Shown: positions 1 to 32,087 of the stretch, piece after piece | How the letters are laid out: the number at the start of each line of letters is the position of its first letter | How positions within the stretch are numbered: the first letter of the stretch is position 1 | NCBI GenBank assembly: GCA_031413835.1 | Contig: JANOFW010000493.1 | Coordinates: forward strand, 1-32,087 | Length of the DNA stretch: 32,087 nt | Direction: 5' to 3' | Source: Planctomycetia bacterium | GTDB lineage: Bacteria; Planctomycetota; PLA2; JAEUHO01 | The notes under the pieces: model-generated | Seen by the model: only the letters and a program-made list of their open reading frames with translations | Database searches by the model: none | Told to the model about the DNA's origin: nothing | Made by a program: the position numbers and the translations under genes

Positions 1-831
1 GGCTCGATCCGCCGCTTCCGTGCGGTTCACGCGAGCGCGCCGATCGTGTTGGCCCTGACCGGCACCGACATCTACGGCGGCCTCGAGCGCTCGGCGCACG
101 CGCGCCGCTCGCTCGAGCTGGCCACGCGCCTCGTGGTGCTCCAGCCGCTGGCGATCCAGGAACTGGCGTCGCGCTTCCGCCCGCTGGCGAGCGTGATCCA
201 CCAGAGCGTGCCCAAGCCCACGAAGAAGCCGCCGCCGGAGACCGGGTGGTTCCAGGTCTGCGTGCTGGGGCACCTGCGGCGCGTGAAGGACCCCTTCCGC
301 GCCGCCAAGGCCGCGCGCCGGCTGCCGGCCTCGAGCACCCTGCGCGTGCTGCACGCCGGCCGCGCCATGAGCGAGTCGATGGCCGTGCGCGCGCGCGACG
401 AGATGCGCGTCAACCCCCGCTACCGCTGGTTGGGCGACCTGGCCCACGACGACGCCCAGCACCTGCTGGCCCGCAGCCGCCTGATGGTGCTCTCGAGCCG
501 CGCCGAAGGCGGCGCCAACGTGATCTCCGAGGCGCTCGCCCACGGCGTGCCCGTGCTGGCCTCGCGCATCCCCGGCACGGTGGGCCTGCTGGGCGAGGAC
601 TACCCCGGCTACTTCGAGGCCGGCAACACGCGCGCGCTGGCCGCGCTGCTCGACAAGGCCGAGACCGAGCCTGCCTTCTTCGAAGCGCTCGAGGCCGCCT
701 GCGCCCGACGCGCCTATCTCGTGAGCCCCATCCGCGAACGCGCCGCCTGGCGCAAGCTGATCGCGGGATTGGCTCCCAAGCGACGGGCGGCTCGCTGGGC
801 TGGGGGCGCTCAGGCCCCCGCGTCGTCCTGA
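1..831 (+). CDS. Glycosyltransferase, GT-B fold / family 1, C-terminal part (5' end lies upstream of the window)
   Basis: Frame 1 is open from base 1, so the listed start at 46 is only an internal GTG. SSRAEGGANVISEALAHGVPVLASRIPGTVGLLGEDYPGYF matches the classic GT1 sugar-nucleotide-binding C-terminal region. From memory it resembles the TIGR04348/SenB-type subfamily, which I cannot verify. The last 44 nt, including the stop codon, lie inside the 117-bp repeat. Confidence 0.8.
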   Translation, partial: GSIRRFRAVHASAPIVLALTGTDIYGGLERSAHARRSLELATRLVVLQPLAIQELASRFRPLASVIHQSVPKPTKKPPPETGWFQVCVLGHLRRVKDPFRAAKAARRLPASSTLRVLHAGRAMSESMAVRARDEMRVNPRYRWLGDLAHDDAQHLLARSRLMVLSSRAEGGANVISEALAHGVPVLASRIPGTVGLLGEDYPGYFEAGNTRALAALLDKAETEPAFFEALEAACARRAYLVSPIRERAAWRKLIAGLAPKRRAARWAGGAQAPASS

Positions 832-904
832 TGTAGGAAGACTCGTGTAGCCAGGCTGCATGTCGTCCTCCGCGGCGGCCCTCCGCTCCCCATCCAGCGA
901 GCCG
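788..904. repeat. 117-bp structured repeat element, copy A
   Basis: Ungapped alignment to 27345-27461 gives 111/117 identities in the same orientation. The termini form an 11-bp inverted repeat (cggcTcgctgg / ccagcgAgccg). Further nested pairing follows: GGGG/CCCC, GCG/CGC, GGCC/GGCC and CCGCG/CGCGG. Confidence 0.9.
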
Positions 905-909
905 GTGGC

Positions 910-1185
910 TCAGAACGATGTGAAGACCGCCCACGCGCAGCCGGCGACGAGGGCGAGGAGCACCGGCAGCGCGGCTGGCGAGCGAGCGAGGGACAGGAGC
1001 CAACGGGGGGCCGGGGGGGCGGGGTCGCCCGGGTGTAGTTGCGCGAGGCGGCTGCGCAGCACCCACACGCGCAGCGCGACCCACGTGAGGGCGAGACCGG
1101 CGAGAATCCACGGCAACACGCCCGGCGGCAGGCCAGGCATGTTCTCGAGATCGACCGCCAGGAGCGGAGCGAGAAAGGTGTGCAT
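910..1185 (-). CDS. Small hypothetical membrane protein (91 aa, two predicted TM helices)
   Basis: ATG at 1185 is preceded by AAGGAG with an 8-nt spacer (ggaAAGGAGcggacgccATG). There are two hydrophobic stretches (LPWILAGLALTWVALRVWVL and LPVLLALVAGCAWAVF). GC3-rich codon usage. It lies 50 nt downstream of the SOD gene on the same strand. Confidence 0.55.
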   Translation of the reverse strand: MHTFLAPLLAVDLENMPGLPPGVLPWILAGLALTWVALRVWVLRSRLAQLHPGDPAPPAPRWLLSLARSPAALPVLLALVAGCAWAVFTSF

Positions 1186-1208
1186 GGCGTCCGCTCCTTT
1201 CCCTATGT

Positions 1209-1234
1209 GCGAAGAACCCGGCTAGGCCTTCGGC

Positions 1235-1252
<18 letters not shown>
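1209..1252 (-). terminator. Strong hairpin overlapping the SOD stop codon (terminator/attenuator or mRNA stabiliser)
   Basis: gcgaagaacccggctaggcc-ttc-ggcctagccgaggttcttcgc forms a ~20-bp stem with one bulged base and a 3-nt loop. There is no U-tract afterwards. It sits between the SOD stop (1235-1237) and the SD of the 91-aa ORF. Confidence 0.5.
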
Positions 1253-1945
<693 letters not shown>

Positions 1946-2089
1946 GGCAGCCTCGCAAGTGGGACCGCTCGAAGGCTAGCCGCGATTCGGGCCATGTGCG
2001 CGGAACCCAGCCCCCGCCGGCGTGGTTCTCGATTGCCCGCTGACAAGCGCCAGCAGCGGCGCGCTGCGCGTCCCGTCGCCCGCTGAGTT

Positions 2090-2308
2090 CTAGACCGACT
2101 CCCACGATTCGCGGCTCACACCGGCCTGGCGGAGTACTCGAGCGAGGAGCCCGATGCCGATGTCGCCGCCGTGTGGGTTCGGGATCGTGACGACCACCTC
2201 GTTGCGAACCATGAACTGGTGGCGCCCCCCTGACAGTGGCCCATCGAAGCCGAGGTCTCGCAAGGCGCGGACGAGCTTGCGGCGCGGAGTCGGCGCCCAG
2301 GGAGGCAT
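2090..2308 (-). CDS. hicA: Type II toxin HicA family (mRNA interferase)
   Basis: RKLVRALRDLGFDGPLSGGRHQFMVRNEVVVTIPNPHGGDIGIGLLARVLRQAGV matches the HicA/YcfA pattern. I chose the internal ATG at 2308 because it overlaps the hicB stop (ATGA). The longer ORF to 2389 would overlap hicB. Confidence 0.8.
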   Translation of the reverse strand: MPPWAPTPRRKLVRALRDLGFDGPLSGGRHQFMVRNEVVVTIPNPHGGDIGIGLLARVLRQAGVSRESWESV

Positions 2309-2547
2309 CAGGAGGCCGTCTTGACCACCACGGTGATGTCGCCCAACGCCGGCACGGAGAGGCCGCGGGCGACCCGCACCAGGACCCACTCCTCCACGAC
2401 CTCGGCCAGCGTCGCCCTGCAGGCCTCCAGGGTTGGCCCGGTTCCAAGGACTCCCTGCAGCCCGGGCACCTCGGCCGCGTAGGTGCCATCTTCCAGCTTC
2501 TCGTACCTAGCGCGAGCCAGGGCCTGTTGCACGTAGGCGAGGATCAT
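2308..2547 (-). CDS. hicB: Type II antitoxin HicB family (short form, 79 aa, no obvious DNA-binding tail)
   Basis: YEKLEDGTYAAEVPGLQGVLGTGPTLEACRATLAEVVEEWV matches the HicB/UPF0150 N-terminal domain. ATG at 2547 has GGAG 5 nt upstream. Its stop overlaps the hicA start. Confidence 0.75.
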   Translation of the reverse strand: MILAYVQQALARARYEKLEDGTYAAEVPGLQGVLGTGPTLEACRATLAEVVEEWVLVRVARGLSVPALGDITVVVKTAS

Positions 2548-2590
2548 GGTGGCTCCGCAGGGCGATGCCTTGAGTGTACTGTCCCGACGG

Positions 2591-2625
2591 CTCGGCGCTC
2601 GGCGCTCGGCGCTCAGCGCTCCGGG
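2591..2625. repeat. Tandem heptamer repeat (ctcggcg x3, ctcagcg, ctccggg)
   Basis: Read directly from the sequence. It spans the stop codon (2613-2615) of the MFS/spermidine-synthase-like gene and the region upstream of hicB. Confidence 0.6.
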
Positions 2626-5075
2626 CTGCGCGCCAGGGGCGCGAGCAGCGCCTCGACGGGGGCGTAGGCGTCGGTGAGGAGAGGGGCCTGTGTGCGAGCC
2701 TGGAGGGCGTCGAGGTCGGCGGTGGGGTAGCGCACGACGGGGAGGGGGCGCTCGAAGTCGTCGAGGAGGGTGTCGAGGGGCACGGGGGCGTCGGAGGCCA
2801 CCAGCAGGAACGTGTCGCGCTGCTCGTCCTCGCGGGGGGCGAGGGAGAGGACTTCGACGTGGGTGAAGACGCTCGCCAGCGTGCGGTGCATGGCGCTCAG
2901 GAACGCGCCGTGCTGGAAGGCGTCCACCACGTTCACGAGGTAGACGCCGCCAGGGAGCAGGCGGGCCCGGACCTCGCGGGCGAACTCCTGGGTGGTGAGG
3001 TGGAAGGGCACGGAGAAGTCGTTGAAGGCGTCGCCGAAGACGACGTGGAAGCGATCGCCCTCGGCGAGCCCCGGTAGCGCAAGGCGCGCGTCCTGGTGCA
3101 GCACGCGGTGGCGCGGGTCCTGGCTCAGCCCGAGCCAGTCCTGGGCGGCCCGGGTCACCTCGGGGTCGATTTCGGCCGTCACCAAACGGGCTTCGGGGTC
3201 GAGGGCCAGGAGGCGGCGTTGGAAGGTGTAGGGGCCACCGCCGACGAAGAAGGCGCGCTGGCCGGTGGCGGGCGCCACCTGGCGCCAGACGGCGGCGGCC
3301 ACCAGCTCGTAGTCGTAGCCCACCCAGGTGGGGTCGGAGAGGTCGGCGAAGCCGTGGGTGAGCTTGTCCAGGCCCATCTGGCGCACGACGTGATGCGTGC
3401 GCTTGGCCAGGGCGCCGAGCGCGGCGCCGTCGCGTTCGTCGCTCAGGTGCTTGAGCAGCCCGGCGTACTGCTCGGAGGTCATGGGTGCGCCGGTCCAGTA
3501 GAGGCGCGAGCGCGCGGGCGCGAAGCGCGCCTGCCGGCGCAGGAGCGGATCGGCGTCGAGCGCGGCCGGATCGACGGGCGAGGCCAGCAGGCACCAGCGC
3601 GTGGGCTCGGGTTCGACGCGGATGCGGTAGTAGGCGCTCTCGCGCACGTGCACCTGGGGCGCGTCCTCGCGCAGCCGGAACACGCGGCCGAAACCAGCGA
3701 GGGTGTCGCGCAGGCCGCTGGTGTCGTCGTCGTCGGCCGGCACGAGCGCGAGCACGGCCAGCAGCGTCAGCACGCCGCGTAGCGGCAGCAGGGTCCGCGT
3801 GCGCGTCAGCCGGTCGGCGGTCCAGGCCAGCCAGAAGGTCAGCATCAGGATCAGGGTCGTGACGCCCAGCAGCGGCAGCAGAACGAAGGGGCAGAGCAGC
3901 GCGCCGAGCACCGCGCCCAAGGTGCCCGCCGCCTGCATTGCACCGACGTTGCGCCCGTGGCGCGCGGGATCGGAGAGCGCCGCACGGGCGAGCGCCGGTC
4001 CCAGCGCGCCGAGCGCCACGGCGGCGGGCAGGAAGCCCACCCCCACGGCCAGCAGGCTCTGGGCCGCCCAGGGAAGCGCGGGCAGCAGCACCCGCGGCAT
4101 GACCAACGGGGTCCAGATGCAGATGCCCACGCCGAGCACGGCCCAGACGAAGAGCGCTGCCAGCGCGCGGCGTGGCGGGTGCCGCTCTGCGTAGCGCCCG
4201 CCGAGCCAGGCTCCGAGGGCTGCGCCCGTGAGCATCACGCCCAGCACTGCCGTCCAGGTGTAGATGCTGTTGCCCAGGCCCAGCACGGCGATGCGACCCG
4301 CCGCCAGCTCGAGCGCCAGGAAGACGGCGCCCGAGAAGGCCGAGAGCCAGAGGAGCGCGCGCGGGGAGATGGACTCCGCTTGCGAGGCCGGCGCAGCGCG
4401 CTCCATTACGGATGCAGGGGGCAGGGGGGCGGTCGCGCTGTGGCCGGCGTGGGGTGACGTGCGCAGCGACCGCAGCAACAGCAGCCCTGGCAGGCCCACC
4501 AGCAACGCCGCGGTCACGAGCACGGTGGGCGTCGAGAGGCCGGGCACCAGCAGGTAGCCCGCCGCGAACACGCCTAGCGCGGCGCCCAGCGAGCCGGCGG
4601 CGGAGAGGCGACCGAGGACGAGGCCGGGAGCGATGCCGCGGCTCAGGCCCGCTTGGGCCGCCAGCGGCGGAAGGGTGCCGAGCAGCACCGCGGGGAGGAA
4701 GAAGCACAGGGGCGTGAAGAACAGGGCGCGCCAAGCGGGGGAGAGAGTGCTGTCGGCCAGCAGGGGCTCCAAGGCCGCGTGCAGACTGCTCGCCACGAGC
4801 AGCGTCACGGCCGACAGGCTGGCGAGCAGGGGCAGCAGACGCGCGCCGTAGCGGTCGGCCAGGCGACCGCCGAGGGCGTTGCCCAGGGCGAGTCCACCCA
4901 GGAAGGTGGCGATCGACGCGGCCCAGGCGTGGATGCTCGTGCCCACGCTGCGCGCCAAGAGCCGCGGCGCGGCGATCTCGGCCACGAGCACCGCGGCCGA
5001 GGCCAGGAAGACCAACGCGGCCAGTCCCAGGAGTCGCCCCCCGCGCCCCCCGGGACTCTCGTGGGCCTGGCTCAC
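2613..5075 (-). CDS. Fused MFS-like polytopic membrane domain / spermidine synthase-like (class I SAM-fold) protein, ~820 aa
   Basis: The N-terminal ~480 aa carry many hydrophobic helices. The C-terminal part (FFVGGGPYTFQRRLL...VTAEIDPEVT...VVFGDAFNDFSVPFHLTTQEFAREVRARLLPGGVYLVNV) looks like a spermidine-synthase/aminopropyltransferase fold. I chose the GTG start at 5075 because it overlaps the stop of the upstream gene (GTGA). The ORF extension to 5456 overlaps that gene and is Arg/Gly/Pro-rich. Confidence 0.8.
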   Translation of the reverse strand: MSQAHESPGGRGGRLLGLAALVFLASAAVLVAEIAAPRLLARSVGTSIHAWAASIATFLGGLALGNALGGRLADRYGARLLPLLASLSAVTLLVASSLHAALEPLLADSTLSPAWRALFFTPLCFFLPAVLLGTLPPLAAQAGLSRGIAPGLVLGRLSAAGSLGAALGVFAAGYLLVPGLSTPTVLVTAALLVGLPGLLLLRSLRTSPHAGHSATAPLPPASVMERAAPASQAESISPRALLWLSAFSGAVFLALELAAGRIAVLGLGNSIYTWTAVLGVMLTGAALGAWLGGRYAERHPPRRALAALFVWAVLGVGICIWTPLVMPRVLLPALPWAAQSLLAVGVGFLPAAVALGALGPALARAALSDPARHGRNVGAMQAAGTLGAVLGALLCPFVLLPLLGVTTLILMLTFWLAWTADRLTRTRTLLPLRGVLTLLAVLALVPADDDDTSGLRDTLAGFGRVFRLREDAPQVHVRESAYYRIRVEPEPTRWCLLASPVDPAALDADPLLRRQARFAPARSRLYWTGAPMTSEQYAGLLKHLSDERDGAALGALAKRTHHVVRQMGLDKLTHGFADLSDPTWVGYDYELVAAAVWRQVAPATGQRAFFVGGGPYTFQRRLLALDPEARLVTAEIDPEVTRAAQDWLGLSQDPRHRVLHQDARLALPGLAEGDRFHVVFGDAFNDFSVPFHLTTQEFAREVRARLLPGGVYLVNVVDAFQHGAFLSAMHRTLASVFTHVEVLSLAPREDEQRDTFLLVASDAPVPLDTLLDDFERPLPVVRYPTADLDALQARTQAPLLTDAYAPVEALLAPLARSPER

Positions 5076-6820
5076 GGCGCGCTCACGCGCGCCTCGGCGA
5101 CCTGGCCCGCCACAAGCGTGAACTCGACCGCCAGCGTAGGGCCGTCGCCGGCTCCCGCCCGATGGACCGTGGCGCGGTAGGAACCAGGGCGCAGCGCGGC
5201 GCGCGTTTGATAGACCGGAAGCGAGCCCTCGCGCGCCAGCGGGAGCAGGCCCTCGGCGGCTCCGTAGGGCGACTGTCCGGCCGAGATCCGCAGCACCAGG
5301 GCTCCGCGCGCGTGCTCTGCCCACGTACCCGCCAGCACCAGCCGCACGCGGCCGCCCTTGACCGGGGCGAGGCGGACTTCGGTCGTGGCGCCGGCGGCTA
5401 CCTCGGCCACGAACAGCTCGTCGGCCAGCGTGGGGTCGCGCCAGGAGGCCGAGCAAAGCGCGCGGCCCACGGGCAGGTAGAGGAACTCGGCCTGGGTGGC
5501 GAGGCGCGGCAGCAGGGTGCGCGTGCGGTCGGGGGCCACGCGCACCTCCCCGCCGGGTTCGGGCACGGGATCGGCGAGGACCTTGAGCGTGCCGTGCGGC
5601 AGGTCGGTGAGGGTCAGCTCGGCGGGGACGGCACCCTCCGTGGGGACGAGCACCTGAACCTCGCCGGAGCGCGCGGGGCCCGCGTCGCTGGCGCGCGTGG
5701 CCATGATCACGCGGTAGACCCCGGCGGCGGGCGCGGCGATCGCCAGACCGCGCTCGAGCGCCACCGCGCCGCCCTCCTCCAGCAGATCGTCGCCGCCGCT
5801 CACGGCGAAGAGCGAGACGCGCGGGCTTGGTTTGAGCTGCACGAGGCTCGTCGGCGAGAGCTCGATCCAGGGACGGGGCGTGGCCTCGATGCGCACCTCG
5901 CCGTCGCCGGCCGCGGCGCCCGCGGGCAACAGCACGTTCGCGAAGGGGAGCACCGCGCTCAGCTCGAAGCGCCCCCTGCCGGCGTACTCGACGGCGAAGG
6001 CGCCGTCGGCCGCCACGACCACGGCCGGGCGATCGATCGCGGGGCGACCCTCCTCCCGCAGCTCACGCACCTCGATCCGCCCGTGCAGCGAGGGAACCCA
6101 GGCCCCGTCGGGCAGCCGCACGCGGCCGCGGATGGGCAGCGCCGGCTCGGGCCCCAACGAACGCTCGAGCAGCTGGCCCAGGCCGGGGGCGGGCAGCTCG
6201 AGGCGCACCTGCGCCACGCCGCGGTCGCCCTCCAGGGTCACCCACAGGGCAGGTGCGCCCGCGAAGACGGCGTAGGTGGCCGCCTCGCCGGCGCGGATCA
6301 CGTCGAGGCCCTCGGTCAGGCGCCAACGTTCTTCGGCGCCGTCGGGGTCCACCGTCGCGCGCGCGCCGGGGAAGCCGCTGGGCGCCACGCCCAGCCGCAG
6401 CAGGCCGCAGGGCTCGAGCGGGATCACGCAGGCGTAGGCGCCGGGGCCTGCCTCGGTCACGACCGGTCGGCGACCGCGCCGCGCGGCATGGAAGGGGGCG
6501 CGCGCTTCGAAGGCGTCGCTCAGGGCCTCCAGCGGGTCGGGGAGACCGGCCCGGGTGCGCGGGTCGAGGACGACGACTTCGCCGTTCTGGTCGAGGTTGA
6601 GCCAGGTGCCGCCGTAGCGCGTGCGCGCCTGGGCCCGGCTCAGGGCGCGCCCCATCTCGTCCACGACGCGCACCCGCACGCGCATGTAGGGCTCGCCTGT
6701 CTCGCGGTTGAGCGCGGTGAAGGCCCAGAAGCCGGCCGCGCCCAGGAACATGAGGCCGATGAGCAGCCGTGCGCCGCGGCCGGGAGCGCGCGAGCCGGGG
6801 GAGGCGGGCGGGGCGGGCAC
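5072..6820 (-). CDS. Hypothetical membrane-anchored protein (582 aa), probably repeated beta-sandwich domains
   Basis: N-terminal TM anchor LLIGLMFLGAAGFWAFTAL. It has several segments of the carboxypeptidase-regulatory-like type (VRVRVVDEMGRAL, RGRVRLPDGAWV). GTG start lies 9 nt after the upstream stop. GC3-rich coding frame. I recognised no catalytic motif. Confidence 0.65.
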   Translation of the reverse strand: MPAPPASPGSRAPGRGARLLIGLMFLGAAGFWAFTALNRETGEPYMRVRVRVVDEMGRALSRAQARTRYGGTWLNLDQNGEVVVLDPRTRAGLPDPLEALSDAFEARAPFHAARRGRRPVVTEAGPGAYACVIPLEPCGLLRLGVAPSGFPGARATVDPDGAEERWRLTEGLDVIRAGEAATYAVFAGAPALWVTLEGDRGVAQVRLELPAPGLGQLLERSLGPEPALPIRGRVRLPDGAWVPSLHGRIEVRELREEGRPAIDRPAVVVAADGAFAVEYAGRGRFELSAVLPFANVLLPAGAAAGDGEVRIEATPRPWIELSPTSLVQLKPSPRVSLFAVSGGDDLLEEGGAVALERGLAIAAPAAGVYRVIMATRASDAGPARSGEVQVLVPTEGAVPAELTLTDLPHGTLKVLADPVPEPGGEVRVAPDRTRTLLPRLATQAEFLYLPVGRALCSASWRDPTLADELFVAEVAAGATTEVRLAPVKGGRVRLVLAGTWAEHARGALVLRISAGQSPYGAAEGLLPLAREGSLPVYQTRAALRPGSYRATVHRAGAGDGPTLAVEFTLVAGQVAEARVSAP

Positions 6821-6829
6821 GGCGCGAGC

Positions 6830-8140
6830 CTACCCGAGCGAGCGGTCGTAGCCTCGCGCCAGGTCCTCGGCCTGCCGCCCCCCCAGGAGGAAGCGAGCCA
6901 GCTGGCCCAGGTTGCCGATCGAGACCCGCGCCAACCCGTGGCGCTTCCAGCGCCGGCCGTCGAGCGTGAGCCGGCCTCCCAGGCAGGCCGGGCTCGCATG
7001 CGCCGCCAGGCGCCGGGCGAGCAGCACGTCCTCCATGAGCGGCACGTCCGCGTAGCCGCCCACGCGCTCGTAGAGCGAGCGCTTGATCAGCACCCCCTGA
7101 TCGCCGTAGGGCAGCTTGAGCCAGCGCGCGCGGATCTCGGTCAGCACGGCCAGCACGCCGTAGAGGGCCCCCGGTACGCCGACCCGCGTGTGCACGAAGG
7201 CCCATGGATGCGTGCCGCGGCGCGCATGGGCCAACACCCGCTCCAAGGTGCCGTCTTCTACGTCGGCGTCGGCGTGCAGCGTCCACAGCCAGCGTCCGCG
7301 TGCGGCCTCGGCCGCCGCGCGCAGCTGGGTGCCGCGCCCGCGACGCGTTGTGAGCACGCGCAGCCCCAGCGCGCGGGCGGCCTGGAGGCTGCCGTCGCTC
7401 GAGCCGCCGTCGGCCACGATGAGCTCGACGTCGCTCCCGTGGAGTGCCGCCGCGCGTGCCAGCGGGCCCAGCCGCTGCGGCAGACGCGGCATCTCGTCGA
7501 GCACGGGCACCAGCACGCTGAGCGTGGGCAGCACCCCCTCCAGATCGGAGGCGGTGTCCACGTCCCGTAGGCCTGGAAGCTCGGCCAAGGTGAGTCCGGC
7601 CGCCCGCGCCGCCGCCCGCGTGCGCGCGGCCACCTCGGGCGTGCTCCAGGGGATGTCGCGCAACAGGGCCGGGACCGGGCCCTTGAGCGCCAGCAGGCCG
7701 TAGCCGCCATCGGGCGTGGGCGCCAGCACCACGTCGGCGTGCCGGAGGGCCGCGAACGCTTCGGCGAGCCGCTCCGGCGTCAGGCCCACGACGTCCGTTC
7801 CCACCGCCGCGACGGCCGAAGCCCCGGCGGCGAAGGCGCGTTCGAACGAACGCTCCAGGCGCGCGCCCAGGTCGCCTTCGCCCTGGGCCCAGACGGCGTG
7901 CGCCCCGGGCAGCCAGGCAGCCACGGCGCGCGCCTCGGGCCCGTCCTCGGGCCCATCCGCCACGCACAGGATCACATCGAGCGTGCCGCCCCGCTGCGCT
8001 CCGCTCAGGGCCGCGTGCACGTCCTGGGCCAGCAGCCGGTAGATGCGCAATGCCTCGTGCTCGCCCTCCGAGGCGGCCAGTCGCCGCTTGACGCGGCCCA
8101 GGACCGGCGCGCGCGCGAACTCGAGCACGACCGGACGCAC
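6830..8140 (-). CDS. Fused DUF2064-type (TIGR04282-like) / family-2 glycosyltransferase (TIGR04283-like) protein
   Basis: N-terminal half: EFARAPVLGRVKRRL ... LRDVDTASDL (DUF2064 pattern). C-terminal half: LSVLVPVLDE...IVADGGSSDGS...RGRGTQLRAAA...LHADADV...LPYGDQGVLIKRSLYERVGGYADVPLMEDV (GT2 pattern). Both halves share one frame with no stop between them. The GTG start at 8140 is tentative (no ATG available, 2 nt after the upstream stop). Confidence 0.75.
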   Translation of the reverse strand: MRPVVLEFARAPVLGRVKRRLAASEGEHEALRIYRLLAQDVHAALSGAQRGGTLDVILCVADGPEDGPEARAVAAWLPGAHAVWAQGEGDLGARLERSFERAFAAGASAVAAVGTDVVGLTPERLAEAFAALRHADVVLAPTPDGGYGLLALKGPVPALLRDIPWSTPEVAARTRAAARAAGLTLAELPGLRDVDTASDLEGVLPTLSVLVPVLDEMPRLPQRLGPLARAAALHGSDVELIVADGGSSDGSLQAARALGLRVLTTRRGRGTQLRAAAEAARGRWLWTLHADADVEDGTLERVLAHARRGTHPWAFVHTRVGVPGALYGVLAVLTEIRARWLKLPYGDQGVLIKRSLYERVGGYADVPLMEDVLLARRLAAHASPACLGGRLTLDGRRWKRHGLARVSIGNLGQLARFLLGGRQAEDLARGYDRSLG

Positions 8141-8142
8141 GG

Positions 8143-8895
8143 CTAGCGGAAGAGACGGACGTAGGCGAGGCCCAGGTCCATGGCGATCCGGCCGAGCGGC
8201 AGCAGGATCACCGCGCCGAAGAGCGCCGCCAGGAACCAGGGCTGGGCCTCCGGCAGGTAGCGCAGCCGGTCGAAGCGCGGCGAGAAGTCGCCCACGATGG
8301 CCGCGCCGTCCAGCGGCGGGATGGGCAGCATGTTGAAGAGGAACAGGATCAGGTTCAGGCCGCCGAGGATGGACAGGAAGCGGAAGAGGTTGTTGGAGGC
8401 CATCGACTCCGGCGATGCCTGGCGCAGGAGCAGCGCCAGCGCGGTGAGCGCGATGAACGCCAGCAGCAGGTTCACGAGCGGGCCGGCGAAGGCGACGTAG
8501 GCCCGGCCGTGGCGGCCGCGGAAGGCGCTCGGGTTGGTGGGCGTCACGCCCCAGGCGAGCCCGATCAACGCCGCCATGAGCAGGCTGGAGAGTCCCATGT
8601 GCACCATCGGGTCCAGCGTGACGCGCCCCATGAGGCGCGGCGTGTCGTCGCCCTGGCGCAGCGCGGCGAACACGTGCCCCAGCTCGTGGAGCGTCACGCT
8701 CAGCACCACCGAGGCCAGCCAGGAGACGTAGTAGACCGGGTCGGTGGTGAGGTACTGGATGAACACGCCGCGACTCGCTTCCTCTGGGGGCAGGGCCTCG
8801 GGGATCAGGGCCTCGGGGGCCCGGGATTCTCGCAGGGGGGCGGGGGGGGCGGAAGCGGCGCGCCGACGAAAGCGCCCCCGACAACGGGAGGTCAT
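8143..8895 (-). CDS. Site-2 protease family (peptidase M50) membrane metalloprotease
   Basis: HELGH zinc motif inside a TM segment and NMLPIPPLDG (LDG motif), with multiple TM helices. The start is uncertain: ATG 8895 has a C-rich, SD-less leader, and an internal GTG near 8767 is an alternative. Confidence 0.8.
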   Translation of the reverse strand: MTSRCRGRFRRRAASAPPAPLRESRAPEALIPEALPPEEASRGVFIQYLTTDPVYYVSWLASVVLSVTLHELGHVFAALRQGDDTPRLMGRVTLDPMVHMGLSSLLMAALIGLAWGVTPTNPSAFRGRHGRAYVAFAGPLVNLLLAFIALTALALLLRQASPESMASNNLFRFLSILGGLNLILFLFNMLPIPPLDGAAIVGDFSPRFDRLRYLPEAQPWFLAALFGAVILLPLGRIAMDLGLAYVRLFR

Positions 8896-8925
8896 CGGGG
8901 GCGCGGGGGAGCGGGCGGGGAGCGG

Positions 8926-10107
8926 CTAGCGAATGGGCGGTGCCTCGAAATCGAAGCCGGCCTCGTGGGCCTGCTGGCGGACCGCGTCCCGGAGCGCGCG
9001 GTCCAGGCCGTTGGTGTCGCTGAGCTGCTGGCGCTTCATCTCGGCCTCGACGTGCGAGCGGCGCTTGTGGTCGAGATCCTTGACCTGCGCTTGGAGCGCC
9101 GCGCGCTCGCTCTTGCGGGTCTCGAGCCAGGCCTTGCGCTCGGCGGCGGGCACCTTCTGCAGGTCGTCGGGCAGCTCCGCCTCCTTGAGCAGGGCGAGGT
9201 CGAGCGCGGGATCGGCGGCCAGGCGTTCCACGAGGTCGTCGGTCTTGTAGAGGTCCGAGGCCTTGGCGGCGGCGCGCTCGGCGGCGGCGGGGGCGCCGGC
9301 TCCGGCGGCGTTGCCGTCCTGGACCCTCTGGCGCTCCTGCTGCTCGCGGGCCTTGTCGCCCACGAACACGTAGGTGGCGTTGAGCTTGGCGGAGAGCTCG
9401 GCCAGGGGCTGGTCGAAGGGCGTGGCGATGACCACCGTGCCGTGGTTGTGGTCGATGGAGGCGAAGCGCCCCTTGCCCACCAGCGCCAGCTCGCGCCACA
9501 GGGCGGCGTCGCCATCGTCGGGGCCGCCGCAGTAGATGGCGTTGACGACCACGCCCTTGGCGACCGCGTTCTGGGCTTCCAGGCGAAAGGGCTTCTCGCG
9601 GTCCTGGTCGGCCGATTCGTTGCCGGCCACGAACACCATGCGCAAGGCGTTCTCCGGCGTCCACGCCAGGGCGCCGAGCGCGCGGTGGAGCACGCGGCCG
9701 ACGAACTCGTCGCCGCCGTTCGTGCCCAGCTGGAACAGCTTCTCGCTCACCAGGTCGAGGTCCTGGGTGAAGCCGGTGCGCAGCACGACGTGCCCGGGGT
9801 CGTCGCTGCCGGGACTGCCGAAGGTGAGCAGCGCCACGCGCAGCGTGGGGGTGGGCTTGGCCGTGGCCAATTCGCTCACCAGGCTCCAGAGCTTCTGGCG
9901 GGCCGCGTCGATCAGCCCCTGCATGCTGCCCGAGGTGTCCAGGCAGATGGCGAGGTCGATGGTCTTGGGCGCCTCCCGGTGGGGATGCCGCGCCGCGTTC
10001 GGAGCGGCCGTCGGCAGCGGCTCGTCGGCCGGGGCGCGCTCAGCGCCGGGACCGGCGAGGAGGAAGGCGGGGAGCAAGGCGAAGAGGGGCAGGAGGGGGA
10101 CGCGCAT
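8926..10107 (-). CDS. Secreted von Willebrand factor type A (VWA) domain protein with C-terminal coiled-coil region
   Basis: Signal peptide MRVPLLPLFALLPAFLLAGPGA. MIDAS motif DLAICLDTSGSM (DxSxS) plus downstream TNGGDEF and GNESAD. The C-terminus is charged and helical. Confidence 0.8.
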   Translation of the reverse strand: MRVPLLPLFALLPAFLLAGPGAERAPADEPLPTAAPNAARHPHREAPKTIDLAICLDTSGSMQGLIDAARQKLWSLVSELATAKPTPTLRVALLTFGSPGSDDPGHVVLRTGFTQDLDLVSEKLFQLGTNGGDEFVGRVLHRALGALAWTPENALRMVFVAGNESADQDREKPFRLEAQNAVAKGVVVNAIYCGGPDDGDAALWRELALVGKGRFASIDHNHGTVVIATPFDQPLAELSAKLNATYVFVGDKAREQQERQRVQDGNAAGAGAPAAAERAAAKASDLYKTDDLVERLAADPALDLALLKEAELPDDLQKVPAAERKAWLETRKSERAALQAQVKDLDHKRRSHVEAEMKRQQLSDTNGLDRALRDAVRQQAHEAGFDFEAPPIR

Positions 10108-10254
10108 GGCTGGCTCCAGGGACGTGGGGTGCTCGGGGAGGTCGTCGTTCGTCCCCCTATGGACCGCACCCGCCCGTCACGGGTTCGCACAATGCGTGCA
10201 ACGTGGCCGGATCGGCTCGGGAAGGCTGGCGGAGGCCCTTGCTAGGGTGCGTGC

Positions 10255-11454
10255 GTGGCTCCCCCCGCGCCCCCCGATGGATTGGAACGGCTGCACGCCT
10301 ACCGCAGCCGGCCCGAACGCCTGGTCCTGGGCCTGATGTCCGGCATGAGCATGGACGGGCTCGATCTCGCGCTGGTGCGCCTCCGAGGCCGCGCGCCGGG
10401 GCTCGAAGTGACTCTGATGGCGAGCGAGACGCGCCCCTACGACGACGCGCTGCGCGTCCGACTGCGTGCGGCGACATCGGGGGCGGTGGGGGAGGCCGCG
10501 CGGCTCTCGTTCGATCTGGCCGAGCGCTGGGCCGCCGACGTGCTCTCCTTCCTGGCCGCGGCGGGCGTGGCGCGCGAGGAGGTGGACGCCCTCGCCTCGC
10601 ACGGCCAGACGCTGTTTCACCTGCCGCGTGCCGAGAACGGGGGCCGTGCGGTCACGCTGCAGGTGGGCGACGGCGACGTGCTCGCCGAGCGTACCGGGAT
10701 CCTGACGGTCTCCGACTTCCGCCCCCGTGACATCGCCGCCGGGGGCGAGGGCGCGCCCCTGATCCCCTACGCCGACTGGTGCCTGTGGGCCCGCCCCAAC
10801 GAGGTGAGCGCCAGCGTGAACCTGGGCAGCATCGCCAACGTGACGGTCATCACCGAGGATCCCGCCCAGGTGCTCGCCTCCGACGTCGGTCCCGCCAATG
10901 CGCTGATCGATGGGTTCGCGCGCGAGATCCCGGGCGCCCACGGCGGCATCGACCGGGACGGAGCGCTCTCGGCCTTGGGGCAGGTCCACGAAGGGCTGCT
11001 GGCCGCGCTGAGCGACCACGCGCGTGCGTTCCTGGACGCGGCGCCGCCCAAGAGCGCCGGCTTCCAGCACTTCGGCCCCGAGGTCGCGGCCCGTTTCGCA
11101 CGCGCGTTCGCGCAGGTCGCGCCCCACGATCGGGTGCGCACGGCGGTGGAGCTCACGGCCCGCGCGCTGGCGGACGGGCTCACGCGCTTCGTGCGCCCCC
11201 GCTTCCCGCGTCTTGCGCTCGCGCGCTTCTCCGGCGGCGGGACGCGCAACCCGACGTTGATGCGCGCCCTCGCCGCGCGGCTGGCCCCGCTTGCGATCCA
11301 CGTCGAAGCCCTCGAGCCGGCCTTGAGCGACGCCAAGGAGGCCCTCGGCTTCGCGCTGCTCGCCGACGCGACCCTCCGTGGCCTCTCCGCAAACCTTCCT
11401 TCCGCCACCGGCGCGCGTCGCGGCGTGCCGCTCGGCAAGATCAGCGTCCCGTAG
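10255..11454 (+). CDS. anmK: Anhydro-N-acetylmuramic acid kinase
   Basis: LGLMSGMSMDGLDLALV, SHGQTLFH, DFRPRDIAAGGEGAPLIPYADW, DVGPANALID and GGGTRNPTLMRAL are characteristic AnmK motifs. The GTG start is tentative. Confidence 0.85.
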   Translation: MAPPAPPDGLERLHAYRSRPERLVLGLMSGMSMDGLDLALVRLRGRAPGLEVTLMASETRPYDDALRVRLRAATSGAVGEAARLSFDLAERWAADVLSFLAAAGVAREEVDALASHGQTLFHLPRAENGGRAVTLQVGDGDVLAERTGILTVSDFRPRDIAAGGEGAPLIPYADWCLWARPNEVSASVNLGSIANVTVITEDPAQVLASDVGPANALIDGFAREIPGAHGGIDRDGALSALGQVHEGLLAALSDHARAFLDAAPPKSAGFQHFGPEVAARFARAFAQVAPHDRVRTAVELTARALADGLTRFVRPRFPRLALARFSGGGTRNPTLMRALAARLAPLAIHVEALEPALSDAKEALGFALLADATLRGLSANLPSATGARRGVPLGKISVP

Positions 11455-11506
11455 GCGTGGCGGGCGGGGGAGAGCGCAACGAACAGCCGCGCGCTACGCT
11501 GGCGCG

Positions 11507-12037
11507 ATGAAGGTCACCGGCACAGGGGTCGTGGCGATCTGCCTGGCGACGATGGCATCGCTTTGGCTGATCCTGTACCTGCGTGAGAACATCTTCTTCG
11601 AGGACCCTCCCGCGCCGCCGGACTCGCCGGTCGGCACCTTCGAGTTCACCATCGTCGGGGACTGGATACGCGGGGGGCCCCCGGAGCAGGGGACCAACGG
11701 TGCGCAGGAGGCCGACTGGTCCATCGCGCTCGTCGTCCGTCCCGACGGGACCTTCCGCTATACGTGGCAGAGCCTGCGACAGGCTGCCAGCCGTTCGGGA
11801 TCGTTGGAGGGCACGTGGCACGCTGCGAACCAGGGCATCGGTCCGTCCTCGCGGCACTGGCACCTGCGCATCCCCGGTCGGCCCGAGCCGTCGCGGGTCC
11901 GCTCTGGGATCGGCGGCCAAGTCACCGACGAGATCAGCTGGTACCGGGATTCTGGTTGGTGGATCTCGGCCGTCAATCTGCACACGGGCGCCCTTGACAG
12001 TGCCTTCTGGCCGCACAGGCGCGCTCCCAAGCGCTGA
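11507..12037 (+). CDS. Hypothetical membrane-anchored, Trp-rich protein (176 aa)
   Basis: ATG at 11507 is followed by TM anchor VVAICLATMASLWLILYL. Coding-like codon usage, with more A/T at third positions than neighbouring genes. No recognised domain and no clear SD. Confidence 0.5.
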   Translation: MKVTGTGVVAICLATMASLWLILYLRENIFFEDPPAPPDSPVGTFEFTIVGDWIRGGPPEQGTNGAQEADWSIALVVRPDGTFRYTWQSLRQAASRSGSLEGTWHAANQGIGPSSRHWHLRIPGRPEPSRVRSGIGGQVTDEISWYRDSGWWISAVNLHTGALDSAFWPHRRAPKR

Positions 12038-12040
12038 CTC

Positions 12041-12355
12041 GTGCTGGGGCTGACACGGCGCGGGCACGGGGGCGGAGCCCCCACGGCCGCGCTGACGTAT
12101 GCTGGGTCCGTGCGCCGCATCTTCCCCTCCAGCCGCGCTTGGATTGCGGATGTGGTGTGTGGGGTCTTCGGCGGCTACGTAGTTCTGGGCGCCTATGGGA
12201 TTGCTGCGGGCGTGGTCTTCATGGCCGGCACCGGGGAGGTGTTTCGCCGTCGGCGGTTGCGCCGGGAGGCGCAGCTGGGCGAATTGCGCGCGCGACACCG
12301 AGGCGGACTAGCGTCGACACCCGTTAGCCAGGTCGTCGGCGTCCCATCGGAGTAG
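12041..12355 (+). CDS. Possible small membrane protein (104 aa)
   Basis: GTG lies 3 nt after the previous stop. One hydrophobic segment (WIADVVCGVFGGYVVLGAYGIAAGVVFMAG). Its 3' end overlaps the convergent HTH gene by ~30 nt. Weak support. Confidence 0.3.
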   Translation: MLGLTRRGHGGGAPTAALTYAGSVRRIFPSSRAWIADVVCGVFGGYVVLGAYGIAAGVVFMAGTGEVFRRRRLRREAQLGELRARHRGGLASTPVSQVVGVPSE

Positions 12356-12836
12356 GCGGAGTTCCCGGGCTGACGGCGATGCGCTCGGGGCCGCGGAGCA
12401 CCGAGGTCTCGAGGCGGCCCCCCAGGGCCTGGGCGTAGAGGCGCAGGCTCGAGAGCCGAACGTCTGGGCGGCGCTCGAGCTTGGAGAGGTCGGACTGGCT
12501 CATGTCCATGCGTCGAGCCAGCGAGGCCTGCGTGAGGCCCAGGCGCCGCCGTAGCACCGCCAGGCTCAGGACGGGCAGGGTCGGGTCGCAGGCCTCGACC
12601 TCTGTGCGCCGACGGTCGATCCACGTGCGCCAGAGGGCGGAGGTGCCGTACATCGGGAACGCGCCCAGCAGATCGAGCACGCGGTCGGCGAGGGGGCCGT
12701 GCGGGTCCTTGGCCAGGGCGTCCCGAAGGGGACGCCAAAGGCCGAGGTCGCCTCGATCAAGGAGGTCCACGAGGGCGGCGGAGGGCAGGCGTTCGACCGG
12801 CGTGCCGGGGGGGTAGCGGAGGTGACGGTGCTTCAC
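12324..12836 (-). CDS. XRE (Cro/C1-type) helix-turn-helix protein with an unknown N-terminal domain (170 aa)
   Basis: C-terminal LRRRLGLTQASLARRMDMSQSDLSKLERRPD is a typical XRE HTH. The GTG start at 12836 overlaps the stop of the upstream NTase-like gene (GTGA). Confidence 0.65.
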   Translation of the reverse strand: MKHRHLRYPPGTPVERLPSAALVDLLDRGDLGLWRPLRDALAKDPHGPLADRVLDLLGAFPMYGTSALWRTWIDRRRTEVEACDPTLPVLSLAVLRRRLGLTQASLARRMDMSQSDLSKLERRPDVRLSSLRLYAQALGGRLETSVLRGPERIAVSPGTPPTPMGRRRPG

Positions 12837-13525
12837 GGCGCGCTCCCGTCGAAGCGTTCCAAGATCCGGGCGGCAAGGCGGCGGCACGCAGCGACGACCG
12901 CATCCCAGTCTTGCCAGCGCGGCTCCAGATCGCGGTACGCGCGCAGGTCCACCTCCGAAAGGTCGCCCGGCCGCGGTTCGGCGAGCTGGCGAGCCACCTG
13001 CGTGGCCACGCGGCTGCCCCCCGGCCCCCGTTGATCTTGGTAGTAGGCGTCGAGAGCGGCGAGGACCTCGGCAGCGCGCGCTTCGCCCAGCCGGTCGGCC
13101 CGGGCTACCACGTCGAGGTAGTCGCGCGTGGCGTTGCGCATCAGGCACAGCCAGGCCTTGATGCGCGTCATCTCGGCGAGGGTCGGGACGCGCAGAGGCT
13201 TGCCACGGATCGTCACCGTCTCGACCTCGAGCGGCCGGGAGCGGATCAGGTTGCGGATGCCCGTCTCGACGCCGTCCAACGTGCCCAAGATCAAGACCGG
13301 CCGCTTGACGCGAGCGGTGACCCAACCCTGCGTCTCCTCGAGCGCCTGGAGCACGCCGTCGAAGCGCAGGCTCAGGTCCGCGACGGTGTGGTCGTCGTCG
13401 AGCGAGACGCGGTGGCCGGCGTGCAGCGCGGCTGCCGTGCCGCCTACGAGGACCGCGTCGGGCACGAGTTCTTGCAGTCGCGCGGCGGCGCGCAGGATCC
13501 GGTGCAGGGCGGGGCGAGGGGCCAT
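12833..13525 (-). CDS. Nucleotidyltransferase-fold protein, AbiEii/DUF1814-like (230 aa)
   Basis: VLVGGTAAALHAGHRVSLDDDH fits the minimal pol-beta NTase signature (GG[ST]-x10-S-x-D-x-D) seen in AbiEii-type toxins. Clean ATG start at 13525. Confidence 0.6.
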   Translation of the reverse strand: MAPRPALHRILRAAARLQELVPDAVLVGGTAAALHAGHRVSLDDDHTVADLSLRFDGVLQALEETQGWVTARVKRPVLILGTLDGVETGIRNLIRSRPLEVETVTIRGKPLRVPTLAEMTRIKAWLCLMRNATRDYLDVVARADRLGEARAAEVLAALDAYYQDQRGPGGSRVATQVARQLAEPRPGDLSEVDLRAYRDLEPRWQDWDAVVAACRRLAARILERFDGSAP

Positions 13526-13526
13526 G

Positions 13527-13544
13527 TAGTGATTATACTCACTA
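13527..13544 (-). promoter_or_regulatory. Palindromic operator TAGTGA-N6-TCACTA overlapping a TATAAT -10 box, giving a leaderless-type promoter for the NTase/HTH pair
   Basis: The minus strand reads ..aaTAGTGAgTATAATCACTAcATG. TATAAT (13537-13532) ends 6 nt before the ATG and there is no SD. The palindrome arms are perfect 6-mers. The -35 is poor. Confidence 0.45.
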
Positions 13545-13613
13545 TTGGGCCCCGCGCCACCCCGGGTGCGGAGAGGGCCTAGGGGGCGCCCGGGAGCGGC
13601 CGGGCAGGCGGTG

Positions 13614-14645
13614 CTACGCGGACGGCCCCAGCAGGATCGCCAGCGCGCGGCCGTCCTTGGTCTCGAGGAGCAGGGAGCGCACGATCATGGTGAGGGGCAC
13701 GGAGAGGAGCATGCCGACGGGCCCCCAGAGCCAGCCCCAGAGGAGCAGGGAGAGCAGCACGACGAGGGGCGAGAGGCCCAGGCGGCGTCCCATGACCAGG
13801 GGCTCGAGCACGCTCCCCACCAGCTGGCCGATGCCCACCTGCGTGAGCGCCATCACGCCCGCGGCCCCGGCGCCGCGCTCGGCCAGGGTGAGCAGCACGA
13901 TGGGGATGGCCACGATGAAGGAGCCCACGCTGGGCACGAAGTTGAAGAGGAAGGCGAGCAGGCCCCAGAGCAGGGGGTGGCGCACGCCCAGGAGCAGGCA
14001 GGCCAGGGCGACGAGCGCGCCCGCCAGCGCATTCATCACCGTCTTCCAGAAGGCGTAGGCGCTCACGGCCTTGGCCATGCGGGCGTAGAGCGAGAGGTCG
14101 GCGTGCGCGTCGCCCAGCGCCGCGCGCATCTTCCCGGGCAGGTCCTCGGCCTCCACGAGCGCGAAAACGGTGAGCAGCAGGATGACCACGAAGGAGGAGA
14201 GGAGGTCCACCAGCCCCGTCACGGTGCCCGTCAGCAGGTCGAGCAGCATGTTGGGATGGAAGCGCTGCGTCACGGCCTCGGCCGAGGAGTCCCAGCCGAG
14301 CCGTTCCAGGCTGGCGACGGCCTTGCTCGTCAGCCCGTCGATCTCCTGGCGCAGCGTGGGCAGGTCGTTGGCGAAGGTCGTGAGCGAGGAGGTCAGGAGC
14401 GAGGTGAAGACTGCCAGCGTCACGAGCGCCGTCAGGAGGGTCGCGCCTACCGCCACAGGCTTGGGCCAGCCCCAGCCGATCAGGCGCTGCTGAAGCGGCA
14501 GGGCCACCAGCGCGAGGAAGCCGGCGGCCACGATGGGCAGCAGGACCGGGGCCGCGATCTTCAGCCCCGCGGTCACGATCACCACGCCGGCGAGCACCTT
14601 GACGATGCGCGCCGCCGAGCCGTCCTGTTGGCCGTCCGCGCTCAC
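13614..14645 (-). CDS. AI-2E family transporter (PerM/UPF0118)
   Basis: Polytopic membrane protein with the typical GVRHPLLWGLLAFLFNFVPSVGSFI and LVMGRRLGLSPLVVLLSLLLWGWLWGPVGMLLSVPL segments. GTG start. Confidence 0.85.
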   Translation of the reverse strand: MSADGQQDGSAARIVKVLAGVVIVTAGLKIAAPVLLPIVAAGFLALVALPLQQRLIGWGWPKPVAVGATLLTALVTLAVFTSLLTSSLTTFANDLPTLRQEIDGLTSKAVASLERLGWDSSAEAVTQRFHPNMLLDLLTGTVTGLVDLLSSFVVILLLTVFALVEAEDLPGKMRAALGDAHADLSLYARMAKAVSAYAFWKTVMNALAGALVALACLLLGVRHPLLWGLLAFLFNFVPSVGSFIVAIPIVLLTLAERGAGAAGVMALTQVGIGQLVGSVLEPLVMGRRLGLSPLVVLLSLLLWGWLWGPVGMLLSVPLTMIVRSLLLETKDGRALAILLGPSA

Positions 14646-14716
14646 CTGGGCCTCCCGTCGGAGCGTAGCACGCGCTGGTTCCAGGCGGCGGGGGTGGGGT
14701 AGGCCCGCGGTAGGTT

Positions 14717-15184
14717 GTGGGCGTGATCGCTCCCGCGCCTGACGAGGTTCCGCTGGCCGTCGAGGTGCTGCCGCACGGGCAGGGCCTGCCGCTTCCCGCC
14801 TACGCCACGCCGGGCAGCGCCGGCCTGGACCTCGTGGCCGCGTTGACCGGGCCGCTCACGCTGGCTCCCATGGCCCGCACGCTGGTGCCCACGGGCTTGA
14901 AGCTCGCCATCCCCCTGGGCTACGAGGGCCAGGTGCGTCCGCGCAGCGGGCTGGCCTTGAAACACGGGCTCACGATCCCCAACGCGCCTGGCACCATCGA
15001 TAGCGATTACCGCGGCGAGCTGCAGGTGATGCTGGTGAACCTGGGCACGGCGCCGGTGACCATCGAGCGCGGCCAACGCATCGCACAGCTGGTGATCGCG
15101 CCCGTGGTGCGCGCGCGCTTCGTCACGGGCGTGCCGCTCGAGGCCACCGTGCGCGGCGACGGCGGGTTTGGGCACACCGGCTGA
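14717..15184 (+). CDS. dut: dUTP diphosphatase
   Basis: [34 protein letters not shown] and [10 protein letters not shown] are the five dUTPase motifs. Confidence 0.9.
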
Positions 15185-15299
15185 CGGGCGCGGACGCCGT
15201 GTGCGATCAGGGAAACAAGCGACAGCCCGTCAGATGGGGCAGAGGCGGAGCGGTGGAGGCCGGTCCCCGGGCAAGCGGGGCGGCAAGCCGCAGGGTGTG

Positions 15300-15328
15300 T
15301 TGACAGGGTGCAGGCACGCCCCCAGAAT
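15300..15328 (+). promoter_or_regulatory. Sigma-70-type promoter (TTGACA-17 nt-CAGAAT), 8 nt upstream of the ABC ATPase ATG, so leaderless or nearly so
   Basis: TTGACA at 15300-15305, an exact 17-nt spacer, CAGAAT at 15323-15328, then cccgcccc with no SD and ATG at 15337. Motif match only. Confidence 0.45.
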
Positions 15329-15336
15329 CCCGCCCC

Positions 15337-17142
15337 ATGAGCAACGACGGCCGCGCCGCACTCCTCGAGATCACGGGCCTCAAGACCTGGTTCCACACCG
15401 AGGACCGGGTGGTCAAGGCGGTCAACGACGTCTCGATCTCGATCAATGAGGGCGAGACCCTGGGCGTGGTGGGGGAGTCGGGCTCGGGCAAGTCGGTGAC
15501 GGCCCTGACCGTCATGCGCCTGCTGCCCCCCGAGACCGCGCGCGTCCACGAGGGCCGCATCTCGTTCCTGGGCCGCGACCTGATCGGCCTGCCCTTGAAG
15601 GACATGCGCAAGATCCGGGGCAAGGAGATCGGGATGATCTTCCAGGAGCCCATGACCTCGCTCAACCCGGTCTTCCGGGTGGGCGACCAGGTCATGGAGC
15701 CCATCATGGTCCACGAGGGGCTGAGCCGCGCCGACGCTCGCGCCCGGGCCCTCGAGCTGTTCCGCGAGGTGGACATCCCCGACCCCGAGCGGCGCATCGA
15801 CTCCTACCCGCACGAGATGTCGGGCGGCCAGAAACAGCGCGTGATGATCGCCATGGCGCTGGCCTGCAACCCCAAGCTGCTGATCGCCGACGAGCCGAGC
15901 ACCGCGCTCGACGTGACGATCCAGAAGCAGATCCTCGAGCTCTTGCGGCGCCTGCGCGACCAGCGCGGCATGTCGATCCTGTTCATCACCCACGACCTGG
16001 GCGTGATCGCCGAGATCGCCGACCAGGTAGCGGTGATGTTCCAGGGCCACCTGGTGGAGTACGGTGACGTCGAGCAGATCTTCGCCGCGCCCAAGCACCC
16101 CTACACGCGCAGCCTGATGGCCTGCCGCCCGAACATCGACACGAAGTACCGCCGGCTGCCGACCACCTCCACGTTCATGTCCTGGAGCCTGGACGAGCAG
16201 CACCAGCTGCACATCGTGGAGAAGCCGGTGGACCTGCCGGCCTTGAAGGCGCTGGAGTCCGCGGGTCGCGACAAGCTGCTCAAGCCCGAGGGCGAGCCGC
16301 TGCTCTCGGTGAGGGATCTCGCGGTCCACTTCCCCATCAAGAAGGGCCTCTTCGGCCGCACGGTGGGGCACGTCAAGGCCGTGGACGGCATCTCCTTCGA
16401 CGTCTGGAAGGGCCAGACGCTGGGCCTGGTGGGCGAGTCGGGCTGCGGCAAGACCACCACGGGCCGCGCCATCCTGCGCCTGATCGAGCCCACGGGGGGC
16501 GAGGCCTGGTTCGAGGGCCGCGACCTGGCCCACGTGCCGCCCAAGGAGCTGCGCGCGCTGCGGCGGCACATGCAAATCATCTTCCAGGACCCCTACTCCT
16601 CCCTCAACCCGCGCATGACGGTGGGCGACATGGTGAGCGAGCCGATGGAGGTCCACGGCCTGGCGACCTCCAAGACCGAGCGCCAGGACCGCGTGGCCGC
16701 GCTCCTGAAGGAGGTCGGCCTCCTGCCCGAGCACATGAACCGCTACCCGCACGAGTTCTCGGGCGGGCAGCGCCAGCGCATCTCGATCGCCCGGGCGCTC
16801 GCCCTCCAGCCGCGCTTCATCATCTGCGACGAGTCGGTCTCGGCCCTGGACGTGAGCGTCCAGGCGCAGGTCTTGAACCTGCTCAAGGACCTGCAGGAGA
16901 AGCACGAGCTCACCTACATCTTCATCAGCCACGACCTCTCGGTGGTGAAGTTCATGAGCGACACCATGGCCGTGATGAAGGACGGCAAGATCGTCGAGAT
17001 GGGCGCGGCCCACGAGATCTACGCGGCGCCGCGCGAGGACTACACGCGCCGCCTGATCGACGCGGTGCCGCGCATCGACCTGGCGCGGCTGCGCCAGAAC
17101 CGCGCCGTGCGCCGCGCGCAGCAGGCTGCCGCGAGAGGCTAG
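15337..17142 (+). CDS. ABC transporter ATP-binding protein with two fused ABC domains (DppD/DppF, YejF/GsiA-like)
   Basis: Two sets of Walker A ([16 protein letters not shown]), signature ([16 protein letters not shown]) and Walker B ([24 protein letters not shown]). Oligopeptide-type C-terminal tails ([15 protein letters not shown]). No permease or binding-protein gene is adjacent. Confidence 0.9.
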
Positions 17143-17144
17143 CC

Positions 17145-18272
17145 GTGGCGCCGCGCAAGGCCCGGCGCGTGGCGAAGTCCGGGTCCCGCGCGAAGGCGGA
17201 CCGGCGGCACGCTGGCGCGGCAAGGGCCCGCTCCCGCGGCTCAGGGCAGGTGCGCCGGCGGCGCGACTCGATCCTCGAGGTGGACCTGCTGGCGTACGAG
17301 AAGGGCGGCCCGCGCGCGCGCCGGGCCGTGGTGGACGGCGTGATGCGCAGCCTGGCCACCGGCTTCGTCTACGCGCGCCACGACGTGGAGACGAGCCTGA
17401 TCGACGAGGCCTACGCCCAGCTGGCGGACTTCTTCCATCTGCCCCTCGAAGTCAAGCGCCGCTACGTGGTGCCGGGCTCCCAGGGCCAGACGGGCTACAC
17501 CGGCCTGCTGGTCGAGACCGCGGCGGGCCGAGACACCCCCGACTGGAAGGAGATGCTCAACTGGGGCCGCGAGCTGCCCCCGGGCCATCCGCTGCGCCGG
17601 CGCTGCCCGCATCGCTACATGGAGCGCTGCCTGCCCGAGGACGAGGTGCCGGGCATCTCGAAGGTGCTGGGCCTGTTCTTCGAGCGACTGCTCGACCTGC
17701 AGCGGCGCTTCCTGCGCATCGTCGCCGAGGGCCTGGGCTGCGCGCCGACCTTCTTCGACGGCATGCTCGGGGACGGGCCCACGCTGGCGCGCGCGCTGCG
17801 CTACCCGCCGATGAAGGCGGCGCCCGGACGGGACCACGTCTGGGCCGGCGAGCACGGTGACATCAACCTGATCACGGCGCTGCCGCGAGCCAGCGCGCGC
17901 GGCTTGCAGGTCAAGATCGAGGGCCGTTGGGTGGACGCCCTCGCGCCCGAGGGCTGGGCGATCTTGAACACCGGCATGATGCTCGAGCGCCTCAGCAACG
18001 GACGCCTCCCCGCGGGCATCCACCGCGTGGTCGCGGAGCCCGGCCAGCAGGGCGAGCGCTTCTCAGTGGTGCAGTTCTGCCATCCCACGCCGTGCACGCT
18101 GCTCACGCCGCTGGCCGGCTGCATCGACGCCGCGCACCCGCAGCGCGAGGCCGCCATCAGCGCGGGGGACTGGCTCGACCAGGTGCTCTACGACATCAAC
18201 CTGTTCGAGGACGCGCGGCGCGTCATGCCGACCGCACGCTTCCTGCCGCGGGCCGACGGCGTGGAGCGTTGA
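17145..18272 (+). CDS. 2-oxoglutarate/Fe(II)-dependent oxygenase (isopenicillin N synthase family-like)
   Basis: Family-typical segments RYPP...GEHGDINLITAL...GLQV..GRWVDA...ILNTGMMLERLSNGRLPAGIHRVV (H-x-D...H facial triad and the RxS region). The start is either GTG 17145 (3 nt after the ABC stop, giving a 35-aa Arg/Lys-rich extension) or the in-frame GTG 17250. Confidence 0.8.
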   Translation: MAPRKARRVAKSGSRAKADRRHAGAARARSRGSGQVRRRRDSILEVDLLAYEKGGPRARRAVVDGVMRSLATGFVYARHDVETSLIDEAYAQLADFFHLPLEVKRRYVVPGSQGQTGYTGLLVETAAGRDTPDWKEMLNWGRELPPGHPLRRRCPHRYMERCLPEDEVPGISKVLGLFFERLLDLQRRFLRIVAEGLGCAPTFFDGMLGDGPTLARALRYPPMKAAPGRDHVWAGEHGDINLITALPRASARGLQVKIEGRWVDALAPEGWAILNTGMMLERLSNGRLPAGIHRVVAEPGQQGERFSVVQFCHPTPCTLLTPLAGCIDAAHPQREAAISAGDWLDQVLYDINLFEDARRVMPTARFLPRADGVER

Positions 18273-18305
18273 ACCCCGGGGGCCGCGGGGGCGCGAGCGC
18301 CGCCG

Positions 18306-20330
18306 TCACGGCAGCGTGACGGTCGTGACGGGCCCGGCCAGCGAGAGCTTCACCCGCCGCATCCTGCCCTCAAGGCCCGGGAGCAGCAGCCGCGCGCCCG
18401 AAGGTACGTCGGTGCGTCGCCACCCGGCGTAGGCGGCGATCTTGCGGCCTGGCGGACCGTCCTGCGCGCCCAGCGCGCTGAGCAGCGTGCGCGGGACCGG
18501 GTGGCCGGGAAGCACCATGGCTCCGACGTGCTCCGCGGCCAGCGTCGGCGGGAGCTGGGTCGTCGCGGGCGTCTCGATCAGCACGCGCAGGCGGCCGTCC
18601 ACCGGCACCTGGATCCTGGCGCTGGCGCAGGTGTCGGGCACCAGCCCGCCTTCGAGGGGCACGAGGCCGTCGGGCAGCCTCAGGCGCACGTGCGTGCGCA
18701 GCACAGGCTCGTAGACGATCCGGCCGCGCTCGTCGGTCACGAGCGTTCGGGACGCATCGTGGGCCGCGTTCCAGCCGGGCAGCACGTCGCCGGCGGCCTC
18801 GAGCGTGAGCGTGAGCCCCGGCATGCGACGGCCCATGCTGTCCACGAAGGTGAGCTCGGTGGAGTTGGCGCGCCTGCTCCAGGCCTCGGGAGCCAGGCCG
18901 GCCCGCGTCTCGCCGCTGAGGGCCTTCAAGAAGGCCACCAGCGCAGTGACCTCGCCCTCCGTCAGGGTGAGCGGGCCGATGAGATCGCTCTGGGCGGCGT
19001 CGGCGGAGCCGCCCTGGGCATAGTAGTGCACCGCTGCTTCGAGGCTCTTGGCGCTGCCGTCGTGGAACCAGGGGCCGCGCTCGGCCACATCGCGCAGGCT
19101 GGGCGTCTTGAAGGCGCGTCGGTCCTGCGGGCGCGTCGAGACGCGCTCGCGGCCCTTGTCGGGCTCGGTCACGACCCCGCGCAGGGTCTGGAGCCCGGCC
19201 TCGCGCGCGAACTCGCTGAAGGCCACGCCGGTGTTGTGGAAGGCGTAGTCGCTGAAGGGCGCGCGCCCGTCGGCTGCCGGGGCCAGCTTGTGGCACTCGG
19301 CGCAGCGCGCACGTCCGCGGAAGAGCTCCAGGCCGCGCAGCTCATCGGTCGTGAGCATGTCCGCCTCCCCGGCCACGAAGCGGTCGTAGCGCGAGCGGCT
19401 GCTCTCGATGGTGAGGCTGTAGGCGGCGATCGCGTCGGCGATGCGCGCCACGTTCACGGCCGGCGAGCCATAGGCGGCCACGAAGGCTTCGCGGTAGCGA
19501 CCGGCGTGCTCGACCGAGACATCCACGCGAGGCAGTTTGCGGATGTCGAGCACGACCTCGGGGTCGGGCTCCTCGGGCGGGAGAGAAGGCTCGCTCTTCG
19601 CGGGCGCCTTGTTCTCGGCGGGCTGCTGTTCGCCGGGCTTCGCCTCCGGCGGCTTGGGTGCCGGCGCCGCGGGGGCGGCGGGGGGCGCCGCTGGCTGGCC
19701 ATCGGAGGTGGCCGGGGGCGGCGCTGCCTCCGCGCCCTCCTTGGCTGCTGGTTCAGGCTCGCCGGGGGCTCGCGCCGCCGGCGGGTAGTCATCATCGTCA
19801 CCGCCACCACCGCCGTCATCGCCGTCACCACCATCGCCGTCGTCGGACGTCCCGGGGGTGCCCGGCCCCGGCTCGCGCGTCGTGGCCGGCAGAGCAGCCG
19901 CGCCCTCGGGCGCCGCGCCATGGCTCAGCATGCCTTTGCCGTTGCTCACGGGCTTCAAGCGCGCGGTGACGAGCACCTCCAGGTTCTGGAACTCGCCGTC
20001 CCAATGGGCGCTGGGGTTGAGAGCGCCGTCGATCAAGGTCTGGCTGTGACGGCGGGTGAGACCCATGTCGTCTCGGCTGCGCGGCGCGGAGTCGGAGAAG
20101 CCGTGCTCGGGGTCGTGGCAGGAGGCGCAGGCGCGCGCGCCCGAGCGGCTCACCAGCGGATCGAAGAACAGGCGCCTACCCAGCTCGATGCGCGCCTCCT
20201 CCTTGGGCGCGAGGCGCGCCTTGCGCTCGCCGGCGCGCGCGGAGGGCAGAGTCAGGGCAGCGCCGGCGCCCAACGCGAGAAGCGTGGCGCACGTGAGGAG
20301 CGCGAGCGATCGGGGGGCGAGCGAGCGCAT
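18306..20330 (-). CDS. Di-haem cytochrome c peroxidase (CCP/MauG family) with a large low-complexity insertion and a C-terminal extension
   Basis: Signal peptide, FFDPLVSRSGARACASCHDPEHGFSD (haem 1 CxxCH) and RARCAECHK (haem 2). A ~120-aa Asp/Gly then Pro/Ala/Glu-rich insertion spans aa ~136-258. About 200 aa of unrecognised sequence follow the second haem domain. Confidence 0.85.
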   Translation of the reverse strand: MRSLAPRSLALLTCATLLALGAGAALTLPSARAGERKARLAPKEEARIELGRRLFFDPLVSRSGARACASCHDPEHGFSDSAPRSRDDMGLTRRHSQTLIDGALNPSAHWDGEFQNLEVLVTARLKPVSNGKGMLSHGAAPEGAAALPATTREPGPGTPGTSDDGDGGDGDDGGGGGDDDDYPPAARAPGEPEPAAKEGAEAAPPPATSDGQPAAPPAAPAAPAPKPPEAKPGEQQPAENKAPAKSEPSLPPEEPDPEVVLDIRKLPRVDVSVEHAGRYREAFVAAYGSPAVNVARIADAIAAYSLTIESSRSRYDRFVAGEADMLTTDELRGLELFRGRARCAECHKLAPAADGRAPFSDYAFHNTGVAFSEFAREAGLQTLRGVVTEPDKGRERVSTRPQDRRAFKTPSLRDVAERGPWFHDGSAKSLEAAVHYYAQGGSADAAQSDLIGPLTLTEGEVTALVAFLKALSGETRAGLAPEAWSRRANSTELTFVDSMGRRMPGLTLTLEAAGDVLPGWNAAHDASRTLVTDERGRIVYEPVLRTHVRLRLPDGLVPLEGGLVPDTCASARIQVPVDGRLRVLIETPATTQLPPTLAAEHVGAMVLPGHPVPRTLLSALGAQDGPPGRKIAAYAGWRRTDVPSGARLLLPGLEGRMRRVKLSLAGPVTTVTLP

Positions 20331-20411
20331 GGACGGCTCCAGCGCCGGGTCCGAGGCTCACCCGGCCTACTCCACATGGCAAGCACCGTTCCCGAAGCTG
20401 GCAGCGCCGCG

Positions 20412-20455
20412 AAAACGGCACGCAGAGCCCATTTCCCGCCCTGTGCGGCCGTTTT
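20412..20455. other. Terminator-like hairpin (A4-GC stem-T4) inside a divergent intergenic region
   Basis: aaaacggc(a)cgca ... tgcg gccgtttt forms a 12-bp stem with one bulge and a ~19-nt loop. The A/T runs on both sides look like a bidirectional intrinsic terminator, yet it lies between two divergent gene starts. Confidence 0.35.
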
Positions 20456-20625
20456 GCCGCCCCGCGTGTGGGGCTCGTGGCTGGTGGGCCCGTGACGCGC
20501 TCGTGCGCTGCGTTACCGGCCCGAAGCGTGGCGTGACCACCGACCCTGCCCCCTTGGGTACCATCCCTCCCCCGCCAGGCGGGCCCCGCGATGGGCGCGA
20601 GAGGCTTCCGACCCGGCGAAGGAGG

Positions 20626-21228
20626 ATGAACATGAGCATGCGCATCTGGGCTTTGGCGTTGGTGGTGGTGGGCGCGGCAGGGTGGCTCGGGCGTGGCGCG
20701 TTCTCGGACGACGCGAAGCCGGCCGGAGCGCCCTCCGAAGCCGAGATGGAGAAGATGATGGAGCAGCTTGCCACCCCGGGCGAGATGCACGCCTGGCTGG
20801 CGAAGTTCAACGGCGGATGGAACGTGACCGGTGAGTTCACCGAGATGGACGGCTCCAAGCTCCCCATGTGCGGGACGGCCTGCATCCGCATGGTCCTGGG
20901 CGGGCGCTGGCAGGAGCAGATCTTCAACGCCACCTACAAGCGCAAGCCCTTCCAGGGTCGCGGGATGACCGGCTACGACAACGAGAAGAAGCAGTTCACG
21001 AACTTCTGGTTCGACACCATGTCCACGAGCACGGCCCCGGCCACGGGGACGCTGAGCGCCGATGGCAAGGTCCTGACGCTCGCGGGCGAGTGGGAGATGA
21101 TGGGCACGAAGATGCCCTTCAAGTACGTCCTCACCTCGATCAACGCCTGCCGCTTCACCTTCGCCATGTCCATGACCATGGAAGGCAAGGAGATGGCCGT
21201 CGGCCACATGACCTACACGCGCAGGTAG
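20626..21228 (+). CDS. DUF1579 domain-containing secreted protein
   Basis: PGEMHAWLAKFNGGWNV...GGRWQEQIF...FQGRGMTGYDNEKKQFTNFWFDTMST matches the DUF1579 pattern as I recall it. A signal peptide is present. AGGAGG lies immediately upstream. The true start may be ATG 20626, 20632 or 20638. GC is visibly lower than in neighbouring genes. Confidence 0.8.
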   Translation: MNMSMRIWALALVVVGAAGWLGRGAFSDDAKPAGAPSEAEMEKMMEQLATPGEMHAWLAKFNGGWNVTGEFTEMDGSKLPMCGTACIRMVLGGRWQEQIFNATYKRKPFQGRGMTGYDNEKKQFTNFWFDTMSTSTAPATGTLSADGKVLTLAGEWEMMGTKMPFKYVLTSINACRFTFAMSMTMEGKEMAVGHMTYTRR

Positions 21229-21238
21229 CCGCTGGGGG

Positions 21239-21269
21239 CGCTGGGGGCGGACAGCGTCCGCCCCCAGCG
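21239..21269 (+). terminator. Perfect 14-bp GC-rich hairpin after the DUF1579 gene
   Basis: cgctgggggcggac-agc-gtccgcccccagcg. There is no U-tract. It lies between the DUF1579 stop and the SD (GGAGG 21284-21288) of the kinase gene. Confidence 0.5.
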
Positions 21270-21291
21270 TCGCCGACGCGGTCGGAGGCCG

Positions 21292-23001
21292 ATGCGTCTG
21301 CAGAACTACGAGCTCGGCGAGTCCTTCCTGGCCGTGGGGCCCAGCACCTTCTTCCGTGCCCAGAACGCGGTGCTGGGCCATCCGGTGGTCGTGCGCCGGC
21401 TGACGATCGACCCCGCGCGCGCTGCAGACGTGCGCGCCACCTTCTTCCGCGAGGCGCGTCACGCTGCCGCGCTCTGGCACCCGCGCATCTGGAAGCCCCT
21501 CGATGTGCTCGAGGCCGAGGGCTTCCTGTGGTCCGTGCACGAGAACCGCATGGCCAGCACCCTGGAGCAGGTCGTCGAGAAGGCGGGGCCGCTCCCCGTC
21601 GCTCGCGTCGCACGCCTGGGCGTGCAGATGGCCGACGCGCTGGCGCACGTGCACGCGCGCGGGTGGGTGCACGGCAAGGTGACGCCGCGCACGGTCACGC
21701 TCGACGACAACGGCGACGCGGAGCTGATCAACTTCGTCAAGAGCGCCGACCTGGCGGCGGGGCTCTGGCCCCTGCGGCCGGTGGTGCTCGGCCTTTCGGC
21801 CTACAGCGCGCCCGAGGAGCTGCACGGCGCGCGCCCCGGCCCGGGCGCCGACCTCTACGGGCTGGCAGCGACCCTGCTGTTCTGCCTGACCGGGCGCCTG
21901 CCCCGCGGGGGCGACGAGCAGGAGGCCCTGGCGCTGGCGCGTGCCGGCGATCCCGTGGACACCAGCGCGCTCAGGAGCGGCGTGCCGCAGGCCCTGGCCA
22001 CCGCGCTCGAAGGCGCCCTCGAGGCCGACCCGGAGACGCGGCACGGCAGCGTGGCGGCCCTGGGGTCGCTGTTGGCCGAGCTGGAGCGCCGCCACGTCGC
22101 GGACATCCCTGCCGGCTTCGAGGCCGGCACCATCCTCCCGCCGCTGTGCGAGGAGGGCGACGTGCGCATCGTCGAGCGCCACGGCGCCGGCGCCTTCGGG
22201 ATCGTGTTCCGCGCGCAGATCGCGGGCCCGGGCTGCCAGGTCGCGGTCAAGGCGCTCAAGCCCGAGCACCGCGACGACCGCGAGGCGCTCGAGCGCTTCC
22301 TGCGCGAGGCACGCGCCATCGAGGGAGTCGAGCATGAGAACGTCGTGCGCATCTACGGTGTCGGCGAGCAACGGGGCACGCCCTACGTGGTGATGGAGTT
22401 CATCCCCGGACCCGACCTGGCCACCCTGCTGCTGCGCGAGGGGCGTTTCGAGCCGGCACGGGCCGCGCGTCTCATGGCCGGCGTGGCGCGAGGCTTGGCC
22501 GCGATCCACCGCGAAGGCGTGATCCACCGCGACCTCAAGCCCCACAACGTGCTGATCGACCGCGTGCTCGTCGATCGTGTCTGGGACGGGCGCGCCGAGC
22601 GCCCCGTGATCGCCGACTTCGGCGTGGCTCGTACCTCGGCGGGTGCGCGCCTGACCATGACGGGCCAGCTCGTGGGCAGCCCGGCCTACATGGCGCCGGA
22701 GCAGGTGAGCGACCAGCCCATCACCTCGGCCGTGGACCTCTATGCCTTGGGGGTGATGCTCTACGAGCTGCTGACGGGGCAGACCCCGTTCGGCGGGACC
22801 GACGCCCTGACCACCTTGCGCCGCATCCGCGACGAGGTGCACGCCCCCTTGCCGGCCGAGGTGCCGGAGGACCTGCGCAGGATCGTGGACCGGCTGCTGG
22901 CCAAGGCTCCAGGCCAGCGTTTCGGCGATGCCACCCTCCTTGCCGCCGCCCTGGACCACGCAGCCGCGGCCTCCGGGGAACCCGTCACCTCGGGCCTGTG
23001 A
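21292..23001 (+). CDS. Tandem pseudokinase / Ser-Thr protein kinase (Hanks-type), 569 aa
   Basis: The C-terminal domain is canonical: HGAGAFG, VAVKAL, HRDLKPHN, ADFG, SPAYMAPE, DLYALGV. The N-terminal domain keeps the fold landmarks (FFREARHAAALWHPRI, SAPEE, ADLYGLAATLLFCLTG, DPETR). It has lost the catalytic residues: VVVRRL for VAIK, VHGKVTPRT for HRDLKPxN, and NFV for DFG. Confidence 0.85.
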   Translation: MRLQNYELGESFLAVGPSTFFRAQNAVLGHPVVVRRLTIDPARAADVRATFFREARHAAALWHPRIWKPLDVLEAEGFLWSVHENRMASTLEQVVEKAGPLPVARVARLGVQMADALAHVHARGWVHGKVTPRTVTLDDNGDAELINFVKSADLAAGLWPLRPVVLGLSAYSAPEELHGARPGPGADLYGLAATLLFCLTGRLPRGGDEQEALALARAGDPVDTSALRSGVPQALATALEGALEADPETRHGSVAALGSLLAELERRHVADIPAGFEAGTILPPLCEEGDVRIVERHGAGAFGIVFRAQIAGPGCQVAVKALKPEHRDDREALERFLREARAIEGVEHENVVRIYGVGEQRGTPYVVMEFIPGPDLATLLLREGRFEPARAARLMAGVARGLAAIHREGVIHRDLKPHNVLIDRVLVDRVWDGRAERPVIADFGVARTSAGARLTMTGQLVGSPAYMAPEQVSDQPITSAVDLYALGVMLYELLTGQTPFGGTDALTTLRRIRDEVHAPLPAEVPEDLRRIVDRLLAKAPGQRFGDATLLAAALDHAAAASGEPVTSGL

Positions 23002-23072
23002 CCGGCCGCGGGAACCCGCCGGGTCGCCGGCGTGTCGAACCCTCCACACTCCCCCTCCCCCGGAGACTGCGC

Positions 23073-24347
23073 ATGCAGCGTCCCTCCCTGCTGGCCTCCG
23101 CCCTGCTCCCGCTCCTGTCGCTGCGCATCGCCGCGGGCGAGGCCCCGCCCCCGGTGGACGTGGCGCCCCTCGTGGCCGGCCACAACGCCTTCGCCCTCGA
23201 CCTCTACGGCCGGCTCAAGGGGGCCGGGGGGAACCTGCTCTTCTCGCCGTACTCGATCCACAGCGCGCTGGCCATGACCCGCGCCGGCGCGGCCGGCGAG
23301 ACGGCCGCGCAGATGGACCGCGTGCTCCACCTGCCGAGCGGTGCCGGCTCGTCCGCAGGCATGGCGGCCGCCTGGAAGGCCCTGGTGGGCCTGGTCGCCA
23401 CGGCCCCGCTGGCCACCGACCACGGGCCCGAGGGCCGCAAGCAGGTCGCGGCCTACAGCCTCTCGGTGGCCAACGCGCTCTGGGGGCAGCGCGGCTTCCC
23501 GTTCGTCCCGGCCTACCGCGCGCTCTTGAAGGACGCCTTCGGCGCCGAGCTGACCGACGTGGACTTCGCTCAGGGACCGCTCGTGCGCCAGCAGATCAAC
23601 GACTGGGTGCTGGCGAAGACGAACCAGAAGATCAAGGACCTGATACCCGACGGCATGCCCACCCCCGACACGCGCCTGGCGCTGGTGAACGCGATCCACT
23701 TCCTGGCCCAGTGGGACGAGCCCTTCAGTGAGCGGGCCACCGAGCTCAAGGACTTCACCGACGAGAAGGGCCAGGTGGTAAAGGTCAAGATGATGCGCCG
23801 CAACGCCTGGTTCCGCAGCTTCGAGGACCAGGACGCGCGCGTGCTCGCCATCCCCTACAAGGGCGGAGCGGCCGAGATGCTGCTCGTGCTGCCCAAGGAT
23901 CCCGCCGGCCTGGCGGCGCTCGAGGCGGGCCTGACGCCCGAACGCATCGGCGGCTGGGGCCAGCGCAAGGAGGGGGGCAAGACGGCCCTGGAGCTGCCGC
24001 GCTTCAAGTTCGAGGCGGCCACCGACCTCAGCACGACCCTGGTCGCCATGGGGATGCCCGACGCGTTCGCGGCCAGCAAGGCCGACTTCTCGGGCATGGC
24101 CAGCCACCCCCAGGAGCCGCTCTACATCGGCGTCGTGCTGCACAAGGCCTTCATCGCCGTGGACGAGAAGGGCACCGAGGCCGCGGCGGCCACGGCGGTG
24201 ATGATGCGCGCCGGCTCGGCTCCCAACCCCGAGCAGCCCGTCCCCTTCGTCTGCGACCGGCCCTTCCTGTTCTTCCTGCGCCACGTCTCGACCGGAGCGC
24301 TGCTCTTCGCCGGCCGGCTGTCGGCGCCCGAGGCGGCTGCGCGCTGA
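23073..24347 (+). CDS. Serpin family protein, secreted (424 aa)
   Basis: FSPYSIHSALAMTRAGAAGETAAQM, NAIHFLAQWDEPF, and the hinge/reactive-centre loop GTEAAAATAVMMRAGSAPNPEQPVPFVCDRPFLFFL. ATG at 23073 has GGAG 8 nt upstream and starts a signal peptide (MQRPSLLASALLPLLSLRIAAG). Confidence 0.85.
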   Translation: MQRPSLLASALLPLLSLRIAAGEAPPPVDVAPLVAGHNAFALDLYGRLKGAGGNLLFSPYSIHSALAMTRAGAAGETAAQMDRVLHLPSGAGSSAGMAAAWKALVGLVATAPLATDHGPEGRKQVAAYSLSVANALWGQRGFPFVPAYRALLKDAFGAELTDVDFAQGPLVRQQINDWVLAKTNQKIKDLIPDGMPTPDTRLALVNAIHFLAQWDEPFSERATELKDFTDEKGQVVKVKMMRRNAWFRSFEDQDARVLAIPYKGGAAEMLLVLPKDPAGLAALEAGLTPERIGGWGQRKEGGKTALELPRFKFEAATDLSTTLVAMGMPDAFAASKADFSGMASHPQEPLYIGVVLHKAFIAVDEKGTEAAAATAVMMRAGSAPNPEQPVPFVCDRPFLFFLRHVSTGALLFAGRLSAPEAAAR

Positions 24348-24420
24348 GGGGTCGGGGCCCCGGGCCGGAAACGCCGTCTAGGGTGCAACCAGGGCTATGC
24401 TGGAGGCGTCGATCTTGTAT

Positions 24421-24446
24421 CGGCCGCTTCGTCCTCGAAGCGGCCG
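24421..24446 (+). other. Perfect 11-bp hairpin between the serpin gene and erpA (serpin terminator or erpA 5' leader structure)
   Basis: cggccgcttcg-tcct-cgaagcggccg, 30 nt upstream of the erpA ATG and 74 nt after the serpin stop. No U-tract. Confidence 0.4.
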
Positions 24447-24476
24447 CCCCCGAGCCCCCTGCTTCTGGAGCGCACG

Positions 24477-24806
24477 ATGGCGATCACCCTCACCCCCAAG
24501 GCCGCCGAGAAGGTCCGCGAGATGATGCATGCGCCCGGCCAGGCCGCGGCCGCCGGGCTGCGCGTCAAGGTCGTGGGCGGCGGCTGCTCGGGCCTCTCCT
24601 ACCAGCTGGCCCTCGAGCGCGAGGCCGGGCAGGCCGACAAGGTTTACGAGTCGGAGGGCGTGCGCATCTTCCTCGATCCCAAGAGCGCGCTCTTCGTCGG
24701 CGGCACGCAGATCGACTACGAGGAGTCGATGATGGGCCAGGGCTTCGCCTTCAAGAACCCCAACGCCAAGGGGTCGTGCGGCTGCGGGTCGTCCTTCACG
24801 GCCTGA
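24477..24806 (+). CDS. erpA: Iron-sulfur cluster insertion/assembly A-type carrier (IscA/ErpA/HesB family)
   Basis: LRVKVVGGGCSGLSYQL plus the C-terminal SCGCGSSF cysteine signature. 109 aa. GGAG lies 6 nt upstream of the ATG. Confidence 0.9.
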   Translation: MAITLTPKAAEKVREMMHAPGQAAAAGLRVKVVGGGCSGLSYQLALEREAGQADKVYESEGVRIFLDPKSALFVGGTQIDYEESMMGQGFAFKNPNAKGSCGCGSSFTA

Positions 24807-24835
24807 AGAACGGCGCGGCGGACCGCGCGTTCTTC
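24804..24835 (+). terminator. Hairpin overlapping the erpA stop codon
   Basis: tgaagaacg(g)gcgcg-gcggac-cgcgcgttcttca forms a ~13-bp stem with one bulge. It ends in ttcttca but has no clean U-tract. Confidence 0.5.
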
Positions 24836-24901
24836 AGGTAGGCCGGAGCGGCCGTCTCAGGTCGAAGGCCACGTGTCCCGGGCCTCGGCGCAGGCGGAGC
24901 G

Positions 24902-25540
24902 GTGGGGAGCATGAGCGCCGGAACGCTACGACACGTGGTCGAGAACGCGCTGACCAAGCACCTCGAGGGCTTCGGGGCCTGGTTCCCGTCCGGCTTCGAT
25001 TGGCAGACCCTGTGCTCCGACGCGCCCGAGATGGCGCGGCGCCTGGCCACGGGCGGCCTCGAGGAGCAGGAGGGGGAGGACGGCGACCTGGCGCCGGAGC
25101 TCGACCTCGTGGAGGTCGCCGAGGAGACGTTCGCCTTCGCCTACGTGGGCGCGCTCGCCTCCATCGCCCTGGCCGTGGAGGACGCGCGGGATCCCGACCT
25201 GCTGGTGGAGCGCCTGACTGCGCCGCAGAACGAGGCCGAGGAGGAGCGCTTTGCCGAGCTCGCCGCGGAAAGCCTGGGCAGCGTGGAACGCGCGCTCGCG
25301 GGCCAGGGCGAGCCGCTCGACGAGGACAGCGCCGAGGGCCTGGCCTTCACGTTGACGGACGCGGCCTGGCCAGGGGTGGAGGTGGCGCTCGAGGGGGTGG
25401 TGGCGTTCGATCCCGAGCGCGAAACCGAGCTGCCCCCTTACGTCAAGCGCGTGCTGGGCGGCGTCGCGCGGGTGGCGGCGATCCTCGCGGCGTTCCGCTG
25501 GCTGGGCCTACAGGACGAGGGCGCGGAGGGCTCCGGGTGA
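24902..25540 (+). CDS. Hypothetical highly acidic protein (~210 aa)
   Basis: GC3-rich frame and Asp/Glu-rich composition with no recognised domain. The start is GTG 24902 or ATG 24911. The competing ORF 25000..25656 is Arg/Gly-rich and looks spurious. Confidence 0.55.
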   Translation: MGSMSAGTLRHVVENALTKHLEGFGAWFPSGFDWQTLCSDAPEMARRLATGGLEEQEGEDGDLAPELDLVEVAEETFAFAYVGALASIALAVEDARDPDLLVERLTAPQNEAEEERFAELAAESLGSVERALAGQGEPLDEDSAEGLAFTLTDAAWPGVEVALEGVVAFDPERETELPPYVKRVLGGVARVAAILAAFRWLGLQDEGAEGSG

Positions 25541-25550
25541 CACGGGCAGG

Positions 25551-26222
25551 TCAGCGGGCTCCGGGGGGCACCGCGGTCAAGAGACCCAGCTCCTGGCGGG
25601 CTTCCGCCGCTTCCGGGCGGCCGGACTGCTCGAGCAGCGGGAGGCCTTCGGTGTAGTGGAGCAGCGCGCGGTCGGTACGCGCGGTCTGGGCCAGCACGCG
25701 GCCGAGCTGCACCAGCGCGCTGCCGAGCTCGCCGGGGTCGGCCCACACACGGGCCTGCTGCACGGCGACGCGCGCGGCGCTCTCCGCCTCGTCGGTCTGG
25801 CCCCACTCCAGGTGCCAGTAGGCGAGTCCCGCATAGGCGCGCAGCAGCATGGGCTGGCCGACCAGGCGCGCCGCCTCGCGGGCTTCGCGTAGCGCGGCGA
25901 GGGCCTCCTCGCGCCGGTCGAGCTGGGCCAGGTGGTAGCCGCGGTTGTTGGCGCTGATCACCTGCCCGCGATGCTTGCCCAGGCGCTCGAGGAGCGGGCC
26001 GCAGGCGAGGTAGGCCGCGACGGCGCCAGCGTGGTCCTCGGCGTGCGAGCGCAGGTCGGCCAGCTGCCAGAGCACCGGGAAGCGCTCGGCGTCGCCCAGA
26101 CCCTCGGGCAGGTCGCGGGCCAGGGTCTCGCAGGCCGCCAGCGCCTCCGCGTCCTGGTCCTTGGCGTGGAGCGCCTTGACGCGCTCCAGCTCCGCCGCGA
26201 TCTCTGCCGCCGTGCGTGCCAT
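25551..26222 (-). CDS. Tetratricopeptide (TPR)-like repeat protein
   Basis: Repeated Ala/Leu-rich helical-hairpin pattern (e.g. AAYLACGPLLERLG, RGYHLAQLDRREEALAAL, AYAGLAYWHLEWGQTDEAESAARVAV, LVQLGRVLAQTARTDRALLHY). Its stop is only 10 nt from the convergent acidic-protein stop. Confidence 0.7.
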   Translation of the reverse strand: MARTAAEIAAELERVKALHAKDQDAEALAACETLARDLPEGLGDAERFPVLWQLADLRSHAEDHAGAVAAYLACGPLLERLGKHRGQVISANNRGYHLAQLDRREEALAALREAREAARLVGQPMLLRAYAGLAYWHLEWGQTDEAESAARVAVQQARVWADPGELGSALVQLGRVLAQTARTDRALLHYTEGLPLLEQSGRPEAAEARQELGLLTAVPPGAR

Positions 26223-26363
26223 GCCGCGACTCTACCCGCACCGGCCGGGGCAGCGGCGCGGCTGGCCCCGGCACCCCGCCTCTTGCAACCCCCTGGGTAC
26301 GGCACCCGTCGGAGTAGCATCCCTCCCCGACCCGCCGCCGCTGTACCTCGGAGCATCCCCCCC

Positions 26364-27338
26364 GTGAGCGCCGCCCACGACATCGAGAGAGTGGTCCTCA
26401 TCGGCGCGGGCCCCGCAGGCTGGACCGCGGCCAGCTTCGCCGCGCGCGCCAGCCTCGATCCTCTGGTCTACGAGGGTGCGCCCAGCCAGCAGATGATCGC
26501 GGGCGGGCAGCTGATGTTCACCACCGAGGTGGAGAACTACCCGGGCTTCCCGGACGGGGTGGACGGCAAGGAGATGATGGCCAAGTTCCGCGAGCAGGCC
26601 GTGCGCTTCAAGACGCGCGTCGTCACCGACGACATCGTGGCCTGCGACCTGTCCAAGCGTCCCTTTACGCTCACGAGCGGCGAAGGCAAGACGATCAAGA
26701 CCCAGGCGGTCATCATCGCCACGGGCGCCAAGGCCAAGTGGCTCTGGCTCGACAACGAGCAGCGCTTGGCGCAGTCGGGCGGCGGCGTCTCGGCCTGCGC
26801 CGTGTGCGACGGTGCGCTGCCCGCCTTCCGCAACCAGCACGTGGTGGTGGTGGGGGGCGGCGACACGGCGATGGAGGAGGCGCACTTCCTCACGAAGTTC
26901 GCCAGCAAGGTCACGGTGGTGCACCGCCGCAGCGAGTTCCGCGCCTCGCAGATCATGCAGGATCGCCTGCTGGCCAGCCCCAAGGTGGAGGTGGCCTGGA
27001 ACAGCGCGGTCACGGACGTCCTCGGCGCCGAGTTCATCGAGGCCGTCGAGCTGACCGACACGGTCACGGGCACGAAGCGCCGCGTGCCCTGCAAGGGCCT
27101 CTTCATGGCGATCGGGCACGAGCCCAACACGGCCTTCTTGAAGGGCCAGATCACCACCGACGCCTCGGGCTACATCACGCTCCCCGACCGCGGCTCGACC
27201 AAGACCAACATCACCGGCGTCTTCGCCGTCGGCGACGTGGCCGACAAGGTCTACCGCCAGGCCGTCACCGCGGCCGGCAGCGGCTGCATGGGCGCGCTCG
27301 ACTGCGAGCGCTGGCTCGCCGCCGAGGGCATCCACTAG
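26364..27338 (+). CDS. trxB: Thioredoxin-disulfide reductase
   Basis: VVLIGAGPAGWTAA (FAD GxGxxG), redox-active CAVCDG, VVVVGGGDTAMEEAHFL (NADPH site), and GVFAVGDVADKVYRQAVTAAGSGCMGAL. I chose the GTG start at 26364 (GGAG 9 nt upstream). The longer ORF from 25932 overlaps the TPR gene. Confidence 0.9.
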   Translation: MSAAHDIERVVLIGAGPAGWTAASFAARASLDPLVYEGAPSQQMIAGGQLMFTTEVENYPGFPDGVDGKEMMAKFREQAVRFKTRVVTDDIVACDLSKRPFTLTSGEGKTIKTQAVIIATGAKAKWLWLDNEQRLAQSGGGVSACAVCDGALPAFRNQHVVVVGGGDTAMEEAHFLTKFASKVTVVHRRSEFRASQIMQDRLLASPKVEVAWNSAVTDVLGAEFIEAVELTDTVTGTKRRVPCKGLFMAIGHEPNTAFLKGQITTDASGYITLPDRGSTKTNITGVFAVGDVADKVYRQAVTAAGSGCMGALDCERWLAAEGIH

Positions 27339-27344
27339 GCGCGT

Positions 27345-27461
27345 CGGCGCGCTGGGCTGGGGGCGCTCGGGCCACCGCGTCGTCCTGATGTAGGAAGACT
27401 CGTGTAGCCAGGCTGCATGGCGTCCTCCGCGGCGGCCCTCCGCACCCCATCCAGCGTGCCG
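27345..27461. repeat. 117-bp structured repeat element, copy B
   Basis: 111/117 identical to 788-904 in the same orientation. It starts 6 nt after the trxB stop. The terminal 11-bp inverted repeat is kept, with a G-T (G-U) pair where copy A has T-A. Confidence 0.9.
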
Positions 27462-27513
27462 AGGCAGGGCCGCCCGACGTACCCTGAGAGCAACAGATCG
27501 CCTGGAGCGCCTC

Positions 27514-27532
27514 GGCGGCCCTTCGGGCCGCC
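27514..27532 (+). terminator. Hairpin ggcggccc-ttc-gggccgcc downstream of trxB and repeat copy B
   Basis: Perfect 8-bp GC stem followed by cttcct. Candidate intrinsic terminator for the trxB transcript. Confidence 0.45.
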
Positions 27533-27545
27533 CTTCCTCGATGCA

Positions 27546-27602
27546 ACGGCGCGTCCGCGCCGTCCATCCTCCAAGTAACGGCGCGTCCGCGCCGTTACTT
27601 GG
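27546..27602. terminator. Two tandem hairpins sharing the core aacggcgcgtccgcgccgt; the second is a perfect 32-bp palindrome covering the stop codon of the convergent dehydrogenase gene
   Basis: The first hairpin, acggcgcg-tc-cgcgccgt, is at 27546-27563. The second, ccaagtaacggcgcg-tc-cgcgccgttacttgg, is at 27571-27602. The TAA stop of the minus-strand gene (27595-27597) lies in the stem. This looks like a bidirectional terminator. Confidence 0.55.
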
Positions 27603-28800
27603 GCGCGAGGGTGTAGACCGTGCCGCCGTCGGCGAGCTTCTCGCCGGAGCAGAGGTAGAGCTCGCCCTGCGCGTCGGCGTCGATGGAGACGCAGCGGTTG
27701 ACGTCGCCGAGCTTGCGCTGGTCGGAGCCGACCCAGCGGCTGCCCTGCTGCGCCATGGTGAGCGCGTAGAGCTCGCCCAGCTCGTAGTCGGCGAAGACGT
27801 AGCGGCCCTTGAGGAAGGGCAGGCGCGCACCCGTGTAAACACGGCCGCCGATGGCGCAGGAGCCCATGTCGGGATCGACGCGGCCGTAGTCGAAGGCGCG
27901 CGGCACGAACTGCGCGTTGGCGGGAGGCTGGGCCGCCGCGGCGTTGCGCAGGCTGCCCTCCATGAAGGGCCAGCCGTGGTTGCCGCCCTTCTGGACGGCC
28001 GTGATCCACTCGCGGCAGCCGGCGTCGGAGGAGCCCGGCTCGCCCAGCCAAAGCGTGCCCGCCGCGTCGAAGGAGAAGCGCCAGGGGTTGCGCAGGCCGT
28101 AGGCCCAGATCTCGCCCTTGACGCCGGCCGTGTTCGCCCAGGGGTTGTCCGTGGGGATAGCGTAGGCCTTGCCGGCGGGGGGGTTGTCTACGTCGATGCG
28201 CAGGATCTTGCCCAGCATCACGGCGGGGTTCTGGGCGTTGCCGTCGGCGTCGTTCTTGGCGCCGTTGTCGCCCACGCCGATGTAGAGCTTGCCGTCCGGG
28301 CCGAAGGCCAGGCCGCCGGCCTGGTGGATGTAACGGCTCTTGGGCACCTCGAGCACCACGCGCTCGGTGGCCGGGGCGCTCACGCCCCCCGACAGGCGGA
28401 ACTCGCTCACCACCAGCTTGAAGTTCGGGTTCGAGCCCGAGAGGTAGGAGAGGAAGAGGCGCCCGTTCGTCTTGTGCTGCGGGTGGAAGGCCATGCCAAG
28501 CACGCCGCCCTGTCCCTGGGTCTGGACGCGGCCGGTCTTGCTCAGGTCGAGCGCGACGGCGGGCTGCGGCACGGGCCCGGTGCCGCGGTACTTGGGCAGG
28601 CGCTTGATCACGCCCTTGAGCTCGAGCACGTAGAGCGTGTCGCTGCCGTCGTTGGGGTGCGCCACCTGGGTGGGCTCGTCGAAGGCCAGACCCGGCCAGG
28701 CCTCGACCACCCGGGCGCCGTCGAGCGGCGGGGCGGCCTGTCCGGCCGAGGGGACGAGCAGCAGGGCAGGCAGGGCGAGAGCCAGCAGGGCGATGCGCAT
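27595..28800 (-). CDS. PQQ-dependent sugar dehydrogenase (soluble glucose/sorbosone dehydrogenase-like beta-propeller), secreted
   Basis: Signal peptide. Motifs GMAFHPQHKTNGRLFLSY, HQAGGLAFGPDGKLYIGVGDNG, GKILRIDVD, GLRNPWRFSFD and GGNHGWPFMEG. GGAGG lies 5 nt upstream of the ATG. Confidence 0.85.
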   Translation of the reverse strand: MRIALLALALPALLLVPSAGQAAPPLDGARVVEAWPGLAFDEPTQVAHPNDGSDTLYVLELKGVIKRLPKYRGTGPVPQPAVALDLSKTGRVQTQGQGGVLGMAFHPQHKTNGRLFLSYLSGSNPNFKLVVSEFRLSGGVSAPATERVVLEVPKSRYIHQAGGLAFGPDGKLYIGVGDNGAKNDADGNAQNPAVMLGKILRIDVDNPPAGKAYAIPTDNPWANTAGVKGEIWAYGLRNPWRFSFDAAGTLWLGEPGSSDAGCREWITAVQKGGNHGWPFMEGSLRNAAAAQPPANAQFVPRAFDYGRVDPDMGSCAIGGRVYTGARLPFLKGRYVFADYELGELYALTMAQQGSRWVGSDQRKLGDVNRCVSIDADAQGELYLCSGEKLADGGTVYTLAPK

Positions 28801-29095
28801 GGGGGCCTCCGGGCGTGGCCCGAGATCCTACCCGGTGGGGGACCAGCGCAAGCAGGAGGGGACGCCCCCGTCGTGCTCGGGGCGCCCCGCGGGGCAGGCC
28901 GGGGGCTCCGGCGGACCCGTGCCGCGCCGCGCCCGGATCGCCGGGCCGCCGGTGGGCCCGCGGGCGATCCCGGGAGGACGCCCGGGGCTGGGTTTGCATG
29001 AATCGCCCGGGGGAGCACCTTGTTATGGTGCTGGCCGCTCGGCGGGCGCGGTCGCGCGCGGACCTCCGAGGGGCGCCGGGAGCCAGGACCGAAGC

Positions 29096-29584
29096 GTGGA
29101 CTTCCACTTCGCCATCGTCGCGATCTTCACGGGCGTCGCGGCCCTGTTCGTGATCGCGAACCTGCTCCTATCTCGGCTGCTCCGGCCCAAGAGCGGCACG
29201 GATCCGGCCAAGCTGGCCATCTACGAGTGCGGTGAGCCGACGGTCGGGCAGGCCTGGATCCGCTTCGACATCCGCTTCTACACGGTGGCCTTGATGTTCG
29301 TGGTCTTCGACATCGAGGTGGCGCTGCTCTTCCCCTGGGGCGCCATTTACCGCGACTTCGTCGAGCAGGGCCTGGGCGCCTTGGTGTTCCTCGAGGCGGC
29401 TGCGTTCATCGTGATCCTGATGGTCGGGCTGGCCTACGTCTGGGCCCGCGGCGACATCGAGTGGACCGCGGCGCCCCCGGAAGAGCCTCCGGCCGGGGCG
29501 GCTGAGACCCAGGCTCTGGCGAGCCCGCCCCCGGGCGCCAGGGAAGCCGCCCTCAGCACCCATGGATCGGGAGGTGGCCATTGA
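29096..29584 (+). CDS. nuoA: NADH-quinone oxidoreductase subunit A, with a ~35-aa Pro/Ala-rich C-terminal extension
   Basis: [39 protein letters not shown] is the NuoA/ND3 signature. GTG start at 29096. The longer ORF from 28637 is Arg/Gly/Pro-rich. Confidence 0.85.
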
Positions 29585-30111
29585 CCGCTGACGCCCAAGC
29601 CGAGGGCCTCGATCCCGAGCTCCAGCAGTCCATCATCCTGACCAAGGTGGACTGGGTGAAGGACTGGGGCCGGCGCAATGCCTTGTGGCCCATGGCCTTC
29701 GGGCTGGCCTGCTGTGCCATGGAGATGATGGCCACCGCGGCCACGAAGTACGACCTGGACCGCTTCGGGGCCGGGGTGTTCCGCGCCTCTCCGCGTCAGA
29801 GCGACCTGATGATCGTGGCCGGGACCGTGACCCATAAGATGGCCCCGCGCGTCAAGCGCCTCTACGACCAGATGCCCGACCCCAAGTACGTGATCGCGAT
29901 GGGGGCCTGCGTCGTGGGGGGCGGTCCCTACGTGCGCTACGGCTACCACGTGGTCCAGGGCGTGGACCTGATCGTGCCGGTGGACATCTACCTGCCCGGC
30001 TGCCCCCCGCGTCCCGAGGCCCTGATCGACGCCATCCGCAAGCTCCAGATGCGCATCCGGGACAAGGGCGGAGCGACGCTGCCTGCACGCCCGACGGCTA
30101 CGGTCGCCTAG
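29581..30111 (+). CDS. nuoB: NADH-quinone oxidoreductase subunit B
   Basis: [22 protein letters not shown] and [11 protein letters not shown] (N2 cluster cysteines). The TTG start overlaps the nuoA stop (TTGA), with GGGAGGTG just upstream. Confidence 0.9.
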
Positions 30112-30117
30112 CGCGGT

Positions 30118-30200
30118 CCTCCACCCGCCCCCGCCGCCCCCGCCGCCCCCCAGCCCCCAGCCCCCCGCCACCCGCCCCCCCGGCCCCCCTCCTACTCCAC
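30118..30200 (+). repeat. C-rich low-complexity tract between nuoB and nuoC (62 of 83 nt are C on the coding strand)
   Basis: Counted directly. There are nine C-runs of 3-7 nt (ccc, ccccc, ccccc, cccccc, ccccc, cccccc, ccc, ccccccc, cccccc), so the complementary strand has matching G-runs. The tract ends in cctcctactccac immediately before the nuoC GTG, with no SD. Confidence 0.85.
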
Positions 30201-30812
30201 GTGACGACCCCTCCCTCCCCTGCCCCTGCGGCTGGCCCTGTCGCAGCGCCGGTCGATCTGGTGACCGCCCGGGCGCACGCGCTCTTGAAGGCGCGTCTCG
30301 CCGGCGTCGTCGTGTCGGCGGAGGAGACCGGGCGCCACCCCTGGATCCGCGTGACGCCTGAGGGCCTGCGCGACGCGGCGCGCCTGCTGCGTGACGACCC
30401 CACCACGCGGCTCGAGTGCTGCCACCTGATCTCGGGCGTGGACTGGCCGGCGCGCAAGCCCGGGGAGACGGCCGAGCTCGAGGTGGTCTACCACCTGGTC
30501 TCCTACGTTTTCCCCAGCGACCCGACCTACCGCGCCCGGCGCGCGGCGAACGCCAAGAACGACGCCTGGGTGGCCCTCAAGGTGCGCGTGCCGCGTGGGA
30601 ACCCCGAGGTCCCTAGCGTGATGGACATCTGGACCGGCGCCGACTGGCACGAGCGCGAGACCTACGACCTCCTGGGCGTGCGCTTCACGGGACGCGGCTT
30701 CGTGCCGCGCATCTTGCTCCCGGAGGACTGGCCCGGCCACCCGCTGCGCAAGGACTGGGAGACGCCGAGCGACTACCACGGCGTGCCCATCGTCCCGCCG
30801 GAGGGCCTGTGA
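30201..30812 (+). CDS. nuoC: NADH-quinone oxidoreductase subunit C
   Basis: LEVVYHLVSY, DIWTGADWHERETYDLLGVRFTG and PRILLPEDWPGHPLRKDW are NuoC motifs. The GTG start is tentative because no SD is present. Confidence 0.85.
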   Translation: MTTPPSPAPAAGPVAAPVDLVTARAHALLKARLAGVVVSAEETGRHPWIRVTPEGLRDAARLLRDDPTTRLECCHLISGVDWPARKPGETAELEVVYHLVSYVFPSDPTYRARRAANAKNDAWVALKVRVPRGNPEVPSVMDIWTGADWHERETYDLLGVRFTGRGFVPRILLPEDWPGHPLRKDWETPSDYHGVPIVPPEGL

Positions 30813-32059
30813 GCGCGCCCCTGGCCAGTCCCGGGCCCCGGCCCCACCCGGGCCCCGCCGCCCCGCCCAGCCTGGTCTCGGGCGGCGAGCCGCCCCACGC
30901 CTCGGTGACCGAGGTGCACGAGGGGCAGCACCTCGTCGGGCAGGACCTGCGCACGGAAGAGCTGATCTTCAACATGGGTCCGCAGCACCCCGCCACGCAT
31001 GGCGTGCTGCGCGTGGTGATCAAGAGCGACGGCGAGTTCGTGCAGGGTCTCCAGCCCCACGTGGGCAACCTGCACCGCTGCTGCGAGAAGATCGGCGAGT
31101 GCGTGCCCTACTACCAGTGGGTGCCCTACGTCGATCGCATGGACTACCTCGCGGCGATGTGCAACGAGCAGATCGCCTGCATGGCCATCGAGCGCGCGGC
31201 CGGCATCGAGGTGCCCGAGCGCGCCGAGTACTGCCGGGTGGTGGTGGTCGAGGTGCAGCGGATCCTCTCGCACCTCTTCGCCATGGGCGTCTACGGGCTC
31301 GACCTGGGCGCCTTCACGCCCTTCCTGCACCAGTTCCGCGAGCGCGAGCGCGGCCTCGACCTGCTCGACCACATCTCCGGTGGGCGCCTGCTCTACCACT
31401 ACGTGCGCATCGGCGGCGTGAAGCGCGACTTCACCCAGGATTGGATCGATGAGCTCGAGGCCTTCCTGGCGGCCGTCGAGCAGCGCATGCCCGAATACAA
31501 CACCCTGCTGCTGCACAACCACATCTTCCAGCAGCGCACGGCCGGCGTGGGCGTGATCAACCGCGACACCTGCGTGCGCTGGGGCGTGACGGGCCCGGCG
31601 CTGCGCGCCGCCGGGGTGGACTTCGACGTACGCCGCGATGCGCCGTACTCGATCTACGAGCGCTTCGACTTCGAGGTGCCCCACGGGCACAGCTCCATCG
31701 CGGGCGTGGTGGGCGACTGCTTCCATCGCCACTGGGTGCGCGCCAAGGAGGTCGAGCAGAGCCTCAAGATCGTGCGCCAGGCCCTGCAGCAGATGCCCCA
31801 GGGCAGCGTGATGGCCAAGGTGCCCAAGGGCATGAAGCCCCCGACCGGCGAGGTCTACGCGCGCGGCGAGAACCCGCGCGGCGAGCTCGCCGTCTACCTG
31901 GTGACGCAGGGCGAGGACAAGGCCTGGCGCGCGCGCTGCCGCGGCCCCTCCTTCAGCAACATCGGCGTGATCACCGAGACCGCCAAGGGCACCCTGCTGG
32001 CCGACCTGGTGGCCGTCATCGGCAGCCTGGACATCGTGCTGGGGGAGGTCGATCGCTGA
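30809..32059 (+). CDS. nuoD: NADH-quinone oxidoreductase subunit D
   Basis: FNMGPQHPATHGVLRV, HRCCEKIGE, YVDRMDYLAAMCNE and the C-terminal SLDIVLGEVDR. The GTG start overlaps the nuoC stop (GTGA). This gives a ~40-aa Pro-rich N-terminal extension, so an internal GTG near 30905 is an alternative. Confidence 0.9.
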   Translation: MSAPLASPGPRPHPGPAAPPSLVSGGEPPHASVTEVHEGQHLVGQDLRTEELIFNMGPQHPATHGVLRVVIKSDGEFVQGLQPHVGNLHRCCEKIGECVPYYQWVPYVDRMDYLAAMCNEQIACMAIERAAGIEVPERAEYCRVVVVEVQRILSHLFAMGVYGLDLGAFTPFLHQFRERERGLDLLDHISGGRLLYHYVRIGGVKRDFTQDWIDELEAFLAAVEQRMPEYNTLLLHNHIFQQRTAGVGVINRDTCVRWGVTGPALRAAGVDFDVRRDAPYSIYERFDFEVPHGHSSIAGVVGDCFHRHWVRAKEVEQSLKIVRQALQQMPQGSVMAKVPKGMKPPTGEVYARGENPRGELAVYLVTQGEDKAWRARCRGPSFSNIGVITETAKGTLLADLVAVIGSLDIVLGEVDR

Positions 32060-32087
32060 TGCAGCAGTGGCTCGACCAACTTGCCTC
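32059..32087 (+). CDS. Start of the next gene in the nuo cluster (partial, MQQWLDQLA...)
   Basis: The ATG overlaps the nuoD stop by 1 nt (TGATG). Only 9 codons are visible, so the subunit identity (nuoE or nuoH) cannot be decided. Confidence 0.3.

Follow-up and report, generated by a model that had tools for sequence, protein, structure and literature searches.

Five densely packed genes on one strand of a Planctomycetota MAG (72% GC) raise the question of whether their products work together. The original prediction, made from the window (the whole stretch of 32,087 nucleotides that was analysed), was, as a reasonable guess, that the five serve a cell-envelope glycoconjugate or polyamine-modification system under S2P-type proteolytic control. 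The families to which these products belong are catalogued and barely understood, and the literature searched gave no description of small PDZ-less M50 proteases, TIGR04282/TIGR04283 transferases, or fused MFS/spermidine synthases. Comparison with relatives divides true linkage from recent juxtaposition and keeps a false five-gene pathway out of annotation. We see about an even chance that the array is a patchwork of a family-restricted core, an inserted arsenosugar-type gene, and a locally adjacent VWA gene. The features are:

10255 to 11454, plus strand: AnmK, anhydro-MurNAc kinase (Pfam AnmK, 256 bits)
8926 to 10107, minus strand: P0001, VWA-domain protein (open reading frame and domain call)
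8143 to 8895 as called, probable start at GTG 8766, minus strand: P0002, Peptidase_M50 (open reading frame and domain call)
6830 to 8140, minus strand: P0003, TIGR04282/TIGR04283 fusion (open reading frame and domain calls)
5072 to 6820, minus strand: P0004, anchored protein of 582 aa (open reading frame and AF2 model)
2613 to 5075, minus strand: P0005, MFS/spermidine-synthase fusion (open reading frame and NF037959)

The layout at 2613-10107 holds, with all five genes recovered as minus-strand open reading frames and the junction letters as predicted, and profile searches agree with the domain identities given for the VWA (weakly), M50, DUF2064/GT2, and MFS/spermidine-synthase products. The P0002/P0003 junction reads TAG, 'cc', GTG (2 nt), the P0003/P0004 junction TAG, 9 nt, GTG, and P0004 and P0005 share a GTGA overlap (-4 nt). 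These three spacers stand as claimed, whereas the fourth, 30 nt between the TAG of P0001 and an ATG at 8895, probably does not. Codons 1-40 from ATG 8895 lack coding periodicity (GC3 0.78, GC2 0.72, vs. a GC3 of 0.96 from codon 41), and P0002 orthologues align from residues 36-44 onward only, so that GTG 8766 is the likelier start, with a product of 207 aa and a VWA-M50 spacer of ~159 nt. Downstream, a single transcript from the M50 gene through the MFS/spermidine-synthase gene is plausible, given the spacers of 2, 9, and -4 nt, a search that found no terminator-like sites, and the recurrence of the 4-nt P0004/P0005 overlap in at least five other genomes (loci L089, L090, L091, L094, and L100).

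Synteny in relatives separates the five genes into groups. The set of M50, P0004, and P0005 recurs across ~10 genera of one family with shuffled flanking genes, and M50 is its constant element. In 16 of the 18 contexts with enough flanking sequence, M50 lies directly 5' of P0004 (or of GT-P0004), and P0005 follows in most. Among 24 genomes of the family, 15 encode an M50 orthologue together with P0004, two the M50 alone, none P0004 alone, and seven neither; P0002 orthologues (at least 158 bits) are thus present in 17. Exceptions are an M50-P0005 pair lacking P0004 (G012), M50-P0004 pairs lacking P0005 (G010, G017, and G022), and P0004 genes with no M50 upstream (L262 and G013). Searches beyond the family did not recover the three-gene set, and eighty distant MFS/spermidine-synthase loci lack M50 and P0004 except where they belong to this family. 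The neighborhood comparison, taken as the test of a more than chance association, shows conservation of M50, P0004, and P0005, partial conservation of the GT fusion, and none of the VWA gene; the lack of synteny named in advance as contrary evidence was found for the VWA gene and in part for the GT, and not for the core within the family. On these grounds M50, P0004, and P0005 appear linked, and the GT and VWA genes appear to be later additions.

Since the arrangement is conserved within a single family only, shared ancestry alone, with no selection, could account for part of the synteny. Taken to its end, this reading holds that there is no functional module and that the genes are neighbors by descent in a slowly rearranging AnmK-dUTPase-SOD region, each acting alone, with P0002 a housekeeping small M50, P0004 a structural periplasmic protein, and P0005 one of many MFS/spermidine-synthase paralogues. 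AnmK is found a few kb or less from M50 in 12 of 15 relatives' loci and additionally in L263; here it is transcribed divergently, and in G014 and G005 it precedes M50 on the same strand. AnmK, SOD, and GT1 neighbors are likewise retained in G001, every pairwise sub-combination of the genes occurs, and outside the family M50 homologues sit beside unrelated genes (a PBP2-type gene in G036 and a zinc dehydrogenase in four genomes). However, even where protein identities fall to 26-45%, the core genes remain side by side and overlap or are only a few nucleotides apart, while the gene 5' of M50 is repeatedly replaced. M50 and P0004 co-occur strictly in that no genome has P0004 alone, and the five other MFS/spermidine-synthase paralogues of this genome lack M50 or P0004 neighbors. 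We therefore regard independent action of the genes as unlikely.

The VWA gene is the least conserved member. P0001 has a DTSGS MIDAS motif, a charged C-terminal half, and a hydrophobic N-terminus (residues 3-21), which we read as a signal peptide. The Pfam models VWA_2, VWA, and VWA_4 match at E ~1e-4, and all four VWA models that hit the protein score below gathering (23.3 vs. 27 and 22.7 vs. 23.8 bits, for instance) with DTSGS present. Across the relatives' loci compared, a VWA gene immediately 5' of M50 occurs in this genome only. In the close relative whose P0004 is 54% identical (locus L263), AnmK is divergent from two successive M50 genes followed by GT, P0004, and P0005, with no VWA gene between AnmK and M50. 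The P0001 orthologues of G014 and G005 are divergent from AnmK on its other side, and in other genomes the gene 5' of M50 encodes a Na/Ca exchanger, BacA, a sulfatase, or AhpC. Judged by gene order, P0001 is an accessory neighbor and no conserved operon member.

P0003 joins a DUF2064/TIGR04282 (CofC-like) domain to a GT2/TIGR04283 domain. TIGR04282 scores 166-168.8 bits (cut-off 134), and TIGR04283 is borderline against its cut-off of 182, at 179.7 bits with hmmscan and 181.9-182.1 bits in the genome search. P0003 is the sole copy of both families in the genome and has no hydrophobic segment or signal peptide, which points to a cytoplasmic protein and contradicts the claim that every product is membrane-bound or exported. 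The two families are also those of the ArsS cassette (TIGR04167, TIGR04169, TIGR04282, and TIGR04283). This genome has one ArsS (TIGR04167, 383.8 bits, cut-off 300) on contig C151 with an adjoining TIGR04169 AhpD-like gene, yet the transferase gene sits apart, embedded in an unrelated operon. The radical-SAM partner reported as absent is indeed missing locally; since AhpD-ArsS is kept on another contig, it is displaced rather than absent. By its domains and its phylogeny, P0003 would be a displaced component of this arsenosugar-type cassette, in which the two transferase families have, to our knowledge, a putative biochemical role. The locus documents a split ArsS cassette, which is useful when arsenosugar capacity is predicted from gene clusters.

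The GT fusion is found inside the operon in four genera only, whose copies are 56-65% identical and keep the position between M50 and P0004, 2-14 nt from their neighbors; most genera have the core without it. The fused gene directly neighbors ArsS in G006, G016, and G013, and adjacency of the gene to ArsS extends to G004 and G011. All copies within the operon group in a single clade (SH-aLRT 99), sister to the copies of G004 and G011. All 11 ArsS-bearing genomes of the family (G000 included) encode TIGR04282. In other phyla, ArsS lies no more than 10 kb away at only 8 of 72 P0003-like loci. ArsS was not detected in G014 and G005 (92-93% complete), both of which have the operon-located GT, so that co-option of P0003 fits better than hitch-hiking. 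This retention without a detectable ArsS, the constant position of the gene in four genera, the tight spacing, and the shared strand would also suit one dedicated envelope glycoconjugate or polyamine-conjugate pathway employing all five products under S2P-type proteolytic control. Such a pathway is nevertheless very doubtful: the VWA gene is unsyntenic with M50 even in the close relative, most genera have the core without the GT, the GT belongs to a cassette family whose partner genes lie elsewhere in the genome, and P0003, as a cytoplasmic protein, is separated from the extracytoplasmic P0001 and P0004 and probably from the P0005 domain. With VWA and GT not consistently syntenic and only the three-gene core conserved, a single five-product pathway is unsupported.

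Within the core, P0002 matches Pfam PF02163 with 61.9 bits (cut-off 27.2) and contains the zinc-site motifs HELGH (residues 70-74) and NMLPIPPLDG (~188-197) and four strong hydrophobic segments. It thereby resembles the S2P/M50 enzymes RseP, SpoIVFB, and small M50B proteases, which likewise have HExxH and NxxPxxxLDG in hydrophobic segments, and the adjoining product P0004 is predicted to be a type-II single-pass protein, the orientation in which S2P enzymes cut. In contrast to other S2P systems, P0002 has no PDZ or CBS domain, substrate cleavage by it is putative, and its putative partner P0004 has no anti-sigma or transcription-factor domain on the cytoplasmic side. The genome encodes three M50 genes, including a separate, long RseP-like one on contig C423. 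A small M50 with a dedicated single-pass partner encoded alongside it is a testable idea.

The AF2 model of P0004 (pLDDT 89.5) shows a TM helix at residues 15-37 followed by an all-beta array of about six tandem sandwiches of the CarboxypepD_reg/Ig-like kind, predicted to lie outside the cytoplasm with the short N-terminal tail inside; the linker between the TM helix and the first domain is only 8-12 residues long. Foldseek returned only generic tandem beta-sandwich proteins, with whole-chain TM-scores <0.2. P0004 itself has no Pfam match at E<=0.01, and three close homologues have precomputed PF13620 matches, one of them marked faint. No conserved motif was found in the TM segment among the homologues compared. 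P0004 was detected in 15 of 24 genomes of the family and 0 of 16 outside it; a profile search recovered it in 8 of 10 family genomes and gave weak partial matches only in ~290 other Planctomycetota genomes. P0004 is thus predicted to be a type-II anchored protein, restricted to one Planctomycetota family in the genomes searched.

In P0005, a duplicated MFS-like module of 6 TM segments is followed by a 13th TM segment and then by a spermidine-synthase-fold domain. NF037959 scores 398 bits (cut-off 40) and covers the spermidine-synthase part and, twice, the membrane part; MFS_1 scores 40.1 bits (cut-off 33.4). Loops 2-3 and 8-9 contain MFS motif A, in the forms GGRLADRYGAR and GGRYAERHPPRR, and the helices of the AF2 model (pLDDT 92.7, pTM 0.92) form two 6-TM modules. 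P0005 thus has an MFS architecture, with a predicted transport function. The extra hydrophobic segment before the catalytic-type domain is present in 34 of 34 family members examined, with a net charge of +1.5 before it and -0.15 after it. With 13 hydrophobic segments, the spermidine-synthase-fold domain probably faces out of the cytoplasm, a topology derived from sequence rules rather than model coordinates. The best Foldseek matches of this domain are 3gjy and SpeE, with METTL13 also among the matches. In METTL13, a spermidine-synthase-like domain methylates a protein N-terminus.

The P0005 domain shares with SpeE (PDB 1INL, 1UIR, and 3GJY) the two-part fold, in which a Rossmann domain follows an N-terminal beta domain, as well as the first catalytic Asp and the motifs that bind the nucleotide (GGG, E-I-D, and D-A-R). 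Its GGGPYT aligns with the GGGEG of thermospermine synthase and Thermus SpeE, placing P615 at the Asp/Glu position of aminopropyltransferases, and its GDAFND aligns with GDLADP, which preserves the first Asp (D682, conserved) and puts Asn, with an Asp after it, at the second position. Unlike SpeE, the domain also has a ~70-residue insertion and is tethered after 13 TM segments with a predicted outward orientation. By its motifs the domain departs from a canonical spermidine synthase, with Pro in place of the GGG[DE]G acidic residue that selects decarboxylated AdoMet and Asn in place of the second D-x-x-D Asp; the equivalog models score far under their cut-offs. We know of no activity for any NF037959 member.

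A PilD-like maturation, in which M50 cuts the P0004 anchor and the P0005 domain methylates or aminopropylates the new N-terminus or a lysine to free P0004 into the envelope as a modified beta-sandwich fibre or stalk, would draw on the N-in/C-out pass of P0004, suited to S2P cleavage, and its short linker, on P0004-P0005 translational coupling, on the METTL13 match, and on the missing acidic residue specific for decarboxylated AdoMet, but it is highly improbable, as P0004 has no conserved cleavage motif, P0005 is missing from some genomes with M50-P0004 and P0004 from one with M50-P0005, S2P enzymes usually require a prior site-1 cut, and fibre formation is conjecture, with the pilin match reflecting generic beta-sandwich repeats.

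The best explanation, to which we assign an evenly balanced probability, is a three-layer mosaic operon with an envelope module centered on the M50 protease. The old, family-restricted layer would comprise the PDZ-less M50, P0004, and P0005, the latter two translationally coupled. P0003 may have been inserted once between M50 and P0004 in the ancestor of the four genera, from an AhpD-ArsS cassette; it most likely retains ArsS-linked chemistry, the gain being co-expression only. The secreted VWA protein would be encoded by a recent neighbor of M50 in this genome. Gene anatomy, domain identities, the synteny pattern, the P0003 phylogeny, and the structure models are results of the analysis; an envelope role of the three-gene core would be a reasonable reading of them, in which topology and all enzymology are inferred. 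The single TM anchor of P0004, in its predicted N-in/C-out orientation, could be the target of M50 or could gate the protease. As P0004 has no cytoplasmic effector domain, the outcome would be removal or shedding of the anchor, or regulation of the protease, and not classical signaling. P0005 may display its transferase domain at the outside of the cytoplasmic membrane, with a donor that is probably of the AdoMet type rather than decarboxylated AdoMet, a substrate that may arrive via its own MFS-like domain, and an amine-bearing periplasmic or cell-wall component as target. An outward, AdoMet-dependent domain has no obvious cofactor supply, which counts against this model.

P0005 recalls envelope modifiers of the MprF or EptA type in its single-chain architecture, a transferase domain joined to a membrane part that resembles a permease or flippase, and in being encoded among envelope genes; the folds differ and have no sequence relationship, making this an analogy only. 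A testable idea is that the widespread MFS/spermidine-synthase fusions expose their catalytic-type domain outside and are not true aminopropyltransferases using decarboxylated AdoMet. It is a very doubtful extension that across the multi-phylum NF037959 family this domain works outside the cytoplasmic membrane, supplied by its own MFS-like permease, as a novel kind of AdoMet-type alkyl or methyl transferase, and that in this planctomycete family it has joined an M50 and a six-domain beta-sandwich stalk in the processing and modification of an envelope or cell-wall component.

The five minus-strand genes of contig C493 and their domain assignments hold up under codon-position GC analysis and profile searches. 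Spurious long ORFs are plentiful because the GC content of the window is 72–77%, and the genes were singled out by codon-position GC together with HMM matches. The source is a metagenome-assembled genome (MAG; G000; 3.6 Mb, 90% complete) whose titled relatives are uncultured Planctomycetota. The locus contains:

P0001, 8926-10107, minus strand: weak VWA match with a DTSGS motif (profile search)
P0002, 8143-8895, minus strand: Peptidase_M50, 61.9 bits (profile search)
P0003, 6830-8140, minus strand: fusion (GT) of DUF2064/TIGR04282 (166 bits vs. a cut-off of 134) and GT2/TIGR04283 (179.7 vs. 182)
P0004, 5072-6820, minus strand: 582-aa anchored protein, no family matched (profile search)
P0005, 2613-5075, minus strand: NF037959 'fused MFS/spermidine synthase' (398 bits) and MFS_1
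AnmK, 10255-11454: upstream of and divergent from the five genes
hicBA pair, 2090-2547, minus strand: 65 nt 3' of P0005, a UPF0150/HicB-like gene (79 aa), then HicA (73 aa)
Fe/Mn SOD: same strand, downstream of P0005

The junction sequences are as originally predicted (30, 2 and 9 nt, then a GTGA overlap), except that the 30-nt VWA–M50 spacer is probably too short. Read from ATG 8895, the M50 gene shows no coding periodicity over codons 1–40 (GC3 0.78, vs. 0.96 beyond them), and its orthologues align no earlier than residues 36–44. GTG 8766 is therefore the likelier start, which would place ~159 nt between the two genes. Scanning the locus for promoters and terminators returned none, a result that is uninformative at 75% GC. 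At the other end, the hicBA pair looks like a recent insertion, since the SOD gene of the related genome G001 follows P0005 after 110 nt, leaving no space for it. The expectation that every product is membrane-bound or exported fails for P0003, a cytoplasmic protein that lacks any hydrophobic segment.

Synteny, co-occurrence and distribution indicate that the conserved unit is M50 with P0004, usually joined by P0005, and that it is a lineage-specific invention. P0004 homologues were found in 15 of the 24 genomes of the family to which G000 belongs and in none of the 16 outside it (the compared genomes are MAGs, 55–96% complete, and non-independent samples, and absences mean 'not found'). When 301 Planctomycetota genomes were searched with a profile, full-length matches were likewise confined to the family, and a collection of 5.8 billion proteins held only 11 relatives. 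In the ~20 kb fetched around each family P0004 match, most genera carry M50 immediately 5' and P0005 immediately 3' of P0004, and the 4-nt P0004/P0005 overlap recurs in loci L089, L090, L091, L094 and L100. The gene 5' of M50 differs by genome, being a Na/Ca exchanger, BacA, a sulfatase, AhpC or the VWA protein. With an orthologue threshold of at least 158 bits, M50 and P0004 co-occur in 15 family genomes, M50 is found alone in 2, P0004 alone in none, and neither in 7. Departures from the common order are M50–P0004 without P0005 (G010, G017, G022), M50–P0005 without P0004 (G012), and P0004 without M50 upstream (G013 and a JGI contig). A neighbourhood that was simply inherited, its genes lacking a joint function, would be in keeping with these departures; set beside the co-occurrence of M50 and P0004, we consider it unlikely. 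In G022 (G022:C1:56391-58116) the P0004 gene is broken into two reading frames, and in G006 (G006:C322:8890-10608) it has an in-frame TGA, reflecting either assembly errors or gene decay in some lineages.

The neighbourhood conservation proposed as a check on the original prediction extends within the family to M50–P0004 and usually P0005, but not to the five-gene set, the VWA gene or, in most genera, the GT. The 72 loci of P0003 relatives span many phyla, and only one, from the same family, contained any of the other four genes; in 80 loci of P0005 relatives M50 or P0004 was present only within the family. Distant MFS/SpdSyn (spermidine synthase) loci without M50 or P0004 span Isosphaeraceae, Syntrophaceae, Chloroflexota, Acidobacteriota and others; their recurrent neighbours are generic or lineage-specific (ABC ATPases, TPR proteins, redoxin, a Syntrophaceae block) and give no functional clue.

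The adjacency of VWA and M50 in the window looks like the result of a local inversion of the VWA–AnmK pair. VWA orthologues in G014 and G005 are divergent from AnmK and lie on its side away from M50, and in a close relative (54% P0004 identity) AnmK is followed divergently by M50, M50, GT, P0004 and P0005, with VWA missing. The M50 gene is single in the window, but in two close relatives, G002 (G002:C159:1193-2381) and Logan contig L263 (L263:2934-4299), two tandem copies (234 and 215 aa) precede the GT fusion.

The radical-SAM partner reported as missing is indeed absent from the locus, but the genome encodes one ArsS (TIGR04167, 383.8 bits) on contig C151 (locus L201:8850-10700). There, a TIGR04169 'arsenosugar-associated peroxidase-like' gene precedes ArsS and a weak class-I methyltransferase match follows, and no transferase genes were found beside ArsS. 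The only TIGR04282 and TIGR04283 copies of G000 both lie within P0003, and judged by gene content, the C151 locus reads as a split arsenosugar-type cassette. ArsS is a radical-SAM enzyme; in making arsenosugars it uses SAM's adenosyl C–S bond (bioRxiv 10.1101/2024.02.01.577332). An ArsM-like gene on contig C450 scores below the cut-off (185 vs. 263 bits).

TIGR04282 is present in 11/11 family genomes having ArsS. A fused TIGR04282–TIGR04283 gene adjoins ArsS in G006, G016 and G013, which contain the M50–P0004 core with no GT in it; G004 and G011 have the two as separate genes beside AhpD–ArsS and lack P0004. The GT lies within the operon in G000, G001, G002, G015, G014, G005 and one Logan contig. 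In a maximum-likelihood tree of the DUF2064 domain, these operon copies form one clade (SH-aLRT 99), placed with weaker support (82) next to the G004/G011 copies. The simplest reading would be that cassette transferase genes were relocated and fused once into an older operon. Such fusions are not unusual, with contiguous full-length matches in Desulfuromonas, Omnitrophota and Desulfonatronovibrio. Because ArsS lies within 10 kb of only 8/72 P0003-like loci of other phyla, the name of this protein family overstates what is known. Neighbours recurring at P0003 relatives (VTT/DedA–DUF547, ABC, SDR, another radical SAM) were not found in the window. G014 and G005 keep the operon GT with ArsS undetected, which leaves room for co-option of P0003. 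A link between the core (M50, P0004 and P0005) and ArsS was rejected, as the family counts (both 8, core only 7, ArsS only 2, neither 7) reveal no clear association. A true five-gene pathway would account for the tight junctions of the window; given the variable presence of VWA and GT, it appears still less likely than a merely inherited neighbourhood.

In other families, the genes around the M50 homologue are unrelated. The closest homologue (42% identity) belongs to a member of another planctomycete family whose genome is complete (L256, G036:C1:61000-80000, 9152-13045). It ends a string of genes for a LysM protein, a 208-aa protein and a PBP2-type transpeptidase, and 3 nt separate it from the PBP gene. 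As a general rule for the M50 clade, a peptidoglycan theme was discarded, since this arrangement is absent in 11 other loci from other families; a zinc dehydrogenase gene lies 3' of the homologue in 4/11. A PDB sequence search with M50 gave no matches.

The AF2 model of P0004 (pLDDT 89.5) consists of a TM helix (15–37), 8–12 residues and approximately six beta-sandwich domains, with neither a cytoplasmic domain nor a catalytic signature; Foldseek matched only generic tandem beta-sandwich proteins. As a working model, M50, P0004 and P0005 may constitute a module of the cell envelope: M50, which has no PDZ domain, would either act on the N-in/C-out anchor of P0004 or be controlled by it, and P0005 would catalyse a transfer of AdoMet type on the outward side of the membrane. 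P0003 would have been carried along from the ArsS cassette, with VWA as a recent neighbour. Our reading of the architecture and history of the array is probably correct, and the mechanistic part is tentative, with low confidence. A PilD-like system that cleaves and modifies P0004 would suit the pairing of protease and transferase fold, but is improbable given the genomes with M50–P0004 and no P0005. All components belong to known families. Their combination (M50, beta-sandwich anchor protein, MFS/SpdSyn) is undescribed in the literature searched, which contained nothing relevant on the fused MFS/SpdSyn family or on TIGR04282/TIGR04283, and occurs only in uncultured representatives of a single planctomycete family.

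The P0005 model (pLDDT 92.7, pTM 0.92) comprises a pair of MFS-like modules of six TM helices, both bearing a cytoplasmic loop that resembles motif A, then an extra hydrophobic helix (429–447) and a spermidine-synthase fold, whose best Foldseek matches are 3gjy, SpeE enzymes and thermospermine synthase, and also METTL13. The extra segment is present in 34/34 P0005-family members examined, with positive charge before and negative charge after it. Judged by the positive-inside rule and by motif A, which in MFS proteins is known to be cytoplasmic, rather than by model coordinates, the catalytic-type domain should therefore lie outside the cytoplasm. This predicted outward orientation is the most interesting point, as it would extend to a family spanning many phyla. 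In sequence alignments, GGGPYT replaces GGG[DE]G and GDAFND aligns to GDLADP; no variation occurs within the P0005 family at the nucleotide-binding and first catalytic acidic residues. Judging from established work on SpeE and putrescine N-methyltransferase, a protein that has lost the acidic residue of GGG[DE]G is less likely to select for decarboxylated AdoMet. A SpeD-like AdoMet_dc gene is present on contig C129, so the genome offers no argument against aminopropyl transfer from a lack of decarboxylated AdoMet, and P0005 may have that activity. At least five further MFS/SpdSyn fusion paralogues are encoded in the 3.6-Mb genome (C19, C239, C278, C100, C215), some with two membrane modules and some with extra domains, in open frames as long as 1369 aa; neither M50 nor P0004 neighbours these five. 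Several distant single-module NF037959 members (e.g. L138, L139, L146, L161, L177) carry a Cys a few residues past the last TM (motifs such as NCNKETN, DSECA, DPCM), which would be consistent with a catalytic domain that begins outside the cytoplasm, perhaps with a disulfide bond or a lipid modification at its start.

Follow-up and report, generated by a model that had tools for sequence, protein, structure and literature searches.

Two overlapping genes in the genome of a Planctomycetia bacterium, the first encoding a predicted nucleotidyltransferase (NTase) and the second a protein with a DNA-binding domain of the XRE class, raise the question of whether they form a toxin–antitoxin module and, if so, how this would relate to the systems already described. 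MenT/AbiEii nucleotidyltransferases are actively studied toxins, which play a part in tuberculosis persistence and, against phages, in abortive infection; to our knowledge, their antitoxins are diverse and always encoded upstream. On balance, sequence comparisons and structural models suggest that the pair is an autoregulated toxin–antitoxin module, a variant of the AbiE/MenAT kind, and we consider this the probable answer. The window referred to below is the whole stretch of DNA that was analysed, 32,087 nucleotides in length; the features within it are given in Table 1.

Table 1. Positions of the features of the cassette and of the insertion that carries it.
Feature	Position	Strand	Basis or remark
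Insertion of ~3.3 kb	11446-14750		Comparison with both same-genus genomes
Gene 1, NTase, probable toxin	12833-13525	minus	230 aa, ATG start; open reading frame and translation
Gene 2, partner, probable antitoxin and autorepressor	12324-12836	minus	170 aa, GTG start
N-terminal domain of the partner, residues 1-88, HRH tail and four-helix bundle	12573-12836	minus	Outside known families
XRE/Cro-C1 HTH, residues 92-142, then beta-hairpin, residues 144-155	12411-12563	minus	HigA2/HigA3-like
GTGA, overlap of gene 1 stop and gene 2 start, translational coupling	12833-12836	minus	Read from the sequence
GGGAG, Shine-Dalgarno-like site for gene 2	12843-12847	minus	In the last part of gene 1, with 6 nt between it and the GTG
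Perfect palindrome TAGTGA-N6-TCACTA, putative operator of the partner	13527-13544		Uniqueness and conservation
-10 hexamer TATAAT, in the palindrome spacer	13532-13537	minus	Read from the sequence; ends 6 nt before the ATG

The cassette lies in a segment that is missing between anmK and dut in both of the two same-genus genomes compared. Besides the cassette, the insertion contains two small open reading frames without assignment and a gene for an AI-2E-family transporter. Scanning the region for Rfam families and tRNAs gave no match, and it shows neither an RNA element nor a tRNA integration site; the promoter and terminator scan gave no intrinsic terminator. The sequence-only reading of this DNA had placed the module in a stretch of visibly lower GC content than its surroundings, which is not the case, the values being 0.719 for the module and 0.726 for the window, with sliding windows at 0.70–0.75 throughout. 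GC3 is slightly lower, at 0.85–0.88 for the module versus 0.91–0.98 for the neighbouring genes. The layout described in that reading is, on the other hand, what we find: a 230-residue protein with an NTase signature is coupled through a GTGA overlap to a 170-residue protein made up of an unrecognised N-terminal domain and a C-terminal HTH. The GTG start of gene 2 is fixed by homologues that open with M-x-HRHL, and GGAGG-like sites are seen at the position equivalent to its Shine-Dalgarno-like site in many related loci.

The AF2 model of the gene 1 protein (pLDDT 87.9, pTM 0.82) has a bi-lobed pol-beta-type NTase fold resembling that of MenT and JHP933. The top matches in a Foldseek search of the PDB were JHP933 (4ok0), MenT1 (8an5_B/8an4) and MenT3/TglT (6j7q), all with a probability of 1.00, E-values from 1e-5 to 3e-4 and moderate TM-scores of ~0.52–0.55, so that the nearest solved structures are of the MenT/AbiEii type. 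The VGGTAAALHAGHRVSLDDDH motif is present and, in an alignment of 49 homologues, G28, G29, R39 and S41 are invariant with D43 and D45 at least 90% conserved. These residues fit motif I, GG...R-x-[S/T]-x-D-x-D, which contains the metal-binding aspartate pair and the phospho-acceptor and reads R39-V-S41-L-D43-D-D45 in this protein. K123, R130, N131, D135 and D138 are also invariant among the 49 homologues, and motifs III and IV, the C-terminal pair specific to the toxins, in which a lysine is followed by aspartates, are both present. The lysine stands 12 and 15 residues ahead of the two aspartates, as K137 of MenT1 does ahead of D149 and D152, and the longer of the two spacings is also that between K171 and D186 of MenT4. 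Matched by motif pattern rather than by structural alignment, R39, S41, D43 and D45 correspond to R37, T39, D41 and D43 of MenT1 and the first three of them to R76, S78 and D80 of MenT3. In MenT1 the residues of R37-x-T39-x-D41-x-D43, together with K137, D149 and D152, are required for activity or phosphorylation (PMC11375011; PMC7450476).

Sequence families alone do not place the gene 1 protein. No match was found in Pfam, where PF08843 was absent even at E≤1, in NCBIfam or PADLOC, or in the PDB by sequence or by profile, and a search of its own genome with PF08843 did not retrieve it. Among the 49 aligned homologues 20 match PF08843, the best with an E-value of 1.1e-7, and the NTase of the Pseudomonas putida plasmid pKF715A, which is 52% identical to gene 1, reaches 31.8 bits, above the cut-off of 22.5. 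Plasmid homologues are named ‘AbiEii/AbiGii toxin family protein’ in RefSeq. When the profile of gene 1 was compared with that of a single canonical AbiEii encoded in this genome, motif I alone was aligned and the match was not significant. From the model and the conserved residues, gene 1 probably encodes a nucleotidyltransferase of the MenT/AbiEii superfamily with the role of a toxin.

The partner has a single Pfam match, to HTH_3 at residues 95–142 (E 6e-7). In Foldseek the HTH and the hairpin that follows it superpose on HigA2 and HigA3 (6ltz, 6lty and 7ewc; E ~5e-4, 32–33% identity, TM(target) ~0.8). The matches are to XRE-type HTH domains only, with none to antitoxins of the COG5340 (AbiEi), COG4861 or MenA1 type, and the suggestion that the DNA-binding domain is of another class from that of AbiEi was therefore sound. 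The N-terminal ~88 residues have no match in Pfam or NCBIfam, and no fold match, HEPN included, in the PDB. The HRH start of this domain is invariant, R4 and H5 among the residues concerned.

The same N-terminal domain is found outside this architecture. In 1.8 billion proteins it occurs in 122 representative clusters, which include stand-alone forms of 72–110 residues as well as fusions to the NTase. On pKF715A (P. putida KF715; WP_096427036/WP_096427035) it is the product of a stand-alone 75-residue gene that lies upstream of the NTase gene and overlaps it; this small protein is without an HTH, and its homology to the N-terminal domain is seen in the pattern MLHRHL...AAIDDVISRG..DW (hhalign E 4.5e-5). 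No TAGTGA palindrome is seen in the 140 nt upstream of the plasmid pair. The stand-alone forms, the fusions and the plasmid gene support the view that the domain is the cognate module of the NTase, and gene linkage and fusions suggest that the two would be in contact. In the three fusion proteins of N-terminal domain and NTase motif I is degenerate, which is an observation against a simple toxin–antitoxin fusion.

Of 80 related loci, which come from ~11 phyla, 77 have the partner gene directly downstream of the NTase gene, with a 4-nt overlap in most of the 77. [quoted passage not shown] The enzyme is the more conserved of the two proteins, at 70–77% identity compared with 55–65% for the partner. 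Scoring of 8,000 candidates gave more than 4,500 sequence clusters for the branch, and these represent at least 11 phyla. Judged by these comparisons, the two genes found here make up a complete cassette of a widespread kind. Its distribution is patchy: it is carried by 5 of 40 relatives and by neither of two congeners, it is present on eight plasmids, and phyla are intermixed in the tree. Pseudonocardia sp. EC080619-01, on its plasmid pBCI1-2, and Piscicoccus intestinalis NBRC 104926 are among the cultured bacteria that carry it.

That the NTase fold is not itself proof of toxicity follows from MenT2, a DUF1814 protein that is non-toxic (PMC7450476), and this leads to an alternative in which the pair is a repressor-controlled enzyme without a toxin role. 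The NTase would then modify a small molecule, RNA or protein for housekeeping or resistance, as do for instance ANT(2'')-Ia or LnuA, with the HTH protein as its dedicated transcriptional repressor and the N-terminal domain perhaps sensing a ligand. Both of these antibiotic NTases are among the Foldseek matches of gene 1, the N-terminal domain could be a sensor domain, and a defence-island context is absent. It is MenT and JHP933, however, rather than the antibiotic NTases that give the best fold matches, and the K-x11-D-x2-D pattern specific to the toxin family is retained at the MenT1 spacing. The N-terminal domain, moreover, accompanies the NTase without an HTH, either alone or fused, which would fit a protein–protein partner better than the ligand sensor of a repressor. 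Since 4-nt coupling and a patchy, plasmid-borne distribution are also typical of toxin–antitoxin modules, we regard this explanation as unlikely.

A second alternative is compatible with the toxin–antitoxin mechanism and differs in biological role alone: the main role of the cassette would be defence against phages by abortive infection, as with AbiE, set off when a phage infects, and not addiction or a response to stress. AbiEii acts as the toxin in abortive infection by AbiE, which the literature describes as a defence system of very high abundance (PMC11375011; PMC3985639). The accessory, patchy occurrence of the cassette would agree with such a role. PADLOC, however, has no model for the cassette or match to its NTase, and the flanking genes vary between loci, being mostly housekeeping or other toxin–antitoxin genes and not consistently defence genes. 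Conserved neighbours are rejected on the same grounds, as the flanks differ from locus to locus. All told, a primary role in phage defence would seem distinctly improbable. Separately, a phage origin of the cassette was considered and rejected, with no match in 50,697 phage records and a single distant relative in 2.9 million viral contigs.

The region upstream of gene 1 bears on the control of the pair. The palindrome TAGTGA-N6-TCACTA has one match in the window, against 0.08 expected, and one exact match in the whole 3.6-Mb genome; its consensus, aaTAGTGAnTAtAaTCACTAt, is conserved in more than ten bacterial phyla. That the palindrome might mark the terminus of a mobile element was considered and rejected, as it is present in single copy, is unique in the genome and always adjoins the start codon. 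There is no Shine-Dalgarno sequence ahead of the gene 1 ATG, and the position of the TATAAT hexamer implies that the mRNA would be leaderless or nearly so. As no -35 box or full sigma-70 promoter was recognised here in the promoter scan, the case for a promoter is built on the -10 box, which is perfect, and on the geometry seen when loci are compared: the start codon follows the palindrome core AGTG-N8-CACT at a distance of 0–7 nt in 34 of 39 loci. The leaderless layout that had been suggested for this one locus holds, by that geometry, for those 34.

The operator type switches along with the HTH. AGTG-N8-CACT is present in 40 of 61 upstream regions of the main clade and in none of the 20 from the actinomycete clade, where the sequence is instead TATCAGATCTGATA; the corresponding TATC-N6-GATA is present in 19 of those 20 and absent from all 61 of the main clade. 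The recognition helix is SQSDLSKLERR in the main clade and TSxSRLSTY in the actinomycete clade. The palindrome, which had been put forward as a plausible operator, is therefore an operator-like site that is conserved, covers the -10 box and co-varies with the HTH, and from its position on the promoter of the cassette it probably serves to switch the cassette off.

Each of the known systems to which the cassette can be compared shares part of its design. MenAT1 of Mycobacterium tuberculosis (Rv0078B–Rv0078A) also has a toxin of the DUF1814 NTase superfamily, MenT1 being among the top fold matches of gene 1, with R-x-[S/T]-x-D-x-D and K-x11-D-x2-D as the common residue pattern, and a small antitoxin, a minimal binding partner being sufficient to induce auto-phosphorylation. 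Its antitoxin gene is upstream, however, and MenA1, a relative of MazE, has no DNA-binding domain, whereas the downstream partner in our cassette has an unrelated four-helix domain and an XRE HTH; the sequence similarity of the two systems is below HMMER detection. AbiE (AbiEi–AbiEii, Streptococcus agalactiae/Lactococcus), MenAT3 and MenAT4, systems of type IV/VII, are, like the cassette, bicistronic with an NTase, in their case a toxin, and a two-domain partner, and gene 1 homologues pass the PF08843 threshold. The partner in these systems has DNA-binding and antitoxicity domains and acts through inverted repeats to repress the promoter (PMC7450476; PMC7319586). The first gene of AbiE encodes the antitoxin, a COG5340 protein whose winged HTH is N-terminal and whose antitoxicity domain is C-terminal, so that with respect to AbiE both gene order and domain order are inverted in the cassette, which differs also in its XRE/HigA-like HTH, the unclassified and putatively neutralising domain, the predicted leaderless promoter and the position of the putative operator on the -10 box. 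The type II system HigBA of M. tuberculosis (HigA2, HigA3) does have the toxin gene first with a HigA-type XRE HTH antitoxin after it, an order matched here by the toxin-like gene and its partner, but HigB is a RelE/ParE-type ribonuclease rather than an NTase and HigA lacks the HRH four-helix domain. JHP933, which with JHP932 of Helicobacter pylori forms a toxin–antitoxin-like overlapping gene pair, is a predicted NTase and the best structural match (E 1e-5), though at only 16–17% identity and with the partner gene upstream.

In MNT–HEPN pairs the NTase gene comes first, the partner second, and the genes overlap, and by comparison with these type VII systems the roles could be reversed, the upstream NTase acting as an antitoxin that nucleotidylylates the downstream protein and the N-terminal domain of gene 2, a small helical bundle with its invariant R4 and H5, being toxic. 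This is very unlikely: the NTase is a 230-residue bi-lobed enzyme of the DUF1814 type rather than a minimal MNT of ~100–140 residues, neither Pfam nor the PDB fold search matches the N-terminal domain of its partner to HEPN, the domain with the R-x4-6-H motif in such pairs, a toxin fused to the repressor HTH of its own operon would be unusual, the small gene of pKF715A is in the usual antitoxin position upstream of the NTase, and the enzyme is the more conserved partner.

If the pair is, as we favour, a toxin–antitoxin module, the gene 1 product would be an active nucleotidyltransferase of the MenT/AbiEii superfamily that, by analogy with MenT1, MenT3 and AbiEii, may block translation by adding nucleotides to the 3' ends of tRNA. 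Gene 2, translationally coupled to it, would supply a bifunctional partner. The new N-terminal domain of this partner would bind and neutralise the NTase, either by occluding the active site or by inducing auto-phosphorylation of S41, which is invariant; MenA1 and MenA3 trigger auto-phosphorylation at T39 of MenT1 and S78 of MenT3. The HigA-like HTH, presumably as a dimer, would sit on the palindrome over the -10 box and turn the leaderless operon off. A more speculative extension, which we put forward only tentatively, is that the HRH four-helix domain is an unrecognised portable antitoxin module of one large MenT/AbiEii branch, that it is wired in three ways (as a separate protein encoded upstream of the NTase, as a fusion with the NTase, or downstream in a fusion with any one of at least two exchangeable HTH types), and that it induces auto-phosphorylation of S41, so that control of the toxin would be coupled to occupancy of the -10-box operator.

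A literature search, in which coverage of subscription journals was thin, found no paper on a pair with the NTase first and an XRE partner. The cassette adds to the MenT/AbiEii family a very large branch that has no name in the databases, with a putative neutralising domain, an inverted gene order and a probable HigA-type repressor as its new elements and a predicted promoter–operator conserved nearly base for base across phyla. It would be well suited to asking whether antitoxin-induced auto-phosphorylation is a general rule for MenT/AbiEii toxins, how one antitoxin domain is re-wired into differing operon architectures, and how leaderless toxin–antitoxin operons are regulated. Many genes now annotated as ‘hypothetical protein’ could also gain an annotation.

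The nucleotidyltransferase (NTase) gene, gene 1, and its partner, gene 2, are both on the minus strand, and the GTG of gene 2 shares its bases with the TGA of gene 1 in the GTGA overlap described by the sequence-only reading. GGGAG is read 6 nt ahead of this GTG, which is taken as the true start because homologues start exactly at M-x-HRHL. On the minus strand the sequence leading into gene 1 is ...CCCAATAGTGAGTATAATCACTAC-ATG, in which a gap of 6 nt separates TATAAT from the ATG and leaves no room for a Shine-Dalgarno sequence, and TAGTGA-N6-TCACTA is an exact inverted repeat, both as had been claimed. The palindrome is the single match in the window at up to two mismatches (0.08 expected) and the single exact match in the whole 3.6-Mb genome. 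These 18 bp form the centre of a more extended imperfect inverted repeat, whose 28-nt arms are 75% complementary and which runs into the opening codons of gene 1. The suggestion that the module is of lower GC did not hold (0.719 compared with 0.726 for the window); third-position GC, slightly below that of the neighbouring genes, is the only GC measure that is lower. The 3' end of gene 2 also shares 32 nt with the end of a convergent putative ORF that gave no family match.

Features of the cassette and its surroundings
Feature	Position	Strand	Description
Stretch absent from congeners	8771-10295		across anmK from the cassette stretch
VWA-domain ORF	8926-10107	minus
Stretch between anmK and dut	11446-14750
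Small ORF	11507-12037
Putative ORF	12041-12355	plus	104 aa
Gene 2	12324-12836	minus	GTG start, 170 aa
Shared 3' ends	12324-12355		gene 2 and 104-aa ORF
Gene 1	12833-13525	minus	ATG start, 230 aa
GTGA overlap	12833-12836	minus
Longer imperfect repeat	13508-13563
TAGTGA-N6-TCACTA	13527-13544
TATAAT	13532-13537	minus
AI-2E-family transporter gene	13614-14645

Sequence searches of Pfam, NCBIfam, PADLOC and the PDB with the gene 1 protein gave no match, while more than 4,570 relatives were found among 8,000 candidates scored, the best being 70-77% identical despite coming from different phyla. An AlphaFold2 model with 49 homologues as input was confident (pLDDT 87.9, pTM 0.82), and the NTase fold that had been proposed is borne out by this prediction, the best PDB neighbours being the NTases JHP933 of H. 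pylori (E 1e-5), MenT1 (1e-4) and TglT/MenT3 (2.6e-4), with antibiotic NTases further down the list. Individually, 20 of the 49 homologues match PF08843 (AbiEii), and the NTase of the P. putida plasmid pKF715A, 52% identical to the gene 1 protein, lies above the curated threshold of this family. The gene 1 protein is a MenT/AbiEii-type nucleotidyltransferase, of the same superfamily as the DUF1814 toxins.

Invariant in the family alignment are G28, G29, R39, S41, K123, R130, N131, D135 and D138, with D43 and D45 at least 90% conserved. The arrangement R39-x-S41-x-D43-x-D45, together with Asp 12 and 15 residues after K123, has the spacing of MenT1, where the published residues are R37, T39 (the phospho-acceptor), D41xD43, K137, D149 and D152 (PMC11375011); those of MenT3 are R76, S78 (the phospho-serine), D80, K189 and D211 (PMC7450476; PMC11375011). 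The correspondence is one of motif pattern and not a structural alignment. The match points to an intact active site, with S41 as a conserved candidate phospho-acceptor.

In the gene 2 protein a family match is confined to residues 95-142 (HTH_3), in agreement with the earlier description of an unrecognised N-terminus and a C-terminal HTH. In the model (pLDDT 87.8) the chain starts with a flexible tail and continues with four helices (residues 19-82), the XRE HTH (92-137) and a beta-hairpin (144-155). Only its C-terminal half gave Foldseek matches, to HigA3 and HigA2 of M. tuberculosis (32-33% identity, TM ~0.8 on the target). For the N-terminal domain (residues 1-88, the N-domain) Pfam, NCBIfam and the PDB gave no match; the domain is strongly conserved, with invariant R4, H5, P18, D24, L26, R28, G29, D30, W34, P36, P45, P61, Y63, G64, S66, W69, R70 and R75.

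That the two genes form a module is upheld by a census of species-representative genomes, in which 77 of 80 related loci have a gene 2 homologue directly downstream of the NTase gene. The pair occurs in Planctomycetota, Acidobacteriota, Actinomycetota, Spirochaetota, Gemmatimonadota, Latescibacterota, Myxococcota, Verrucomicrobiota, Chloroflexota, Dormiibacterota and Pseudomonadota, and most loci keep a 4-nt overlap (ATGA, GTGA or TTGA), while the flanking genes vary. Among loci with no downstream partner, one is at a contig end and in another the NTase gene is interrupted by an in-frame stop. Several loci have the appearance of decayed copies: L027, L059 and L060 have a partner shortened to 92-107 aa that has lost the HTH, L034 and L056 have an N-domain remnant but no partner ORF of at least 90 aa, and the NTase reading frame of L084 is broken by an in-frame stop.

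On the NTase tree a main clade and a deep actinomycete clade are split with 98% support. Of the 61 main-clade upstream regions (consensus aaTAGTGAnTAtAaTCACTAt), 40 carry AGTG-N8-CACT, compared with 0 of 20 in the actinomycete clade, whereas TATC-N6-GATA is found in 19 of 20 actinomycete-clade loci and 0 of 61 main-clade loci. The recognition helix of the partner switches with the palindrome, from SQSDLSKLERR in the main clade to TSxSRLSTY in the actinomycete clade, and the N-domain is kept in both although the HTH differs. An HTH that reads the palindrome would be expected to co-vary with it in this way, which favours the earlier view of the palindrome as a plausible operator. The start codon lies 0-7 nt past the core in 34 of 39 main-clade loci, so that the -10 box falls 4-11 nt ahead of it, a geometry that would give the leaderless or near-leaderless mRNA previously suggested. 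Two tandem palindrome copies occur in nine loci (L028, L035, L040, L043, L044, L051, L052, L058 and L063), about half from Gemmatimonadota and the others from Actinomycetota or Myxococcota; in several, among them those of a Gemmatimonadota subclade, the leaderless layout is replaced by a leader of 20-40 nt that contains a Shine-Dalgarno sequence, so that leaderlessness is common but not universal.

When 1.8 billion representative proteins were searched with the N-domain, 122 clusters were recovered, with three kinds of architecture: the N-domain joined to an HTH (150-200 aa), the N-domain alone (72-110 aa), and the N-domain fused after an NTase-like domain (~290-300 aa; three proteins, P0272, P0308 and P0335). 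In the fusions motif I, GG...RxSxDxD, is degenerate or lost while RNA(T/V/S)RDY is kept; these proteins are possibly derivatives that have been inactivated or re-purposed. The pKF715A gene for a 75-aa protein, MLHRHLNHQRFTLAAIDDVISRG..DW.., lies upstream of the NTase gene and overlaps it by ~29 nt (L103:2739-3663), and the protein aligns with the N-domain profile (hhalign E 4.5e-5); this plasmid of P. putida KF715 is a conjugative IncP plasmid, and the variant pair adjoins an ISL3 transposase gene. One small domain would therefore serve the same NTase subfamily in three gene arrangements. The module that accompanies the NTase is the N-domain, and the HTH is an add-on.

The window's genome is metagenome-assembled (3.6 Mb, 510 contigs, ~90% complete) and holds one copy of the cassette, which is found in 5 of 40 relatives and neither of two congeners. 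The anmK-dut gap is ~90-110 bp in both congeners and ~3.3 kb in the window, where it holds two small unassigned ORFs, the cassette and the transporter gene. On the other side of anmK, congener similarity also skips from window position 10296 to 8770, so that the stretch with the VWA-domain ORF is missing from the congeners as well. Elsewhere in the genome (L002:1450-2852, contig C309) a canonical PF08843 AbiEii gene (60 bits) has a winged-HTH (HTH_20/MarR-like) ORF after it rather than before it, in an overlapping frame, making a second pair in which the NTase gene comes first, here with another partner class. Because a fully supported, short-branched clade of the NTase tree mixes Latescibacterota, Verrucomicrobiota and Gemmatimonadota, transfer between phyla is suggested, although assembled bins can carry wrong taxonomic labels. 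Relatives occur on eight plasmids of cultured bacteria; none was found in the phage collection searched, and they are nearly absent from viral contigs. A primarily anti-phage role is less well supported than a toxin-antitoxin-type one.

Characterised DUF1814 toxins are all downstream of COG5340, COG4861 or MenA1-type antitoxins (PMC7450476; bioRxiv 10.64898/2026.01.19.700257). The cassette shares their enzyme superfamily but differs in gene order, antitoxin domain order, HTH class and neutralising domain, as the earlier remark on reversed order and a different DNA-binding class had anticipated. A non-toxic regulated enzyme, or a pair with the roles reversed as in HEPN-MNT systems, is less well supported. 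No paper describing the cassette was found in the literature searched; new here are the operator/HTH co-variation over two clades, the three N-domain architectures, the match to MenT1 residue spacing and the insertion relative to the congeners.

We infer that the cassette is best explained as an autoregulated toxin-antitoxin-type module. By analogy, the NTase would be the toxin, extending tRNA 3' ends, and the N-domain the neutralising part, either blocking the active site or inducing auto-phosphorylation of S41; such auto-phosphorylation is induced by the antitoxins MenA1 and MenA3, both unrelated to the N-domain (PMC11375011). The HigA-like HTH would shut off the operon at the -10 box, and translational coupling would tie synthesis of the partner to translation of the toxin gene.

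Follow-up and report, generated by a model that had tools for sequence, protein, structure and literature searches.

The two copies of a structured element in our window (the whole 32,087-nt stretch analyzed here) probably belong to a non-autonomous, REPIN/MITE-like family of interspersed hairpin repeats in an uncultured high-GC Planctomycetes lineage. The family is previously undescribed and of a familiar kind, and it represents no new kind of system. The initial annotation of this DNA had named a REP/MITE-like element and a structured RNA as candidates, and the first half of that interpretation was well supported by copy number, covariation and folding energy. To our knowledge, hardly any such elements have been described for Planctomycetes, which gain a well-defined, structure-constrained repeat family.

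Two copies of a hairpin element in the window

The window consisted of ordinary genes in chromosomal DNA of approximately 72% G+C. Copy A (27345..27461, plus strand) and copy B (788..904, plus strand) aligned without gaps and in the same orientation, with 111 of 117 positions identical (blastn within the 32-kb window, E = 1.5e-49). The identity ended at, or within a few bases of, these limits and the flanks were unrelated, so that both alignment and blastn confirmed what had first been reported for this pair. When scored with the covariance model R1 (see below), the 117-nt core hairpin of copy A received 102.7 bits on the plus strand and 30.3 bits on the minus strand, and that of copy B received 101 bits. 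Neither blastn nor R1 detected a third copy or a fragment in the 32-kb window.

The six mismatches between the two copies were located at element positions 5, 25, 30, 76, 100 and 113. Positions 5 and 113 are opposed in the terminal stem, where the 27345 copy has a G5·T113 wobble and the 788 copy a T5-A113 pair. Pairing is therefore kept, as the initial annotation had noted, although it had assigned the two versions to the wrong copies. Its 117-bp unit also held as a core, but the unit is often larger and includes left and right modules.

Distribution of the family

The family was searched with a gapped pattern derived from the arms common to three sequences, CTGGGCTGGGGGCGC-N55-85-CCCCATCCAG. 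Nine matches were found in the genome-contig collection, all in a single MAG (uncultured Planctomycetales bacterium SRP173033_co1_169), and 29 matches were found on 26 JGI contigs from four metagenomes. A covariance model (R1) built from 39 distinct copies was then run on 279 kb of retrieved DNA and recovered, at E <= 1e-8, 49 copies, including diverged copies and copies with nested insertions, with up to four copies in 6.4 kb (L035). Beyond short modules, the flanks of the copies were unrelated. The core ranged from 103 to 134 nt and its commonest form was 103 nt long; the 117-nt form, whose apex is 14 nt longer, recurred in L021, L032, L037, L038 and L040. The apex was the least conserved part of the element, and the exact apex 20-mer TGTAGGAAGACTCGTGTAGC had zero matches in the genome-contig and metagenome-contig collections. 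No match was obtained for the gapped arm pattern in viral contigs or for the family sequence in PLSDB plasmids and INPHARED phages, and a literature search with the arm sequences returned only chance matches in unrelated papers. Rfam also gave no hit on the element at gathering thresholds or at E <= 10 in the window, or at E <= 1 in four loci, in line with the initial annotation, in which no known RNA family had been recognized.

Several copies were damaged or invaded. Truncated or decayed copies, consisting of the left module plus the 5' arm only or of the 3' arm only, adjoined intact ones in tandem or clustered arrangements (L036:1100-1195 on the minus strand, L014:3541-3600 and L033:6330-6370). 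Two copies (L041:4398-4531 and L020:4887-5019) carried a nested small-hairpin insertion of approximately 30 nt on the 5' side of helix P3, GGCGCCACG-CTTG-CGTGGCGCC and GGCACCTCG-CTTG-CGAGGTGCC, respectively, and in L043:5414-5508 a small hairpin sequence of this nested type stood in place of the outer arms. These three loci suggest that another family of palindromic repeats, shorter than the present one, uses its members as insertion targets.

Predicted structure and covariation

For both window copies, a single long imperfect hairpin was predicted on each strand, in agreement with the fold originally drawn on paper. RNA folding gave -76.8 (z -5.35), -71.8 (z -5.45) and -71.6 kcal/mol (z -6.33), DNA parameters gave z-scores of -3.6 to -5.4, and none of 200 shuffled sequences folded as well as the window copies, i.e. 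the folding energy was far better than that of shuffled controls. The same hairpin was predicted for every subtype (z -4.7 to -8). From its base, it comprises helix P1 (12 bp), a bulged C13, helix P2 (UGGGG GCG / CGC·CCCCA, which includes a G12·T wobble and leaves an A/T unpaired), a small internal loop, the variable helices P3/P4, two pyrimidine-rich loops and a variable apical hairpin. The arms are two inverted ends of approximately 19 nt, CGCTGGGCTGGGGGCGCTC … CTCCGC(A/T)CCCCATCCAGCG, which pair in all copies and in which the bulged C and the G·T wobble are conserved. However, alignment columns 8-22 and 102-111 hold bases that the search pattern required and are uninformative on conservation, so the invariance of the arms is partly an ascertainment artefact.

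The sequence varied freely in the inner helices, at the apex and in the 3-5 closing bp, and all of these kept their complementarity. In the 39-sequence alignment, 93.4% of the cells were paired, and almost half of the pairs (17 of 35; 104 cells) had changed on both sides. The covariation score (0.228) was reached by none of 500 shuffles (0.080 ± 0.007), and slid controls did not exceed 0.065. Covariation of the element was thus strong. Moreover, copies with near-identical interiors carried different complementary closing triplets (GCG/CGC, CCG/CGG, GGG/CCC, ACG/CGT and ACC/GGT), which points to active maintenance of pairing, either via selection or via correction on a folded strand. Target-derived palindromes were considered as a source of these variable closing pairs and were rejected, as the triplet is internal to the constant C1-G2 and C6-G7 and the stems stop before the flanks. 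Stops in all three plus frames were likewise discarded as a design feature: they occurred in the 117-nt form only, and subtypes whose apex is, for example, CCTCGCGTACGC or CCTCATGGCCGC had none.

The pyrimidine-rich loops contained the motifs GTCGTCCTGA and CGTCCTCCGC (822-832 and 862-871 in copy B; 27379-27389 and 27419-27428 in copy A), which were conserved in most subtypes. Their plus-strand sequence is similar to the anti-Shine-Dalgarno CCUCC, and the minus strand reads GGAGGA.

Composite units and association with stop codons

Many copies were preceded by a left module of approximately 33 nt, with a consensus of a stop codon, about 4 nt, GCG..C.GAAGTTC.. and ..ACGTG, and right modules of 45-95 nt belonged to several types. 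The resulting composite units measured approximately 230-260 nt, with at least four different outer modules on the same core; in the DNA examined, the outer modules were never seen without the core. In the alpha units (L018, L036, L038 and L039), which read CTAG-TGGCGTGCGTCAGAAGTTCCCTTG … CAAGAGACTTCTGGCGGGCGCCAC-TAG, a 28-bp terminal inverted repeat (TAGTGGCGTGCGTCAGAAGTTC) was bounded by TA within CTAG, and the whole unit folded at -153 kcal/mol (z -5.9). The beta (MAG) and delta units had other outer inverted repeats of 12-17 bp, those of beta being TTCGAGGCGGGA/TCCCGCCTCGAA. TA was present on both sides in L009, L010, L036, L038 and L039, a pattern that would fit duplication of TA inside CTAG. 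The window copies had the hairpin stem as their sole inverted repeat, and no outer terminal inverted repeats were recognizable in them.

More than half of the copies (27 of 50) had the stop of a co-oriented ORF within 60 nt of the core start, compared with three convergent stops within 60 nt of the right end, a bias that is inflated by the off-centre position of the core in the unit. In 16 of those 27, the stop was located at -28 to -41 and was exactly the start of the left module (7 TAG, 3 TAA and 6 TGA). Between co-directional genes, approximately 10-11 copies were in sense and four in antisense orientation, and copies in L011 and L018 were located in 5' regions.

Other observations were made next to individual copies. 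A small hairpin, GCGAGCCCC-(TTCG/TCCG/TGCG)-GGGGCTCGC, was present in nearly identical form approximately 20-45 nt 3' of the core in at least six unrelated loci (among them L024, L026, L028, L037, where it occurred twice, and L007:43-63); it may represent either another repeat module or a terminator-type hairpin that these loci have in common. In L021:2676-3926, two copies lay between rpoC and fusA, one of them beginning right after the rpoC TAG, and the first was followed by a run of GAGCCA/GAGCGA hexamers (approximately L021:2815-2860).

Insertion sites of the two window copies

Orthologous loci of both window sites were reached via protein homologues of the flanking genes. Copy A began 6 nt past the TAG of the thioredoxin reductase gene (trxB), in a region between convergent genes, so the initially annotated position directly 3' of a plus-strand gene was correct for this copy. 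The trxB stop and the 6-nt spacer GCGCGT (27336..27344, plus strand; TAG at 27336-27338) are a very short counterpart of the left module found with other copies. On the other side, AGGCAGGGCCGCCCGACGTA (27462..27482, plus strand) loosely resembles, by eye, the sequence GTGGCAGGGCGCGACCCCCGG that is found 3' of the core in MAG copies; it is a possible remnant of a right module, and this assignment is uncertain. Further 3' were a GGCGGCCC-TTCG-GGCCGCC hairpin (27514..27532), a small hairpin present twice and then the glucose/sorbosone dehydrogenase (GSDH) gene, which is convergent. Alignment with L002 showed that the first of these hairpins is also present in this element-less relative, so it is native to the intergenic region and not part of an insertion; it is likely of the terminator type.

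At the trxB site, L001 (a Logan contig; 99-99.7% nucleotide identity) contained the first 28 nt of copy A at the same position (L001:1284-1311), where the contig ended. The element was absent at this site from L002 (92%), L004 (84%) and L006 (87%). A different element of approximately 250 bp, built from GTAG-tagged REPs, was found there in L005 (83%), suggesting a hotspot of palindromic elements between trxB and the GSDH gene. The L005 element (L005:1885-2140) was bounded by inverted GTAG-tagged REPs, GTAGGGGCG(A/C)CCCTTGTGG(G/T)CGCCC, with a third REP nearby, and the TrxB of this locus shared 92% amino acid identity with the window TrxB. A classical REP system, and probably a RAYT as well, thus appears to exist in the clade. 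Right after the trxB stop, L002 had another small palindrome, GGAATCCCGGGGCCCCTGCCCCAGGATTCC (L002:4108-4140), that the window did not have. The small 19-nt hairpin in the window, AACGGCGCGTCCGCGCCGT, occurred twice in tandem (27545-27563 and 27576-27597), the second copy overlapping the stop codon of the convergent GSDH gene, and once in L002. These small hairpins (27545-27596) gave the only weak Rfam match, a sub-threshold one to Acido-1 on the minus strand (25.6 bits; gathering score, 50).

The situation of copy B differed from that initially described, since this copy does not lie behind its upstream gene but overlaps it: the ORF of a TIGR04348-family glycosyltransferase (ORF 46/1-831) read 44 nt into the element and ended at a TGA of the element (829..831, plus strand). 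The stop of a convergent 91-aa ORF (910..912, minus strand) followed 5 nt past the end of the copy, so copy B occupied the entire gap between the two genes, and L007 was arranged likewise. The left module of copy B (757..787, plus strand; CTGA plus 27 nt, ending AGCGACGGG as in L026) was translated in frame with the glycosyltransferase (…LIAGLAPKRR…). Because the TGA of this module is out of frame here, translation continues to the TGA of the core, and approximately 24 glycosyltransferase codons are thus element-derived, with approximately 80 nt of ancestral sequence replaced.

Comparison with relatives agreed with these limits. In L008 (91.5% identity), the element was absent from the glycosyltransferase site and the protein had an ancestral-looking C-terminus (…GRRPSRKRTAAR). 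Similarity to this empty-site relative stopped at approximately 752-759 (the blastn match ended at 752), where a CTGA matched the left-module start as in L026, and from the left-module start onward the C-terminus of the window protein differed from its empty-site homologues. On the other hand, L007 and L028 (83-84% identity) contained an orthologous 103-nt copy at the same site, with arms 100% identical to those of copy B and a compensatory change in the inner helix (CCGCG/CGCGG in copy B, CCCCGG/CCGGGG in these relatives). The pattern of occupancy indicates that both window sites are polymorphic between relatives. At both, the element replaced, and did not merely interrupt, sequence found in relatives, and no clean target-site duplication was readable at either copy in these comparisons. 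The second Logan (k-mer based) contig, L007, started inside the last 22 nt of a copy (L007:1-22), so the repeat, as also in L001, fragments short-read assemblies of these organisms.

Neighboring genes and coding capacity

The genes next to the copies were housekeeping genes, including rpoC, fusA, dnaX, rpoN, priA, speA and genes for ribosomal proteins and ATP synthase. An all-against-all blastp of 315 ORFs and a Pfam search of 95 ORFs identified no recurrent neighbor protein family. The window and the DNA adjoining the copies revealed no transposase (RAYT, IS630 or other), and there was no parent IS with matching ends in the loci examined. A PF01797-type RAYT was also not noticed among the best 25 of 63 small-ORF families in 326 kb of genome fragments. 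The family had no conserved ORF, and a concatenated six-frame translation of the element had no real match among 5.8 billion proteins, so the element is not a widespread translated segment. Elsewhere in the window, a short cluster of C-rich direct repeats (CCGCCCCC-type) was observed near the nuo genes (30118-30188).

Alternative explanations

It is possible but unlikely that the element is primarily a cis-acting 3'-UTR RNA module, such as a terminator without a U-tract, a site of processing or protein binding, or a barrier to 3'-exonucleases, whose spacing after the stop codon is kept by selection and whose dispersal would be no more than its means of arrival. The extreme stability of the hairpins and their conserved structure would fit such a role, as would the abutment of the left end on co-oriented stops (27 of 50 copies, against three convergent stops at the right end), the constant spacing of approximately 33 nt given by the left module, the conservation of the CU-rich internal loops (UCGUCCU / CGUCCUCC) across subtypes and the position of copies after highly expressed genes, e.g. 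rpoC. However, part of the left/right asymmetry comes from the off-centre core, the bias between co-directional genes is modest, and some copies are found in 5' regions. Selection on a plus-strand RNA would also be expected to prefer G·U over A·C, whereas the variable pairs contained 16 G·T and 22 A·C cells; the two were equally frequent, so nothing marks the plus strand as RNA. An intrinsic (Rho-independent) terminator is a GC-rich hairpin with a U-tract immediately behind it; no T-run (U-tract) followed any copy, and a terminator scanner called no such terminator. The permissive Rfam searches (E <= 1-10) matched no family, and at both window sites there are close relatives that lack the element.

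The copies are very improbably attC-like, structure-specific recombination sites, i.e. solitary or CALIN-type sites scattered over the chromosome, whose folded single strands a tyrosine recombinase would recognize by their extrahelical bases. An imperfect hairpin with a conserved basal stem, a bulged C, an unpaired A/T and a variable apex is reminiscent of attC, as is the position just 3' of co-oriented ORFs, and L021 and L028 each had two co-oriented copies approximately 1.15 kb apart in their contigs. But attC sites, which are found in cassette arrays near intI, are defined by their R''/R' core sites (RYYYAAC…GTTRRRY), and these were absent from the ends of the family hairpin, extrahelical bases being present. 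The genes between or beside the copies (rpoC, fusA, trxB and rpoN) are housekeeping genes and not cassettes, and there was no integrase in any locus examined.

A simple segmental duplication or chance similarity, which the presence of only two copies in the 32-kb window might have suggested, can practically be dismissed, since other genomes and metagenomes contain approximately 47 more copies, whose flanks are unrelated (9 matches in the MAG, 29 in metagenomes, 49 copies with R1), the blastn E-value of the window pair was 1.5e-49 and the flanks diverged right at the element ends. The same applies to a small protein encoded on the reverse strand: the annotated GGAGGAC-N4-ATG and its open frame (MQPGYTSLPTSGRRGG…) are indeed present in both window copies, but neither the common 103-nt form nor L021:2676-2792, a 117-nt copy, has the ATG, and translations of the reverse strand in other subtypes show no relationship. 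In addition, one reverse frame of copy B is interrupted by a stop, the six-frame query had no protein match and substitutions track base pairing rather than codons. This mini-ORF was rejected as not conserved across subtypes.

Possible mobilization and implications

With a non-autonomous REPIN/MITE-like repeat family as the preferred reading, the conserved irregular basal stem would be the recognition site of an enzyme supplied in trans, and the rest of the stem would need only to pair. A candidate enzyme is a RAYT/IS200-like single-strand transposase that acts on the folded hairpin. For the TA-bounded composites, an IS630/Tc1-like DDE transposase is a candidate, and the outer terminal inverted repeats and TA features of some units point instead to such a DDE (IS630-like) partner. 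As no transposase was found either in the window or next to the copies, we only infer mobilization. Stop codons and convergent intergenic regions would be the main places where copies survive, since insertions there leave the genes intact, and the element may itself supply a stop codon and a short C-terminal tail, as copy B does. Given the known targeting of TA/CTAG by IS630/Tc1 elements, TA-bounded ends that start with G could regenerate TAG upon insertion into the TA of a stop codon, and in a genome of 72% G+C stop codons may be among the few TA sites where insertion is harmless. When co-transcribed, the hairpin predicted at -70 kcal/mol probably has a putative secondary role as a 3'-end barrier.

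A more far-reaching model seems distinctly unlikely to us. It regards the family as a mobile 'gene-end cassette', in which the conserved irregular basal stem, with its bulged C, G·T wobble and unpaired A/T, would be read by a dedicated enzyme as a folded single strand. A stop codon, a fixed spacer of approximately 33 nt and a very stable hairpin would be delivered to the 3' ends of housekeeping genes, the hypervariable and always complementary closing triplet being generated or corrected by mobilization and not by slow compensatory evolution. If true, the family would represent a new system of transposition or recombination that is structure-specific and has a function in mRNA 3'-end formation built into it.

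There are also practical consequences. Assemblers break contigs at the repeat in these genomes. Since gene termini are rewritten by the repeat, as in the glycosyltransferase, which owes it the stop and the last ~24 residues, annotation pipelines will call element-derived tails; our alignment and covariance model can be used to mask or annotate such sites. With its invariant bulged stem, freely covarying helices and several outer modules, the family also provides a natural data set for identifying the enzyme behind the movement of hairpin repeats in a high-GC genome and the reason for their location at stop codons.

Comparison with known repeat families

REPs are short imperfect palindromes of 20-40 bp, usually with a GTAG-type tag, and REPINs are REP doublets that form hairpins and are mobilized by RAYT transposases. 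In a REP-RAYT system, the same genome encodes a single-copy RAYT (a Y1/HUH transposase, PF01797), which the repeats typically flank. REPINs consist of two invariant inverted ~16-mers and a variable spacer, fold into a hairpin and commonly show compensatory changes (Bertels & Rainey 2011, PMC3116915). This description closely fits the present family, which resembles REPINs in several respects: its extragenic units of ~100 nt have two invariant inverted ends and a less conserved spacer; the whole unit folds as a long hairpin in which compensatory changes are common; many extragenic copies, tens to hundreds per genome in repeats of this kind (at least nine in the fragmented MAG, two in the 32-kb window and four in 6.4 kb), are spread over unrelated loci among housekeeping genes; and there are occasional clusters and decayed half-copies (L014, L033 and L036). 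In contrast with REPINs, however, its arms are not 20-40 bp palindromes and have no convincing self-complementarity beyond GCGC…GCGC, the foot of the hairpin has no constant GTAG/CGTC tag (a GTAG is confined to some of the apices and right modules), and many copies are extended by left and right modules and adjoin stop codons.

MITEs form a second group for comparison. As derivatives of TIR transposons, they are small and non-coding, have terminal inverted repeats and target-site duplications and share their ends with an autonomous IS. IS630/Tc1 elements target TA/CTAG, and the family shares with TA/CTAG MITEs (IS630/Tc1-mariner derivatives) and terminator-like MITEs (Neisseria Correia/NEMIS, ERIC and RUP) non-coding units of approximately 230-260 nt and presence/absence polymorphism, observed at both window sites; its alpha type has 28-bp terminal inverted repeats flanked by TA in CTAG (L036, L038 and L039). 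Intergenic insertion, co-transcription with neighbors and long hairpins are further features in common with these MITEs. On the other hand, the most conserved part of the family is the internal hairpin and not the termini, and the window copies have no recognizable outer inverted repeats or target-site duplications.

Third, mosaic arrangements and REPs nested in palindromes have already been described (Di Nocera et al. 2013, PMC3733652), as have 28 GTAG/CGTC-tagged REP families, with REP families reported in the PVC superphylum (PMC3733652). Similar to BIMEs and these GTAG/CGTC families, our family combines a palindromic unit with variable flanking motifs in a mosaic, contains palindromes inside larger palindromes and prefers gene 3' ends and convergent intergenic regions. 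Its sequence is unrelated to the 28 described families, and its core, at 103-117 nt, exceeds the 20-40 nt of a REP three- to fivefold and has defined bulges and internal loops. Finally, Rickettsia palindromic elements (RPE) insert inside genes and are translated throughout. Like RPE and the mycobacterial MIRUs, members of our family can lie in frame at gene ends and provide host proteins with residues or stops, the glycosyltransferase at copy B being an example; unlike RPE, they affect gene termini only, and most copies are extragenic.
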